64,000 bases of DNA from the NCBI GenBank assembly GCA_965228195.1, contig OZ245797.1, positions 452,088 through 516,087 on the forward strand, read 5' to 3'. Positions 1-64,000 of the stretch are shown piece after piece. The notes under the pieces are model-generated. The model saw nothing but the letters and a program-made list of their open reading frames with translations, was not told where the DNA came from and ran no database searches. This DNA comes from Candidatus Cloacimonadales bacterium (lineage in GTDB: Bacteria > Cloacimonadota > Cloacimonadia > G963667145). A program made the translations under genes and the position numbers. Every line of letters starts with the position of its first letter. Position 1 is the first letter of the stretch.

Positions 1-85
1 GGCTTTCTTTTGCCACTGGCTATCGCCCTGCGGCAACCTTCCTTTGGCTTTACCAAAAAGTTTGAGATTAAATTTCACTTAGCGA

Positions 86-1330
86 CTAACCTTGATATTT
101 CTTGAAAATCATCACGCCGTTGTGTCCACCAAACCCCAGCGAGTTGCTCAAAGCCACCTGAATATCCAGATCTTCGGCTCCGCCACTGATGTAGTCCAGA
201 TCGCACTCGGGGTCAGGGTTAACGATGTTGATGGTGGGATGCACTTTGCTGGTTTGAATAGATTTGCAACAGACCAAAGCCTCGATGGCAGCGGCTCCAC
301 CCAAGGTGTGAGCTATCATAGATTTGGTCGAGTTGATCTTCAACTTCTGAGCATGCTCGCCAAAAACTGTCTTGATCGATTGAGTCTCAAACTTGTCGTT
401 GTAAGGGGTAGAGGTTCCGTGAGCGCTCAGGTATTGCACCTGCTCTGGGGCTACTTTAGCCTCTGCCAAAGCGGCTCTCATGGCTCTGGCTCCACCCTCG
501 CCACCTTCTGCCGGAGCGGTGATGTGGTGAGCATCGCAACTGGCTCCGTAACCGACCACCTCGGCGTAAATCTTGGCTCCTCTGGCTTTGGCGTGCTCTA
601 GCTCTTCGAAAACCAAGACGCCAGCACCCTCACCCATCACAAAACCGTCGCGCTCACTATCGAAAGGACGACAAGCGGTTTTGACATCGTCGTTGCGGGT
701 GGAAAGAGCTTTCATCGAGCAAAATCCAGCCAGAGACAAAGGTGTGATGGCAGCTTCCGAGCCACCTGTCACCACGATGTCAGCATCGCCGTATTGGACG
801 GTGCGAAAAGCTGTGCCCAAAGCGTGGTTAGCCGAAGCACAAGCCGACGAACAGGTGAAGTTAGGACCTTTGAGCTTATACTTGATGGCAACTCCTGCCG
901 CGGCGGCGTTGATGATCATCTTGGGGATAAACTGCGGAGAGACCCGGCGAGGACCTTTGTTCAACAAGGTGTTTGCCTCTTTCTCAAAAGTTTCCATTCC
1001 CCCGATTCCACAACCCATTATGCAACCGGCTCGAAAAGGTTCGAAACTACCCTCTTGGTCGAGTCCCGCATCAGCCATAGCCTCACCTGCTGCCACAAGC
1101 ATAAAAATAGAATAAGAGTCCAACTTCTTTGCGGCTCGCTTATCCAATTTTTCTTTCGGGTCAAAATCTTTGACCTCGCCTGCCATATGAGAGGCAAAAC
1201 CTTCCACATCAAACTTGCTGATTTTATCGATTCCGTTCTCGCCGTTTAGCATCGCCTGCCAGCTTTCTTCTACATTGTGTCCCACCGAGTTTATGGTGCC
1301 AAGACCAGTAACAACAACTCTTTTTTTCAT
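86..1330 (-). CDS. fabF: 3-oxoacyl-ACP synthase II
   Basis: MKKRVVVTGLG start, catalytic SACAS, AHGTST and SNSLGFGGHN motifs; last gene of fab cluster. Confidence 0.97.
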   Translation of the reverse strand: MKKRVVVTGLGTINSVGHNVEESWQAMLNGENGIDKISKFDVEGFASHMAGEVKDFDPKEKLDKRAAKKLDSYSIFMLVAAGEAMADAGLDQEGSFEPFRAGCIMGCGIGGMETFEKEANTLLNKGPRRVSPQFIPKMIINAAAAGVAIKYKLKGPNFTCSSACASANHALGTAFRTVQYGDADIVVTGGSEAAITPLSLAGFCSMKALSTRNDDVKTACRPFDSERDGFVMGEGAGVLVFEELEHAKARGAKIYAEVVGYGASCDAHHITAPAEGGEGGARAMRAALAEAKVAPEQVQYLSAHGTSTPYNDKFETQSIKTVFGEHAQKLKINSTKSMIAHTLGGAAAIEALVCCKSIQTSKVHPTINIVNPDPECDLDYISGGAEDLDIQVALSNSLGFGGHNGVMIFKKYQG

Positions 1331-1363
1331 ACTTTAAAAATCTCCTTCTCAAATAAAAGCAAA

Positions 1364-1422
1364 AGCTACTCTTTCATCTTCAGAAAAGTTTGTTCAACTT
1401 CCTTAATACCAAAAGAGTAGCT
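1364..1422 (-). other. Inverted repeat between acpP and fabF (possible attenuator or mRNA-processing stem)
   Basis: AGCTACTCTTT (1364-1374) / AAAGAGTAGCT (1412-1422) perfect 11-bp arms. Confidence 0.4.
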
Positions 1423-1433
1423 ACTTTAACTTT

Positions 1434-1667
1434 CTAACCTAATTTTTCTTTGAGATAATCGATAGACTCGCCAACTGTTTTGAGTTTGCCAGCATCCTCA
1501 TCTGGGATCTCGATATCGAACTCTTCCTCGAACTTCATAATCAGCTCCACGGTGTCCAAAGAGTCTGCACCCAAATCGTCGATATAGCTAGCAGAAGGCA
1601 CAACCTCAGCAGCTTCCACATCCAACTCTTCTACGATAATATCTCTTACTTTAGCTTCAATATCCAT
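1434..1667 (-). CDS. acpP: Acyl carrier protein
   Basis: [12 protein letters not shown] phosphopantetheine site; 77 aa, acidic. Confidence 0.98.
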
Positions 1668-1700
1668 TTCCGTCCTCCTAAATGGTTCTACTTACTTTTT

Positions 1701-2438
1701 TTATTGCATCACCAAACCACCATCCACATTGATGGTTTGTCCGGTGATATAGTTTGCTTTATCACTAGCCAAAAACAGACAAAGCTCGGCGACATCTTCC
1801 ACCGTGCCTAGTTTGTTTAGGGCAATACCTTTCTTATACTCTGCCACAACCTCTTCCGGGAGGCTATCGGTCATCTTCGTCTGAATAAACCCCGGGGCAA
1901 TCGCATTACAACGAACACCTCTTGAGCCAAACTCCTTGGCTACCGACTTGCTGAAAGCTATCACACCACCTTTGCTGGCAGCGTAGTTGGTTTGTCCTGC
2001 GTTTCCGATCAATCCGACCACCGACGCCATATTCAAGATCACGCCCGATTTTTGCTTCATCATAATCTTGCTCGCTTTTTGCGTGCAGACGAAAACGCCT
2101 TTGAGGTTCACATCCATCACCGCTTGCCAATCTGCCTCTTTCATTCGCATCAGCATTCCATCTCTGGTAATGCCCGCGTTGTTCACCAAAATGTCAAGAG
2201 AACCTTCCACTTTCTTCAGCCCTGCGAAAAGTTCTTGCATCTTTTCCGAGTCGGTGACATCGGCAACACACCCTTGCACAGCACCGAAACTTTGCAAAGA
2301 TTGAACAGCTTCGTCCACCGCCTGTGGTTGCAAATCGACGATAGTCACCTTGGCTCCGCTTTGGACGAACCTTTTTGCCACGGCGTAACCGATGCCAGCT
2401 GCGGCTCCTGTTACGACGGCGATTTTACCTCTCAACAT
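1701..2438 (-). CDS. fabG: 3-oxoacyl-ACP reductase
   Basis: TGAAAGIG, NNAGITRD, YAASK SDR motifs; fab context. Confidence 0.96.
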   Translation of the reverse strand: MLRGKIAVVTGAAAGIGYAVAKRFVQSGAKVTIVDLQPQAVDEAVQSLQSFGAVQGCVADVTDSEKMQELFAGLKKVEGSLDILVNNAGITRDGMLMRMKEADWQAVMDVNLKGVFVCTQKASKIMMKQKSGVILNMASVVGLIGNAGQTNYAASKGGVIAFSKSVAKEFGSRGVRCNAIAPGFIQTKMTDSLPEEVVAEYKKGIALNKLGTVEDVAELCLFLASDKANYITGQTINVDGGLVMQ

Positions 2439-2440
2439 TG

Positions 2441-3394
2441 TTACGCCTGACTCAAGCTTGCTACGACTTTGGCAACATCTTCTAGTTTATCGATGTTAAG
2501 AACCTTGGCTTTGCGGAAAATCTTCTTGATCATCCCGCTGACAACTTTGCCCGGTCCAAACTCCACAAAAATCTCGACACCTTCTGCCAACATCTTCTCT
2601 ACCGAAGCTATCCATTGCACCGAACCGCTGACTTGCTTAATCAGGTTCCCCTTGATTTGGTCGATATCGGTATGTAGCTGAGCATCGATGTTGCTCACCA
2701 GCGGACAACTACCTTCTTTAAGCTCTATCTTAGCCAACTCGGTAGCCAAACCATCGGCGGCAGGTTGCATCAAAGAGCTGTGAAAAGCACAACTTACTGC
2801 CAAGGGGATAACCCTTTTGGCTCCTGCCTCTTCTGCCAACTTGGCAGCTTTTTTCACCGCAGAGCCACTGCCCGAGATTACCACCTGCACCGGCGTGTTA
2901 TAGTTGGCGATTGCCACCTTAGCTTCCGCATCGCTCGCCTTGGCACAAACATCTTCGACATCTGGCACGCTCATACCGATGATCGCACACATACCACCGT
3001 CAGACCCTTCACCGGCTTTTGTCATAAACAAACCTCTTTGGTGCACCAGATAAAGAGCGTCTTCGAGAGACAAGACTCCTGAGGCTACCAAAGCCGAAAA
3101 CTCACCCAAGGAGTGACCTGCCACCATATCTGGCTTCAAATCTAACTCTTTTTGCAAAGCTCTGAGTGCGGCTAGAGAGTGAAGCAAGATAGAGGGCTGA
3201 GTGTATTGCGTTTGTGCCAACTTCTGGCTTGGACCCTCACTCATCAGCTCTAACAAATCGAAGCCCGCCTTTTGCGAAAAGTTTTGGGCGCTCTTTTTCA
3301 ACTCTGGATCTGCAGACAAGAAGTCGGCAGCCATCCCCACATATTGCGCTCCTTGCCCAGGAAACACAAAAGCTACTTTTTTACCATTAAACAT
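2441..3394 (-). CDS. fabD: Malonyl-CoA:ACP transacylase
   Basis: FPGQGAQ, GHSLGE, AFHS motifs. Confidence 0.97.
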   Translation of the reverse strand: MFNGKKVAFVFPGQGAQYVGMAADFLSADPELKKSAQNFSQKAGFDLLELMSEGPSQKLAQTQYTQPSILLHSLAALRALQKELDLKPDMVAGHSLGEFSALVASGVLSLEDALYLVHQRGLFMTKAGEGSDGGMCAIIGMSVPDVEDVCAKASDAEAKVAIANYNTPVQVVISGSGSAVKKAAKLAEEAGAKRVIPLAVSCAFHSSLMQPAADGLATELAKIELKEGSCPLVSNIDAQLHTDIDQIKGNLIKQVSGSVQWIASVEKMLAEGVEIFVEFGPGKVVSGMIKKIFRKAKVLNIDKLEDVAKVVASLSQA

Positions 3395-3410
3395 TTTTTT
3401 ATTTTCTCCC

Positions 3411-4403
3411 TTAAACTCTGAGTAGCATCGCCCCAGAGGTAAGTCCCGCCCCGAAGGCGGTCATCATCACCAAATCGCCCTTCTTGATCTTGCCATCTTG
3501 CAAGGCGTGATCGAAAGCCATCGGCACCGAAGCCGCAGAGGTGTTACCGTATTCGTGAATGTTCACCACCACCTTGTCCGCATCTATTCTCATCTTCTTG
3601 CCCAACCCCTCGATGATCCGCATATTCGCCTGATGAGGGACCAGAAAATCTATATCGTCAAAAGTTATGCCTGTCCTTGCAGCTAGCTCCTTGCAAACGG
3701 CGTGCATGCTCTTGATCGCCAGCTTGAATATCTTGTTGCCTTCCATCTGGATTGTGTGCAAGTTTTTGGCAACCGTCTCTTGGCTGGCTGGTTTTCTGGA
3801 GCCACCAGCCTCTTGTTTGAGCAGATCGAAATCTTTGCCGCTAGCTTCCAAATAAGAGCCAATAAACCTAGAGGTGTCGTCTAAACCTGCTCGGGAGTAA
3901 ATACAAGCCCCGGCACCATCTCCAAACAAGATACAGGTGTTTCGGTCTTGGTAGTTGGTGATTCTGGTGAGCGTATCTGCGCCTATCACCAAGACCCGCT
4001 TGTGAAAGCCAGCCTCGATATAAGCCCTTGCCATATCACTGGCGTAGACAAAGCCCGTGCAACCGGCAGAAATGTCCATCGCCGCGGCTCTATCTATCCC
4101 CAACTTTTTTTGCACCAAACAAGCCGTGGAAGGGAAAGAGTAATCGGGAGTGACCGTTGCCACCAGGATCAAATCTATATCTTGGGCAGAAAGACCCGCA
4201 TCTTTTATCGCTTTTTTTGCGGCAACGAAGGCTATGTCGCTAGTGGCTTGATCTTTGTCAGCCCTGCGCCTTTCCTTCATTCCAGTCATCGAGGAAATCC
4301 ACTCATCCGAGGTGTCCAAAAACTTCTCAAAATAGGAGTTGGTAATTACCTCATCCGGTACATAATGCCCAGTACCTTCTAATTTTGCTTGAAATTTTGC
4401 CAT
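3411..4403 (-). CDS. fabH: 3-oxoacyl-ACP synthase III
   Basis: AGCTGF, PHQAN, GNTSAAS motifs; start moved to ATG 4403 (AAGGA upstream). Confidence 0.96.
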   Translation of the reverse strand: MAKFQAKLEGTGHYVPDEVITNSYFEKFLDTSDEWISSMTGMKERRRADKDQATSDIAFVAAKKAIKDAGLSAQDIDLILVATVTPDYSFPSTACLVQKKLGIDRAAAMDISAGCTGFVYASDMARAYIEAGFHKRVLVIGADTLTRITNYQDRNTCILFGDGAGACIYSRAGLDDTSRFIGSYLEASGKDFDLLKQEAGGSRKPASQETVAKNLHTIQMEGNKIFKLAIKSMHAVCKELAARTGITFDDIDFLVPHQANMRIIEGLGKKMRIDADKVVVNIHEYGNTSAASVPMAFDHALQDGKIKKGDLVMMTAFGAGLTSGAMLLRV

Positions 4404-5403
4404 TTTCGTTTCCTTTGTATTCAAAAAAATCTTTACTATATCTCACAATCCCCGATTGGGCGCTCTTGGCAGCGAACTCGATTCCTTTGGCTATCGCCTC
4501 TTGGCTACTAGAGCCGTGAGCTATCACCGTCAGACCCTTTAGGCCCATCAGCAAAGCTCCACCATAAACCTCGGGACTCATCTTCTTCTTGAGGATCGCA
4601 AAAACTGGTTTCATCAGCAAGGCGCCTATTTTGGCTAAAAAACTTTCTTTAACACCCTTTTTGAGCAAACTGATCACAAACTTGGCTGTCCCTTCGGCAC
4701 TCTTCAAGAAGATATTACCCGTAAAGCCATCGCAAACCACCACATCCACATCACCATAAACGTCGGAAGGCTCCACATTGCCGATGAAGTTTACCGACTG
4801 CTCTTTTTGCAAATTTTCGTGAACCTTCACATAAAGTTGTGAGCCTTTGCTACTCTCCTCACCGATGTTCAACAGTCCCACTCGCGGGCGATCGATATCG
4901 AAACAAAAGTGTGAATAGAGGCTGCCCATCTGAGCGAACTGCACCAAAATCTCCGGCTTGCAATCGGCGTTTGCCCCCACATCCAGCACGATCTTGTCTG
5001 TCTTGTTGCCAGGGAACAAAGTGGCAATGGCAGGACGCAAAATACCTTTTAGCCGACCATACACTAGTAGGGAAGCAGACATCACTGCCCCAGTGTTTCC
5101 CGCAGAAAAGACGGCGTCCACCCTGCGATGCTTGTAAAGTTCCAAGGCTCTGACCAGCGAAGAGTCTTTCTTCTTGCGAACGACTCTGGCTCCTTTGTCT
5201 TCCATGGTGATCACCTGACGGGCGTCCACCACCTCCACCTTTTCTTGGTCGTAGTCGTATTTGCGCAACTCTTGGGCTATCTCCTCCTGCCTGCCTACTA
5301 GCACGATTTTCCCACAATAACCTCTTTGCAAGGCTTTTATGCTACCGGCTACCTCGCGGGCAGGAGCGAAATCTCCACCAAAAGCGTCAACAGCTACTAT
5401 CAT
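4351..5403 (-). CDS. plsX: Phosphate acyltransferase
   Basis: AVDAFGGDFAP, SAGNTGA, LDVGANAD, NIGEE, VCDGFTGN motifs; 3' end overlaps fabH by 53 nt. Confidence 0.96.
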   Translation of the reverse strand: MIVAVDAFGGDFAPAREVAGSIKALQRGYCGKIVLVGRQEEIAQELRKYDYDQEKVEVVDARQVITMEDKGARVVRKKKDSSLVRALELYKHRRVDAVFSAGNTGAVMSASLLVYGRLKGILRPAIATLFPGNKTDKIVLDVGANADCKPEILVQFAQMGSLYSHFCFDIDRPRVGLLNIGEESSKGSQLYVKVHENLQKEQSVNFIGNVEPSDVYGDVDVVVCDGFTGNIFLKSAEGTAKFVISLLKKGVKESFLAKIGALLMKPVFAILKKKMSPEVYGGALLMGLKGLTVIAHGSSSQEAIAKGIEFAAKSAQSGIVRYSKDFFEYKGNENGKISSKIRRYWALCTG

Positions 5404-5419
5404 CTAAGCTACTTGTTGC

Positions 5420-5602
5420 TCAAGCTTCCTTCGTCTGGATTATCTCTTTGCCACCGTAGTAGCCACAGCTGGTGCAAATATGGTGTGGGCTTACGGTTGC
5501 CCCACAGTTAGAGCACTCAGAGATACCAGGCATAACAGCTTTGTAATGAGTTCTTCTTTTTCTTTTTCTTTGTTTAGATGTTTTTCTCTTAGGTACTGCC
5601 AT
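5420..5602 (-). CDS. rpmF: 50S ribosomal protein L32
   Basis: MAVPKRKTSK start, CxxC...CxxC. Confidence 0.97.
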   Translation of the reverse strand: MAVPKRKTSKQRKRKRRTHYKAVMPGISECSNCGATVSPHHICTSCGYYGGKEIIQTKEA

Positions 5603-5639
5603 CTTAATTCTCCTAAATAAAATTATTCCTTAAAGATTA

Positions 5640-5668
5640 CAAGAATTTGATACTTGAGTATGTGTCAA
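5640..5668 (-). promoter_or_regulatory. Putative promoter of rpmF-fab operon (TTGACA-N21-TG)
   Basis: TTGACA on minus strand at 5663-5668 upstream of rpmF; no TATAAT. Confidence 0.5.
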
Positions 5669-5721
5669 GTTAAATAAACAGCAATAGACGCCTTGCAATG
5701 TTCTAATAAGGTTAACTATTA

Positions 5722-6999
5722 TTACATCCGATACTCAAAACCAAAAGCGATTACATCGTTTCTTTTGGAGTATGTTACACCGTCATTACTAGTTTCGTCT
5801 TCGTAAGAGTTGAGCATATAAGCCAGGTTCACACTCATATCTTTGCTTAGATTATAACCACACCCTACACAATAGGTGTTGCAATCCAAAGAGGGGCTCA
5901 TCTGCTCGGTCAAACCGTAATCGGAGGCGGACAAGTAGTTTTCGGTTCTCATATAACCGGCAGTCGCCCAGATTTGCTGATTGAAGTTGTATTTAGCGGA
6001 AAAAGCCAAATCGTGGGAGTTGCTAGAGACATCTTTCTCTTCTCCTTCCCAATCGGCATCTTTCTCTAGGTAGTAGGTGAAAGAGCTGGCGAAGCTGAGC
6101 TTGTCGTTGAGATCGTAGTTCACGCCAAAACCTAACAGCCCTGGCAGATCACGACGAGATTTGTCACCATCATTCTTGCCCATACCTTTTAACACGCCAG
6201 TGCCATAAGCATTACTTTTATCTTCCAGCTCAAAATCAAGATTAACTTGCGATTCGTAACGCAAAGCCAATCTCAAATCTTCCAACGGCAAATAGTCTAC
6301 ACTAACCACTCCCCCAAATCCGTGAGCAGTTTCGGCATATTCAAGTTCTAATTCTTGCAAAACCCCTGAGTAAGCTCCTCCATTTAAAGTGATTTCCGAA
6401 CTGGCTTCTACACTTTTACTGGCATAGATATAACGAGCACCCAAAGCTACCGAAACTTGCTCATTAACTTGATAAGAGCCACCAGTGGTAAAAGTGTAAT
6501 AAGCGCTAAAAGCTTTTACTTCATCGTTATCAAAACTATAACTAGAAGCTCCTGTCTGTTTCCTCAAAGTATCTGCAAAATTAGCACTTAATCCATAAGT
6601 AACAGAGTTACCATTTGCATAGTCAACTGTGCCACCACCACCGTTGGCAGTCAAACTTCCGAAAAGCCCCCAGTTGTCTTTCTTGTAAGTCACAAACATA
6701 TTCGGTATCGGCGAGGGAGCGTCCTGCTTCTCGGTCACCTCTTTGCCTTGGAAATCGTCTGTGTAAGTGTGTTCATAAGTTTTCAAGATATACTGCAGAT
6801 CGACACTGATCTTGACACCCTCTTCACCGAGCATCACCCCGGCTGGGTTAAAAGCGGCAATATCGGCAGCGTCGATAGCCACATTTCTGGTTGGCTCACC
6901 CATATAGCGTGAACCAAGATTTTGTTTGTTGTCTATTCCACCGGCGAACAACTGTCCACCCAACAAAAGCGACAACGCAATTCCTAACACTCTTTTCAT
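5722..6999 (-). CDS. Outer-membrane beta-barrel, FadL/OmpP1-like transporter
   Basis: Signal peptide MKRVLGIALSLLLGGQLFA, FNPAG motif, alternating beta-strands, aromatic C-terminus FGFEYRM. Confidence 0.75.
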   Translation of the reverse strand: MKRVLGIALSLLLGGQLFAGGIDNKQNLGSRYMGEPTRNVAIDAADIAAFNPAGVMLGEEGVKISVDLQYILKTYEHTYTDDFQGKEVTEKQDAPSPIPNMFVTYKKDNWGLFGSLTANGGGGTVDYANGNSVTYGLSANFADTLRKQTGASSYSFDNDEVKAFSAYYTFTTGGSYQVNEQVSVALGARYIYASKSVEASSEITLNGGAYSGVLQELELEYAETAHGFGGVVSVDYLPLEDLRLALRYESQVNLDFELEDKSNAYGTGVLKGMGKNDGDKSRRDLPGLLGFGVNYDLNDKLSFASSFTYYLEKDADWEGEEKDVSSNSHDLAFSAKYNFNQQIWATAGYMRTENYLSASDYGLTEQMSPSLDCNTYCVGCGYNLSKDMSVNLAYMLNSYEDETSNDGVTYSKRNDVIAFGFEYRM

Positions 7000-7162
7000 T
7001 TTTCGTCTCCTTAATTTTCGTCGGGACAATTTCCCAATCTCTTATTGTTAAGGCACTCTTTTTTTTGCGCCTCAGATGTCAAAGCCAAAAACAACTAAAT
7101 CTGCAAAAATACCGATAGGTAGGTTTTTAAACAAAACAAAGGTTAATCGTCTCAATTTGCAC

Positions 7163-7196
7163 AAAAAAAGCCCCCCGGCTTTTAAACCAGAGGGCG
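7163..7196 (-). terminator. Probable intrinsic terminator after NifB/NifX-family gene
   Basis: Imperfect GC stem (GCCCCCCGG/CCAGAGGGC) adjacent to A7, which is a U-tract on the minus strand. Confidence 0.5.
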
Positions 7197-7218
7197 ACAA
7201 ATCTACATCTTTAGCTTT

Positions 7219-7590
7219 TTAGCTGCAACACCCTTTATCCCCTTGGCACGAGGTCTCGGAAGAAAACTCCGACATTCCCACTTGGTTGAACTGGACGATG
7301 TTTTCTGCCACCGTTCCCACAATGCCCTTGTAAACCTTCACCCCCGCTTGGTTGAACTTAGCCACGGCTGGTGAGCCGATGCCTCCCACAACGACCGCAT
7401 CGATTTTTGTCTTTTGAAAAGATGCCATCGGGTTGCACTGATTAGACTCATGCTCCAAATCTTCGTTTTTGACGGTAACAAACTCCTTGCTACTATCATC
7501 ATAGACGATGTAAAAAGGTGCACCACCAAAACGATCACGCACCTTGCTTTTTTGAGCTTTGTCTTTATCTACAGGAAAACAGATTTTCAT
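7219..7590 (-). CDS. NifB/NifX (dinitrogenase Fe-Mo cofactor biosynthesis) family small protein
   Basis: MKICFP...RFGGAPFY...DAVVVGGIG...GVKVY family pattern. Confidence 0.85.
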   Translation of the reverse strand: MKICFPVDKDKAQKSKVRDRFGGAPFYIVYDDSSKEFVTVKNEDLEHESNQCNPMASFQKTKIDAVVVGGIGSPAVAKFNQAGVKVYKGIVGTVAENIVQFNQVGMSEFSSETSCQGDKGCCS

Positions 7591-7776
7591 ACTTCCTCCC
7601 TTAAATTTATCAATATTTATTATTTAACAACCAAAAAATAGAGTCAAGCAAAAAGGTCACCTATCCTGACTGTTCTAACCCAATAAAACCAAAAGATAAA
7701 TGACCTAAACTAATAATAACCTAAAAGTAAACCCCAGAAAAAAACTTCTTGAAGTTTCAATGTTCTTTTCCTAAAG

Positions 7777-8235
7777 TTACTCCTGAGCTGGTTGTTGAGC
7801 CTCGATCAAAGCGTCCAAAATAGATCTGACGGCTCTTCTGCCTTTTATCCCAAAACCGGTCTCTACACCGAACTTGTCTTTGACGATCAAAACTTTCTCC
7901 ACATCACCTTTCTTGAGGGCTCCCTCGGAAAGGGTGTTGATATAAGAGATCGGCGACCTATAAATCAATCGATAACGATAATTTTGGGTATCCCAAAGTC
8001 CCATATAAACGCCTTTGTCGGTGACGAAGAAAACGCCGTAAGACAAGAGTCTTCCACCCTCATACATTGGCGCCCACTCTTTGTAAAGAACATCTTTCGA
8101 ACCGTCGTTAGCAACCTCTTTGGCCATTGCCGAAAAGATTGGCGTCTCGTAAGGTCCTTGAACTTCTCGCATCGGAGCCGCACCGCAGCCGCACAACAAA
8201 ACCACTGCCACAAAAACCAACCATTTACCTCTCAT
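7777..8235 (-). CDS. Hypothetical lipoprotein
   Basis: Lipobox-like VVLLCGC after hydrophobic stretch; AGGAG upstream of ATG 8235. Confidence 0.7.
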   Translation of the reverse strand: MRGKWLVFVAVVLLCGCGAAPMREVQGPYETPIFSAMAKEVANDGSKDVLYKEWAPMYEGGRLLSYGVFFVTDKGVYMGLWDTQNYRYRLIYRSPISYINTLSEGALKKGDVEKVLIVKDKFGVETGFGIKGRRAVRSILDALIEAQQPAQE

Positions 8236-8388
8236 ACAATCTCCTAATTCTATTTTTTTCACCACTAATATTACCCGCAATATATTTGTCAACAGAATTG
8301 TTAGTTATTGGTTTATATAGCTTAAAAAAGTTTTCACTGTAAAACTTAATTTTCCCCTTTTCGCGGCAAAACCTCAGGTCACTTACAT

Positions 8389-8461
8389 ACTCGTTCATAG
8401 CAATGAAGCGGGAGGGTGGGAGGTGGTTTCCGCATCAAACCGCTACGATGTTTGGTGCGGG
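8389..8461. repeat. Dispersed hairpin repeat, copy 1
   Basis: Near-identical to 8882-8953; contains CCGCATCAAAC/GTTTGGTGCGG stem. Confidence 0.85.
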
Positions 8462-8862
8462 AGATACCGCTCGAAAAACTCTGAACCCTTAGCAATGTAC
8501 TCTTTAAGAGTTTGAGTTGCCCAAATCCTGAACCTTGTTGCCTGTCTTGAATTTATGCGGTATCCAACCGAAATTATAGCATCAAGATGATATTCCGTAT
8601 TTCTTTTTACGCTTCTTCCGCCTTCTTCTTGAACTGTTTCCAAAATGGAAATAGTTGAATCTTTATCCAACTCTCCCGAGTCGAAAATATTTTTAAGATG
8701 TTTACTTATCGCTGGAACTTGAACTCCGAACAGATGAGCTATTGACTCTTGAGGAAGCCATACGGTTTCATCTTTTAAAATAACTTCAACCTCAATGTTT
8801 CCTTCAGGCGTCGAATACAACAAAAAGTCAGTCAATTCATCTTTTATTGAAAGTTTTTTCAT
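8443..8862 (-). pseudogene. RhuM-family protein, C-terminally truncated
   Basis: ETVWL...LDAIISVGYRINS...FRIWAT..LKEYIAKG, then diverges and stops inside the hairpin repeat; full-length paralog at 26562 continues GFLLDDER. Confidence 0.75.
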
Positions 8863-8881
8863 AAATAACTCCTTTTTGCAC

Positions 8882-8997
8882 ACTCGTCATAGCAATGAAG
8901 CGGGAGGATGGGTGGTGGTTTCCGCATCAAACCGCTACGATATTTGGTGCGGGCTACAACCGTTGATATTTAGCACATCGTCTGCCATTACTTTTAC
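8882..8997. repeat. Dispersed hairpin repeat, copy 2 (longest)
   Basis: Left part matches copy 1; right extension partly matches copy 3. Confidence 0.85.
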
Positions 8998-9017
8998 AAA
9001 ACTTAGCTTTTCGTTGT

Positions 9018-9872
9018 TTAATCCTTAATCTCTTTGTTGTCTTCTTCTTCTTCTAATCTCTTGCCTAATGCTCTAACATTTAAAGGACTCACAACGCTTT
9101 CTCCAAGTTTCTTTTCTAGATCCTTACGAGCTTTCCCTGCAACAGAACCGCCTTTTCTTGCAACCTTTTTATTCTCAGAAAGATTTTTAGGTTTTTCTTT
9201 TTTTGATAATTCAGTTGTAGATGTCTCTGCCAACATATTTAGGACTAATTCAAGATTTGTCATATTGTCTCTTAAGTTCTCTTTTTTCAAATCTTTTAAC
9301 TCTTTGTAGTCTCTTGTTGTTAATCCAGCCCAAGCTTTTGTTATTTCATCGGTTAGAATTGCATATTCCAATCCTTTTTTTACACCTCTTGCTTCCCATT
9401 CATCTGTCAATTCTTTACGAACCTCAATGCTTTTTAATCTTTGATTTATCCAGTTTTCTGAATATCCTTTTTTTAGATAGGTCTCCATTGCTCTATCAAA
9501 CGCTTTTTCTGGGTCTTCTGTTTCTTCAATCCTTTCGTATCCAACTTTAGCCAACCATAATTTGAATGGTTCAGCTTTCGGTGATGGTATCGACTGAATT
9601 AGTCTTAATAACTGCTCTGTGTCAGCAACATCCGTTTTGTAATATTTTCCATCTAATGATTGCATTTTCAGTTGACTACAATTTGTAGCCAACTCACTGC
9701 CTTCCTTTTTTAATCGGGTTTTTAGTACACTCCAATATTTTCGGGGATTAACACTTTGAGTCAATATTTCAATTATGTCAACTATCGAGAAATACCATTT
9801 TTCTTGGTCTTTGTCCCATTCGACTCTAACCTTTTGGTCTTGAAATAGTTTTATCGTATTTTCTTTTGTCAT
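9018..9872 (-). CDS. Bro-N domain (phage antirepressor-like) protein
   Basis: WYFSIVDI...RKYWSVLKTRLK...RLIQSIPSPKAEPFKLWLA...NLRDNMT pattern. Confidence 0.88.
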   Translation of the reverse strand: MTKENTIKLFQDQKVRVEWDKDQEKWYFSIVDIIEILTQSVNPRKYWSVLKTRLKKEGSELATNCSQLKMQSLDGKYYKTDVADTEQLLRLIQSIPSPKAEPFKLWLAKVGYERIEETEDPEKAFDRAMETYLKKGYSENWINQRLKSIEVRKELTDEWEARGVKKGLEYAILTDEITKAWAGLTTRDYKELKDLKKENLRDNMTNLELVLNMLAETSTTELSKKEKPKNLSENKKVARKGGSVAGKARKDLEKKLGESVVSPLNVRALGKRLEEEEDNKEIKD

Positions 9873-9973
9873 ATATTAATATTTTTCATCTTTAACGAAT
9901 ATCAAGTATTTGCAGTATCTCTTTTACAACGGACAATTTTATGAGTAGTAGCAGATTGCGTGGTAATCACCTG

Positions 9974-10043
9974 TCAAACCGCTACGATGTTTGGTGCGGG
10001 ACTAAAACCCTTGAATTTACTACATCGCTTTCGTTACTTATAT
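9974..10043. repeat. Dispersed hairpin repeat, copy 3 (partial)
   Basis: TCAAACCGCTACGATGTTTGGTGCGGG identical to copy 1 core; right extension similar to copy 2. Confidence 0.8.
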
Positions 10044-10072
10044 AAAGTGTGTGTGCCGTATTTCACAAGGAT

Positions 10073-12061
10073 TTATTTTTTATTCCTCTTTAGTGATTTT
10101 AAGATGTGTCTTATTACTTCAATAATATGCTTGAATCCAGCTTCTTTGGCTATTGCCAGAGACTTTTTATACATTTCTTCGGCTCCATCCAAATCGCCTC
10201 TGGTTTGTAGGAGATTTCCAAGATTTCCATACTGATTAGCCATTCCTTCAAGCCGTCCTAGTTTTTCGTCTATCTCCAGAGACTTTTTATGCATTTCTTC
10301 GGCTCCATCCAAATCGCCTCTGGTTTGTAGGACTATTCCAAGATTTCCATAATCAGAAGCCATTCCTTCAAGCAGTCCTAGTTTTTCGTCTATCTCCAGA
10401 GACTTTTTATGCATTCCTTCGGCTCCATCCAAATCGCCTCTGGTTTGTAAGACTATTCCAAGATTTCCATAATCAGAAGCCATTCCTTCAAGCCGTCCTA
10501 GCTTTTTATTAATCGCCAGAGACTTTTTATACATTTCTTCGGCTCCATCCAAATCGCCTCTGGTTTGTAGGACTATTCCAAGATTTCCATACTGATTAGC
10601 CATTCCTTCAAGCCGTCCTAGTTTTTCGTCTATCTCCAGAGACTTTTTATGCATTTCTTCGGCTCCATCCAAATCGCCTCTGGTTTGTAGGACATTTCCA
10701 AGATTTCCATACTGATTAGCCATTCCTTCAAGCAGTCCTAGCTTTTTATTAATCGCCAGAGACTTTTTATACATTTCTTCGGCTCCATCCAAATCACCTC
10801 TGGTTTGTAGGACTATTCCAAGATTTCCATAATCAGAAGCCATTCCTTCAAGCCGTCCTAGCTTTTCTTCTATCTCCAGAGACTTTTTATACATTTCTTC
10901 GGCTCCATCCAAATCGCCTCTGGTTTGTAGGACTATTCCAAGATTTCCATACTGATTAGCCATTCCTTCAAGCCGTCCTAGCTTTTCGTTAATCGCCAGA
11001 GACTTTTTATACATTTCTTCGGCTCCATCCAAATCGCCTCTGGTTTGTAGGACTATTCCAAGATTTCCATACTGATTAGCCATTCCTTCAAGCCGTCCTA
11101 GCTTTTCGTTAATCGCCAGAGACTTTTTATACATTTCTTCGGCTCCATCCAAATCGCCTCTGGTTTGTAGGACTTTTCCTTTATAGTAATAACCTGTGGC
11201 TTCCATCATTAAATTATTCCCAGATTTTGCCAAATGAATTGCTCGGTCAATCATAACAATTGCTTTTTCCAATTGCCCAATATCAATTAAGAAACTTGAA
11301 AAATTCAATAATTGATTTTCCGAAGGATTCTTTATTAATGCTTTAGAAAATTCTATTTCAGCATCAATTAATTTACCTTCCTTAGCTAATGTCCAGGCAT
11401 TTTCAATATCTTTCTTTAATTCAGTATCGATTTTATCAGAAGAATCCAATTCAGATATTAGATTTCTATCATCCGGTATCTCTGGATGATCATTTGGAAA
11501 TTCATAGCCCCCCTTCTCTTGTGAACCATCCTCCCTAAGCCATTTTGAAAGGTTTTTCCTAATTGAGTCTGTAAATTCTTTTGTTGATAAGAAATCAGAG
11601 TACAACAGTTTCTTTTCATCACCAATTCGCCTCTTAAAATCTAATACTTTTTGCAATTGTAGTCCAGGGTCGGCAAGTTGATTAGGTGGTATAGATTTAA
11701 ATAAGCACACTATTTGCTTCATGGGGAAATTTTCCCCCTGAAAACAATCTATCGCTATTAAATACTCCTCTTCAGTTCCAGAAGTAGCATTTTTTTTATT
11801 CACACCTGGGTTTGAACCCCAACGGTCATGTAATAATAAAATGAAATAGTCACATTCCTTAAGTTCTTCATTAATTAAACTTTGCGGTCTTCCAATACCA
11901 GGCAGGGTATCTTCCCACCCTACAGCTTGAAAAGTAACTCCGCGATGTAATGCTTCAATACGATTATAATCTTCAATTTCTTTAACAAATGCTCTTCTTT
12001 CGTCTTCAAGTCCTCCTGGAGAAGCTATAAAAACTTTATATACGTTTATTTTATATGACAT
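10073..12061 (-). CDS. DUF4062-like N-terminal domain + tandem TPR protein
   Basis: KVFIASPGGL..ER...CDYFILLL..RWGS...SGTEEEY; C-terminal 40-aa TPR-like repeats. Confidence 0.85.
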   Translation of the reverse strand: MSYKINVYKVFIASPGGLEDERRAFVKEIEDYNRIEALHRGVTFQAVGWEDTLPGIGRPQSLINEELKECDYFILLLHDRWGSNPGVNKKNATSGTEEEYLIAIDCFQGENFPMKQIVCLFKSIPPNQLADPGLQLQKVLDFKRRIGDEKKLLYSDFLSTKEFTDSIRKNLSKWLREDGSQEKGGYEFPNDHPEIPDDRNLISELDSSDKIDTELKKDIENAWTLAKEGKLIDAEIEFSKALIKNPSENQLLNFSSFLIDIGQLEKAIVMIDRAIHLAKSGNNLMMEATGYYYKGKVLQTRGDLDGAEEMYKKSLAINEKLGRLEGMANQYGNLGIVLQTRGDLDGAEEMYKKSLAINEKLGRLEGMANQYGNLGIVLQTRGDLDGAEEMYKKSLEIEEKLGRLEGMASDYGNLGIVLQTRGDLDGAEEMYKKSLAINKKLGLLEGMANQYGNLGNVLQTRGDLDGAEEMHKKSLEIDEKLGRLEGMANQYGNLGIVLQTRGDLDGAEEMYKKSLAINKKLGRLEGMASDYGNLGIVLQTRGDLDGAEGMHKKSLEIDEKLGLLEGMASDYGNLGIVLQTRGDLDGAEEMHKKSLEIDEKLGRLEGMANQYGNLGNLLQTRGDLDGAEEMYKKSLAIAKEAGFKHIIEVIRHILKSLKRNKK
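10156..11178. repeat. 120-bp intragenic tandem repeat, ~8.5 units
   Basis: CCAGAGACTTTTTAT...GGCTCCATCCAAATC recurs every 120 bp (9 occurrences). Confidence 0.97.
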
Positions 12062-12271
12062 AGTCAGTATCTTTTTTATATGGCATATAACTACTCGCTA
12101 TCATCATTATACATCACCCCTATTTGTCTCGCTACCTGCATTGTTTATCTCTCCACTATAAATATTACTCTTCTCGACAAAAAAACTATTCAAAAAATCC
12201 TGTCAACAAAAAAGCCCTCCACATAATGGCAGAGGGCGTCACCAAAATTATCAATCATCAATTATCACCTA

Positions 12272-12331
12272 TTAATTTAACTGAGGAGTTTTTTTTGCCT
12301 AAATTCGCAGTAGTTTGCCCTGAAGCTGTAT
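12272..12331. repeat. 60-bp direct repeat, copy A
   Basis: 56/60 identical to 15095-15154. Confidence 0.9.
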
Positions 12332-12514
12332 TTTGCAAACCGTAACCTTAAAAACAACTGGGCAAGGGTGGCGTTGGCTTTTTTCTCTTTTATTTTTCAT
12401 TTTTAGAGAGCGTTCATTTAATTGGGTCTAATTTCTTCTTTTTACAAGCGTTAAAGTCAAAGTTTAGCTTCAAAGGAAATTGAACGAGAATAAGAGTATC
12501 GCCCTGATTTTCTC

Positions 12515-13321
12515 TTATAAATCGAAAAAATTTTTCCTAACTTCTTCCATTTTATTTTCAAAAACAACTCTTTCATCTTCCTGCAATTCACCAGAAAACA
12601 TATTGATCATTAAATCGTGGACAATATAATCTTCAACAATATCAATCACACCTGGATCATTAGTCCAGGTTACCTGACTTTCTTCTCCTCGGGATACTAT
12701 TCCCGTAACAGCTTCTTTATTATCGACTACCAATATTATATATCTCTGGGACTTTTCTTTCAGATATGCATCTATTTTTCTATGTGTTAGCACCTGCGCA
12801 AATTTATTATTATAACCAAAATAAACTCCCTTTACCTTTACACCCCTACTTATACTATGCTCAAAAATTGAAGATAAATCAAGATACTCTTCTTCCCAAA
12901 TTGAAACATCAATTCTACTCTCAGCTTTTTTTATCATTTTGGTCATAAAATTAAAAATATTAGTTCTACCACATATAACTTTTGACTCAAATTTATTTTT
13001 TTTGTTCGAAAACAAAGTGGTAGTTTCTTTTTCAACATGATCGATTATGTTATTATAACTTGCTTTAATATTGGAAACTAAATTTTCTGGCTCCAACGGA
13101 ATAAAGACGCTGCCTTTTTCTAGTTTTTTTTCAAAAATAATTTGCTTTTTCACAAGGCTACTAGTCACCTCATAAATTTTCGACCTTGGCACACCTGACT
13201 CTTTACCAAGAACATATCCATTACACGGCCAATTTTGCAATAACGACAAATAAGCTTTTGCTTCATATTGACTAAAACCGAGCTTTTTCATCTCTTCTAC
13301 TAAAATAGTAATATTTTCCAT
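12515..13321 (-). CDS. TrmB-family transcriptional regulator
   Basis: LGFSQYEAKAYLSLL...SGVPRSKIYEV wHTH. Confidence 0.88.
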   Translation of the reverse strand: MENITILVEEMKKLGFSQYEAKAYLSLLQNWPCNGYVLGKESGVPRSKIYEVTSSLVKKQIIFEKKLEKGSVFIPLEPENLVSNIKASYNNIIDHVEKETTTLFSNKKNKFESKVICGRTNIFNFMTKMIKKAESRIDVSIWEEEYLDLSSIFEHSISRGVKVKGVYFGYNNKFAQVLTHRKIDAYLKEKSQRYIILVVDNKEAVTGIVSRGEESQVTWTNDPGVIDIVEDYIVHDLMINMFSGELQEDERVVFENKMEEVRKNFFDL

Positions 13322-13334
13322 TGAACCTACTCTC

Positions 13335-13643
13335 CTACAATCCATAGTAAAGCATTATCATACATGAGCCAATAGCTCCTAAAACTGGTATGACAACTCC
13401 ACCTTTAATATAACCCAACAACAAAGATATGGCTACTCCAATAGTTGAAACCATTTTGTGATCAGGAATCGCATAAATACAACCTGGCAAAAGCAAAGCA
13501 CCCAAAGCTGCAAATGGGATATTATAAAGAAATTTTTCAAATTTGCAAGGTATTTTTTTTCTGGATAACAGATAAAATGGGATCAGTCTAGGCAGATATG
13601 TCACGATCATCATTCCCAAGATTAAAATATAGATTTTATTCAT
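13335..13643 (-). CDS. azlD: AzlD-family branched-chain amino acid export protein
   Basis: ILGMMIVTYLPR..PF, FL..IPFAALGALL; follows azlC. Confidence 0.85.
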   Translation of the reverse strand: MNKIYILILGMMIVTYLPRLIPFYLLSRKKIPCKFEKFLYNIPFAALGALLLPGCIYAIPDHKMVSTIGVAISLLLGYIKGGVVIPVLGAIGSCMIMLYYGL

Positions 13644-14334
13644 CGCATTTCTCCTTTTCTTTTTCACTAATAAAGATATTCGAAACAGAGGCAAACAAGA
13701 TTGAAAGTATCATACTCCATCCTTGCGAGAGTTCAACAAATTCTAGCAAAAAACTGTTGATAACCCCTGCTCCCATAAATAACACAATCACTCGCGACGA
13801 TTTTTTAATCTCTGGAACTATTATAGCCGTAAACAATGCGAATAAAGCAATTCCCATACTCAATTTAATCACTTCTGGCAAAATCTCGCCTAAGATATTA
13901 CCAACTAAAGTTCCAATAGCAAGTGCCGAATAAGCAAAAAATTCAAGCAAAATAACATATTCACTCGAGAGCCCCTTTTTCTTCAACGATACTATAGAAA
14001 ATATTTCATCGGTGAGCCCAAAAGCGATAAAAGGAACTTTTCTTTTCATCTCTTCATCAATTTTGGGTGACAAAGAAGCAGAAAACAAGAAATGTCTAAA
14101 ATTAACTAAAAATGTTGTGATAATTATCTCACCTATTCCAACTCCCCCTATAAGCAAATTTAAAGCTATAAATTGACTAGCCCCCGCAAAAACGATCAAT
14201 GAAAATCCAACACTCTCAAGTGTCGTTATACCAGCGGCTTTGGACAACATACCGAAAGCAATGGCAATTGGTATAAAGCCAATTACAATCGGAAACCCAT
14301 CTTTAAAAGCATCTTTTGCGTTACACTTTTTCAT
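13636..14334 (-). CDS. azlC: AzlC-family branched-chain amino acid export permease
   Basis: FAGASQF, VNFRHFL, FGLTDE motifs. Confidence 0.9.
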   Translation of the reverse strand: MKKCNAKDAFKDGFPIVIGFIPIAIAFGMLSKAAGITTLESVGFSLIVFAGASQFIALNLLIGGVGIGEIIITTFLVNFRHFLFSASLSPKIDEEMKRKVPFIAFGLTDEIFSIVSLKKKGLSSEYVILLEFFAYSALAIGTLVGNILGEILPEVIKLSMGIALFALFTAIIVPEIKKSSRVIVLFMGAGVINSFLLEFVELSQGWSMILSILFASVSNIFISEKEKEKCDE

Positions 14335-14498
14335 CTGCAATCCTCCTTTTTATAGTATACACTATAGTGGTTACTAACTGGAGAGGCCATTATTTGTCAA
14401 TCAAATAAATTATAAAAAAGGAAAGTTGTCGCAAACTATGCTTGAACTAACCAGAGTTTAATAGCAAAATTTTTGACTCATTTCACACCCGAAAAATA

Positions 14499-14972
14499 CT
14501 AACTACAAATTTTTTTCACCGCCTCTAGCGGCACAGATGTCCTTTGGGAAACCTCTTCCAAACTCATGCCCGAAGCGTAAAACCTTTGCACAAAACAAAA
14601 AACGCTTTCACCGATTTCCACCAAATTACCCTCTGGATCGTAAAATCTAATCGTCCGTTGACCCCACAGCTCCTGTTGCTCACGATGTAAATATTGGGGT
14701 TTATACTTGGCAATCTTCGCCAGCACTTCATCAAAATCTTCAGTCTCAAAGCAAATCTCCAGATTTTTATTCCCATTTTCGCTAAAAGTTCTTCCCAATT
14801 TTGTGCTTATCGGCATTTTATCGTTCAATTCCCACAAAGAAATCCCACACTTAAAACCAATACAACTGCCAAAATCAACCTCAATCTCTTGCTCCAAAAC
14901 ATCCTGATAAAAATTTTTCATCTCTTCCAAATTTTTTACCATCAGCACACTCGAACTAAAATTTATCTTCAT
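14499..14972 (-). CDS. VOC/glyoxalase family protein with short C-terminal HTH-like extension
   Basis: WGQRTIRFYDPEGNLVEIGE motif. Confidence 0.85.
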   Translation of the reverse strand: MKINFSSSVLMVKNLEEMKNFYQDVLEQEIEVDFGSCIGFKCGISLWELNDKMPISTKLGRTFSENGNKNLEICFETEDFDEVLAKIAKYKPQYLHREQQELWGQRTIRFYDPEGNLVEIGESVFCFVQRFYASGMSLEEVSQRTSVPLEAVKKICS

Positions 14973-15094
14973 TTGAACTCCTTAAATTTTTTAACAATAA
15001 AAAATCCACTCACAAACTTTGCAAGTGGATGATAAAAATTGTTACTAATTTTGTATTTTCATACCTTTTAATTTTCTTCTTTCTTTTATAATTT

Positions 15095-15154
15095 TTAATT
15101 TAACAGAGGAATTTTTTTTGCCTAAATTTGCAGTAATTTGCCCTGAAGCTGTAT
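15095..15154. repeat. 60-bp direct repeat, copy B
   Basis: 56/60 identical to 12272-12331; just downstream of 5S rRNA. Confidence 0.9.
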
Positions 15155-15209
15155 ATTGTATACTGCGATAGGGGAAATTACAAAAAAGTTGGGCAAAAAA
15201 AAATCCTCT

Positions 15210-15329
15210 GTTATGGCGGCGTCCTACTCTCCCACACAGTCGCCCGTGCAGTACCATCGGCGCAGACAAGCTTAACTGCTGTGTTCGGAATGGGAACAGG
15301 TGTTGCCTTGTCGCTATAGCCACCATAAC
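15210..15329 (-). rRNA. rrf: 5S rRNA (ends approximate)
   Basis: CCCATTCCGAACAC, GATGGTACTG, GGGAGAGTAGG motifs; terminal stem GTTATGG/CCATAAC. Confidence 0.96.
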
Positions 15330-15537
15330 AAAGAACTTTAAGTTTTGTAAAACTGCTAAAGTTTTAAGTCTTATAATGAGCGCTTATTTTCTTCCAAATT
15401 TCGCTCATTCACTGTGTCTTTGACACAGCTTCGAGCTTATTTGTCGAAAATCAGCACTTTTACAAAACTTAACTTTACCAAATTTTAGTAAATTTTTGTT
15501 ATAGTAAAAAGTTGGTGAGATATTAAAAAGAAAAAAA

Positions 15538-18503
<2,966 letters not shown>

Positions 18504-18601
18504 TAATTCTCTTTAATTATCTCACCACTTCTATAAAATTTCTATTCAAAAGATCGAAAAATATTTTTTGCCGCTGATTGCGACTTTTTACTCTAAATAA
18601 A

Positions 18602-18677
18602 TGGTGGAGGATAACGGATTCGAACCGTTGACATCTTGCTTGCAAAGCAAGCGCTCTACCAGCTGAGCTAATCCCCC
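18602..18677 (-). tRNA. tRNA-Ala(TGC)
   Basis: GGGGGATTAGCTCAG...TTGCAA...GTTCGAATCC...CCA. Confidence 0.97.
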
Positions 18678-18738
18678 AGCAAATTGCTGAAGCAATTTGC
18701 AATTAATAGTTTATAATTGACAGTTGATAATTAAGGAG

Positions 18739-19092
18739 CTAACGCACGTTTTTCACCTTTTTGACTATTGCAGTCAAAATTTTGATTATCTCTATCAAAT
18801 CGTTTTTAAGACTAAAAACCTCTTTTTCGCCCAAATATTCACCAGCCAACAAATCGAGCCAATACTCTGTTTCACCAGCCTCTTTGAGAGCTATCGACAA
18901 TTTCGAGACAAAATCTCTTTTGCTTTGCGCATTTTGACTTTCCTTGATGTTCGCACCAATCGAAGTCCCGCTTCTCAAAATCTGCCTCGACAAAACATAC
19001 TCTTTCTTATCAACATTCAAGCTTTTACACAGCTTCACTATCTTTTTAGCAAACACAAACGCTTTCTCGTAAACGATATTTTTTCTTATCAT
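18739..19092 (-). CDS. Four-helix-bundle protein (23S rRNA-IVS / TIGR02436-like, Avd-like fold) in the 16S-23S spacer
   Basis: QILRSGTSIGANIKES..AQSKRDFVSKLSIALKEAGETEYWL family signature; GGAG upstream of ATG 19092. Confidence 0.9.
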   Translation of the reverse strand: MIRKNIVYEKAFVFAKKIVKLCKSLNVDKKEYVLSRQILRSGTSIGANIKESQNAQSKRDFVSKLSIALKEAGETEYWLDLLAGEYLGEKEVFSLKNDLIEIIKILTAIVKKVKNVR

Positions 19093-19190
19093 CTTCCAAA
19101 TCGCTCCAAGCCCCAAAATAATTGCCTTCACAATTATCAATTATGAATTGTCACTTGATAATTCATTTGACACCAAGAAATGGTGTCAAA

Positions 19191-19267
<77 letters not shown>

Positions 19268-19327
19268 ATCAGAATAAAAATTAGGTAGAGTAAACCCAAA
19301 GCCAATCGGCTTTTTCTTTTTTCCTTT

Positions 19328-20895
<1,568 letters not shown>

Positions 20896-20982
20896 AATAA
20901 ATTACAATTTGATTGACTTTGTTTGGTTTACTCTACACTTCTATAAATTTCTTTTTTCAAGTATCTGTTTCAATTGTGAGCG

Positions 20983-21011
20983 CATATTTTGTTGTGAGCT
21001 TTTTGTGTCAA
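20983..21011 (-). promoter_or_regulatory. Putative rRNA operon promoter (TTGACA-N21-TG)
   Basis: TTGACA about 110 nt upstream of 16S; a second TTGACG near 21157-21162. Confidence 0.5.
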
Positions 21012-21317
21012 CACCAAATTCTCAAAAAATTTTTTGGGACAAAAAAAACCTTGCCTTCAATCTAAAATGTTCGTTACTCTTCAATCGAAGGCTGGTTAAT
21101 GCTCAACTAGCTTTGCTATCTCAATTGTGGTTCGTTTGTATTTCAGACGGTTTTTGCGTCAAGATTTAATTTTGCTTTTATGTTTGCAAAAGGACAATAA
21201 ATAAATTTAAGAGTTTGTAAAATATAATCATCAAAGCCTAACATTTTTTATCTATTCATCGGTATATCCACTAACATCCACGAATTCAATCCCAATTTTC
21301 GTTAAATGTCTCGTTAA

Positions 21318-22115
21318 TTAAAGCGAATTAGCCGCACCGATCTCCTTCAGCTCAATATGACTGTTTCTGAATCTAGCTTTGCTCCTCTCACCCTTGAGGT
21401 GGATAGCGTTCACAGGACAATTATGAACGCAAGCAAAGCAAGCGGTGCAACGATCACCTAAAGAGATTTTTCCAGTTTTGGCATCCATCTGAATATTGTC
21501 CAGCGGACAGACAGTAGCACAAACCTTGCATTGAGTGCAACTATCTTCTACCATCAAAAAATTTTTGACGCCTTTACCAATACTATTGCCCAGCAAAGAG
21601 CCTTTTTGGGAAGGCTTGCTGGCTTTTTTGAGCATCAGCTTAGTTCCCAATTTCCCCAAGCAAGAAGATTTCAAAAGCCAATTTCGGGACGCTTCGATCT
21701 CCGCTTTAATTGCCGCTAAATGTTTTTCGATCTGCTTTTTGGGTTCGTTCTTTATCTGCTTGCTCATATCAAAACCTGGCAAAAAGTTATCGACCATCTT
21801 AATCTTATTTAAATAAGAGAAGTTCAATTTTGTTTGCCCAGCTATCTTATTCAGGTGAGCGACGGCTCCTCCGGCAAAAATGCCGTAAGTCATCACCGCA
21901 AAAAGATAGTCGCACTCCAGAGTCGCCTTTTGTAAAAACTCTCTCACCAAAGGCGGAACCGACCAAGCGTAAACAGGAAAAACAAACCCTATTTTTTCGT
22001 CCTTAAACTCAAGCTTGCCCCTTTTGAGCATCTTGGCAATAGAGTAAACTTCTCCCCCCAAAGACTTGGCTACATACAAACTGTTACCCGTAGAGGTAAA
22101 ATACAATATTTTCAT
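21318..22115 (-). CDS. EFR1-family flavodoxin/ferredoxin protein
   Basis: YFTSTGNS flavodoxin loop plus two CxxCxxCxxxCP clusters. Confidence 0.9.
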   Translation of the reverse strand: MKILYFTSTGNSLYVAKSLGGEVYSIAKMLKRGKLEFKDEKIGFVFPVYAWSVPPLVREFLQKATLECDYLFAVMTYGIFAGGAVAHLNKIAGQTKLNFSYLNKIKMVDNFLPGFDMSKQIKNEPKKQIEKHLAAIKAEIEASRNWLLKSSCLGKLGTKLMLKKASKPSQKGSLLGNSIGKGVKNFLMVEDSCTQCKVCATVCPLDNIQMDAKTGKISLGDRCTACFACVHNCPVNAIHLKGERSKARFRNSHIELKEIGAANSL

Positions 22116-22246
22116 CTTTTCTCCTTTTGTATATCAACTATTTGAGTATGGCAAAAACAAGCAACCGTGTGGTCATTCATCATACTCTCGGCTTGCATAA
22201 AGGCGTAGCAGATCTTAGCACCAACGAAGTTAAAGCCGTTCTTTTT
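22112..22246 (-). pseudogene. Orphan 3' fragment of a tag (3-methyladenine glycosylase) allele
   Basis: Translates KKNGFNFVGAKICYAFMQAESMMNDHTVACF... versus tag KKNGFSFVGPTICYAFMQAVGMVNDHTVDCF; its TGA overlaps the EFR1 ATG. Confidence 0.85.
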
Positions 22247-22283
22247 GCAAAACAGATAAAATAAGCTTCTACCAACCTCTTTT

Positions 22284-23438
22284 TTATTTTTCTATTTTTG
22301 CCAATTTACTCTTTGGATGCATAAACCACACCACTACCAAAGAAAAAACGCTCAAGACAGCACCGCCCAAAAAAGGGATGGTGGGGTGAACAATCCACAG
22401 ATAACCACCGACCACAGGCAAAACAACCGCGGCGATATGATTGATGGTAAAACTAACTGCCGTGCTAGAGGCGATATCTTCGGGAGCAGCGATTTTGTGA
22501 AAATAGGTGCGGATAGCCATCGAGCCGTTGAAAGTGATATGGTCTAAGATATAAAGCATAGCCACAAGCCATCTATAAGGGCAATAAGCATAAGCGGTGA
22601 AGATAATTATCAAACTGCCATACTCGACAAAAAGTATAGCTCGCTCACCAAACTTGCCGATAGCTTTGGCGACCATCGGAGCTAAAAAATAGTTGATTGC
22701 GTTGTTGAAAACAAAAAGCAAAGTTATCTCTTGAATAGAGAAAGAGAACTTTTTTATTAACAAAAAAACAGAAAAGACCATAAATATTTGCCGTCTGGCG
22801 CCCGATAGTAAAGTCAAAAGGTAAAAGATGGTGTATTTCTTCCGCAAAACAAATTTTTTTTGCTTTATCTTGGACATTCTCACGCTGGGAGCGGAGAACA
22901 GCCCCCAAATGCCTGCCAACATCACCAAAATGCCAAGAATAGAGAACATCGTCTTATAGGACAAAAGATAAGACAACCCCAAGATGCCAAGACCCACTGT
23001 GATGGAGACCAAAGACATTATGCTGCGCTGACTGCCTAGCACCAACGGCGACTGATACTCATCAAAATTTTGCAAAATCAAAGATTGATTGGTGGTCTCG
23101 TAGTAGTGAAAACCAAAACTCATCAGCAGAGTAGAGATAAGCAGTCCGCTGAATGTAGGCATAAATCCGGTGCTGAGTATACCTGCGCCCAGCAGTATTA
23201 TCGACAATGCCGAGAGGTGATGCTCTTTGATGATGACTATCACAAAAATGACCAGCATCGCCAAAAAGCCGGGGATCTCCCGCACAGATTGGATGATGCC
23301 CATCTGCAGACCGTTAACATCGACCACCTCTACGGCAAAGTTGTTGAATAGAGTCCGCCAGCCTTGCAGCCCGATGGTGGATGCCATAGTCAGCACCAAA
23401 AGATACCAGTAAATTGGGTTTTGTTTTATTCTTTGCAA
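22284..23438 (-). CDS. MFS transporter
   Basis: About 12 hydrophobic segments, QSVREIPG motif, 384 aa. Confidence 0.85.
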   Translation of the reverse strand: MQRIKQNPIYWYLLVLTMASTIGLQGWRTLFNNFAVEVVDVNGLQMGIIQSVREIPGFLAMLVIFVIVIIKEHHLSALSIILLGAGILSTGFMPTFSGLLISTLLMSFGFHYYETTNQSLILQNFDEYQSPLVLGSQRSIMSLVSITVGLGILGLSYLLSYKTMFSILGILVMLAGIWGLFSAPSVRMSKIKQKKFVLRKKYTIFYLLTLLSGARRQIFMVFSVFLLIKKFSFSIQEITLLFVFNNAINYFLAPMVAKAIGKFGERAILFVEYGSLIIIFTAYAYCPYRWLVAMLYILDHITFNGSMAIRTYFHKIAAPEDIASSTAVSFTINHIAAVVLPVVGGYLWIVHPTIPFLGGAVLSVFSLVVVWFMHPKSKLAKIEK

Positions 23439-23442
23439 AAGT

Positions 23443-24024
23443 TTACTCCTTATTGTTTAACTCTGAGTGCCTGAAGCAGTCAACCGTGTGATCGTTCACC
23501 ATGCCCACGGCTTGCATAAAGGCGTAACAGATGGTCGGTCCAACGAAGCTAAAGCCGTTTTTTTTCAAGCCAGCGCTCATCTTTTGCGACACCTTGGTAG
23601 AAACTGGTACATCCTCTTGCCTCTGCCATCTGTTTTGAATAGGCTCTCCAGCGACAAAGCCCCAGAGATAGGCGTCCAAACTGCCACAGCGCTCGACGAT
23701 TTTCAGAGCCGCTCGTGCGTTTTGCACAGCCGATTCGATTTTGCGACGATTACGGACAATGCCCTTGTCAGCCATTAGTTGCGCTATTTTTTGCTCGTCG
23801 TAGCGGGCAATTTTGTGAAAATCGAACTCGTCGAAAGCGAACCGATAGTTGGCTCTTTTCTTGAGAATTGTCAACCAACTGAGTCCCGCTTGCGCTCCTT
23901 CCAAGATTAGAAACTCGAAAAGCAATCTATCCTCGTGCTGCGGCACTCCCCACTGCTGGTCGTGATAATCTATGTAAAGCGGATCGTCCGTGCACCAAGC
24001 GCATCTTGTTTTTGCGCAGTTCAT
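23443..24024 (-). CDS. tag: DNA-3-methyladenine glycosylase I
   Basis: RCAW...YHD..WG, LEGAQAGLSW, FVGPTICYAFMQAVGMVNDH. Confidence 0.96.
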   Translation of the reverse strand: MNCAKTRCAWCTDDPLYIDYHDQQWGVPQHEDRLLFEFLILEGAQAGLSWLTILKKRANYRFAFDEFDFHKIARYDEQKIAQLMADKGIVRNRRKIESAVQNARAALKIVERCGSLDAYLWGFVAGEPIQNRWQRQEDVPVSTKVSQKMSAGLKKNGFSFVGPTICYAFMQAVGMVNDHTVDCFRHSELNNKE

Positions 24025-24386
24025 TCTACGGGCCTGTTAGATTTTCCAGATTTAGCCATCTCTTGGGCATATTTTTCCAAACCGACTTTTTTAATCCTGT
24101 CGATACAGCCCTTTCGGTCGGATTTGAAAAAAAGAGCAAAAAGTTTGGAGATCCAGTTGTTGAACTTCTTGCAGTCGTTGGGATTTACAAAATATTTGCA
24201 ATCTGCGCAAGTCGCATAACTATTTTCAAGACAGCAGGTTCTGAGTTTGCACCAAGTCGCCTTGGCATACTCGTGACAACCACTACATTTCCCACTCAAA
24301 TAGCGACGACAAGCTCCACAATACAAACCGCAGAAGGCGATGAGATTTTTATCAGACTTTATCTTTTCCATTATATCTCCTACCAT
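24021..24386 (-). CDS. DUF3795-like Cys-rich protein
   Basis: IAFCGLYCGAC...CSGC...CKLRTCC...CADC. Confidence 0.8.
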   Translation of the reverse strand: MVGDIMEKIKSDKNLIAFCGLYCGACRRYLSGKCSGCHEYAKATWCKLRTCCLENSYATCADCKYFVNPNDCKKFNNWISKLFALFFKSDRKGCIDRIKKVGLEKYAQEMAKSGKSNRPVE

Positions 24387-24562
24387 TTTTTCTCTTTTAT
24401 TTCGCCAAAAATCCCAAAACTGTCAAACAACGGTCATACAAATTTTATCAGTATATTTTATTGCTTTGCTGTTAGTTACAAATTTAGCAGCCAAAATAGA
24501 GTCTCAAAAATCAACAAACTGTCAAACAAATTTAAGCTTTTGCCCAATTTTTTCAAACTTAA

Positions 24563-26356
24563 TTATAGATTTTCATAATATTCTTTTATCTTTTGTGCCA
24601 TCAGTTTTCTTCTTTCGGATAAAAAGTGTTCATAATTGCCAAAATTCATTTCATGAATATTTTTTGGAATGCAATTTTCCTCCAAATTTTTCTCGAAATC
24701 TTCAATATTATCAATTCCGCCATATTTCAAATTCCCATCTACACATTGTTGACGAATCTCCCCTATATATTCTGCAGGTGACTTTTTGCCAACTTTAATG
24801 TTTATCTCTTGTTGCACATAAGCATAGTTGGCAATTTGATTATATTGTCCTTGAGTAAGCCCATTTTCTTTTAGAAATTGCTTTGGGAAAATATGATGAA
24901 CATCTCCTCTATGTTCCAACATTTGCTTTACACTTATATCACGAGATAAAAATCCTCTGTCATTTGCTTTAACTTGAGCAGCCCAAAATATGTTCAACGA
25001 TGGAGTATTTGACAAAGACCTTGTCAAGTTTTGAACCAATCCAAAATTCCAAAAAGAATCACTTAAATTTGCTTCTTCAATCCCTTCCAAAGATATTTTA
25101 ACACCTTTTTCATTTATTGATTTAATATCATAATCAAACATCGATTCAGGAGAACCAGAATATCTACCCAACAAAATACTCATAACAAACCAACGCTTAA
25201 CATATCTTTCAATTAGTGCGTCTTCAATTTTTTTTTCCTTTAAAAGCAGAAATAAAGCGTAAGCAAAATTTAAAGCATTTTGTGACCTAATTAATTTTGA
25301 ATTTATAAATCCTGCTGATTTAATTATCATTAAAAATCTTTTAAATAAAGTCTCTTTCATATAAATTAAAATTGATTCTTTTAATTTTGAAAAAGATTCT
25401 TCTGCAATCTTATCTTCAAAACTTCGTGTTTCAAAATTTCGACCAGACAAAGAGCTAACCAATTCACTCAATTTACCACGTTTAAATTTATAACAAAAGC
25501 AAACCCTTAACATATCATTGTAATCAGGATTATAAAGATTGTCATTTCCACCTTCAAGCCACTTCATCTTAGCAAAAAAATCGCTCTTGGCAAAACATTG
25601 ATCTCGTTCAATGATTTGTTCATAAAATTCAACTTTCTTAGAAATGTGGCAAAAATAATCTATAGCTTTTCTTAAAAAATCACCACCATAGTTCTCATTA
25701 GATGCAATTTTAGACATTGCAAAATCTGCCTGACTTAATACAACACCTTTTGAATTAATCCTAATAAAGATTTCTGTTACCGTTTCAATATCTAAATCGT
25801 GATTTAATTCTATCATACCAATAGGTCTTTGCAACATCGTTTTAAGTCCTTGAATACTTTTTTCTATCTCTGTCTCATTCGACTTAGAATTCATTTCAAA
25901 ATATTTTTTTACAAACCTGAGAGTAGAAAAATCTGGCTTAAGTATCACTGAAATATCAGGGATCCATTCCCTATTGTTCTTAATTGCAGGATTTAAAACT
26001 TCAAACTTTTTCTTCACTGGATGAAAAGAAATTTGAATTTTAACTTTTTCATAAGATTCATCAATCACGGGTTCACCCACAAGAGCAGCTGTCAAAGCTG
26101 TAATCCTCTGTTGCCCGTCTATAAGCACTTTTTTACCCATAGACAAAGAGCCGTCTTTTAATTTAACATCGGGATTACGCCAAGAAATAATATAGCCTAC
26201 TGGATATCCTTGATACAAACTGTCCATCAAATCTCTAACTTTTGTTCTACTCCAAACAAAAGGTCTTTGAATTTCAGGAATAGCGATCTCTTTCGACTTC
26301 ACCCAACCAACTATATTCTCAACAGTATATTGATTTACCAAATATTTTTGCACCAT
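24563..26356 (-). CDS. DUF262 + C-terminal HNH-like domain protein (GmrSD-like)
   Basis: IPEIQRPFVW, DGQQR, FIRINS (DUF262); DVHHIFPK...NQIAN (HNH/DUF1524-like). Confidence 0.88.
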   Translation of the reverse strand: MVQKYLVNQYTVENIVGWVKSKEIAIPEIQRPFVWSRTKVRDLMDSLYQGYPVGYIISWRNPDVKLKDGSLSMGKKVLIDGQQRITALTAALVGEPVIDESYEKVKIQISFHPVKKKFEVLNPAIKNNREWIPDISVILKPDFSTLRFVKKYFEMNSKSNETEIEKSIQGLKTMLQRPIGMIELNHDLDIETVTEIFIRINSKGVVLSQADFAMSKIASNENYGGDFLRKAIDYFCHISKKVEFYEQIIERDQCFAKSDFFAKMKWLEGGNDNLYNPDYNDMLRVCFCYKFKRGKLSELVSSLSGRNFETRSFEDKIAEESFSKLKESILIYMKETLFKRFLMIIKSAGFINSKLIRSQNALNFAYALFLLLKEKKIEDALIERYVKRWFVMSILLGRYSGSPESMFDYDIKSINEKGVKISLEGIEEANLSDSFWNFGLVQNLTRSLSNTPSLNIFWAAQVKANDRGFLSRDISVKQMLEHRGDVHHIFPKQFLKENGLTQGQYNQIANYAYVQQEINIKVGKKSPAEYIGEIRQQCVDGNLKYGGIDNIEDFEKNLEENCIPKNIHEMNFGNYEHFLSERRKLMAQKIKEYYENL

Positions 26357-26423
26357 CGTCTCCTAAATCTAAAATCTTTATTCTTCCAAGTTTATACATC
26401 TTAGTTACATTTTTTTAATCCGC

Positions 26424-26554
26424 TTATTTCCCCTTCTCAAGCTCCAGCCGCTCTGCCAGAAACTCGAAAAGCAATCTATCCTCGTGCTGCGGCACTCCCC
26501 ACTGCTGGTCGTGATAATCTATGTAAAGTGGGTCTTCCGTGCACCAAGCGCATC
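26424..26554 (-). pseudogene. Chimeric scar: tag 5' fragment fused in frame to uvrA 3' end
   Basis: 26458-26554 matches tag 23909-24005 (94/97); 26425-26464 matches uvrA 27591-27630 (39/40). Confidence 0.92.
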
Positions 26555-26561
26555 ATAACTG

Positions 26562-27566
26562 TTACTCATTACTTTTTCTTTTTGCAAGCTCCTTCAAATC
26601 GTTCTCCAACTCTTTAAAACTTGCCTCTTTTTCTATCAACTTTTGCTTCTTTTTGAATTTATCAAACTCCTCGCCTGCTTTATCCAAAGCCAATTTGTGA
26701 CTTATACTCCCCGCATTATCCAGCAATTCTCTTCCATTCATCTGCAAAATTACATCAAGCCTTTTAATCCAATCATCCATATACATTGGATTGTGCTGTG
26801 CCGCCATTGTCTGAGCAAAAGCCAAATATTGCTCTACTATCAACCCTAGCAACTCCATCTCTTTTTCGTTCAAATAGTTCTTAGCTATACTCACTTCTGA
26901 CTTTTTTACACCCGCTAAAGTATCTTTATCATACGACAACATACCCAATAATGGCGCCGAAGCGTCCACTCTATTATACACCAACTCGGCAGCCGTTTGT
27001 TTACTAATTGCCCAAAGCAACTTATTTTGCACGACTTTAAAAAACTGGATTGTCTTTTCAGATTTTGGATTATAATCGATACTTGTGGTATAAATATCTT
27101 TGATTTTTTGATAAAAAAACTTTTCAGAAAGACGAATTTTCCTGATTCTATCTTGAAGTTCATTAAAATAGTTCATAGAAGAGCCAGAACTAAATCGCTC
27201 ATCATCCAGCAAAAAACCTTTGGTAATAAAATCACGCAATCTCTTGGTCGCCCAAATTCTAAACTGAGTACCTTGCAAAGATTTTACTCTATAACCAACC
27301 GAAATAATAACATCAAGATTGTAATAAGCTATATTGTATATTTTCCCATCTGTTGCAGTTGTCCGGAAATTCCGGACAACCACTTTTTTTTGCAACTCTT
27401 GTTCTTTAAAAATATTGGAGATATGCTCAGAAATAGTCTTTTTACTTTTACCAAATAACAAGCCCATCTGAGCCTGATTAAGCCAAACAGTCTCATCTTC
27501 AAAACGGACATCTACCTTAATGTCGCCACTCTGATTTTGATAAATTAAAATTTCGCCTTTATTCAT
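26562..27566 (-). CDS. RhuM-family (virulence RhuM) protein
   Basis: ETVWLNQ...YNLDVIISVGYRVKS..GTQFRIWAT...IRLSEK.FYQK...VQNKL...AKNYL. Confidence 0.9.
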   Translation of the reverse strand: MNKGEILIYQNQSGDIKVDVRFEDETVWLNQAQMGLLFGKSKKTISEHISNIFKEQELQKKVVVRNFRTTATDGKIYNIAYYNLDVIISVGYRVKSLQGTQFRIWATKRLRDFITKGFLLDDERFSSGSSMNYFNELQDRIRKIRLSEKFFYQKIKDIYTTSIDYNPKSEKTIQFFKVVQNKLLWAISKQTAAELVYNRVDASAPLLGMLSYDKDTLAGVKKSEVSIAKNYLNEKEMELLGLIVEQYLAFAQTMAAQHNPMYMDDWIKRLDVILQMNGRELLDNAGSISHKLALDKAGEEFDKFKKKQKLIEKEASFKELENDLKELAKRKSNE

Positions 27567-27589
27567 TTTTCCAACTCAAACCTAAAAAA

Positions 27590-30427
27590 CTATTTCCCCT
27601 TCTCAAGCTCCAACCGCTCTGCCAGAAACTGTCCTGTAAAGCTTTCTTTGCAAGCGGCAACCTGCTCGACGGTGCCGACAGCCACCACCTGCCCGCCGCC
27701 GTCTCCACCGTCTGGACCCAGGTCGATGATGTAGTCGCTGGCAGCGATGACATCCAGATTATGCTCGATGACGATTATGGTGTTGCCCATATCCACCAAG
27801 CGGTAAAGCACCTGCAACAGCTTGTTGATATCCTCAAAATGTAGCCCCGTGGTCGGCTCATCCAAGAGGTAGAGCGTTTTCCCGGTGGAAGTTTTGGAAA
27901 GTTCTCGGGCGAGCTTTATCCGTTGCGCCTCACCGCCGGAGAGCGTCGTGGAAGATTGCCCTAGCTTGACATAATCTAGCCCGACATCCACCAGCGTCTG
28001 CAACTTGGTGCGAATCGCAGGAATATTCTCAAATAACTCCAACGCCTTGGAAATCTCCAAATCCAACACATCGGCGATGCTATAATCTTTGTATTTCACA
28101 CTCAAGGTTTGCTCGTTGTAGCGCTTGCCATGGCAGACACTACACGGCACAAAAACATCGGGCAAGAAGTGCATCTCTATTTGCTTTAATCCGTTACCGC
28201 CGCAAGCCTCACAGCGTCCGCCTTTCACATTAAACGAAAATCTGCCCGCATTGAAGCCGTGCAGTTTGGCAGCGGGGAGCGAAGCAAAAAGTTTGCGGAT
28301 CTCGTCGAAAACTTTGATGTAAGTGGCAGGATTGGATCGTGGCGTCCTGCCGATGGGCGTTTGGTCGATGTTGATCACCTTATCAAAATGCTTTTCGCCC
28401 GTGATCTTTTGGTGCTTGCCCACAGGATACTTGCTGCGATTGATTTTATTAGCCAGATAAGGGTAAACAATCTGGTTGACCAGCGACGACTTGCCTCCGC
28501 CAGACACCCCCGTCACACAGTTGAACAGCCCCACAGGGAAATCCACATCGATCTTTTTGAGGTTGTTTTGCTCGGCGCCATAAACTCGCAGCAGCTGCCT
28601 TCCTTTCTTGCGCTTGCGCGAAGGCACTTCGATCTTCTTGACGCCACACAGATACTGTCCAGTGAGCGACTCGGGGTTTGCCATAATCTGGGCGACACTG
28701 CCCTGAGCGACAACCTGACCTCCACGACAACCTGCCAGCGGGCCAAAATCGATCACTTGGTCGCTACTCTCCATCATCTCCTGATCGTGCTCCACCACCA
28801 AGACGGTGTTACCCAAATTTTTCAGGCGCTGCAGCATCCTGATAAGAGAGCGATTGTCCCGCTGGTGCAAACCAATCGACGGCTCGTCAAGAATATACAT
28901 CACCCCCACCAGTCCACTACCTATCTGGCTAGCGAGCCTGATGCGCTGGGCTTCACCACCCGAGAGGGTCGGGGCAGAACGATCAAGATTAAGGTAGTGT
29001 AAACCAACCTCCCGCAAAAATGTGAGGCGGTCGATTATCTCTTTGAGAATCTCGGTGGCAATTTGCCGAGCTTCGCCTTGCAGTTGCAGGTTTTGAAAAT
29101 AGTGCAAAGCTTTGGCAACGGACATCTGGACAATTTGGTCGATGCTGTGAGAGTCCACCAACACCGCAAGACTCTTGGGGTTTAGCTTCTTCCCTTGGCA
29201 ATGCGGACAAACCTCTTCGCCCATAAAGCTCAGATAGTATTTGCGCATATAAGACGAGCCCGTGCTCTTGAGCCGCCGCGACAACATCGGCACCACACCC
29301 TCAAAGCCGCTATCAAAGTTGTATTCGCCGCGCCGCGAGCTCCACACCACGTTCACAGGCGACTTATGACCATACAAAATCGCCTCTTTCACCTTGTCAG
29401 GCAAATTTTTCCAGGGAGTTCTCAAGCTAAAATCGAGATTTTTAGAAAGTCCTCTCACCAGCTGATACTCCAAGCTGTCGGTCTTTTCACTCAACTCTTT
29501 CCAAGGCTTGACCGCACCGTCCCAAAGAGAAAGTTTTTCGTCAGGCACAATCTTCTTAGGTTCAAAATCGAACAAAATCCCCAGACCATTGCAGTGTTCA
29601 CACATACCCACGGGGCTGTTAAAAGAGAAAGATTGCGGCGACAAATCGTCGAAACCCACTCCACAATCGGGACAAGAGTTTTTTTCGGACAACATCTCTT
29701 GTTGGTTGCTCTCGGGGTAATCCACCTTGATAAATCCACCGCTGAGCCGCAAAGCGGTCTCGATGGAGTCTGCCAATCGTGAACGAATCTCGTCTTTGAG
29801 GACAAGCCGATCCACCACCACATCGATGGTGTGCTTGCTTTTCTTGTCCAGCTCGATATCTTCCGAAAGTTCCCTGAGCTTGCCGTTGATCATAATGCGG
29901 GCAAAACCTTCTTTGCGAACCTCATCGATCTCCTTGGTGTGCGTCCCTTTGCGGTTTTTCACCAGCGGAGCCAATATCTGCAACTTCGTCCCTTGCGGTC
30001 GCTTGTAAATATGCTCCACGATCTGATCCACCGACTGACTGCCCACGGGCTTGCCGCAAAGATGGCAGTGCTGTTTGCCCACGCGTGCAAAAAGAAGACG
30101 CAAGTAGTCGTAAATCTCAGTGATCGTCCCCACGGTGGAACGAGGATTTTTGGACGCCGTCTTTTGCTCGATGGAGATGGCAGGCGACAACCCCTCGATA
30201 TAATCGACATTAGGCTTCTCCATCTGCCCCAGAAACTGCCTCGCGTAACTAGAGAGGCTCTCCACATAGCGCCTTTGCCCCTCGGCATAGAGCGTGTCGA
30301 ACGCCAAAGAAGATTTGCCCGAACCAGAAACCCCGGTGAACACCACCAACGAGTCTCGGGGAATCGTCAAATCCACACTCTTAAGATTGTGCTCTGCGGC
30401 ACCTTTCACGATAATTTTGTCTTTCAT
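27590..30427 (-). CDS. uvrA: Excinuclease ABC subunit A
   Basis: Two Walker A (GVSGSGKS, GVSGGGKS), two LSGGEAQR, zinc fingers. Confidence 0.98.
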   Translation of the reverse strand: MKDKIIVKGAAEHNLKSVDLTIPRDSLVVFTGVSGSGKSSLAFDTLYAEGQRRYVESLSSYARQFLGQMEKPNVDYIEGLSPAISIEQKTASKNPRSTVGTITEIYDYLRLLFARVGKQHCHLCGKPVGSQSVDQIVEHIYKRPQGTKLQILAPLVKNRKGTHTKEIDEVRKEGFARIMINGKLRELSEDIELDKKSKHTIDVVVDRLVLKDEIRSRLADSIETALRLSGGFIKVDYPESNQQEMLSEKNSCPDCGVGFDDLSPQSFSFNSPVGMCEHCNGLGILFDFEPKKIVPDEKLSLWDGAVKPWKELSEKTDSLEYQLVRGLSKNLDFSLRTPWKNLPDKVKEAILYGHKSPVNVVWSSRRGEYNFDSGFEGVVPMLSRRLKSTGSSYMRKYYLSFMGEEVCPHCQGKKLNPKSLAVLVDSHSIDQIVQMSVAKALHYFQNLQLQGEARQIATEILKEIIDRLTFLREVGLHYLNLDRSAPTLSGGEAQRIRLASQIGSGLVGVMYILDEPSIGLHQRDNRSLIRMLQRLKNLGNTVLVVEHDQEMMESSDQVIDFGPLAGCRGGQVVAQGSVAQIMANPESLTGQYLCGVKKIEVPSRKRKKGRQLLRVYGAEQNNLKKIDVDFPVGLFNCVTGVSGGGKSSLVNQIVYPYLANKINRSKYPVGKHQKITGEKHFDKVINIDQTPIGRTPRSNPATYIKVFDEIRKLFASLPAAKLHGFNAGRFSFNVKGGRCEACGGNGLKQIEMHFLPDVFVPCSVCHGKRYNEQTLSVKYKDYSIADVLDLEISKALELFENIPAIRTKLQTLVDVGLDYVKLGQSSTTLSGGEAQRIKLARELSKTSTGKTLYLLDEPTTGLHFEDINKLLQVLYRLVDMGNTIIVIEHNLDVIAASDYIIDLGPDGGDGGGQVVAVGTVEQVAACKESFTGQFLAERLELEKGK

Positions 30428-30545
30428 AACTCCATCCAAAAAAAATTCTTAAAAAATCATATCACCAAGCCAAACATTGCGACCTGCGCGAATATATAAC
30501 TATTTGCTCTTACTGGCAACCAAGCACCGTTATCGCTCGTTCCAT

Positions 30546-31187
30546 CTAAACATACACCGAATATTTTTTCTCCAAGCGAGCGAAAACATTGACGATCACC
30601 GAGGTGAAAACCAGATACAAAGCCGCTGCCAGCAAAAACGGCAAGATGTTAAAATCACGCGAAAATATCTCCTTGGCAGATCGCAAAAGGTCTCCCATAC
30701 CGATCACCGCTACCAAAGCCGTATCTTTGACCAAAGTTATAGACTCGTTGCAGGTTGCGGGCAAAACCCGCCGGACTGTCTGTGGCAAGATCACCTTGCC
30801 CATCATCTGCCAATAGCTCATCCCCAGCGCTTTGGAAACCTCGTATTGCCCTTTGTCGATCGACTGGATGCCACCACGATAAATCTCGGTGAAGTAAGCC
30901 GCATAGTTAAAAACATAGGTGATGACCGCTGCCGTAAAAGGCGTGAGGCTGATGCCGAAGATAGAAAGACCAAAATAGACGAAAAAGAGTTGCAAAAGCA
31001 AAGGCGTGCCTCGCACAGCCCAAGTATAAAACCCGATCAACCTTGCCGGCACTTTGCCCAGAGAAAGCTTACCCAAAGCAAACAAAATCCCTAAAGGGAT
31101 AGAAAAAATCACCGTCACCGCATACAAACTCAGTGTTATACCACACCCTTTAATCAAATACAAAAATGTATCAAACAAATACTCCAA
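30546..31187 (-). CDS. Polar amino-acid ABC transporter permease
   Basis: RGTPLLLQ, AAYFTEIYRGGI..IDKGQ.E motifs. Confidence 0.92.
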   Translation of the reverse strand: MEYLFDTFLYLIKGCGITLSLYAVTVIFSIPLGILFALGKLSLGKVPARLIGFYTWAVRGTPLLLQLFFVYFGLSIFGISLTPFTAAVITYVFNYAAYFTEIYRGGIQSIDKGQYEVSKALGMSYWQMMGKVILPQTVRRVLPATCNESITLVKDTALVAVIGMGDLLRSAKEIFSRDFNILPFLLAAALYLVFTSVIVNVFARLEKKYSVYV

Positions 31188-31284
31188 AACAACTCCTTTT
31201 TCAACAAAATTACCACAAAAAAAACCGCCTACTCACTTCCGAACAAGTCAGAAACAAAATAGGCGGTCGTCAATAAAAATCGGT

Positions 31285-32070
31285 TTATTTCAAAACTACC
31301 GACTCGCCAAACCATTTTCGCGAAATCGCATCGGCAGTGCCGTCTTGTTTCAACTCGTCGATGGCGTCGCTAAGATTTTTAACCAGCTTCTCATCGACCT
31401 TTCTCATCCCCACGCCATACTCCTCTTGACCCAAATTTTCCTCTAGCACCAGATAAAGCTCAGGCTTTTTGGCGATGTAGTAGCGTCCGACGATCTCGTC
31501 CACCACCACCGCATCTATCCTGCCGGCTGCCAGATCCATCAAAGCCTCAGTGTTGTTGCTATACTTCCTCTCATCTTTAATAGTGGCGAACACCGCTTGG
31601 TTACCGTGCAAAGCTTTTTGACTGGAAGAGCCCAGTTGCAGACCAACCACTTTGTCTTGCAAGTCGGCAAGCGTCTTAATCTGGGAGCCGGCTGACACCA
31701 CCACGATTTGCCTGTTAGCCATGTAGGCAGGCGAAAAAGCTATCCGCTGCTTGCGCTCATCGGTGATAGTCAACCCGTTCCAGATCACATCGATATCTCC
31801 CTTGTTCAGTGACATAACGATGCCGTCCCAATCCACAGGCTTAAACTCGGCTTGCAAACCAAGCTTGGCCGCGGCAGCCTTCGCCAGATCTATATCAAAT
31901 CCGACAATCTCACCGTCTTCGCCACGAAAGCCCATCGGAGGGAAGTTGTCGTCCAACCCTACCACGATTACGCCCGCTCTCTTAATCTTCTTCCATCCAT
32001 CTTTGCCCTCTCCACATCCGATTGTGAAAAGCAAACTCGCCAACAATAGAACTCCTAAAATCTTTTTCAT
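31285..32070 (-). CDS. Amino-acid ABC transporter substrate-binding lipoprotein
   Basis: Lipobox FTIGC; FPPMGF, GFDIDLA, TITDER motifs. Confidence 0.92.
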   Translation of the reverse strand: MKKILGVLLLASLLFTIGCGEGKDGWKKIKRAGVIVVGLDDNFPPMGFRGEDGEIVGFDIDLAKAAAAKLGLQAEFKPVDWDGIVMSLNKGDIDVIWNGLTITDERKQRIAFSPAYMANRQIVVVSAGSQIKTLADLQDKVVGLQLGSSSQKALHGNQAVFATIKDERKYSNNTEALMDLAAGRIDAVVVDEIVGRYYIAKKPELYLVLEENLGQEEYGVGMRKVDEKLVKNLSDAIDELKQDGTADAISRKWFGESVVLK

Positions 32071-32299
32071 CTCTTCTTTACTCCTTATTTTTTGTTTTTT
32101 TTTGATTCGATTGTGCAAGACAACTTTAGAAAGCTTGCAAAAATGAGTCAATTCTTAAAACCAAAAAATTAGACCAATCTGACCAATATCTCTGAGGCGG
32201 CAACGAAGATTAAAAAAAGAAATACCTTTTTTTTTGCTTGACTTTAAAGTAAACCTTTCCACTATTTGCTAAAAGATAGATCAAAAAGCGAGGCAAATT

Positions 32300-33895
32300 A
32301 TGAAAAAGGGTTCTCCTTTCTTACTCATTCTACTCATCTTGTGGCAGCCACTCTGGAGCGTGGAGGCAAAATTTTACGGCTTCATCTACAAGTATCCCGT
32401 CACAATGCAGCTAGATATTGGCAACGACAACAAACTGGTCGGTCACTACTTCTACGACAAGCAGCAAAAGAAGATCGCCATCCAAGGAGAACTAAAAGGC
32501 GAAGATAAGAAGCTGTTTTTAAAAACCGACAACGGGTCAGAGAGCTTTGTGGGTTATCTGCTAAACTACAAAGAGCAAGAAAATAACCGAATAATCGGCA
32601 GATGGAACTATAAAAACAAAGAGTTGCCTTTCGAGTTTCAAAAACAAAGGTTTACAGCTGAAGACGACCGCTACTACCAAAAAACCGGACTCCACATAAA
32701 TCCCATTGCCGACAATTACTTGCAAAAAGAGGAGATAGAGGTTTTCACAAAGTTAGTTTTTGAACACTGCATCTGGGAAGTTTATGGCTCTAACCAGATC
32801 CAGTTTGATGCTCACCCCAACGCTTTGGACAAGACCAATCAAACCAGAATAGTGGAGTTGACGGAAGAGGTAAGAAGCCAAGCGGGAAGGTATTATGGCT
32901 ACAACTCGACTGTGGATCGAAACTTTCTTGCCGATCTGTTAAGATTATGCCACAACCCAAAAGAGATCTTGAAAAACTTCACGGGAGACTCGCCTTTTGA
33001 CAAGTATAGCCAAAACGCTAACAACTACTTCACCCGTTGGAGTTTTGCCAGCGTTTACAACTTCAACCTTTATAAGGAGTTTAAAAAAGAAGAAGCGAAA
33101 TTGAAGAAGGAGCTGATCGCCTTTTATAAGCAGAAAAAATTTAGCCAAGCTCAAGCAAACTATTTGGCAGATTATACCGAGTATCAGATCCGCAATAAAG
33201 CTTACGGCTCGTCTGCCTCTGCCGACTATAAGGAGAACTCCAAGCTACTCCAAAAGATCGTTGCGGGCGACGAAGCCGCATCAATAGTAGCGGAAATAGA
33301 CTCAGACAAATATGACAACGACGAGCTTTTTTTGTGTCTGAATGCGGCGATCTTGCTAAAAAGAGAGACAAAGATTATCCAGAAACTACTAAAAAATGTG
33401 GAGAACATCGACTCTTTTGAAGAGAGTCCCCTCTCCAGTGCTGTGCAAAACTTGCAAACATTAAAATTTTTACTCAAAGACAAAGAGCTGCGGCTGGATG
33501 TAAACCACAAAAATCCATTCGGCAAAACGCCACTGTTTTATGCCATCCAATACAACCAGCACGAAGCCGCTCGGCTACTGCTAGAAAAAGGAGCGGATGT
33601 TAACCAAAAATACGCCAGTGCAGCCGAGATCGAAAACATTTTGGAGTACCCCAAAGAGATCTACCATACACAAAGAACACCTTTGATGCACGCTGCCCAG
33701 CATGCGGATGTGAAGATGCTTGGGTTATTGTTAGAAAAAAAATCTCATCTTGAAGATTTGGACGAGGTCGGCTTTAACGCCCTAGATTACGCCATCTATG
33801 GAGAGAACAAAGAGAATGTCGCCTTTTTGCAAAGCTTGAACCTGACGACAAACAAATCTGCCCACCAATTCCGAAAACGAATAGCTTATTGGTAA
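32300..33895 (+). CDS. Exported ankyrin-repeat protein
   Basis: Signal peptide; GKTPLFYA...LLEKGADVN, RTPLMHAA, NALDYA repeats. Confidence 0.85.
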   Translation: MKKGSPFLLILLILWQPLWSVEAKFYGFIYKYPVTMQLDIGNDNKLVGHYFYDKQQKKIAIQGELKGEDKKLFLKTDNGSESFVGYLLNYKEQENNRIIGRWNYKNKELPFEFQKQRFTAEDDRYYQKTGLHINPIADNYLQKEEIEVFTKLVFEHCIWEVYGSNQIQFDAHPNALDKTNQTRIVELTEEVRSQAGRYYGYNSTVDRNFLADLLRLCHNPKEILKNFTGDSPFDKYSQNANNYFTRWSFASVYNFNLYKEFKKEEAKLKKELIAFYKQKKFSQAQANYLADYTEYQIRNKAYGSSASADYKENSKLLQKIVAGDEAASIVAEIDSDKYDNDELFLCLNAAILLKRETKIIQKLLKNVENIDSFEESPLSSAVQNLQTLKFLLKDKELRLDVNHKNPFGKTPLFYAIQYNQHEAARLLLEKGADVNQKYASAAEIENILEYPKEIYHTQRTPLMHAAQHADVKMLGLLLEKKSHLEDLDEVGFNALDYAIYGENKENVAFLQSLNLTTNKSAHQFRKRIAYW

Positions 33896-33974
33896 AAATA
33901 GTCGTCGGCAAAGCAACAAAAAATCTTGCTATTTTGTTTGACACGCCAACGCCAAAATTTTGTATGGAGTCGTT

Positions 33975-34049
33975 TCTGGAATAGCTCAGCGGTAGAGCGG
34001 GTGGCTGTTAACCACTAGGTCGGGGGTTCGAATCCCTCTTCCAGAGCCA
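33975..34049 (+). tRNA. tRNA-Asn(GTT)
   Basis: TCTGGAATAGCTCAG...CTGTTAA...GTTCGAATC...GCCA. Confidence 0.97.
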
Positions 34050-34056
34050 TTTTTTT

Positions 34057-34104
34057 AAAAAAAAAGCAGCTAACTTCTAAAAAAGTTGGTTGCTTATTTT
34101 TTTT
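34057..34104. terminator. Bidirectional terminator between tRNA-Asn and rlmN
   Basis: AAGCAGCTAACTT/AAGTTGGTTGCTT stem flanked by A- and T-runs between convergent genes. Confidence 0.7.
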
Positions 34105-35140
34105 GGGTGGTAAACTGGGCTTTCCCTGCCAGCTGCCCGCAAGCCGCTTGCACCTTTGCTCCTTGGGAATTGCGCAGAGTGTAATGAACCGAGCTGTTGT
34201 CAAAAAGCGCACAGAACCTGGCGATCTCGGCTTTGCTGGGAGCCACAAACTCTAGCCCTTCCACCTTGTTGTAAGGGATGAAGTTCACCTTGGCAGGTAA
34301 CACCCCCAGATAAGAGATGAGCGCCTTGGCAGAGGCTCTGTCCATATTGATCTTGGGCAAGAGGATATACTCGAAAGTCAGCTTAAAAGGCGATGCTTTA
34401 CCGAAAGCAAACAAAGCCCTTTTTAACTCTGGCAAGCTGTATCTTTTGGCAATCGGCATCAGCTTCGCCCGCTGCTCTGCCAAAGCCGAGTGGAAAGAGA
34501 TTGCCAGTTTGAGGTTCGGCTCCTCTTGAGCAAGGCGAACTATCTTGTCAGCCAAACCACAAGTGGAGATAACGATCCGCTTTGCACCCAACCCGAAGAA
34601 GTTTTTGGCAGAACGAACACTAAACAAGGTGGCATCGTAGTTAGCCAACGGCTCTCCCATCCCCATATAGACCAAGTTACTCAACCTCTGCCCTTGCTCT
34701 GAGCAAGCTTTGGCTGCCCAGAAGATTTGGGCTACTATCTCCGCTGGCTTCAGGTTGCGGCTAAAGCCCATCTTGCCTGTGGCACAAAAGCTGCACCCCA
34801 TCTGGCAACCGACCTGAGTCGAGACACAAAGGGTGCGCCGATGCCCAGCGCTCATCAAGACACTTTCGATGCTGCTACCGTCTGCCATCTCCAGAGCCAC
34901 TTTCAGCGAGTCGTCCCCCGCCTTCTGCTGACTGGTGACCGCCGGCATCTCCCAGCTGAGTTCACTTGCCAAAACCTTCTTCAACTTTTGCGGAAGATTT
35001 TTCATCTGCTCTAGATCCAAGACAAATTTATCGTAAACCCAGTTCAAAACTTGCTGGGCTCGAAACCTGGGGAAACCTCGCTCACCCAAAAATTTTGCCA
35101 ACTCCTTGGCAGAGGCAAAATCGAAAATATGCTTTTTAAT
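34094..35140 (-). CDS. rlmN: 23S rRNA m2A2503 / tRNA dual-specificity methyltransferase (start uncertain: ATT 35140 or TTG 35101)
   Basis: CVSTQVGCQMGCSFC, MGMGEPL, AACGQL. Confidence 0.95.
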   Translation of the reverse strand: MKKHIFDFASAKELAKFLGERGFPRFRAQQVLNWVYDKFVLDLEQMKNLPQKLKKVLASELSWEMPAVTSQQKAGDDSLKVALEMADGSSIESVLMSAGHRRTLCVSTQVGCQMGCSFCATGKMGFSRNLKPAEIVAQIFWAAKACSEQGQRLSNLVYMGMGEPLANYDATLFSVRSAKNFFGLGAKRIVISTCGLADKIVRLAQEEPNLKLAISFHSALAEQRAKLMPIAKRYSLPELKRALFAFGKASPFKLTFEYILLPKINMDRASAKALISYLGVLPAKVNFIPYNKVEGLEFVAPSKAEIARFCALFDNSSVHYTLRNSQGAKVQAACGQLAGKAQFTTQKK

Positions 35141-35588
35141 AATGGTACTCCTTACCAGCGGTGATGGTGAAAGCCCGATAAATCTGCTCGCAAAGCAAGG
35201 CTCTGATCATATCGTGCGTGAAAGTCATCGCCGAAAAACTCAGCAGCAGATCGGCACTCTGTTTGATAGAGGGAGCAAACCCAAAAGCTCCTCCGATGAA
35301 AAAGCTTATCTCTTGGTTAGAGTTCTTTTGCAAGAATCTGGCAAACTGACAAGAGTTGAACTGAGTTCCTGCCTCGTCTAACAAGATGTTCAAACCACTT
35401 TTGCTAAAATTGGATAAAACAAGTTTTGCCTCTTGCTCTTGGACTTGAACCTTAGAGGCAGCTTTTTTTGTTTTGGGCAGATCGACAACCTTCAGCGGTT
35501 GAAACTTGGTTGCCAGTTTGAGGTAGTAATCTATCAGCTCTTTTACCTGCTTGTTTTTGGTCTTGCCCACCCAGAAAATCTTGATCAT
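35136..35588 (-). CDS. rlmH: 23S rRNA m3Psi1915 methyltransferase
   Basis: FFIGGAFG, MTFTH, EQIYRAFTI, terminal YH. Confidence 0.95.
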   Translation of the reverse strand: MIKIFWVGKTKNKQVKELIDYYLKLATKFQPLKVVDLPKTKKAASKVQVQEQEAKLVLSNFSKSGLNILLDEAGTQFNSCQFARFLQKNSNQEISFFIGGAFGFAPSIKQSADLLLSFSAMTFTHDMIRALLCEQIYRAFTITAGKEYHY

Positions 35589-36359
35589 CTACAAAAAAAT
35601 AAGCGAGTTTCGGCAACTGCACTCATCTTGGTTCAGATAAAGGGCAAAAACTTTTCCGAAAGCTTCGATCAGCTTGGCTTTGTTTTGCGCCATACTGGAG
35701 ACAATCTCGTCGTGGAAGATCTCTGCCTGAACCCCGCTACACATATTGGTGACCACCCCCACACTGGCGTAACACATCCCCAGCTCTTTGGCAAGACACA
35801 CCTCGGGAACCCCCGTCATGCCGATGACATCGGCACCCATTTTGGTGTAAGCCCTTATCTCGCTAGCCGTCTCAAACCGAGGACCTTGGGTGCAACCATA
35901 GACGACACCTTCTGTGAAGGTTAGCTCTTTGGCGACTTGCTTTAGTTTGGTTTGCAGATAGTTGCAATAAGGCGACTCCATCCTCACATGAGCCACCGAG
36001 CCAACATCGTCGTAATAAGAGCTGACCCTGCCGCTGGTAAAGTCGATGAAGTCATCCGGCAACACCAGATCGCCAACCCGATAAGAGCGATGACAAGATC
36101 CCACAGCAGCTACTGCGTAAACGAACCTCACCCCCAGCTTTTGCAAAGCTTTCATATTGGAGCGGTAGTTTATACGATGTGGCGGGGTGCAATGATCTTT
36201 GCCGTGGCGTGCCAAAAAAGCTACCTTTACCCCCGCAAACTCGCCCACATCAAGCTCGACAGCTCCGAAGTCGGTCTGCACGCGCACGCTCTTTAGCTTG
36301 CTTGCTTGCGCATCATAAACGCCGGTGCCACCGATTATCGCTCTGGTAACTTGCTCCAT
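35589..36359 (-). CDS. mtnP: MTAP-family purine nucleoside phosphorylase
   Basis: IIGGTG, RHG..H..PPH, GPRFET..E, GMT..PE motifs. Confidence 0.88.
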   Translation of the reverse strand: MEQVTRAIIGGTGVYDAQASKLKSVRVQTDFGAVELDVGEFAGVKVAFLARHGKDHCTPPHRINYRSNMKALQKLGVRFVYAVAAVGSCHRSYRVGDLVLPDDFIDFTSGRVSSYYDDVGSVAHVRMESPYCNYLQTKLKQVAKELTFTEGVVYGCTQGPRFETASEIRAYTKMGADVIGMTGVPEVCLAKELGMCYASVGVVTNMCSGVQAEIFHDEIVSSMAQNKAKLIEAFGKVFALYLNQDECSCRNSLIFL

Positions 36360-36360
36360 C

Positions 36361-36810
36361 TTACAGATCTTTCCCCAAATCTCCGACAAACTCGATAGCC
36401 GGATTTTTCTTCTTCATCTTGCTCAAGGCGTCCAAAACTCCCGGATAGCCAAGGTTGAAGGTGTAATTTTTGACGGTGTCTCCTTGGGAGTAGCTCAACT
36501 GCAGATAACGCATCCTTTTATCCAAGAAACGAATCTTGATGATGTTTGCCAAATCCACTCGAAAGGCAGGTAGTGCCAGCTTCTTGAAGATCACCTGATC
36601 GTCGGTCAAAACAAGCGAATTAAGGGTAAACAGGTTGCGAAAGACGGAGTTGGCTGCTAGCACAACCACCACATAAGGCAAAAACAGTCTCAGTTTGCCC
36701 TCGGGATGAAAACTCAAGATGGCGTAAACCGCGTAGGCGATAGCCATCACTCCGACAAAAAGGGTGAAAAATCGCAAGAACGGGTTGAACCTAAATCTCT
36801 CTTTGGTCAT
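36361..36810 (-). CDS. Hypothetical membrane protein
   Basis: Two TM segments, GGAG RBS, abuts the downstream gene. Confidence 0.7.
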   Translation of the reverse strand: MTKERFRFNPFLRFFTLFVGVMAIAYAVYAILSFHPEGKLRLFLPYVVVVLAANSVFRNLFTLNSLVLTDDQVIFKKLALPAFRVDLANIIKIRFLDKRMRYLQLSYSQGDTVKNYTFNLGYPGVLDALSKMKKKNPAIEFVGDLGKDL

Positions 36811-36876
36811 CGTTTATCTCCTTCAATAAAAAAAAGCACCTACTTTAACCCCTGAAGGTAAATAGATGCTTGAAAA

Positions 36877-36953
36877 TGGCGGGAGTGACGGGACTCGAAC
36901 TCGCGACCTTCTGCGTGACAGGCAGACGTTCTAACCAACTGAACTACACCCCC
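36877..36953 (-). tRNA. tRNA-Asp(GTC)
   Basis: GGGGGTGTAGTTCAG...CTGTCAC...GTTCGAGTCC...GCCA. Confidence 0.97.
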
Positions 36954-36984
36954 AAAACTGAACGACCGACAGTTATAAAAAAAA

Positions 36985-37060
36985 TGGTGGGTGTTGAGGG
37001 ACTTGAACCCCCGACCACCTGCTTGTAAGGCAGGTGCTCTCCCAACTGAGCTAAACACCC
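36985..37060 (-). tRNA. tRNA-Val(TAC)
   Basis: GGGTGTTTAGCTCAG...CTTACAA...GTTCAAGTC...ACCA. Confidence 0.97.
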
Positions 37061-37070
37061 ATTTTTTAAA

Positions 37071-37148
37071 TGGTCGGGGTAGAAGGATTCGAACCTTCGA
37101 CCCCTGGTTCCCAAAACCAGTGCGCTAACCGGACTGCGCTACACCCCG
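37071..37148 (-). tRNA. tRNA-Pro(TGG)
   Basis: CGGGGTGTAGCGCAG...TTTGGGA...GTTCGAATCC...ACCA. Confidence 0.96.
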
Positions 37149-37236
37149 AACTGTGAACCATCAATCTTGTTTCCCTACACAAAAAAAAGGGTGTTTATGG
37201 TCAAGCATTTTCTTCGCATTTTAGATTTTTTTTTTG

Positions 37237-38349
37237 TTAAACCCCGGCGTAACTGGTCTTGCAACCTTGATACTGGGCGTAGATAGCCATCAGCAGAAGG
37301 CTATAGTTGAGGTTGCTAAACTTGGTGACCGTATCTAAATACTCCACCAACTCGGGGAAGTTGTGCGTCAACTGGAAATCTCGCTCGGCTATCTCTTGCA
37401 AAAACTCCTGATGATCGAAATTGGTGATCGGAGTGATGCCCAAAGAGAGCTTGTAAACATCCAAGATGAAAGAGCCCAAATAGCGCAAAACCACCAACAT
37501 CTCGTTTTTGAAAGAAGGTTTGCCCAGAGTAGTTGCCATCTGATTGAGACCCAAATCGTCTTGGCAAGAGATTGCCCGCAGGAGCTTTAAGGCAAGGTCT
37601 CTGAGTTCCAGACCATACCCTTTGTTCAACCTGATGGCACGAGAGGCATCGCCATCGGCTATCTTGGCAAAAAGCTCCGCCTTGGTGCTTTCCACCGCAT
37701 AATGCGTCTGCAAAATGTCGGCGATCACCTTCCAGGGAAGTTTGACGAAAGGAACTCCTTTGCAACGAGAGATAATCGTCGGCAATAAACTCTCTTTTTG
37801 CTCGGTTATCAAGATGATAATGCAATCTTTGGGCGGCTCTTCCAAGATCTTCAAAAAAGCGTTCGCCGCATTTTGGTTCATCAAATGAGCATCTTCGATG
37901 ATGCAAACCTTGTATTTACTCTGGCTAGCGCTCATATTCAGGCGACGGAAAAGCATATGAACAGCGTCGATGCGAATAAGGGTGCCCGCCGAGAAAAAAA
38001 ATCTTTTGTAAGGGGTGTCTATCTTGTTTTGCAAGTAAGCTGAGTACTCTTTTAGGTATTTACTCTCACCTATAGAGCCATCGGGCTGAAACTTGAGGTT
38101 AGGCGTCGGAAAGATGTAGGTAAAATCTGGATGAGAGAAAGCCAAAAATTTTTTGCAAGAGTCACAGAGTCGACAAGGCTTTTTGCCTTCCGAAGTGCAG
38201 TTTATAGTCATGGCAAACTCCAGCGCCTTGCTAAATTTGCCCACGCCACTAGGACCGTAAAACAAAAAACTGCCCTGCACCCTGCCGGAGTCGAAAGCGT
38301 TGCGCAAGAGTTGGTTGGCTCGCTCTTGTCCTTTTACTTTACTGAGCAT
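37237..38349 (-). CDS. holB: DNA polymerase III delta' subunit
   Basis: GPSGVGK, PCRLCDSC, HPD, NAFLKILEEPP, TIISRC. Confidence 0.9.
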   Translation of the reverse strand: MLSKVKGQERANQLLRNAFDSGRVQGSFLFYGPSGVGKFSKALEFAMTINCTSEGKKPCRLCDSCKKFLAFSHPDFTYIFPTPNLKFQPDGSIGESKYLKEYSAYLQNKIDTPYKRFFFSAGTLIRIDAVHMLFRRLNMSASQSKYKVCIIEDAHLMNQNAANAFLKILEEPPKDCIIILITEQKESLLPTIISRCKGVPFVKLPWKVIADILQTHYAVESTKAELFAKIADGDASRAIRLNKGYGLELRDLALKLLRAISCQDDLGLNQMATTLGKPSFKNEMLVVLRYLGSFILDVYKLSLGITPITNFDHQEFLQEIAERDFQLTHNFPELVEYLDTVTKFSNLNYSLLLMAIYAQYQGCKTSYAGV

Positions 38350-38923
38350 AGTTTTGCGGATACAAGATTCGCTCTACCTCTTGGATGATGATGTGCAAGA
38401 CGATCATATGCACCTCTTGCACTCTGTCGGAGGTTGCCGCAGGAACCAAGAAGGAGTCGTCGCACTCCTGCAAAAGCTTGCCTCCGTCTTTACCCAAGAA
38501 GCCGACACAATAGATTCCCCGACTCTTTGCTTCTTTGACGGCAGCCAAAACATTGGCTGAGTTACCGCTGGTGGAGATAGCTACCAAGAGATCGCCCTTC
38601 TTGCCATAAGCTGCCACGCCGCGGGCAAAAACCTGCTCAAATCCGTAGTCGTTGCCGACACAAGTCAGATAAGAAGGGTCACAAAGAGCTATGGCTGGCA
38701 AAGCCGGACGGTCTTGGCAAAATCTGCCGGTGAACTCCTCGGCAAAGTGCATCGCATCGCACATACTACCACCGTTTCCACAAGAGATAGCTTTGCCTCC
38801 AGCCTGCAAAACTTTTGCCAACCTGTTTGCGACAGCTTTGGTCTTGGCGATGTTCTCCTCTTTGCTGATAAAATCTTGTAAAAAGTTCAAACTGTCTTGA
38901 TAAGATCTTTGGATATTTTTCAT
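38339..38923 (-). CDS. gmhA: Phosphoheptose isomerase
   Basis: CGNGGSMCDAMHFAEE, NDYG, STSGNS, QEVH. Confidence 0.95.
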   Translation of the reverse strand: MKNIQRSYQDSLNFLQDFISKEENIAKTKAVANRLAKVLQAGGKAISCGNGGSMCDAMHFAEEFTGRFCQDRPALPAIALCDPSYLTCVGNDYGFEQVFARGVAAYGKKGDLLVAISTSGNSANVLAAVKEAKSRGIYCVGFLGKDGGKLLQECDDSFLVPAATSDRVQEVHMIVLHIIIQEVERILYPQNYAQ

Positions 38924-38931
38924 CTTCCCTT

Positions 38932-40134
38932 CTAAAACTTAATCTTAAACAGGTCGATATCTATCCCATACCCTTTGGCAGAGGTGAGAAAACCATCGAA
39001 GAAAAAAAAAGCTACATTTGTTTCAAAATAGCTGAATATCAGTCCCGTCCTTAACTTATAAAACATCTTGTCGTCTTGCCCGCTTCCCACTATCACCTGC
39101 ATGGGTATGTGCAAGTTGGGCATATAGTTAAACCCAGCCGAGTAGCCGTCGTCCAAGGCGTAGTCACAATCTTTGAACTTGAGCATAAAACTAAAATCGC
39201 TAGTTAAATATCGCTCCATTCCAAAAACGATGGTAGGATCCAAAATCACGGTGTGGTCGTAAAGCTCTTGCTCATAAACCTCTTGTTCATCGAAATCTAT
39301 CGAACCAGGCAAATCTATATCTATCTCAATCCTCTCCTCTTTGACTTTGTTGTAATTCAGCGAAGCCATCAGATCGTCCACCGAAAAGTATATCCATCCG
39401 TTAGGGATCTCCATCTTCACCCCTACCCCCATTCCCAAACCAAAGCCAGAAAAGGTTTCACCGTCGTCAGAGTAGTATTTGGTAAAAGCGATATCGGCAC
39501 TAGAGTCGCTAATCTCGAAGTAGTCGGTCTCCACCTTGGAGTAGTAAATAGGCGAGTAAACATTAACACTAAATCCAGGAGAAAAGGAAAAATTCAAGAA
39601 GTCAAAATCGAGAAAATTATCGATATAGAAAGGTTTCTTTTTGGAGTAAACAAAACTGCTTTTGACAAAAACCATCGCCTGAGAGCCATCGGCTGGGTTC
39701 ATATTTTTCAGCTTAGCCATCGCCGTGGAGTCCATATTGCCTTCGAAGATGAAGGTAAGGAAGTTTGAGCTGAGGTTAATCAGATTACCATAGGCGATAA
39801 CCTTGGTGGTAAAGTTCCAGTTCCAACTCCCAAAGCTAAGAGCCGTAACGCTGTTGTAAGTTTTGAAGTTGAAGTCGTTGTCGGTCAAAAAAGCTCTATC
39901 GTCGTCGGTCAAGGTGTAGTCTGACCGGCACATATCCAGCACCTTCTCAAAACCTTTGTAGTCAAAGGCGTCGTTGGCGACCCCAATTTGAAAAACGCTA
40001 CCGGGTAACCTAACTTGCGAATACTCTCTGCTTGCATAAACCGCTTGGTTTTCGGGGAAAAATAGAAGAGTGGCAAAACCAGAAGAGACAAAAGCCAAGA
40101 AAAAGAAAAGCAGAGCAACTTTTTTCGTTCTCAC
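38932..40134 (-). CDS. Hypothetical outer-membrane beta-barrel protein
   Basis: Signal peptide, aromatic beta-strands, terminal Phe. Confidence 0.6.
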   Translation of the reverse strand: MRTKKVALLFFFLAFVSSGFATLLFFPENQAVYASREYSQVRLPGSVFQIGVANDAFDYKGFEKVLDMCRSDYTLTDDDRAFLTDNDFNFKTYNSVTALSFGSWNWNFTTKVIAYGNLINLSSNFLTFIFEGNMDSTAMAKLKNMNPADGSQAMVFVKSSFVYSKKKPFYIDNFLDFDFLNFSFSPGFSVNVYSPIYYSKVETDYFEISDSSADIAFTKYYSDDGETFSGFGLGMGVGVKMEIPNGWIYFSVDDLMASLNYNKVKEERIEIDIDLPGSIDFDEQEVYEQELYDHTVILDPTIVFGMERYLTSDFSFMLKFKDCDYALDDGYSAGFNYMPNLHIPMQVIVGSGQDDKMFYKLRTGLIFSYFETNVAFFFFDGFLTSAKGYGIDIDLFKIKF

Positions 40135-40136
40135 TG

Positions 40137-42332
40137 CTAAAGGTCTCCAAAGTTATTATACTTGAACTCTATATTACCTTCCAACTCTAAGTCACCGGCA
40201 AAAGAGGCTGCCGAACCACAGACATATATCTTCACCCCCACAAAAGAACTATCAAAAGTAAAAGGTTCCAAGTCTCGTTGCAAAAGTTCGGCCGAAACGG
40301 TTCCGTTAGTGGTGTTAGGCTGTAAGCTATCTAACTCTATGACCCTGGCTATATAACCAGGAAACCCTTCGCTGTTCATCGTGGTGGTAGTGGCGTTAGT
40401 CTGAATATCGTCGTCGTAAAGAACACTCTTGTCGGTGCTGATAATCACCTTGGCTCCCAAAAGCATATTGGAAGAGTTTTTATACTCCAAGATAAACTCA
40501 CCACCCAGGTAGTTGTCAAACATACTTTGCTCTACTTTGGCAGAGTGAAACTCTTTGCGCATACCTTCAAACCCATCGCCATAATCTTCGCGAAGCTCAA
40601 AAATAAGGCTATCACCCTCTGTGTCAAAGGTAATAGGGCTACTGATGTGGACGCGAACATCCATATTTTCCGAGGCATCGATTTTCACCACGCTATCTGA
40701 GGCTTTGATGGTAGGCAAAACAGAGTAAGCTATCTCCTCGGGCAGTATTTTTAGCAAATTCAAAAAACTTTTTTCGTCGGGAAGATTGCTTTCGTAGTAG
40801 CTCAAAGAGAAAGGGGAGATATCCAAAAGCAAGCTGTCTTGATAAAAGGCTTGCTGGTTGTCTCGACTACTTTCCATCTTGGTCTCAAACTTGATTATAT
40901 CTTCTACTTCCGAAGAGCCATCTTTGCTGATAATCGAATTCATCCGAAAAGAGATGGTTGGTTCACCCAACATCTTCAACTCTTTAACTTCGTTTCCGTT
41001 TTTATCGGTCACTTTTAAACGGTTCAAATCAACAGGGAAGCTTCCGCTATTCTCTCCAAAGATAACATCTTCGATAACCTTGCACTCCATCTGGTCAATT
41101 TCCAAAGATGCCAAATCCATCTTAATCTTTACTTTTTGTTCAGAGGCACGCACAAAACTTTTCGTTTCGGGAAAAGCGAGTTTTGCCAAAACCGTGATTG
41201 TGTCCACTAAATCTGCGCCTGGGCTATAATCTTCGCCAAGATATTTATCGGAAAAAAAGAGATACTGGTCACCTTCTCGGCTATCCTGATTGGAGGCTCT
41301 ACCCATTATCGTAAAATCGGAGCTCAAAGAGTCTTGATCGTATTTACTGTTTTGCACCTGGGGGAAAGTGAGCATCGCTTTCACATTAGACTCGGAGAAG
41401 TTTTCAAACTCTACTTTTAAAACATTGTCGGTGTTGTAAGTGGTTTGCACATTGTAAATATCAAAATCAGATTCGCCATTACCGTTGCGATCGATCTTCA
41501 CCTCTTGCGTCCAACTAGCTTCCACGGTATCTGCCTGCATCTTCCCCACATAGTCATCAGCACTTATCTGGTAGTCATAACCGCCATAATTTTCGAAACT
41601 AACATTAACTGCCAAACTGTTGGTTTTGCTTAAAGAAAGATTCTTTTCTTCTTTAACATTTCCCTCAACTTCTACATCAATATATTGGGAGCAAGTACCC
41701 CCGCCAATATTTTTTTCTTCAAATACCTCGTCCCCAATATCGACCACCGGGAAACTAAAAGTTGCCAAACTCTCACCATCGGAGTTATAAACCTTTACTT
41801 TCAAAGAGGTTATCTCAAAGCCTGTTTGGTTTTTTACGGTGACTTTTAGCGTAGCTGTCCTTATGGTGACAGATTGGAAAATCAAATAAGGGTCTGAATA
41901 ATCTCTGGTGCTTTTGCTTGCCTGAAAACTAAAATCTGGAAAAGTGAGGCTTGCTGCGCCGTTGTCAAGCACAGAAAAATTTTCTTCGCTGATCTCTTTC
42001 AAGCTAAAAGAGACATTTTTTGCATCTATTCCCGAAAGAAAAAAAGGAACTGGTCTTTGAAAGGTTTTAGCAGCGTAGCTCACGGCGTTAAGCTTTATGT
42101 TGCTACCTTCGTTGTAGGTAATGATGGTGTCTATGCAAAGCTCTCCCGTCTCTTGGTCGGCACTCACCCCTTGGGTGTATTTGCTCATTTCGGTGGCAAT
42201 ATCGTAACTCTCGTCCAAGATCTTGATGCGATAGGAAGCTTCGTTATCTGGTATCCCGAAGTTTTCGAAATTTACATCACAACCCAAAAATAAGCCAGTT
42301 AGTAATAGTAAAAAAAGTTTTCCTATTTTCAT
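40137..42332 (-). CDS. Large hypothetical lipoprotein
   Basis: Lipobox LFLGC; acidic, beta-rich, 731 aa; start overlaps the kdsD stop. Confidence 0.7.
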   Translation of the reverse strand: MKIGKLFLLLLTGLFLGCDVNFENFGIPDNEASYRIKILDESYDIATEMSKYTQGVSADQETGELCIDTIITYNEGSNIKLNAVSYAAKTFQRPVPFFLSGIDAKNVSFSLKEISEENFSVLDNGAASLTFPDFSFQASKSTRDYSDPYLIFQSVTIRTATLKVTVKNQTGFEITSLKVKVYNSDGESLATFSFPVVDIGDEVFEEKNIGGGTCSQYIDVEVEGNVKEEKNLSLSKTNSLAVNVSFENYGGYDYQISADDYVGKMQADTVEASWTQEVKIDRNGNGESDFDIYNVQTTYNTDNVLKVEFENFSESNVKAMLTFPQVQNSKYDQDSLSSDFTIMGRASNQDSREGDQYLFFSDKYLGEDYSPGADLVDTITVLAKLAFPETKSFVRASEQKVKIKMDLASLEIDQMECKVIEDVIFGENSGSFPVDLNRLKVTDKNGNEVKELKMLGEPTISFRMNSIISKDGSSEVEDIIKFETKMESSRDNQQAFYQDSLLLDISPFSLSYYESNLPDEKSFLNLLKILPEEIAYSVLPTIKASDSVVKIDASENMDVRVHISSPITFDTEGDSLIFELREDYGDGFEGMRKEFHSAKVEQSMFDNYLGGEFILEYKNSSNMLLGAKVIISTDKSVLYDDDIQTNATTTTMNSEGFPGYIARVIELDSLQPNTTNGTVSAELLQRDLEPFTFDSSFVGVKIYVCGSAASFAGDLELEGNIEFKYNNFGDL

Positions 42333-43282
42333 ACCACTCCTGCCTCCAAAAGGGCGTGCATATGCAAGATCCCTTTTAGCTTATTTTGATCTACCACCGG
42401 CAACATCATTATCTTGTTGTCTTCCATAAGCTTCAGCGCTTCCACTGCCAACCAGTCGGCTGGGCAACTCTTGAACTCGGTGGTCATCAACTCACCGGCT
42501 GTCAACTTGGCACAAGCAGCCAGATCGCCTTTTTGCAGATTTCGACGCAAGTCGCCATCGGTGAAAACGCCGACCAGTTTTGAGCTACTGTCCAAGACGG
42601 CAACGCAACCGAGCTTGCCCGAGGTCATCGCCAAGATAGTCTCTGGCAAGGTTGCTCGCAAGCCGACCACCGGTGGAGTCTCACACATCACATCTTCTAC
42701 TTTCAAAAATATCTTCTTACCGATGGTGCCACCGGGGTGAAACTGGGCAAAATCTTCGACCGAGAAGTTCCTTCGCTTGAGTAGAGCCACGGCTATGGCG
42801 TCTCCCAAAGCAAGGATAACGGTGGTGCTAGCCGTCGGCACCAAGCCAAACTGTTCGGTGTGCTGCTCCACCCGGCAATCCAAAACGAAATCTGCCGCCT
42901 TTGCTAAGGCTGAGTCCACCTTACCCGTCAGAGCCACGATCGGCACACCCACAAATTTGAAATAGGGTAACACCGAAAGAAGCTCTTGACTGCCGCCGCT
43001 GTAGGAGATGGCTATCACCACATCGTCTTTGCCCACGATTCCCAAATCTCCGTGCAACCCCTCGGTAGCGTGCAAAAAGACCGACGCCGTCCCGGTAGAG
43101 GCAAAAGTTGCCGAGATCTTCCGTCCGATGTGTCCTGTCTTACCGATGCCCACCACCACAACTTTGCCCTTGCAATCGAACAAAACATCGATCACCGCCT
43201 CGATGGAGTCGTCTATCCTATCAGCCAGTTGTGTTATGGAGATAGCCTCTTTCTCCAGCTCGCTTTTGATAAAATCTTTCAA
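42329..43282 (-). CDS. kdsD: KpsF/GutQ-family arabinose-5-phosphate isomerase
   Basis: GIGKTGHIG, HGDLG, PTAST, FHPGG plus CBS pair. Confidence 0.92.
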   Translation of the reverse strand: MKDFIKSELEKEAISITQLADRIDDSIEAVIDVLFDCKGKVVVVGIGKTGHIGRKISATFASTGTASVFLHATEGLHGDLGIVGKDDVVIAISYSGGSQELLSVLPYFKFVGVPIVALTGKVDSALAKAADFVLDCRVEQHTEQFGLVPTASTTVILALGDAIAVALLKRRNFSVEDFAQFHPGGTIGKKIFLKVEDVMCETPPVVGLRATLPETILAMTSGKLGCVAVLDSSSKLVGVFTDGDLRRNLQKGDLAACAKLTAGELMTTEFKSCPADWLAVEALKLMEDNKIMMLPVVDQNKLKGILHMHALLEAGVV

Positions 43283-43340
43283 ATAATCCTCAAGTTAATC
43301 TTTACACCAAAATAATCTTTTGTTGGGGACAAAACCTGTC

Positions 43341-45233
43341 TTAAACCAAGACATCTTTTAACTCGTCCAGTTCAAAACTCCCGATATCGCCTTGAGTATG
43401 TTTGCGCAAAGAGACACTACCAGCACTCTGCTCTTTCTCACCACAGATGAGCATATAAGGCACCTTCTGGTTCTCTGCCATCCTGATTTTGTAGCCCACC
43501 CCTTGGTCTTCGCTACTTATCTGCACTCGATAACCTTGCTCCACCAAGAAAGCTTCCACCTTTTGAGCGTAGAGAAGATATTGGTCGGAAATAGGTATAA
43601 TCCGCACCTGCTCTGGTGCTAGCCACATAGGCAAGTTGCCACCATGATACTCCAAGAGCGTCGCAAAAAATCGCTCCAAAGATCCCAACAAAGCTCGGTG
43701 GATCATATAAGGACGATGAGTGGTGTTGTCTTTGCCCACATACTCCATCTTAAAGCGCGTAGGCAGGTTAAAATCGAACTGAATCGTGCTACACTGCCAA
43801 GATCTGCCAAGAGCGTCTTTTATCTTGATATCTATCTTCGGTCCGTAAAAAGCTCCGCCGCCGGCGTCTACCTTGAAGTCGATCTTCAGCTCCTGCAAAG
43901 CTTTTTCCAAGGCTCTCTCCGCCTTTTGCCAATCTTCTGGCTCTCCCACAAACTTCTCTTCCGGCTTGGTGGAAAGGTAGATATCCAACTCTTGAAACCC
44001 GAAAGATTTGAGCATAAAGATAGAGAACTCGACCGTCTTCTTCACCTCGTCATCCATCTGCTCTTTGGTGCAGATGATGTGAGCATCGTCTTGGGTAAAA
44101 CCGCGCACCCGCATCAAACCGTGCAAAGTTCCCGCCCTCTCGTAGCGGTAAACATTGCCCATCTCCGCGTAGCGCACCGGCAACTGACGATAACTTTTTT
44201 TGCTGCTGTTGTATATCTCGATGTGGAAAGGACAGTTCATCGGCTTGATGTAGTAGTTTTGCTCGTCGATATTCAGCGGAGCGTACATACTCTCGTCGTA
44301 AAAGCCCAGATGACCTGAGGTCTCCCAAAGCTCGGCTTTGCCGATATGAGGAGTGTTGACCAAGCTGTAGCCGTTCTTCAGGTGCTGCTCTTTCCAGAAG
44401 TTCTCGATGAAGTTTCTGATCAAAGCTCCTTTGGGATGCCAAAGCACCAAGCCAGCACCGATTCTACCCGAAAAAGAGAAAAGGTCTAACTGCTTGCCCA
44501 AAAGGCGATGGTCACGCTTTTTCGCCTCTTCTAAATTTGCCAGATGCTGATTTAGCTCTTTATTTGATGGAAAGCTGATGCCGTAGATCCTTTTGAGCAT
44601 CTTGTTGCGCTCATCACCGCGCCAATAAGCTCCCGAGGTTTTCAGTAGCTTGATCGCCTTGATGCCGCCCGTGTCGGGCAAGTGCGGACCTCGGCACAGA
44701 TCGGTGAAATCGCCTTGCGAATAGATCGAGATGACTTGGTCATCACCGATGGCGTCCAAAAGCTCAACCTTGTATTTCTCGTCTTGCTTTTGAAAAAATT
44801 GCAAAGCTTCGTGCCGAGAAACCACCTTTCTTTGATAGACGAACTTCTTCTTGGAAAGCTCTTTCATCTTCTGCGTGATCTGCTCCAGCTCTGACTCGGT
44901 GAAAGATTCCTCCCGCTCGAAGTCGTAGTAAAAACCGTTTTCGATCGAAGGACCTATTGCCACCTTCACCTCAGGAAACAGCTCTTTCACCGCTTGCGCC
45001 AAAAGGTGCGCCGTGGAGTGCCAATAAACATCTTTACCCTCGGGGGAGTCGAACTTCACCAGCTCCAGACTACAATCTGCTTGCAAAGGCTCACCTGCCC
45101 CCACAAGCTCTCCATCAACTTTGGCAGCCACCACCGACCTTGCCAAACCGCCAGAAATGCTGGCAGCTACTTGCAAAGGGGTGGTGTTTTTTTCAAACTC
45201 TTTTTGCGCTCCATCGGGAAAAGTTATCAGCAT
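43341..45233 (-). CDS. thrS: Threonine--tRNA ligase
   Basis: TGS domain, HSTAH, DLCRGPH, RDHR, KPMNCP, FYGPKID. Confidence 0.98.
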   Translation of the reverse strand: MLITFPDGAQKEFEKNTTPLQVAASISGGLARSVVAAKVDGELVGAGEPLQADCSLELVKFDSPEGKDVYWHSTAHLLAQAVKELFPEVKVAIGPSIENGFYYDFEREESFTESELEQITQKMKELSKKKFVYQRKVVSRHEALQFFQKQDEKYKVELLDAIGDDQVISIYSQGDFTDLCRGPHLPDTGGIKAIKLLKTSGAYWRGDERNKMLKRIYGISFPSNKELNQHLANLEEAKKRDHRLLGKQLDLFSFSGRIGAGLVLWHPKGALIRNFIENFWKEQHLKNGYSLVNTPHIGKAELWETSGHLGFYDESMYAPLNIDEQNYYIKPMNCPFHIEIYNSSKKSYRQLPVRYAEMGNVYRYERAGTLHGLMRVRGFTQDDAHIICTKEQMDDEVKKTVEFSIFMLKSFGFQELDIYLSTKPEEKFVGEPEDWQKAERALEKALQELKIDFKVDAGGGAFYGPKIDIKIKDALGRSWQCSTIQFDFNLPTRFKMEYVGKDNTTHRPYMIHRALLGSLERFFATLLEYHGGNLPMWLAPEQVRIIPISDQYLLYAQKVEAFLVEQGYRVQISSEDQGVGYKIRMAENQKVPYMLICGEKEQSAGSVSLRKHTQGDIGSFELDELKDVLV

Positions 45234-45253
45234 CTTCGCCTCTCTCTTATTTT

Positions 45254-45475
45254 TTAGGCTTCGCTTTTTGGTTGCTCGGCAGCAGCTTCTACCGGAGCCT
45301 CTTTCTCTGCCTGGGCAAACTTCTTGTGACGACAGTTCTTACAAACTTTCAGTGTCTCTTCACCTTTTTTTACTTCGTAAACCAGTTTGATTGCGGTTCT
45401 GCCACACAAAGGACATTTACCTCTGCCTCTACCGGGAACTTCTCTCAGGCCTGCGCCTCTATTATTTTTTGACAT
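45254..45475 (-). CDS. Small basic Zn-ribbon protein
   Basis: AAGGAG RBS; MSKNNRG...RGRGKCPLC...VCKNC; Ala/Glu-rich tail. Confidence 0.75.
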   Translation of the reverse strand: MSKNNRGAGLREVPGRGRGKCPLCGRTAIKLVYEVKKGEETLKVCKNCRHKKFAQAEKEAPVEAAAEQPKSEA

Positions 45476-45625
45476 TGCTATTCTCCTTATATACAATAAA
45501 TTATAGTTTTATTTGAATTTTAATTTTTTTTCATTTTTTATGCTAAATCGCCAAAATAGAATATGATAAAATAAATCTCTACCACAAAGGAAGTTAGTCA
45601 AGAGTTTTTTGACAAAATTTGTTCA

Positions 45626-46492
45626 TCAATACCCAAACTCGGTCAAAGCGTTTTTCTTTTTCTTCCAATCGGTCTTTATTTTCACCCAAAGATTAAGCTT
45701 TACTCTCCTGCCCTCTAGGCGATAAATCTGGGATTGAGCAGCTTTGCGAATCTTAGCGAGTCCACTGCCTTTAGTGCCGATCAAGATTATCTTTTGCGAT
45801 TTGCGCTCGACCCAGATGTTGGCAAAAATCTCCACCTTGTTACTCTGCTCCACATAATTTTCGATGGTGACCGCCGTGGAGTAAGGTATTTCCGCATCGT
45901 AGTTCTTGAAAACTTGCTCTCTTATCAGCTCGGCGGCAATAAAACGCATCGGCATATCGGTGAGATACTCAGGATCGTAAAACAAAACAGAGTGTGGCAG
46001 GTAAGCTCGCATAAGGCTGACCAAAGTTTGATAATCGTCTTGCAAAGCGCTGATTAGCTCCACCTTGGCAAAGGTGTCGGCAGGAATCTCCAGCCCCTTG
46101 ATGTCTTGTTGGTGCAGATCTTTTTTGTTGAAAAGAAGCAGCTTAGGCACTTTATAATTTTCCAGCAAACTCATCATCTGCTTATCGTATTCCGAGGGAA
46201 ATCCTGGCACACAAGAGACGAAGACGATCAAATCAGCTTTTTTGAGTCCGGCGTCTATATACTCCAAGAGTTTGCTTTGCAACTCGTAGCGAGGCTCAAG
46301 GAAGCCTGGAGTGTCCAAGAAGACGATTTGAGTCTCTTGATCGCTGTAGATCCCTTTGACGCTTTGCCTGGTCGTCTGTGGCTTAGCCGAGGTGATGGAA
46401 ATTTTAGAGCCCAAAACTGCGTTCATAAGCGTCGATTTGCCTACATTAGGCTTGCCGACGATAGCTACAAACCCGCTTTTAAAATCACTCAT
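45626..46492 (-). CDS. era: GTPase Era
   Basis: GKPNVGKST, QTTR, DTPG, EIPYS, KH domain. Confidence 0.96.
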   Translation of the reverse strand: MSDFKSGFVAIVGKPNVGKSTLMNAVLGSKISITSAKPQTTRQSVKGIYSDQETQIVFLDTPGFLEPRYELQSKLLEYIDAGLKKADLIVFVSCVPGFPSEYDKQMMSLLENYKVPKLLLFNKKDLHQQDIKGLEIPADTFAKVELISALQDDYQTLVSLMRAYLPHSVLFYDPEYLTDMPMRFIAAELIREQVFKNYDAEIPYSTAVTIENYVEQSNKVEIFANIWVERKSQKIILIGTKGSGLAKIRKAAQSQIYRLEGRRVKLNLWVKIKTDWKKKKNALTEFGY

Positions 46493-48606
46493 TTGACGAT
46501 GTAAATAATTTTGTTGGCATAATTGTCCTTTAAATAGTAAAAAAATCCGACCCCGAGCAAAAGTAGCTCAAAGACAAGGAAAAACAAAGAAACTTTGCCC
46601 GCTACCGTCTCCAAGACGGGAATATACTCTAGGGTTATGTTGTGCAGTCCAGATTTGAGATAAAATCCTTGCAGACACCCGTTTACTTCATAAATCTTCA
46701 AGCCGTCGTCTTGATCGAAGGCGTACCAATCTTGGCTGAAGTTGTTACTAAACACCACAAAAGATGGCGTGTCGGTGAAGATGCGCAAGACGATTTTGTC
46801 TTCGCTATCACTGATAATCTTCAGGCTCGACTTTTGCGGCTTTTGCACCACACTGGGCAAAGGCTTATCTACCAAAGCCAAAGAGAAAGGATCGAAGCCG
46901 GCAGAGTTGATCGTCTTGTAGATCGATGCCGAGTTTTGCAAAACCAGAGCGTTGTCCACGAACCACAACTTGCCGCGGTAGTTCCTGTTCTCATAGACCG
47001 AGATTTTGGTTTGCGGGTCGTAATCGACATAACGCAGCTCGTCCACCTTGATGGGGGCGTCTTTGCGCAAAACATACTTCACTGCCAACATATCCACCAC
47101 ATTCCAGTTGATGGGCAAGTCGCTACTAAGCTCAAACTCTAAGCAGTTTTGGATAAGCTGTCGATAGTTGAAAGGCATAAACTTCGCCGTGCCTCCGATG
47201 GTGGCGTTATTTTTACCAAAGCGGTTGTCCAAAAATAGCCTCTCCAGAGGATAGATGCGATAATCTTGTTTGTCCCGGCTAAAATGTTTGTCTAGCCACT
47301 GGAGCGCGTCTTGTTTATGGCTGGCTGAGTATCGTGTGCGATGGTAACACCCGACTGCAAAAAACATCGAAAAGATTAAAGAAAAAAGCAAGCAGAGGAA
47401 CAAAGAGTGGTTGCTAAAGCTGCGCCTGTAGGAGAGCAGAAGAAAAAAAGCGATAAAGGCAAGCAGTTGAAACAAGATAAACTGCGACTCGAAGGCGCCA
47501 CTACCAAATCGCAAGAAAAGGCTAAGAAACAAAACCACACCCAGCATCAAGAAGATAAGGTAGGTTCTGGCTTTCTCCAGCCAAAAGATTTTTCGCATCT
47601 TGAGAACTTTTTCCAGACCCAAACCGAACAAGACAAACAAGAAGGTTATGCTGATACCACAAGCCAAGAAAGGGTTTTTGACAAGCTGCGCGCCTGGTAA
47701 AAGTTTTAGGAAAAGCGGAGAAAACAAGAAGATAACAAAGAAAGTGATGTAGCGGTAGTTACCCACCGCACCAACGCTGGCAAAAACCAAGATCGCCAAA
47801 AGCGGAAAGATGTTGGTCTTTAGGTGAAAGAAGCTGGCAAAAGAGCTTAAGCTCATCACATAGTCGTTGGTGTAAGTAAGCTCGCCCAAAATTCTGGAAA
47901 AACCAAAAAGAGGTTGAGAGGCTGCCAAAAAAGCCAGCAAAGTGCCAGCCAACACCAACACACAAAACTTGGCATAAGAAAAGATCTGGCGATGGTAAAA
48001 GTATTCCCAAGCGGTAGCCAGCAAAGCCAAAAGCAGAGCAAAAATAGTCAGCCAAAAAGTTTGCGGATCACAAACTCGAAAAAGAGCGGTAAGCCAGATA
48101 GAGAACCAAGCAAACGCCCAAATCGTGTAGTGGTACTTCAGGTAGATGAGCGTAAAGATAAGCCACGGGATGATTGCAAAAAAAGATAACAAAGCAAAAT
48201 CTGGCGAGGCTTGCACATACTGCCAATAAGGAAACACCAACCAAACTCCTGCCGTGGCAAAAGCTATCCAAGTGCTGACACCTTTGACATAGTGCAAGAT
48301 GGAGTAAACCCCGCAAGCACCAAGCCACAGAGCAAAAAAGTGAAAAGAGAAAAGGGAGTCGAAAAAAATATTGTCTTTAAAAAGAGTGGAAAGGAGCATC
48401 GGCATCCCTATGAAGTAGTGGTTGTTGTAAATCTGCCCTAAAGAGCCTTGCCAAAACAAAAGGTGCTGCTGCTTGGCAAAAGAGTCGTTGCCAATACCCA
48501 AAAGGTGCATAAAGAAAAAGTAGAACAACGCCAAAAGTAGCAAAAGCAGTAGCGGTGCCAAGTTTTTCCTAAAGCCTTGTCTGAAGTTTCGCCAAGGGTG
48601 AGTCAC
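46489..48606 (-). CDS. YfhO-like polytopic membrane protein (putative GT-C glycosyltransferase)
   Basis: Many TM segments plus C-terminal MLAVKY...YEN...W.A...VNG..QG pattern. Confidence 0.7.
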   Translation of the reverse strand: MTHPWRNFRQGFRKNLAPLLLLLLLALFYFFFMHLLGIGNDSFAKQQHLLFWQGSLGQIYNNHYFIGMPMLLSTLFKDNIFFDSLFSFHFFALWLGACGVYSILHYVKGVSTWIAFATAGVWLVFPYWQYVQASPDFALLSFFAIIPWLIFTLIYLKYHYTIWAFAWFSIWLTALFRVCDPQTFWLTIFALLLALLATAWEYFYHRQIFSYAKFCVLVLAGTLLAFLAASQPLFGFSRILGELTYTNDYVMSLSSFASFFHLKTNIFPLLAILVFASVGAVGNYRYITFFVIFLFSPLFLKLLPGAQLVKNPFLACGISITFLFVLFGLGLEKVLKMRKIFWLEKARTYLIFLMLGVVLFLSLFLRFGSGAFESQFILFQLLAFIAFFLLLSYRRSFSNHSLFLCLLFSLIFSMFFAVGCYHRTRYSASHKQDALQWLDKHFSRDKQDYRIYPLERLFLDNRFGKNNATIGGTAKFMPFNYRQLIQNCLEFELSSDLPINWNVVDMLAVKYVLRKDAPIKVDELRYVDYDPQTKISVYENRNYRGKLWFVDNALVLQNSASIYKTINSAGFDPFSLALVDKPLPSVVQKPQKSSLKIISDSEDKIVLRIFTDTPSFVVFSNNFSQDWYAFDQDDGLKIYEVNGCLQGFYLKSGLHNITLEYIPVLETVAGKVSLFFLVFELLLLGVGFFYYLKDNYANKIIYIVK

Positions 48607-48782
48607 AAGTTTATCCTTTTGATGATTATCTCCGTTCTGTTTTTTTTCAGTTCAAAAGTCTCGCCGAGAAACTCGAAGTTGCCCTCAGGCTTCTTACCCC
48701 AACTGCGAAGTTGGCGGTAGAGCAAAAATCCTTTGCTTATCTCCTCTAGGGTGACGCAATTCTTGAACTTAATATTTTTCAT
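48603..48782 (-). CDS. Small hypothetical protein (59 aa, not in ORF track)
   Basis: ATG 48782 with purine-rich upstream; TGA overlaps the GTG start of the next gene (GTGA). Confidence 0.65.
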   Translation of the reverse strand: MKNIKFKNCVTLEEISKGFLLYRQLRSWGKKPEGNFEFLGETFELKKNRTEIIIKRINL

Positions 48783-48897
48783 ATCTCTCTTATCGATTGG
48801 TATACTAGATTTTTAGGAAAGGTAAGTTTGTCCATAATAAACAACAAAAAAATTGACACTCTTTCCGTAACACAAATTTTGACAAAAAAAAATAAGT

Positions 48898-48994
48898 AGC
48901 AGGCAACTTAAATAGTGGTTGTGGGGCGAACCATGTCAGGTCCGAAAGGAAGCAGCATTAAACCTTTTCAACTTCGTATTTATGTTTGTCTGCT
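48898..48994 (+). ncRNA. ffs: Signal recognition particle RNA (small bacterial type)
   Basis: TCAGGTCCGAAAGGAAGCAGC helix-8 motif; closing stem AGCAGGCAAC/GTTTGTCTGCT; upstream TTGACA. Confidence 0.93.
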
Positions 48995-49028
48995 CTTTTT
49001 TACTAATTAAACAAAGGTTTTGTCCCAA

Positions 49029-51542
49029 ATGATAAATCATCGACTCCGCCAACTGAAAAACGGCTTCCAAATCGTCGCCTCGAGCTTGCCCTCTTGCCAA
49101 ATCGTTTACCTGGCAGTTTTTGTAAAAACCGGCTCCAACCAAGAGAGCGACGCCCAGAGAGGTTTTGCTCACTTCAGCGAGCATCTGGTATTCAAATCGA
49201 CAAGAAAGTTCCCCCAAAACTCGGTAATGGACGAAGTGTCGCGCCTGGGCGGCTCGGTGAACGCCTTTACCGAATACAACTCCACCTGCTTTTACCTGAT
49301 GTTGCCTTGTCAACACCTAGAGAAGGGTCTGGAGATTTTGAGCCAACTGACCCGTTTTGCCAATTTTGACCAGCAAGAGTTTGCCACCGAAAAAAAAGTG
49401 GTGTTGGAAGAGCTTTATCAATACCAAAACGACCCCGACGAGTGGTTCTTTGAAAACAGCTTGGCACACTTCTTCCAAAGAACTAACTATCGCTACCCGA
49501 TTATCGGCAACGAAGAAAACTTGCAAAAATCGACTCCCGAGCAGTTAAGAGATTTTTATAAACAAAAATACACGCCTAGCAACTGCTTTTTGGTGGCTAC
49601 CGGCGATCTACCGAAAGATTTAAAAGCAAAGGTGGAGAAGTTCTTCGGCGATTGGGAAAGCCAGGCTGCCGACTCCATCAAAAAAACCGAGTCAACCAAG
49701 GCGAAGGAAGAGATCCTTGGTCAACACCAAAGAGGTTGCCACTTCTTCCCCAAAAGCGTCGAGAAGCCGCAGATCAACATCATGTTTAACGCTCCCTGCC
49801 AAAGGCAACCAGAATATCTGCCTTTTACTCTGGCGACCACCATCCTAGCCGAGCATCAAAACTCCATCTTGCAAAAAAGGTTGAAGCAAGAGCTGGGAAT
49901 AATCGACCATCTGTCTTCGTGCGATATAGGACAAGCCACCCCCGGAGCTTTGGTCTTGCAGATTTTTCCTCAGAAAAAGACGAAGACGGTGCTAAGTCAA
50001 ACCAAAAAGATATTGCAAGATTTTGGTCAAAACGGATGCTCCTATAGCCAGTATCAGCAAGCACTGAAAATCTTGGACAACGCTCACCTCTTCGGCTTGG
50101 AAACTTGCGAAGATTTGGGTATTCAACTAGGGCTATCGCACATTGCCGGAGATTTTCGCTTCACGCTGGAGTATTGTCGGCGGCTGAAAAAGGTCTCTTA
50201 TGAGAAGGTGCAGGCGGCGATAAAGAAATATTTTAGCGACTACCAAGTTTACCTTATGGGTAAGGCTCCCATCGACTTGACACCAAACTTAAAAGCGAAG
50301 AAGGTCGCCGTTCCTAGACGAGAGACCTTTTGCTACCAGCTTTTCGACAACTTCAAGATCGTCCTCAAGCCAGAAAAGCAAAAAGGAAGTTGCGGCGTTT
50401 GTTTATCCACCCGCTCATCACAAGGACAAGAGACCCCCACGCAGCTAGGCGTGCAAAGCGTCTGTGCGCATCTTCTGGCTTATGGCAATCGGGAGCAAAA
50501 CTACAGCCAGTTCGTGGACTACTGCCAAGAGAACGGCTTCAAGTTCAACATCAGCACCAATATGGACATCACCTGCCTCGATCTAAAATGCTTTGCCCGC
50601 TCTTTGCCCGAGGCGCTGCAGCTCTTGGCACTAACCTACAGACAGCCCCGCTTTGAGCAGAAACAGTTTGAACTGCTGGTGCAACGCTACCTCTCTAGCC
50701 TACAAAGGGTGCAAGACTACCCTGTGCATAAAGCCGACCAACTTTTCAAACAAAAAATTTTTGGCAAAGAGAACCCTTTCGTCCAAAAGAAAGGAACGAA
50801 GAAAAGTTTGCAACTTCTGAGCCTAAAGCAAATCCAATCTTGGCACCAAGAGAAGTTCTTAACCCAAGATTTCGTGCTGAGCGTGGTGGGAGATTTTGAC
50901 CCTGCCAAGGTGATTTGCCTCTGCCAAAAAGCTTTTGCCGAGTTTGCCCAAAGCTCAGTTAGCAAAAAGAAAAACTTAATCTTCCCCATAAAAAAAGGGC
51001 TAAAAATAGAGAAAAAGCTGACGGAGTCCACCCAAGATATCGTTTTCCTCATCGGCTCCACAGACAACTCTGCCAACACCCAAGAGTCCACCGCTTTTGC
51101 CCTTTTGAGTCAAATAATCGGGGGTAGTATCAGCTCAAGGATGTTCGATGTTTTGCGAGAGAAGATGGGCGTCGCCTACTCTTGCGGCTTCTCACACAAC
51201 AGCTTTTTGGATTTCGGTTACTTCAAGGCGACCACTCTGGCACAAAAAGGCTCTGGCGAAAAGGTGCTAAGATGTATCCAAAAGATCTTAACCGACATCG
51301 CCCAAAACGGTGTTACCCCGAAAGAACTGGAGATGAGCAAAAGTTATCTGAGCAACCTGAAACTTTTTTACGAAGAAGACCCCCAAAACATCGCTTGTAG
51401 CCTAGCACACTTAGAGAGTTTGGGATTCGGTTATCGCCATTTCGAAGAGTATGGCCAACGCATCCAAAAAGCCAGCGCAAAAGATTTGCAAACTGTCGCT
51501 CAAAAATATTTCCAAGATTTCAACTCGGGAATTTATCTTTAA
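49029..51542 (+). CDS. M16 (pitrilysin-family) zinc peptidase, fused two-subunit type
   Basis: AHFSEHLVF inverted HxxEH, NAFT, SSRMF..LRE..G.AY. Confidence 0.9.
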   Translation: MINHRLRQLKNGFQIVASSLPSCQIVYLAVFVKTGSNQESDAQRGFAHFSEHLVFKSTRKFPQNSVMDEVSRLGGSVNAFTEYNSTCFYLMLPCQHLEKGLEILSQLTRFANFDQQEFATEKKVVLEELYQYQNDPDEWFFENSLAHFFQRTNYRYPIIGNEENLQKSTPEQLRDFYKQKYTPSNCFLVATGDLPKDLKAKVEKFFGDWESQAADSIKKTESTKAKEEILGQHQRGCHFFPKSVEKPQINIMFNAPCQRQPEYLPFTLATTILAEHQNSILQKRLKQELGIIDHLSSCDIGQATPGALVLQIFPQKKTKTVLSQTKKILQDFGQNGCSYSQYQQALKILDNAHLFGLETCEDLGIQLGLSHIAGDFRFTLEYCRRLKKVSYEKVQAAIKKYFSDYQVYLMGKAPIDLTPNLKAKKVAVPRRETFCYQLFDNFKIVLKPEKQKGSCGVCLSTRSSQGQETPTQLGVQSVCAHLLAYGNREQNYSQFVDYCQENGFKFNISTNMDITCLDLKCFARSLPEALQLLALTYRQPRFEQKQFELLVQRYLSSLQRVQDYPVHKADQLFKQKIFGKENPFVQKKGTKKSLQLLSLKQIQSWHQEKFLTQDFVLSVVGDFDPAKVICLCQKAFAEFAQSSVSKKKNLIFPIKKGLKIEKKLTESTQDIVFLIGSTDNSANTQESTAFALLSQIIGGSISSRMFDVLREKMGVAYSCGFSHNSFLDFGYFKATTLAQKGSGEKVLRCIQKILTDIAQNGVTPKELEMSKSYLSNLKLFYEEDPQNIACSLAHLESLGFGYRHFEEYGQRIQKASAKDLQTVAQKYFQDFNSGIYL

Positions 51543-51760
51543 GAAACTGCCAGCAAAAAAAAAGTAGCTGCTTTCTTACCCCCAAACTAACGCTTTCTCT
51601 CTGGCGTTGTTAATTTCGTGCCACACACTCTGAAACGCTTTTGTGCTTGACATTAGGGGCTTGTTTACCCATTGTGAGAAAAGCTGCTGGCAAACGCAAA
51701 GGAGTTTGTTGTAACCGCTATCTATTAACTTTTTTTAAAAAAGATGGAGAGTAAAAAAAG

Positions 51761-53842
51761 ATGTTTAAAAAAATTATCAAAAGAAAAGGCGTAGAGGTCA
51801 ACTTCGACTCGCAGAAGATCACCTCGGCTTTAGTGAAGGCTGGAAAAGCCACTGGCGAGTTCAACCAAAAAATGGCAGAAAAACTCACTCTGAGAGTTCT
51901 CTCTTTGGCTCAATCGACTATCAAAGATAAAACTCCCACAGTGGAAAGTGTGCAAGACATCGTAGAAGAGGTGTTGCTGGCATCTCCTTACAAACACACC
52001 GCCAAGGCTTACATCATCTATCGCGACCAACACTCCAAGATCCGGGATATCGCCTCTGCCTCGGGCGTGAAGATGATCGATAGCTACCTGAAAAAACTGG
52101 ACTGGCAGGTGAAAGAGAACAGCAATATGTGTTACTCTTTGCAAGGTCTGAACAACTACATCGCCTCGGAAGTCAGCAAGATTTACTGGCTGAACGAGAT
52201 CTATCCTGCCAAAATTAAAGACGCTCACTCCAAGGGCGATTTGCATATTCACGATCTGAGCCAACTTTCTGTTTACTGCGTCGGCTGGGATCTAAAAGAT
52301 CTGCTCATGACGGGATTTCAAGGCGTAGAGGGCAAGGTTGCTTGCGCTCCTCCTGCTCATTTCGTCTCCGCTCTGGGTCAAGTGGTCAACTTCTTTTACA
52401 CCTTGCAAGGTGAGGCTAGCGGCGCTCAAGCTTTTGCCAGCTTCGACACGCTTCTGGCTCCTTTTATCGCCTACGACAAGCTCTCCTACCAAGATGTTTA
52501 CCAAGCGATGCAATCTTTCATCTACAACCTCAATGTGCCTACCAGAGTCGGCTTCCAGACGCCTTTTACCAACATCACGATGGACTTAACGATGCCTTCT
52601 TCCTACAAAGACGAGGCGGTCATCATCGGCGGAAAGATGCAGAAGCGAACCTACGGCGAGTTCCAAAAAGAGATGGATATGATCAACAGAGCCTTCCTGG
52701 AGGTGATGAGCGGCGGCGACGCCAACGGGCGCGTGTTCACCTTCCCCATCCCCACCTACAACCTGACCAAAACTTTCGACTGGGAAAACCCCGTTTTGGA
52801 ACACCTGTGGAAAGCCACCGGCAAATACGGCATCCCTTACTTTGCCAACTTCGTCAACTCCAGTATGAACCCCGAAGATATTCGCTCGATGTGTTGTAGA
52901 CTAAACATAGACACCTCCAAGCTAGAGGTTAGAGGCGGTGGACTGTTCGGCTCTTACCCTCTGACCGGCTCTGTGGGCGTGGTGACCATGAATATGCCTC
53001 GCCTTGGCTACCTGTCCAAAGACGAGAACGAGTTCAAAGAACGCCTAGGTGCCCTTATGGACATCGCTTACGAATCTTTGGAGATAAAAAGAAAAATCTT
53101 GGAAAGTTACACCGACAAAAACCTCTACCCTTACTCCAAGTTTTACTTGCGGGGTATGAAACAAAAGAGCGGCAAATTTTGGGTCAACCACTTCTCCACC
53201 ATCGGGCTTGTGGGAATGAACGAGGCTTGCGTCAACCTGTTCGACAAAAACATCGCCAGCCAAGAAGGACAAAAGTTCACCGAGCGAATTATGGACTTTA
53301 TGCGCGACAAACTCTTGGAGTATCAATCCGCATCTGGCAACAACTACAACCTAGAGGCAACCCCTGCCGAGGGCACCAGCTACCGCCTGGCCAAGTTGGA
53401 CAAGGAGATTTACAAAGATATTGTCTCGGCGAGCAAATCGGACGAAAAAGAGCCTTACTACACCAACTCGACGCAGTTGCCCGTGGACTACTCCGACGAC
53501 CTTTTCCAGGTGCTAGCCAAACAAGACGACATCCAAGCCAAATACACCGGCGGAACAGTTGTCCATCTGTATGGTGGCGAGCAGATTACCGACTTTTCCG
53601 TGGTCAAAAACCTAGTCAAGAAAATCAGCGAAAAGCACAAGTTGCCTTACTTCTCCCTCACTCCGACTTTTAGCATCTGCAAAAAACACGGCTACCTATC
53701 TGGCGAAAAGAAGGTTTGTCCCAAATGCGGAAGCGATTGCGAGGTCTACTCCCGCATCGTCGGTTACTTGCGACCTATCAGCCAATGGAACGACGGCAAA
53801 AAGACCGAATACGACGATCGGAAAGTGGTGAAATACCAATGA
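51761..53842 (+). CDS. nrdD: Anaerobic (class III) ribonucleoside-triphosphate reductase with ATP cone
   Basis: IIKR ATP cone, HIHD, SMCCRL, EATPAE, YSRIVGY glycyl-radical motif. Confidence 0.96.
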   Translation: MFKKIIKRKGVEVNFDSQKITSALVKAGKATGEFNQKMAEKLTLRVLSLAQSTIKDKTPTVESVQDIVEEVLLASPYKHTAKAYIIYRDQHSKIRDIASASGVKMIDSYLKKLDWQVKENSNMCYSLQGLNNYIASEVSKIYWLNEIYPAKIKDAHSKGDLHIHDLSQLSVYCVGWDLKDLLMTGFQGVEGKVACAPPAHFVSALGQVVNFFYTLQGEASGAQAFASFDTLLAPFIAYDKLSYQDVYQAMQSFIYNLNVPTRVGFQTPFTNITMDLTMPSSYKDEAVIIGGKMQKRTYGEFQKEMDMINRAFLEVMSGGDANGRVFTFPIPTYNLTKTFDWENPVLEHLWKATGKYGIPYFANFVNSSMNPEDIRSMCCRLNIDTSKLEVRGGGLFGSYPLTGSVGVVTMNMPRLGYLSKDENEFKERLGALMDIAYESLEIKRKILESYTDKNLYPYSKFYLRGMKQKSGKFWVNHFSTIGLVGMNEACVNLFDKNIASQEGQKFTERIMDFMRDKLLEYQSASGNNYNLEATPAEGTSYRLAKLDKEIYKDIVSASKSDEKEPYYTNSTQLPVDYSDDLFQVLAKQDDIQAKYTGGTVVHLYGGEQITDFSVVKNLVKKISEKHKLPYFSLTPTFSICKKHGYLSGEKKVCPKCGSDCEVYSRIVGYLRPISQWNDGKKTEYDDRKVVKYQ

Positions 53843-54513
53843 TTATCGGCGGTCTGCAAAAAGTGTCGATGATAGATTATCCGGGGAAACTCTCGGCTAT
53901 CTTATTTACCAAAGGGTGCAATTTTTTGTGCCCTTTTTGTCACAACGCCCAACTGCTAAAAGAGGACGACACCCAGAGCGTTTACACGCAAGAGGAGATT
54001 TTGGCGTTCCTAAAAACTCGCCAAGGCTTGCTAGATGCGGTGTGTATCAGCGGAGGCGAGCCTTTGCTACAAAGCGACTTGCTTGCTTTTTTGCAAGAGG
54101 TAAAGAAGATGGGTTTCTTGCTCAAGCTGGACACCAACGGCTACTCTCCGACAAAACTGGAGCAAGCTCTGCCCTATGTAGATTATGTGGCTATGGACTT
54201 GAAGGCTCCCTTGACAAAATACCACCTTTTGGCAGGTAAAGATCTGGATACTGCCAAAATAAAGAAAAGCGTCCAGATTATCAAAAAGTTCCCTAAAGAC
54301 AAAGAGTTCCGCACCACGCTTGTTCACCCACTTTTGGTTGTGGAAGATATTGCCAAGATCTACCAAGAGCAGCAGCTAAAGGGGTTTAGCTACTTCTTGC
54401 AAAACTATCGACCCATCGCCGAAGATACCCAAAAGAAGATGTGGGGATTTTCACCACAGGAGCTAGAGCAACTAGCCAAAGAGGTTGCGTGTCAGATAAG
54501 AAGTTCATCTTAA
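53839..54513 (+). CDS. nrdG: Anaerobic RNR activating radical-SAM protein
   Basis: GCNFLCPFCHN, SGGEP, LDTNG; ATGA overlap with nrdD. Confidence 0.92.
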   Translation: MIIGGLQKVSMIDYPGKLSAILFTKGCNFLCPFCHNAQLLKEDDTQSVYTQEEILAFLKTRQGLLDAVCISGGEPLLQSDLLAFLQEVKKMGFLLKLDTNGYSPTKLEQALPYVDYVAMDLKAPLTKYHLLAGKDLDTAKIKKSVQIIKKFPKDKEFRTTLVHPLLVVEDIAKIYQEQQLKGFSYFLQNYRPIAEDTQKKMWGFSPQELEQLAKEVACQIRSSS

Positions 54514-56474
54514 GATCTAGCTTCCAGCCCAAAGGCGACCAACCAGAGGCGATCAAAGAGCTAACCCAGAAGTTCAAATCTGGGCAGCCTTACGCCACGC
54601 TCCTGGGAGTTACCGGATCAGGCAAAACTTTCACCATGGCCAATGTGATCAAAAACCTGAACAAACCGACTCTGATCTTGTGCCACAACAAAACTTTGGC
54701 AGCGCAACTATACGGGGAGTTCAAGCAGTTTTTCCCCGAAAATGCGGTCGAATATTTCGTCTCCTACTACGACTACTACCAGCCCGAGGCTTACATCCCC
54801 GGGCGTGATATCTACATCGAAAAAGATTCCAGCATCAACGAGCAAATAGAGATGCTGCGACTACACACCACCATGAGCCTGTTCGAGCGCCGCGATGTGA
54901 TCGTGGTTGCCAGCGTCTCTTGCATCTATGGACTGGGGATGCCCGACGAGTATTTCAAGGCGGTGGTGGAGGTCAAGCAAGGTCAGCAGATAGAAAGGGA
55001 CGAGCTGATAACCAAGTTGATCGACTCGCACTACCAACGCAACGATTTCGAGTTCGTCCGTGGCGGCATCAGAGTCAAAGGCGACACGGTGGAGATCTAT
55101 CCTGCCTACCTGGAGAACTCGGTGCGCGTAGAGTTCGACTTCGACCACATCTCCAAAATCAGCAGGATAAACCCCTTGGACAACAAGGTTTTGGCTCAGG
55201 TTGACTCTTTCCCCATCTATCCTGCCAACCACTTCATCACCAACGAAGAGCAACAAAAAAGAGCTTTGCACTCCATCAAACAAGAACTCAAAGCCAGAGT
55301 CGCCTACTTCGAGAAAAACAACCAAATCTTGGAAGCACAAAGGATTGAGCAGCGAACAAACTTCGATCTGGAGATGATCAGCGAAATCGGCTACTGCTCT
55401 GGGATAGAAAACTACTCTTACCATCTGACGGGCGGAAAACCCGGACAGACACCGGTGTGCCTGCTCAACTACTTCCCAAAAGATTTTTTGACCATCATCG
55501 ACGAGTCCCATGTGAGCATCCCCCAAGTCAGGGCGATGTTCGGCGGCGACTACGCCCGCAAGAAGAACTTGGTGGAACACGGTTTTCGCCTACCTTGCTC
55601 TTTCGACAATCGTCCCTTGCGCTTTGAAGAGTTTGAGCAAAAAAATAAGATGACCCTTTTCGTCTCGGCGACTCCTGCCGATTACGAGCTTGAGAAAACC
55701 CAAGGCGAGTTTACCGAGCAGATAGTGCGTCCCACCGGACTCTTGGATCCCAAAATAGTCATCAGCCCGATTGGAAATCAGGTGGACGACTTGCTAGAGC
55801 GACTAAGACAAGTTATTGCCAAAAACCAGGTGGCTCTGGTGGCAACCCTGACCCAAAAGATGAGCGAAGACCTAACCGACTACCTCAAGAATGCGGGCAT
55901 CAAAGCCGAGTATATGCACAGCAAGACCAAAACTGCCCAGAGAACCAAGATTATTCGCAACCTCCGCCTGAAAAAGCTGGATGTCATCGTGGGGGTAAAC
56001 TTACTGCGAGAAGGGCTCGATATGCCCGAGGTCTCTTTGGTGGCAATCTTGGACGCCGACAAAACGGGCTTCTTGCGCTCACAAAGAGCTTTAATCCAGA
56101 CCGCCGGCAGAGCTGCCAGAAACGCCGAAGGAGTGGTGGTGTTTTACGCCGACGAGATTAGCGACGCCATCGCCAAGACGGTGGAAGAGACACAAAGGCG
56201 CCGAGAAAAACAGATCGAATACAACCAAAAGCACCACATCGTCCCCAAAACGATCGCCAAGACGATGCAAGAGATTTTGGACGCCACCAAAGTGGCTCAA
56301 GAAGCGGACACCGCAAAAGCTCCCTCTATAGAAGAGTACCTAAAGGTGGACTCGGCTGAGTCTGCCCAAACACTACTCAAGAAAGAGATGCTGGCAGCTG
56401 CCAAAGCTATGGAGTTCGAAAAAGCTGCTGCCATCAAAGATAAACTTCTGGAGATGGGTGCCGACTTGGGCTAA
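54489..56474 (+). CDS. uvrB: Excinuclease ABC subunit B
   Basis: GDQP, GVTGSGKT, YYDYYQPEAY, DESH, UVR tail; GTG start with GAGG upstream. Confidence 0.98.
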   Translation: MSDKKFILRSSFQPKGDQPEAIKELTQKFKSGQPYATLLGVTGSGKTFTMANVIKNLNKPTLILCHNKTLAAQLYGEFKQFFPENAVEYFVSYYDYYQPEAYIPGRDIYIEKDSSINEQIEMLRLHTTMSLFERRDVIVVASVSCIYGLGMPDEYFKAVVEVKQGQQIERDELITKLIDSHYQRNDFEFVRGGIRVKGDTVEIYPAYLENSVRVEFDFDHISKISRINPLDNKVLAQVDSFPIYPANHFITNEEQQKRALHSIKQELKARVAYFEKNNQILEAQRIEQRTNFDLEMISEIGYCSGIENYSYHLTGGKPGQTPVCLLNYFPKDFLTIIDESHVSIPQVRAMFGGDYARKKNLVEHGFRLPCSFDNRPLRFEEFEQKNKMTLFVSATPADYELEKTQGEFTEQIVRPTGLLDPKIVISPIGNQVDDLLERLRQVIAKNQVALVATLTQKMSEDLTDYLKNAGIKAEYMHSKTKTAQRTKIIRNLRLKKLDVIVGVNLLREGLDMPEVSLVAILDADKTGFLRSQRALIQTAGRAARNAEGVVVFYADEISDAIAKTVEETQRRREKQIEYNQKHHIVPKTIAKTMQEILDATKVAQEADTAKAPSIEEYLKVDSAESAQTLLKKEMLAAAKAMEFEKAAAIKDKLLEMGADLG

Positions 56475-56497
56475 TTGTCGGGTGACCTAGAAAAAAG

Positions 56498-58651
56498 TTA
56501 AAACTTATCTACAAAAGTGCCGACAATCTTCTTGAGCTGACCTCCATTAAAAGAGATGGTCAGCTTGGCGTCTTTGCCAGAACCACTGACGGTCAAAACT
56601 TCGCCCTGCCCGAACTTCTTGTGGATGACAATATCCTTGACTTTATAAAAACTTTTCCCACCAACATTGACGATGCGTGGCGACCTCTTGCGCTCTTTCT
56701 CTTCGTATTTTTTGCCAAAAACGAAAGATTGCTTTTTGTTGCTACTCTTGCAAAGCTTCTTGTCGAACTCGTCCAAAAACCTGCTCTTGTCGGTTATTTC
56801 GGTCTTGAAGCCACCTGAGGCAAACTTACGCCGCTCGCGGCAAAAAGTAAGGACGAGGTTTTTCTTGGCTCTGGTAATCGCCACATAAAGGAGCCTTCTC
56901 TCCTCTTGTAAACCTGGCTGCTCTGACATAGACAGATAGTGAGGCAAAATGCCCTCTTCCACTCCCAAGATGAAAACGTTCTCAAACTCCAACCCCTTGG
57001 CGTTGTGGATAGTCATCAGCTGCACTTTGCCCAGCTCGTTGTGATCGTCCTCCACCGAAGATTGCAAGCTGATGCTCTCCAAAAAATCGCTCAGTAGCGG
57101 ATAAGTGCCGTGCATCTTGAAGAAGTTCTCGCAAAAATTTTCGGTCATCATCAAAAACTCGTTAACGTTCTCACCCTTAGAAAGGCTGGTGTCGGTCTCT
57201 TTGCGCTGATAAAAGTCGATGAGTTTGGTATCGGCAATGATCTCTTCTACCAAAGCCAAAGGCGAGATGACTTGCGAATCTTCTTGCCAACCGCGCATCT
57301 TGGCAGCCAGATCGATCATCGCCTCACGAGAAGAGGTAGCCACCAACAGCGGGTCTGCGGAGGTCAACTCCAAGAAAGTTTTGCCACTGTCTTTCAAGTA
57401 GCCGAGCATCTTGTTCACACTCACCGAGCCGATGCCTCTGGTGGGCACATTGATGATCCGTTGCAAACTGTAGATATCACTAGGGTTATACAAAACCTTC
57501 AGGTAAGAGATGAGATCTTTTATCTCCGAGCGAGAAAAAAATTCGGTGCCGCCTCGAACAACATAAGGAATTTTCTTTTCGACTAACACATTTTCTAAGA
57601 TGCGCGACTGCGAGTTTATCCGATACAAGATGGCAGTGTTTTGGTAGTCGGCGATCTTTTTGATCTCCTTGACGATAAACTTGGCTTCCATATACTCATC
57701 GCTCAGAGCTTTGATGCTGGGCAAGTTGCCCTTAAACCCTTCTTTTGCCAAAAGTTTTTTCTCGTGGCGTTGCGAGTTGTTTTTTATCAAGCCGTTGGCT
57801 AAGTCCAAGATTTGTTGAGTAGAGCGATAGTTTTGCTCTAGCATCACCGTTTTCACCGGGGCAAAATCTTCTTCGAAGCTGAAAAGGTTAGTGAAGTTGG
57901 CTCCTCGCCAAGAGTAGATCGACTGGTCGTCGTCCCCCACAACGCAGATGTTTTGCCCTTTACTCCACAGATTTTTCAGCAACTGATATTGAGCAAGGTT
58001 GGTGTCTTGAAACTCATCCACCATAATATAACGAAACTGGCGTTGATACCTTTCTCGCACCGCTTTGTCTTTTTTCAGGAGTTGAACGGTTTTCATCAGC
58101 AGATCGTCGAAATCTAAGGAGTTGTTGTTTTCCAAAAGTGCCTGATACCTTTTGTAGATAGAGGCGGTTGTCCGCACATAAAAGGTGTCTTCGTTACACT
58201 TGGCGTAATCTTCTGGACCAATTAGCTTGTTTTTGTGGTTGGAGATAGAAGACATCATCTTCACATAAGAAAATCTACGAGGGTCGATGCTCAAATCTTT
58301 CAAGATCGATTTGGCGATGCCTCGCTGGTCTTTACTGTCGGTAATGGTGAAGTTGTTTTTCACCCCGATCTTATCGCCGTCTATTCGCAAGATCCTGGCA
58401 CAGATAGAGTGGAAAGTCCCCACCCAAGGCCACGATAGCTGGCTGTTATCTTCTTTCAATCTCTCTTTCAACTCAGAAGCTGCTTTATTGGTGAAGGTGA
58501 CGATCAAGATGTTTCTGGGATCGACCCCGCTTGCCGCTATTTGTCCTGCTCTGGCGGTGATACATCTGGTTTTACCACTACCGGCTCCGGCTATTACCAA
58601 TAAATTTTGCTCTAAGCTCTCTACAATCTCTTTTTGCCTTTCGTTTAGCAT
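56498..58651 (-). CDS. pcrA: UvrD/PcrA SF1 DNA helicase
   Basis: AGAGSGKT, VDEFQD, GDDDQSIY.WRGA, QNYRS, AKGLEF, EERRL.YVAITRA, Tudor-like tail. Confidence 0.93.
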   Translation of the reverse strand: MLNERQKEIVESLEQNLLVIAGAGSGKTRCITARAGQIAASGVDPRNILIVTFTNKAASELKERLKEDNSQLSWPWVGTFHSICARILRIDGDKIGVKNNFTITDSKDQRGIAKSILKDLSIDPRRFSYVKMMSSISNHKNKLIGPEDYAKCNEDTFYVRTTASIYKRYQALLENNNSLDFDDLLMKTVQLLKKDKAVRERYQRQFRYIMVDEFQDTNLAQYQLLKNLWSKGQNICVVGDDDQSIYSWRGANFTNLFSFEEDFAPVKTVMLEQNYRSTQQILDLANGLIKNNSQRHEKKLLAKEGFKGNLPSIKALSDEYMEAKFIVKEIKKIADYQNTAILYRINSQSRILENVLVEKKIPYVVRGGTEFFSRSEIKDLISYLKVLYNPSDIYSLQRIINVPTRGIGSVSVNKMLGYLKDSGKTFLELTSADPLLVATSSREAMIDLAAKMRGWQEDSQVISPLALVEEIIADTKLIDFYQRKETDTSLSKGENVNEFLMMTENFCENFFKMHGTYPLLSDFLESISLQSSVEDDHNELGKVQLMTIHNAKGLEFENVFILGVEEGILPHYLSMSEQPGLQEERRLLYVAITRAKKNLVLTFCRERRKFASGGFKTEITDKSRFLDEFDKKLCKSSNKKQSFVFGKKYEEKERKRSPRIVNVGGKSFYKVKDIVIHKKFGQGEVLTVSGSGKDAKLTISFNGGQLKKIVGTFVDKF

Positions 58652-58800
58652 TAAAAAAACCCCTTGTTTCCAAAAAAAATACTTTTCTAACGAAAACGAT
58701 TTGGTTAAACTGTCAAGCTTTGTTTGTGACAAGTGTGTCTAAAAAAAATGCTGGACAAGAAAAAAGAACAGCGATTGTGTGGGGAAAAGTAGAGAGAATT

Positions 58801-59667
58801 ATGAAAAACGAGATAATAGTTTATCAGTCAAAAGAGCTCCTTTCGCGCATCGAAGTAAGAATTGAAAACGATACAGTTTGGCTTAACCGACAGCAAATAG
58901 CTACTCTTTTCAAAAGGGATGTAAAGACTATTGGAAAGCATATTAACAATGTCTTTTCAGAAGGAGAATTGATTAAAGAAGTGGTTGTCGCAAAATTTGC
59001 GACAACCACTCAACACGGTGCTATCAAAGGAAAAACGCAAACTATTAAAGTGGAATATTATAATCTCGATGTTATAATATCTGTTGGGTATCGAGTAAAA
59101 TCAAAGCAAGGCACGCAATTCAGAATATGGGCAAATAAAATTTTGAAAGATTATTTGCTGAAAGGATACTCATTAAACAAGCGAATAAATAGAATTGAAG
59201 ATAGCGTTCACTCTCTGGCTAAAAAAGTTGATAGTATCGATTTGCAAATAAACACTAGCTTGCCGCCCAAGCAAGGCATATTTTTTGAGGGGCAGATTTT
59301 CGACGCTTACGCCTTCGTTTGCGACATTATAAAAGGAGCAAAAAAATCGATTATCCTTATCGACAACTATGTGGACGAAAGCGTGTTAATGCTACTCTCG
59401 AAGCGGCACTCAGGCGTGGTAGCAACCGTTTACACCAAGCCGAACAAAAGGCTAACTTTGGATCTAAAAAAACACAACCAGCAATACCCTAAAATAAGCA
59501 TAAAAAGTCTAAACAAATCTCACGACCGTTTTATAATTGTTGATAATCAAACGGTTTACCACTTTGGGGCAAGCCTTAAGGATTTAGGCAAAAAATGGTT
59601 TGCCTTTTCCAAAATGGAGATGGATGCCAAAGAGATTGTGGAGAAGCTATCTAATCTGACCACATAA
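58801..59667 (+). CDS. RhuM-family N-terminal domain fused to PLD-like (HDRF) C-terminal domain
   Basis: YNLDVIISVGYRVKS...FRIWA; IFFEGQIFDAY, LIDNY, SHDRFII..D, GASLKDLGKK. Confidence 0.85.
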   Translation: MKNEIIVYQSKELLSRIEVRIENDTVWLNRQQIATLFKRDVKTIGKHINNVFSEGELIKEVVVAKFATTTQHGAIKGKTQTIKVEYYNLDVIISVGYRVKSKQGTQFRIWANKILKDYLLKGYSLNKRINRIEDSVHSLAKKVDSIDLQINTSLPPKQGIFFEGQIFDAYAFVCDIIKGAKKSIILIDNYVDESVLMLLSKRHSGVVATVYTKPNKRLTLDLKKHNQQYPKISIKSLNKSHDRFIIVDNQTVYHFGASLKDLGKKWFAFSKMEMDAKEIVEKLSNLTT

Positions 59668-59822
59668 ATACGGCTAATCAATCAAGAATTCATTTATGTG
59701 GTCAGGCAATTGATAAGTTACAGTGGTTAATTGTTAATTAAAAATAAAAGTGAAAAAATTAACACCATCACTTAGTGAGGAAAGGATGGGGTGGAATTTT
59801 TCATTTTTCATTTCCAATTTTT
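59656..59822. repeat. ~170-bp direct repeat, copy 1
   Basis: Same as 60262-60435 except one substitution and one fewer TTTTCAT unit. Confidence 0.95.
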
Positions 59823-59834
59823 AATTTGGCTATG

Positions 59835-60261
59835 GCTCGCTAGAGCCAAAGCCTTTGGGGTGGTATTCTCCGCTTCATCGAGGTCACTTATTTTCACTTG
59901 CTCGGTTGAGCAGAGACACTTGGCACTCTCTTTGGGTTGAAAATGCAGAGACCAAAGTGATTAGCCAGTCAGGAACAAATCTCGGAGATGCTCCCCACCA
60001 CGGTAATCTGTAAGACATCTCACGACCTGTCTCTAGCGAGTTGAAGCGGAGCGGTTTTCTTTTCTCTCCCCTCTCTTTTCGTTGAGCGTTCAACGAAAAG
60101 AGAGGGACTCACCGTAGGTAAACCACTCGATGAAAGCGACAAGAGTAAGCCCTCCGCAGGAGAAGTAATAATAATTTACTTAGCAAAACAAGGAAGGGAA
60201 CGGGTGCTTACCTGCCCCGCAAAAAAGAATAGCCCCCCACAGGCTTTGTCGCTTCCGCTCC
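59835..60261. other. Highly self-complementary non-coding element (structured RNA/ssDNA or MITE-like; unassigned)
   Basis: Several perfect 9-17 bp complementary pairs and a 17/20 terminal inverted repeat; no credible ORF. Confidence 0.55.
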
Positions 60262-60435
60262 CTGACCACATAAATACGGCTAATCAATCAAGAATTCATT
60301 TATGTGGTCAGGCAATTGATAAGTTACAGTGGATAATTGTTAATTAAAAATAAAAGTGAAAAAATTAACACCATCACTTAGTGAGGAAAGGATGGGGTGG
60401 AATTTTTCATTTTTCATTTTTCATTTCCAATTTTT
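60262..60435. repeat. ~170-bp direct repeat, copy 2
   Basis: Matches 59656-59822. Confidence 0.95.
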
Positions 60436-60529
60436 TCTTTTCTGACACCAAAATAGTTGCTAATCATTTTTTGCTTATATTTTGGTGTCAGATTTAATTA
60501 TGACTCGTCTAAAGACAAAAATATTCCCA

Positions 60530-61390
60530 CTAAAACCGATACATCAACATCGAGGTCAGTTTGTTGGTGGTGGTTTTCTCGATGGCAGGGGAGTTTTTGG
60601 CATCACCCAGATAATACTCCCTGTTGAAGCCAAGGATGAGCATCCACTTTTTGTTGATCATAAGGTTACTTGAAAAAGAGTAAGAAAAGCTGTGCAGCCC
60701 ACCTTCAGCCGAGTAGGTCGTCTTACCGTCTTGATCGTAATAGTCCAGATAAGCTCGGGCGAAGTTGTCGTCCATCACCGAGAGCATCACCTTGGCTTTG
60801 ATCCCCCAAAATCGCGGTTTGACCATTATCGGGAAGCCAGGCGACTCCAAAGAGAACTCCCAGAAATGAGCGTCGATATCTTCGTTGTTTTTCAAGGGAT
60901 GAACTATCTTGACAGGAGCGTAGAAGTAATCGACGCGGAAGAAATAGGCGGCTACTCCCACCTTGGCTTTGAGATCGTTTATCACGCTGGTTTTGTAACC
61001 CGAGGTCGATTTTTCGCTATCTCTTTTCCAGCCAGCCACCAGTCCCAATGAGCTCTCTATCGCTTCGTCCAAGAAGAGATATTTTGCCTCCACCCCCAGC
61101 CCTTTCATGCCTATCTCCCAACTTTTTTGCTTGTAACCAACTGAAAAGAAAGGAAACCCAAGCAGCTCGTCCTCTTTGTCTCCAGGATTTTTTGCTCCGT
61201 AAAAAGCGAAAGCTCCTGCCACAAACCCCCAACCAAGCTTCTTGGGACGACGCTTGCCTTTGGTTACCACCTTCTTGTGCTCTTTGTCCACCACCATCAC
61301 CGGAGGTTTAGGATTTTCTAAAACGGTTAAATTTTCGGCAAACAACCCCGTGCATAACAAACAACTTGCCAAGAGCAAAAATTTTCTCAT
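60530..61390 (-). CDS. Outer-membrane protein, MipA/OmpV-like
   Basis: Signal peptide, DDNFARAY...YSAEGG...DAKNSP, C-terminal YRF. Confidence 0.65.
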   Translation of the reverse strand: MRKFLLLASCLLCTGLFAENLTVLENPKPPVMVVDKEHKKVVTKGKRRPKKLGWGFVAGAFAFYGAKNPGDKEDELLGFPFFSVGYKQKSWEIGMKGLGVEAKYLFLDEAIESSLGLVAGWKRDSEKSTSGYKTSVINDLKAKVGVAAYFFRVDYFYAPVKIVHPLKNNEDIDAHFWEFSLESPGFPIMVKPRFWGIKAKVMLSVMDDNFARAYLDYYDQDGKTTYSAEGGLHSFSYSFSSNLMINKKWMLILGFNREYYLGDAKNSPAIEKTTTNKLTSMLMYRF

Positions 61391-61404
61391 TCTTCTCCTT
61401 ATTA

Positions 61405-63999
61405 TTAGTTTTTCATTCTCTCCAGCGCCTCGCTAAGGCTGATGTGTTCAGAAAATCTGGTGATTTTCAAGAAGCCGAAGATCGAGTCCACTATCGAGTA
61501 GAGACAAGGCAACACCAAAAGGGTGAGCATGGTAGAAAAAGCAAGACCAAAAGCCATCGACACAGCCACCGGTTTCCAGTCGGAGGTGGCACTGCTGGTG
61601 GAGAGGATCATCGGCAAAAATCCTGCGATGGTGGTAAAAGTAGTCAAAAATATCGGTCGCAGGCGCGTTTTGCCCGCTTCTATCAAAGAGCTCCAGCGGT
61701 TGTGTCCCTCTTCTCGAAGGCGGTTGACGAAATCAACCAAGATGAGCGAGTCGTTTACCACCACTCCCGCTAGCCCCACCACGCCTATCAGCACCGGCAA
61801 AGAGAAAGGTAGTCTGGTGACCACAAGCCCAATAATCACGCCGATGAAGGCGAAAGGCAAGGCGAGCATCACGATCAGCGGTTGCACATAACTTTTGAAC
61901 TGCCAGGCTAAGATGGTGTAAATAATGATGATCGCCACGATGAAAGCCAGACCCAGCGAGGTATAAGACTCGCGTTGTTGTTCGGCTCGACCCCCAAACT
62001 CCAGAATATAGCCGGGATACTTGCTACCAAAATCTGACAACAGCCCCTTCTGCCCGCTAATCTTGCTGCCGGTCAACTTACTGATCACCTCCGAGGGTAT
62101 CTGTTTTACTTTCTTGCCGTCTTTATCGTAAGTTCCACAGCTGGCAGTGATAGTCACCACCCGCTCACCGTTACGGTGTTTGAGTTGCCCCAGACCAAAG
62201 TTTATCTTGAACTCGGCAAGAGACCTCAAAGGCAAAAGGTTACCGCTGTTAGAGCGGATCTTGAAGTTTTTCAGCTTTTCCAGATCGCCTATCTTCGCAT
62301 CGTCTAGGCGAAGAGTTATATCGCACTCTTTGACGCCTTGACCACGATACTCACTGATATCCGAGCCGTTGACCGCCGTCCACACAGCTTGTGATATCTC
62401 TTGCACCGTAAAACCGTATTTCACCAGTTTGTTGTGATAAGGCAAGATCTCCACCTGCTTCTTGTCGTAATCCAAGTCGTCAGACACATCTTCTACGCCG
62501 GGGATACCTTTCAAAATCGACTCCACATTTGCCGAGATAGCTATCAACTTGTTCAGGTTATCACCTTGAATACGCATCGAGATGTCGTCGCCCACAGGAG
62601 GACCTTCACTGCTCTCCCCGATCTCCACGAACACAACCTCGGGGATCGTCTTCAAAAAGCTTCGAATGGAAGCTTTGATCTTGTCTTGCTCGTATTGGGC
62701 GTCGTCTGGATCGACCAGATCTATGTTTATGGTAGAAAAGTAAGTTCTTATCGTGGAGCGATGATTTTCGGTGATCATGCCCACATAACTGACAATCGTC
62801 AAGACATCCTCTTTTTCGGGCATCTGCTTGGCAATATACTTTTCGATCTTAGCGGTTATCTCTTCGGTGGTTTCTAGTGATGTCCCCATCGGCGTCTTTA
62901 TCTTGAGCACCATGGTGGTGGACGGAGAGCTAGGAAAGAAGTCGAAAGCGACCATTCCTCCGAACAACATCCCCAAACAAGCCAGCAGCAAGACAAAAAC
63001 TCCCAAGAGCGACAAAAATCTGTGTTTCAAAAATTTGACGATCAAATTGTGATAAACTTTGAGCATCTTGTCGTATATTTTGTGCGGCTTTTTGACTTTC
63101 ATCTGCTTGCTAAAGTCTGCCAAGTGAGACGGCAAAACGATCAAGCACTCTACCAAAGAACAAAGCAAGGCGATAGAGACCACGATCGGGAAGATGCTTA
63201 AGAACTTACCCATCGTCCCTTCCATCATCAGCATAGGCATAAAAGCCGCTGCCGTGGTAGCCACGGCTGCCATCACAGGAAAAGTCACCTCTTGAGTGCC
63301 ATCGATAGCCGCCTGCTCGGGAGATTTGCCCATCTCTATGTGCCGATGAACATTCTCGATCACCACGATGGCGTCGTCCACAATCATACCCAACACCAAA
63401 ATCAGAGCAAACAAAGACAAGTTGTTCATCGAGATATCGATGGTGTACATTATGAAAAAACAAAGCAAGAAAGAGAAAGGGATGCCTAAGCCAGCAAAGA
63501 GGGCGTTTTTCCAACCCAAGAAAAGAAGCAACATAAAGAAAACCAAGATTATTCCAAAGAAGGTGGAAGTGCCCAGCGTGTTTATGCTGTTTTCCACATC
63601 TTTGGAGTCGTCGTTGTTGATCGAAACCTTCACCCCTTGATTATCTTGCTCAAATTTGGTAGCAACGGCTCTAACATCTTTCATCACATTGATGATGTTG
63701 CCACTGGCTTTCTTGTAAACCTGAAAAAAGACCGAGCCTTCTCCATCGAGCCTTGTGACCACATCCAAATCGTCAAATCCGTAGTAAACATTGGCGATAT
63801 CTTTCAGACGCACGGTTCTGCCCTTGGAGTCCACCTGCACAATCTGCTCTTGCATCTGGGCGACGGTAGCGTACTCTCCCACCGTCCGCACCGCTCTCTG
63901 GGAGTTGCCAAAATCTATATCGCCACCGGGGAAGGTGATGTTACGATTGGTAACGGCGGTGGTGATATCGTTCAAAGACATCTGGTGAGCAGCCAACTT
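61405..63999 (-). CDS. RND efflux permease (AcrB/AcrD/AcrF family), 5' end outside window
   Basis: GMIVDDAIVVIEN, GVVVNDSL, RLRPIFLT motifs. Confidence 0.93.
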   Translation of the reverse strand, partial: KLAAHQMSLNDITTAVTNRNITFPGGDIDFGNSQRAVRTVGEYATVAQMQEQIVQVDSKGRTVRLKDIANVYYGFDDLDVVTRLDGEGSVFFQVYKKASGNIINVMKDVRAVATKFEQDNQGVKVSINNDDSKDVENSINTLGTSTFFGIILVFFMLLLFLGWKNALFAGLGIPFSFLLCFFIMYTIDISMNNLSLFALILVLGMIVDDAIVVIENVHRHIEMGKSPEQAAIDGTQEVTFPVMAAVATTAAAFMPMLMMEGTMGKFLSIFPIVVSIALLCSLVECLIVLPSHLADFSKQMKVKKPHKIYDKMLKVYHNLIVKFLKHRFLSLLGVFVLLLACLGMLFGGMVAFDFFPSSPSTTMVLKIKTPMGTSLETTEEITAKIEKYIAKQMPEKEDVLTIVSYVGMITENHRSTIRTYFSTINIDLVDPDDAQYEQDKIKASIRSFLKTIPEVVFVEIGESSEGPPVGDDISMRIQGDNLNKLIAISANVESILKGIPGVEDVSDDLDYDKKQVEILPYHNKLVKYGFTVQEISQAVWTAVNGSDISEYRGQGVKECDITLRLDDAKIGDLEKLKNFKIRSNSGNLLPLRSLAEFKINFGLGQLKHRNGERVVTITASCGTYDKDGKKVKQIPSEVISKLTGSKISGQKGLLSDFGSKYPGYILEFGGRAEQQRESYTSLGLAFIVAIIIIYTILAWQFKSYVQPLIVMLALPFAFIGVIIGLVVTRLPFSLPVLIGVVGLAGVVVNDSLILVDFVNRLREEGHNRWSSLIEAGKTRLRPIFLTTFTTIAGFLPMILSTSSATSDWKPVAVSMAFGLAFSTMLTLLVLPCLYSIVDSIFGFLKITRFSEHISLSEALERMKN

Positions 64000-64000
64000 G

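What the first reader, a model, noticed from the sequence alone, without database searches (positions are those of the whole stretch)
18679..19190. Protein-coding four-helix-bundle element inside the rRNA operon spacer, between tRNA-Ile and tRNA-Ala
Seen: an intact 117-aa four-helix-bundle ORF, co-oriented with the rRNAs, fills the gap between the two spacer tRNAs. A perfect hairpin abuts the tRNA-Ile CCA (TTTGACACCA/TGGTGTCAAA, 19166-19190) and another abuts the tRNA-Ala 5' end (GCAAATTGC/GCAATTTGC, 18679-18700). Inside these are degenerate heptamer arms (AATTATC-AATTATG-AATTGTC at 19132-19152; AATTGAC-AGTTGAT-AATT at 18715-18732) that are complementary at 15/18 positions and could close the ORF into a loop. 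Known: this family occurs in 23S rRNA intervening sequences (e.g. Leptospira, Coxiella) and shares a fold with DGR Avd. Inference: here RNase Z/exonuclease and RNase P processing of the tRNAs would release a hairpin-protected mRNA at rRNA-promoter levels, i.e. a mobile RNA-level element in a neutral site.
Basis: partly seen in the sequence, partly recalled or inferred. Interest (0 to 1): 0.78.

Follow-up and report, generated by a model that had tools for sequence, protein, structure and literature searches.

The report
Four-helix-bundle gene cassette inside rRNA spacer
A small protein gene of the kind known from insertions inside 23S rRNA sits here between the two spacer tRNAs of the rRNA operon, has been kept as a working gene across related species, and carries inverted seven-base repeat arms that turn out to flank this gene family in many bacteria.

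Summary
A 117-aa PF05635/TIGR02436 four-helix-bundle ORF (18739-19092, minus strand) lies between tRNA-Ile and tRNA-Ala of a 16S-Ile-Ala-23S-5S operon in a 1.56-Mb Cloacimonadota genome.

Five congeners show every state of this spacer: intact ORF (2 species), internally deleted ORF (1), arms-only scar (1 rrn copy) and empty 115-141-nt spacers. The ORF is under strong purifying selection (dN/dS 0.055-0.09).

The two hairpins next to the tRNAs also occur in empty spacers, so they belong to the host.

The heptamer arms are real and conserved. In two samples of PF05635 genes outside the genus, 37 of 71 and 31 of 53 ORFs had complementary tandem heptamer arrays next to start and stop, against 15 of 300 control ORFs. 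The heptamer differs between lineages. Six literature searches found this link only as a remark about Coxiella.

Contigs of the one public run holding the stretch show the ORF form and an in-frame ORF-deleted form at about equal, single-copy depth. The assembly's "both copies filled" is therefore doubtful.

Best reading: an IVS-type, promoter-less, self-folding cassette in a new site, translated and selected. RNA-level mobility is not supported, and expression could not be tested.

The parts
19191..19267 (-). tRNA-Ile(GAT), CCA encoded; upstream border of the spacer
   Evidence: ARAGORN; Rfam
19166..19190 (-). Host ITS hairpin directly after tRNA-Ile (10-bp stem, 5-nt loop). It is not part of the element.
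   Evidence: I6. Hairpins of different sequence stand at the same place in G002, G004, G005a and G005b, including the empty spacers. G001 and G003 have none.
19129..19165 (-). 5' heptamer arm, an (AATTGAT)-like array. It contains the 5' strand of the consensus closing helix at 19131-19140.
   Evidence: 19 of 32 aligned columns are invariant in 6 spacers.
19093..19128 (-). Leader with only weak Shine-Dalgarno-like purines (GGAG 11 nt and GGAAG 0 nt before the ATG). The TTGG(A/G)AAG motif before the ATG is conserved in congeners.
   Evidence: Read
18739..19092 (-). ORF of 117 aa, PF05635 / TIGR02436 four-helix-bundle protein
   Evidence: dN/dS 0.055-0.09
18701..18738 (-). 3' heptamer arm, an (AATTATC)-like array. 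It contains the 3' strand of the consensus closing helix at 18724-18733.
   Evidence: 27 of 33 columns are invariant in 6 spacers, against 38 of 111 third codon positions.
18679..18700 (-). Host ITS hairpin directly before tRNA-Ala. It is conserved in all six species, including the empty spacers.
   Evidence: I12. G004 has a hairpin with changed pairs at the same place.
18602..18677 (-). tRNA-Ala(TGC); downstream border of the spacer
18761..19075 (.). Stretch missing, and replaced by 12 other bases, in an alternative form present at about single-copy depth in the one public run that holds the locus
   Evidence: joint 18760->19076 at depth 1731.5; ORF contig 18731-19117 at depth 1793; shared flanks at 3455-3459; copy-specific contig 18120-18279 at 1683

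Best explanation
This is an IVS-type four-helix-bundle gene cassette: a PF05635 ORF enclosed by inverted tandem-heptamer arms. It lies not in a 23S helix but in the 16S-23S spacer, between tRNA-Ile and tRNA-Ala.

Shown:
- The identity of the ORF.
- Its place and orientation in the operon.
- Conserved, mutually complementary arms.
- Presence of the element or a relic in all four lineages of the genus, next to empty spacers.
- Repeated decay by internal deletion.
- Strong purifying selection on the protein where the ORF is intact.
- Inverted heptamer arrays next to start and stop as a hallmark of the PF05635 family in many phyla.

Inferred:
- The cassette has no strong promoter of its own and rides on rrn transcription.
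- Its arms fold it into a self-contained stem-loop. This brings the two tRNAs back to their normal close spacing, so pre-rRNA and tRNA processing are not disturbed.
- RNase P at tRNA-Ala, 3' trimming at tRNA-Ile and/or RNase III on the arm stem release an ORF-bearing RNA, which is translated.
- The protein is likely an Avd-like pentameric nucleic-acid binder whose function is selected. Its most likely ligand is the heptamer array itself.
- Copies spread between the two rrn operons by gene conversion and are lost by deletion.
For: Family and fold.

Context.

States of the spacer in congeners:
- G001 and G003: intact, 480-488 nt, in 4 of 4 copies.
- G002: 255 nt, both copies keep about 30 N-terminal codons plus the 3' end.
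- G005a: 136 nt, arms without ORF.
- G005b and G004: 115-141 nt, without arms.
- Outgroups: Ile-Ala gaps of a few nt, or one tRNA missing.

Phylogeny: the 16S tree gives four lineages in a polytomy, and every lineage holds the element or a relic.

Selection: G001 vs G003 dN/dS is 0.055-0.082 at dS about 1.1. G000 vs the others has dN 0.15-0.18 with synonymous sites saturated (pS 0.67-0.77). G001a vs G001b shows 16 synonymous and 4 non-synonymous differences.

Arms:
- 3' arm 27 of 33 and 5' arm 19 of 32 columns invariant, against 38 of 111 third codon positions.
- RNAalifold gives a 10-bp closing helix.
- Duplex energies for G001a, G001b and G003a are -25 to -33 kcal/mol, matched by 0 of 200 shuffles.
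- The MFE has 14-23 arm-arm pairs in 6 of 7 distinct element-bearing spacers.

Family-wide:
- 37 of 71 PF05635 ORFs outside the genus have flank duplex z<-3, against 15 of 300 control ORFs. Lag-7 autocorrelation is 0.455/0.491 against about 0.28.
- Replicated on metagenome contigs: 31 of 53, lag-7 0.445/0.504.
- The heptamer differs by lineage while the two arms stay complementary.

Other:
- An RNase III gene is present.
- Coxiella's IVS has tandem heptamers before the S23p start and is cut by RNase III (PMC4990558, passages).
- The promoter scan finds only a 9/12 match upstream (5 sites found against 1.9+-1.5 in shuffles).
Against: - The window's own copy does not pair its arms in the MFE or centroid, and its flank duplex is no better than shuffles (75 of 200). 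G003b is also not better (136 of 200).
- Within the genus the closing helix shows no compensatory change, and two pairs are broken in G003a/b.
- No RNA data exist, so co-transcription, processing sites and translation are untested.
- The Shine-Dalgarno match is weak.
- A weak sigma-70-like site in the 5' arm cannot be excluded as an own promoter.
- In Coxiella the homologous ORF is reported as probably not translated and decaying.
- About half of the family members sampled do not show strong arms (34 of 71; 22 of 53).
- The heptamer-array ligand idea rests on no binding data.
Confidence: 0.6

Rival explanations
1. Domesticated trans-acting factor. The ITS-encoded protein is a host regulator or chaperone that binds (AAUUGAU)n arrays in other transcripts, such as the 3' UTRs of large surface-protein genes and valS. 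Its place in the rrn operon couples its dosage to growth rate.
For: - Strong purifying selection.
- It is the only PF05635 gene type in the genome.
- Arrays of the same heptamer class lie outside rrn in the four genomes with the element: G000 14 hits, G001 7, G003 22, G002 13. G004 has 0 and G005 has 1.
- In G000 they sit between a stop codon and a terminator-like hairpin.
Against: - G004 and G005 are sister species, so this is one phylogenetic contrast.
- G002 keeps the arrays although its ORF is broken.
- The valS array is not at the orthologous place in the other five genomes.
- There are no binding data.
- The ORF was lost at least twice, so it is dispensable.
Confidence: 0.2
2. One reading: an RNA-level mobile element whose mRNA is protected by the two terminal hairpins after tRNA processing.
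For: - The hairpins would indeed end up at the two ends of the RNA released by RNase P and 3' trimming (read; established tRNA processing).
- The family occurs in many unrelated genomic contexts, so some mode of mobility exists.
Against: - The hairpins stand in empty spacers too.
- The genome holds only the two rrn copies.
- None of 183 homologous loci outside the genus lies next to rRNA, and only one lies near tRNAs.
- The only reverse transcriptase in G000 is 160 kb or more away. None was found in the five congeners, two of which keep the ORF intact.
Confidence: 0.07
3. An ordinary promoter-driven small gene that happens to lie in an expanded rrn spacer. The heptamer arms act as promoter and operator DNA, not as an RNA stem.
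For: - Sigma-70-like match TTATCA-17-GATAAT just upstream on the coding strand.
- The congener G005a holds another, unrelated 107-aa ORF with a good ribosome-binding site between tRNA-Ala and 23S. Spacers of this genus therefore accept genes.
Against: - The promoter match is only 9/12, and such sites are barely enriched over shuffles.
- Across the family the two arms stay complementary although their sequence changes. That is expected of a stem, not of a promoter.
Confidence: 0.1
4. Assembly artefact: the ORF is not really in the spacer.
For: Contigs of run X1 hold a second form without the ORF body.
Against: - A contig of the same run covers 18731-19117 with no differences.
- Intact homologous cassettes stand at the same place in two other complete genomes, and relics in two more.
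Confidence: 0.02

Closest known systems
23S rRNA intervening sequences that encode an S23p / PF05635 protein (Coxiella burnetii helix 45 IVS; Leptospira)
   Same: Same protein family. The ORF is in the sense of the rRNA transcript. Flanks pair into a stem. There are tandem heptamers before the start codon. The element decays by deletions inside the ORF, and copies vary (PMC4990558, passages read).
   Different: Here the cassette lies outside the mature rRNAs, between two spacer tRNAs, so excision would not fragment 23S rRNA. Here the ORF is under strong purifying selection. In Coxiella it is reported as probably untranslated and decaying.
Insertions in 16S and 23S rRNA genes of CPR bacteria that encode 23S_rRNA_IVP or GIY-YIG proteins (bioRxiv 10.1101/2024.02.27.582315, passages read)
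   Same: PF05635 and GIY-YIG ORFs live in rRNA operons without intron features. Congeners of this genome also carry GIY-YIG ORFs in 23S IVSs.
   Different: Those lie inside rRNA genes. The passages read contained no occurrence of the word 'spacer'.
Avd, the accessory protein of diversity-generating retroelements
   Same: Four-helix-bundle fold: Foldseek TM 0.72-0.83 to 4dwl, 8ub7 and 8ub8 chains. The homology is stated in PMC10053308.
   Different: There is no reverse transcriptase or template/variable repeat next to it. The only RT of the genome is far away, and congeners that keep the ORF have none.
Genome-wide tandem heptamer repeats: GGGAATC in Xanthomonas with 70-75 convergent pairs, GGGGA(C/T)T in Nostoc (PMC4692102); TAACTGA in Beggiatoaceae, cyanobacteria and Bacteroidetes (PMC4679880)
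   Same: Tandem 7-nt arrays in intergenic regions close to start codons, sometimes in convergent pairs (passages read).
   Different: In the passages found, those papers do not connect the arrays with PF05635 genes. The terms 23S, S23, intervening and helix bundle had 0 relevant occurrences.

Membership tests
PF05635 / TIGR02436 four-helix-bundle protein | Profile match above the curated cut-off | tested here: met
   PF05635 99.4 bits (cut-off 33.8); TIGR02436 113.1 bits (cut-off 24)
PF05635 / TIGR02436 four-helix-bundle protein | Four-helix-bundle fold like 2rld and 2gsc | tested here: met
   AF2 pLDDT 94.4 with 4 helices; TM 0.92 to 2rld and about 0.8 to 2gsc
PF05635 / TIGR02436 four-helix-bundle protein | Homopentameric ring | not tested
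   Known for 2gsc from the title cited in PMC10053308, and 2rld has 5 chains. No complex prediction was run.
rRNA intervening sequence (IVS) | Inserted within a helix of the mature 16S or 23S rRNA gene | tested here: not met
   It lies between tRNA-Ile and tRNA-Ala, outside the Rfam rRNA matches
rRNA intervening sequence (IVS) | Inverted flanks that form a stem enclosing the insert | tested here: inconclusive
   Met in the consensus fold and in 6 of 7 related spacers. Not met in the window's own MFE. No compensatory changes within the genus. Family-wide the arms co-vary.
rRNA intervening sequence (IVS) | Excised from the precursor by RNase III | not testable with these tools
   Only the presence of an RNase III gene was shown
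Diversity-generating retroelement | Avd-like gene next to a reverse transcriptase and a template/variable repeat pair | tested here: not met
   Its neighbours are tRNAs and rRNAs. The single RT is at G000:C1:210739-211236, with no TR/VR-like repeat within 10 kb. No RT was found in 5 of 5 congeners.
Heptamer-armed PF05635 cassette (described here) | Complementary tandem 7-nt arrays next to the start and stop of the ORF | tested here: met
   (AATTGAT)-like array 5' and (AATTATC)-like array 3'. Family frequency 37 of 71 and 31 of 53, against 15 of 300 controls.

The most novel reading that the evidence does not exclude
PF05635 proteins and their inverted heptamer arrays form one functional unit. 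An Avd-like pentamer recognises its own 7-nt repeat. The promoter-less, self-folding cassette settles wherever a highly transcribed RNA tolerates an extra stem-loop: rRNA helices, the ITS, and intergenic gaps in operons. It also seeds or acts on solo arrays of the same heptamer elsewhere. In this genus the rrn-embedded copy would then be a growth-rate-coupled RNA-binding factor for (AAUUGAU)n arrays in 3' UTRs.
Probability: 0.15. Interest if true: 0.85.

Novelty: new variant of a known kind. Interest (0 to 1): 0.62.

Why it matters
PF05635 proteins are very common (up to 30 matches per genome among the relatives searched) and have had no known role outside DGRs since the first IVS reports. Three results make the question testable.

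1. One copy is fixed in a place where transcription is certain and neighbouring genes cannot confound. It comes with natural intact, deleted and empty alleles in sister species, and probably within one genome.
2. The protein is clearly under selection. This argues against the view, drawn from Coxiella, that such ORFs are dead cargo.
3. The inverted heptamer arrays give a concrete candidate ligand or structure for the whole family. They may also explain some of the unexplained heptamer repeats reported in Xanthomonas, cyanobacteria and Beggiatoaceae.

It also warns that ITS length and sequence in this group are shaped by a gene cassette, and that rrn copies can be mis-resolved in assemblies.

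Tried and rejected
- No RNA holder was listed for the stretch, so expression was not tested.
- The metagenome scan found no member of the genus (best 61% identity), so no further spacers were gained for covariation.
- Within-genus covariation of the closing helix: none.
- Neighbour orientation of 143 family members: the upstream gene is co-oriented in 96 of 117 and the downstream gene in 74 of 100. I judged this too close to the usual co-orientation of bacterial genes (recalled, not measured) to use as evidence.
- Orthologous 3' UTR test with valS: the array is present only in G000 and the downstream regions are not syntenic. It says nothing on function.
- DGR or retro-mobility link: rejected.
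- Rfam found nothing in the RT locus.
- One search printed nothing (script fault) and was replaced. The tandem PF05635 clusters in relatives (G030:C13, G031:C152) were not followed further.
- The first dN/dS run for G000 was out of register by one codon. It is discarded and was corrected.
- A wide survey for other ITS-located PF05635 genes could not be run with the tools. Only 183 loci were sampled, biased to proteins like the query.
- No homopentamer prediction was run.

Full report
WHAT IS THERE

The window carries a complete rRNA operon on the minus strand: 16S 19329-20895, tRNA-Ile(GAT) 19191-19267, tRNA-Ala(TGC) 18602-18677, 23S 15534-18501 and 5S 15211-15327. The 513 nt between the two tRNAs hold one long sense ORF, 19092..18739. 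It gives 117 aa from ATG, or 133 aa from an upstream TTG that congeners do not share.

The protein matches PF05635 (E 1.6e-28, 99.4 bits against a cut-off of 33.8), TIGR02436 (7e-33) and the solved BT_0352 protein 2rld (9e-33). An AlphaFold model built on 17 sequences has pLDDT 94.4 and four helices. Its best structural matches are 2rld (TM 0.92) and Xcc0516 2gsc (about 0.8), followed by Avd chains of DGR complexes (TM 0.72-0.83).

THE ORGANISM AND THE OTHER COPY

The genome is one 1.56-Mb contig with two rrn operons. Both contain the ORF, and the assembly is identical over 901 nt around it. Congeners are titled Candidatus Cloacimonadota MAG chromosomes of 1.54-1.59 Mb.

The two operons of this genome differ at 109 aligned columns. 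All of these cluster in the 23S-5S spacer, two 23S sites (17863-17887 and 18150-18249) and three 16S sites. Everything else is identical, the whole ITS included.

FILLED, DECAYED AND EMPTY SPACERS

Five congeners, each with a single-contig genome and two rrn copies, were compared.

- G001 and G003 have intact 115-aa ORFs in all four copies, in spacers of 480-488 nt.
- G002 has 255-nt spacers in both copies. They keep about 30 N-terminal codons, both arms and the 3' end, but lack the middle of the ORF.
- One copy of G005 (136 nt) keeps arm-like arrays and no ORF.
- The other G005 copy (141 nt) and both G004 copies (115 nt) have no arms and an unrelated central segment.
- More distant members of the class have Ile-Ala gaps of a few nucleotides, or lack one tRNA.

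A 16S tree puts the genus into four lineages in an unresolved polytomy: G000; G002; G001+G003; G004+G005. Each lineage has the element or a relic. The simplest history is an element already present in at least one rrn copy of the common ancestor, followed by deletion and by gene conversion between copies. The root within the genus is not resolved, so the order of events is inference.

THE HAIRPINS BELONG TO THE HOST

A hairpin directly after tRNA-Ile is present in G000, G002, G004, G005a and G005b. Its sequence differs in each but the structure is kept. G001 and G003 lack it. A hairpin directly before tRNA-Ala is present in all six species, with changed pairs in G004. Both therefore occur in empty spacers and are features of the ITS, not of the insert. 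They would still sit at the ends of whatever RNA tRNA processing releases.

THE ORF IS A SELECTED GENE

Nei-Gojobori counts are as follows.

- G001 vs G003: dN/dS 0.055-0.082 at dS about 1.1.
- The two copies within G001: 16 synonymous and 4 non-synonymous differences.
- G000 vs G001/G003, in the corrected register: dN 0.15-0.18 with synonymous sites saturated (pS 0.67-0.77), so dN/dS is 0.09 or lower. The out-of-register run is discarded.

This differs from the Coxiella IVS ORF, which its authors consider untranslated and decaying (PMC4990558, passages). Selection is indirect evidence for translation. The Shine-Dalgarno match is weak, and no RNA run was available.

THE ARMS

Between hairpin and ORF on each side lie degenerate tandem heptamers, (AATTGAT)-like on the 5' side and (AATTATC)-like on the 3' side. 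These are reverse complements of each other.

- Conservation. The arms are far better conserved than silent sites. The 3' arm has 27 of 33 columns invariant in six spacers and the 5' arm 19 of 32. Third codon positions have 38 of 111 invariant, and second positions 90 of 111.
- Copy number. G003's two copies differ by one heptamer, as reported for Coxiella strains.
- Consensus fold. RNAalifold on six spacers predicts a 10-bp helix, window 19131-19140 with 18724-18733, that closes the ORF into a loop. The helix is nearly invariant, shows no compensatory change, and has two pairs broken in G003a/b.
- Duplex energies. The two flanks reach -25 to -33 kcal/mol in G001a, G001b and G003a, matched by 0 of 200 shuffles. 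G000 (75 of 200 shuffles as good, and a different pairing) and G003b (136 of 200) are not better than shuffles.
- Single-sequence folds. The MFE contains 14-23 arm-arm pairs in G001a, G001b, G003a, G003b, G002 and the G005a scar, in varying registers. It contains none in G000, where the ensemble still expects about 12 long-range pairs.

The window's own copy is thus the weakest case.

THE ARMS ARE A HALLMARK OF THE FAMILY

I took PF05635 genes from 30 loci of class relatives and 80 loci of one-genome-per-species contigs. Genus members were left out.

- Of 71 ORFs with 100-nt flanks, 37 had a 5'-flank x 3'-flank duplex more than 3 SD better than dinucleotide shuffles. The same was true of 15 of 300 mechanical control ORFs of 80-220 aa in the same loci. 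Median z was -3.26 against -0.22.
- The strong cases are all complementary tandem heptamer arrays starting 0-29 nt from the start and stop codons. The heptamer differs between lineages: AATGAAT in a Ruminococcus MAG, AATGAGA and GTGAATA in Prevotella, GCAGAAC in an Oscillospiraceae MAG, AATTAAC and CAATTGA in Bacteroidales, TAATTAG in an Ignavibacteriaceae MAG.
- Autocorrelation of the flanks peaks at lag 7: 0.455 and 0.491 against about 0.28 in controls.
- An independent set of 80 metagenome loci gave the same result: 31 of 53 distinct ORFs with z<-3, and lag-7 values of 0.445 and 0.504.

The sequence changes while complementarity and the 7-nt period stay. This amounts to covariation at family scale and points to a paired structure, a 7-nt-periodic ligand, or both.

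About half of the sampled genes lack strong arms. The samples are also biased to proteins resembling the query.

LITERATURE

Six searches found no paper that places a PF05635 gene between spacer tRNAs. None links the family to heptamer arrays, apart from the remark on Coxiella. Subscription journals are not covered, and supplements were not read.

Two papers on unexplained heptamer repeats (Xanthomonas and Nostoc, PMC4692102; Beggiatoaceae, PMC4679880) do not mention the protein in the passages found.

HOW COMMON IS THE SITE

None of the 103 loci outside the genus from genomes and none of the 80 from metagenomes had an rRNA gene within the flanks. One lay near tRNA-His and tRNA-Pro. The ITS site was therefore not found elsewhere in those sampled. 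This is not a survey.

READS

One public run holds the stretch, as contigs, and it may be the source sample. When laid on 17900-20100, a contig covers 18731-19117 without a difference at depth 1793. A second form joins 18760 to 19076 with 12 other bases in between, at depth 1731.5. The shared flanks have depths of 3455-3459, and a contig specific to one rrn copy (18120-18279) has 1683.

The ORF form and the deleted form thus each have about the depth of one rrn copy. The net loss is 303 nt, so it is in frame. By my reading it leaves a 16-codon frame.

The simplest explanation is that one operon carries the intact ORF and the other the deleted form, with the assembly showing both as filled. Two strains at equal abundance would give the same numbers. 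The ORF's presence in the spacer is not in doubt.

MECHANISM

Shown: place, orientation, conservation, selection, complementarity, and the presence of an RNase III gene.

Inferred from established rRNA and tRNA processing: the cassette is transcribed as part of the rrn precursor. RNase P cuts at the 5' end of tRNA-Ala, and 3' trimming at tRNA-Ile frees the intervening RNA. A paired arm stem would be a substrate for RNase III, as in 23S IVSs.

A stem that closes the insert would also bring the two tRNAs back to the close spacing seen in outgroups. This would explain why the same cassette is tolerated at helix tips in rRNA, in the ITS, and between the stop and start of adjacent genes, as in the Prevotella loci.

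An own promoter is not excluded. There is a 9/12 match in the 5' arm, but such sites are barely enriched.

Retro-mobility or a DGR role is unlikely. The single reverse-transcriptase ORF of the genome is at G000:C1:210739-211236, without TR/VR-like repeats or a group II intron match. No RT was found in any of the five congeners.

A LEAD ON FUNCTION

Arrays of the same heptamer class occur outside the rrn operons in the four genomes that have the element. With the pattern and up to 2 mismatches, G000 has 22 hits of which 8 are in rrn, G001 has 11 (4 in rrn), G003 has 27 (5) and G002 has 21 (8). G004 has none and G005 has one.

In G000 they lie between the stop codon of large genes or valS and a terminator-like hairpin. 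G004 and G005 are sisters, so this is a single contrast. G002 keeps the arrays with a broken ORF. The valS array is not at the orthologous site in the others. It is a lead, not evidence.

VERDICT

The element is a new placement, and an apparently functional one, of a known kind of rRNA-operon cassette. The family-wide heptamer arms are the most useful new point.

Noticed in passing
L060 4520-4860, L062 4390-4725, L063 4431-4770 (23S about position 1250, G003 and G001); L137 3105-3405 (23S about position 280-322, G002): The 23S genes of congeners carry about 300-nt intervening sequences with perfect 17-bp stems. Each encodes an 84-aa GIY-YIG protein (PF01541, E 2e-16 and 1e-14) behind a strong AAGGAG ribosome-binding site. 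L060 also has two ORF-less 85-nt IVSs with the same stem, at about positions 151 and 614.
   Followed up: partly
window 18150-18249 (23S about position 252-351) and 17863-17887: The two 23S copies of this genome differ almost only here. The first site holds a short stem-loop at the place where G002 has its GIY-YIG IVS, so the small stems may be IVS relics.
   Followed up: partly
L044 880-1203 (minus strand), G005 rrn copy a: A 107-aa ORF with a signal-peptide-like start, a hydrophobic C-terminus, a good ribosome-binding site and no Pfam match lies between tRNA-Ala and 23S. It is a second, unrelated protein gene inside an rrn spacer of this genus.
   Followed up: partly
G000:C1 719110-719658, 1400312-1400945, 1517055-1517498, 197417-198365, 174694-176249 and others; in the window about 59795-60426 (G000 511882-512513): A family of about 450-600-nt non-coding repeats ends in inverted (AAAATGA)/(AAATTAA) heptamer arrays and lies next to GACCACATAAAT...ATTTATGTGGTC palindromes. 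TRF counts 21 AAAAATG-class and 17 AAAAATT-class arrays of 2.9 or more copies. One copy (174694-176249) holds a GIY-YIG ORF.
   Followed up: partly
L237 4110-5654 (minus strand) = G000:C1 about 210109-211653: The only reverse-transcriptase ORF of the genome (514 aa, PF00078) is bracketed by 56-nt direct repeats 2300 nt apart. These repeats share sequence with the repeat family above. Rfam gives no group II intron match, and none of the five congeners has an RT.
   Followed up: partly
G000:C1 812137-812172, 719782-719809, 758257-758283, 176363-176379, 389231-389257; window 12246-12277 (G000 464333-464364): Single (AATTGAT)n arrays lie just after the stop codons of very large genes (750 to 11,073 codons, several ending in DWDAN) and of valS, before a GC-rich terminator-like hairpin.
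   Followed up: partly
G002:C1 861097, 861308, 861519, 861730: The same 20-nt heptamer-array match recurs at a 211-nt period, so it is part of a larger tandem repeat.
   Followed up: no
G030:C13 and G031:C152; L022: Some Cloacimonadia genomes hold clusters of many PF05635 genes a few hundred bases apart, and up to 30 matches per genome.
   Followed up: no
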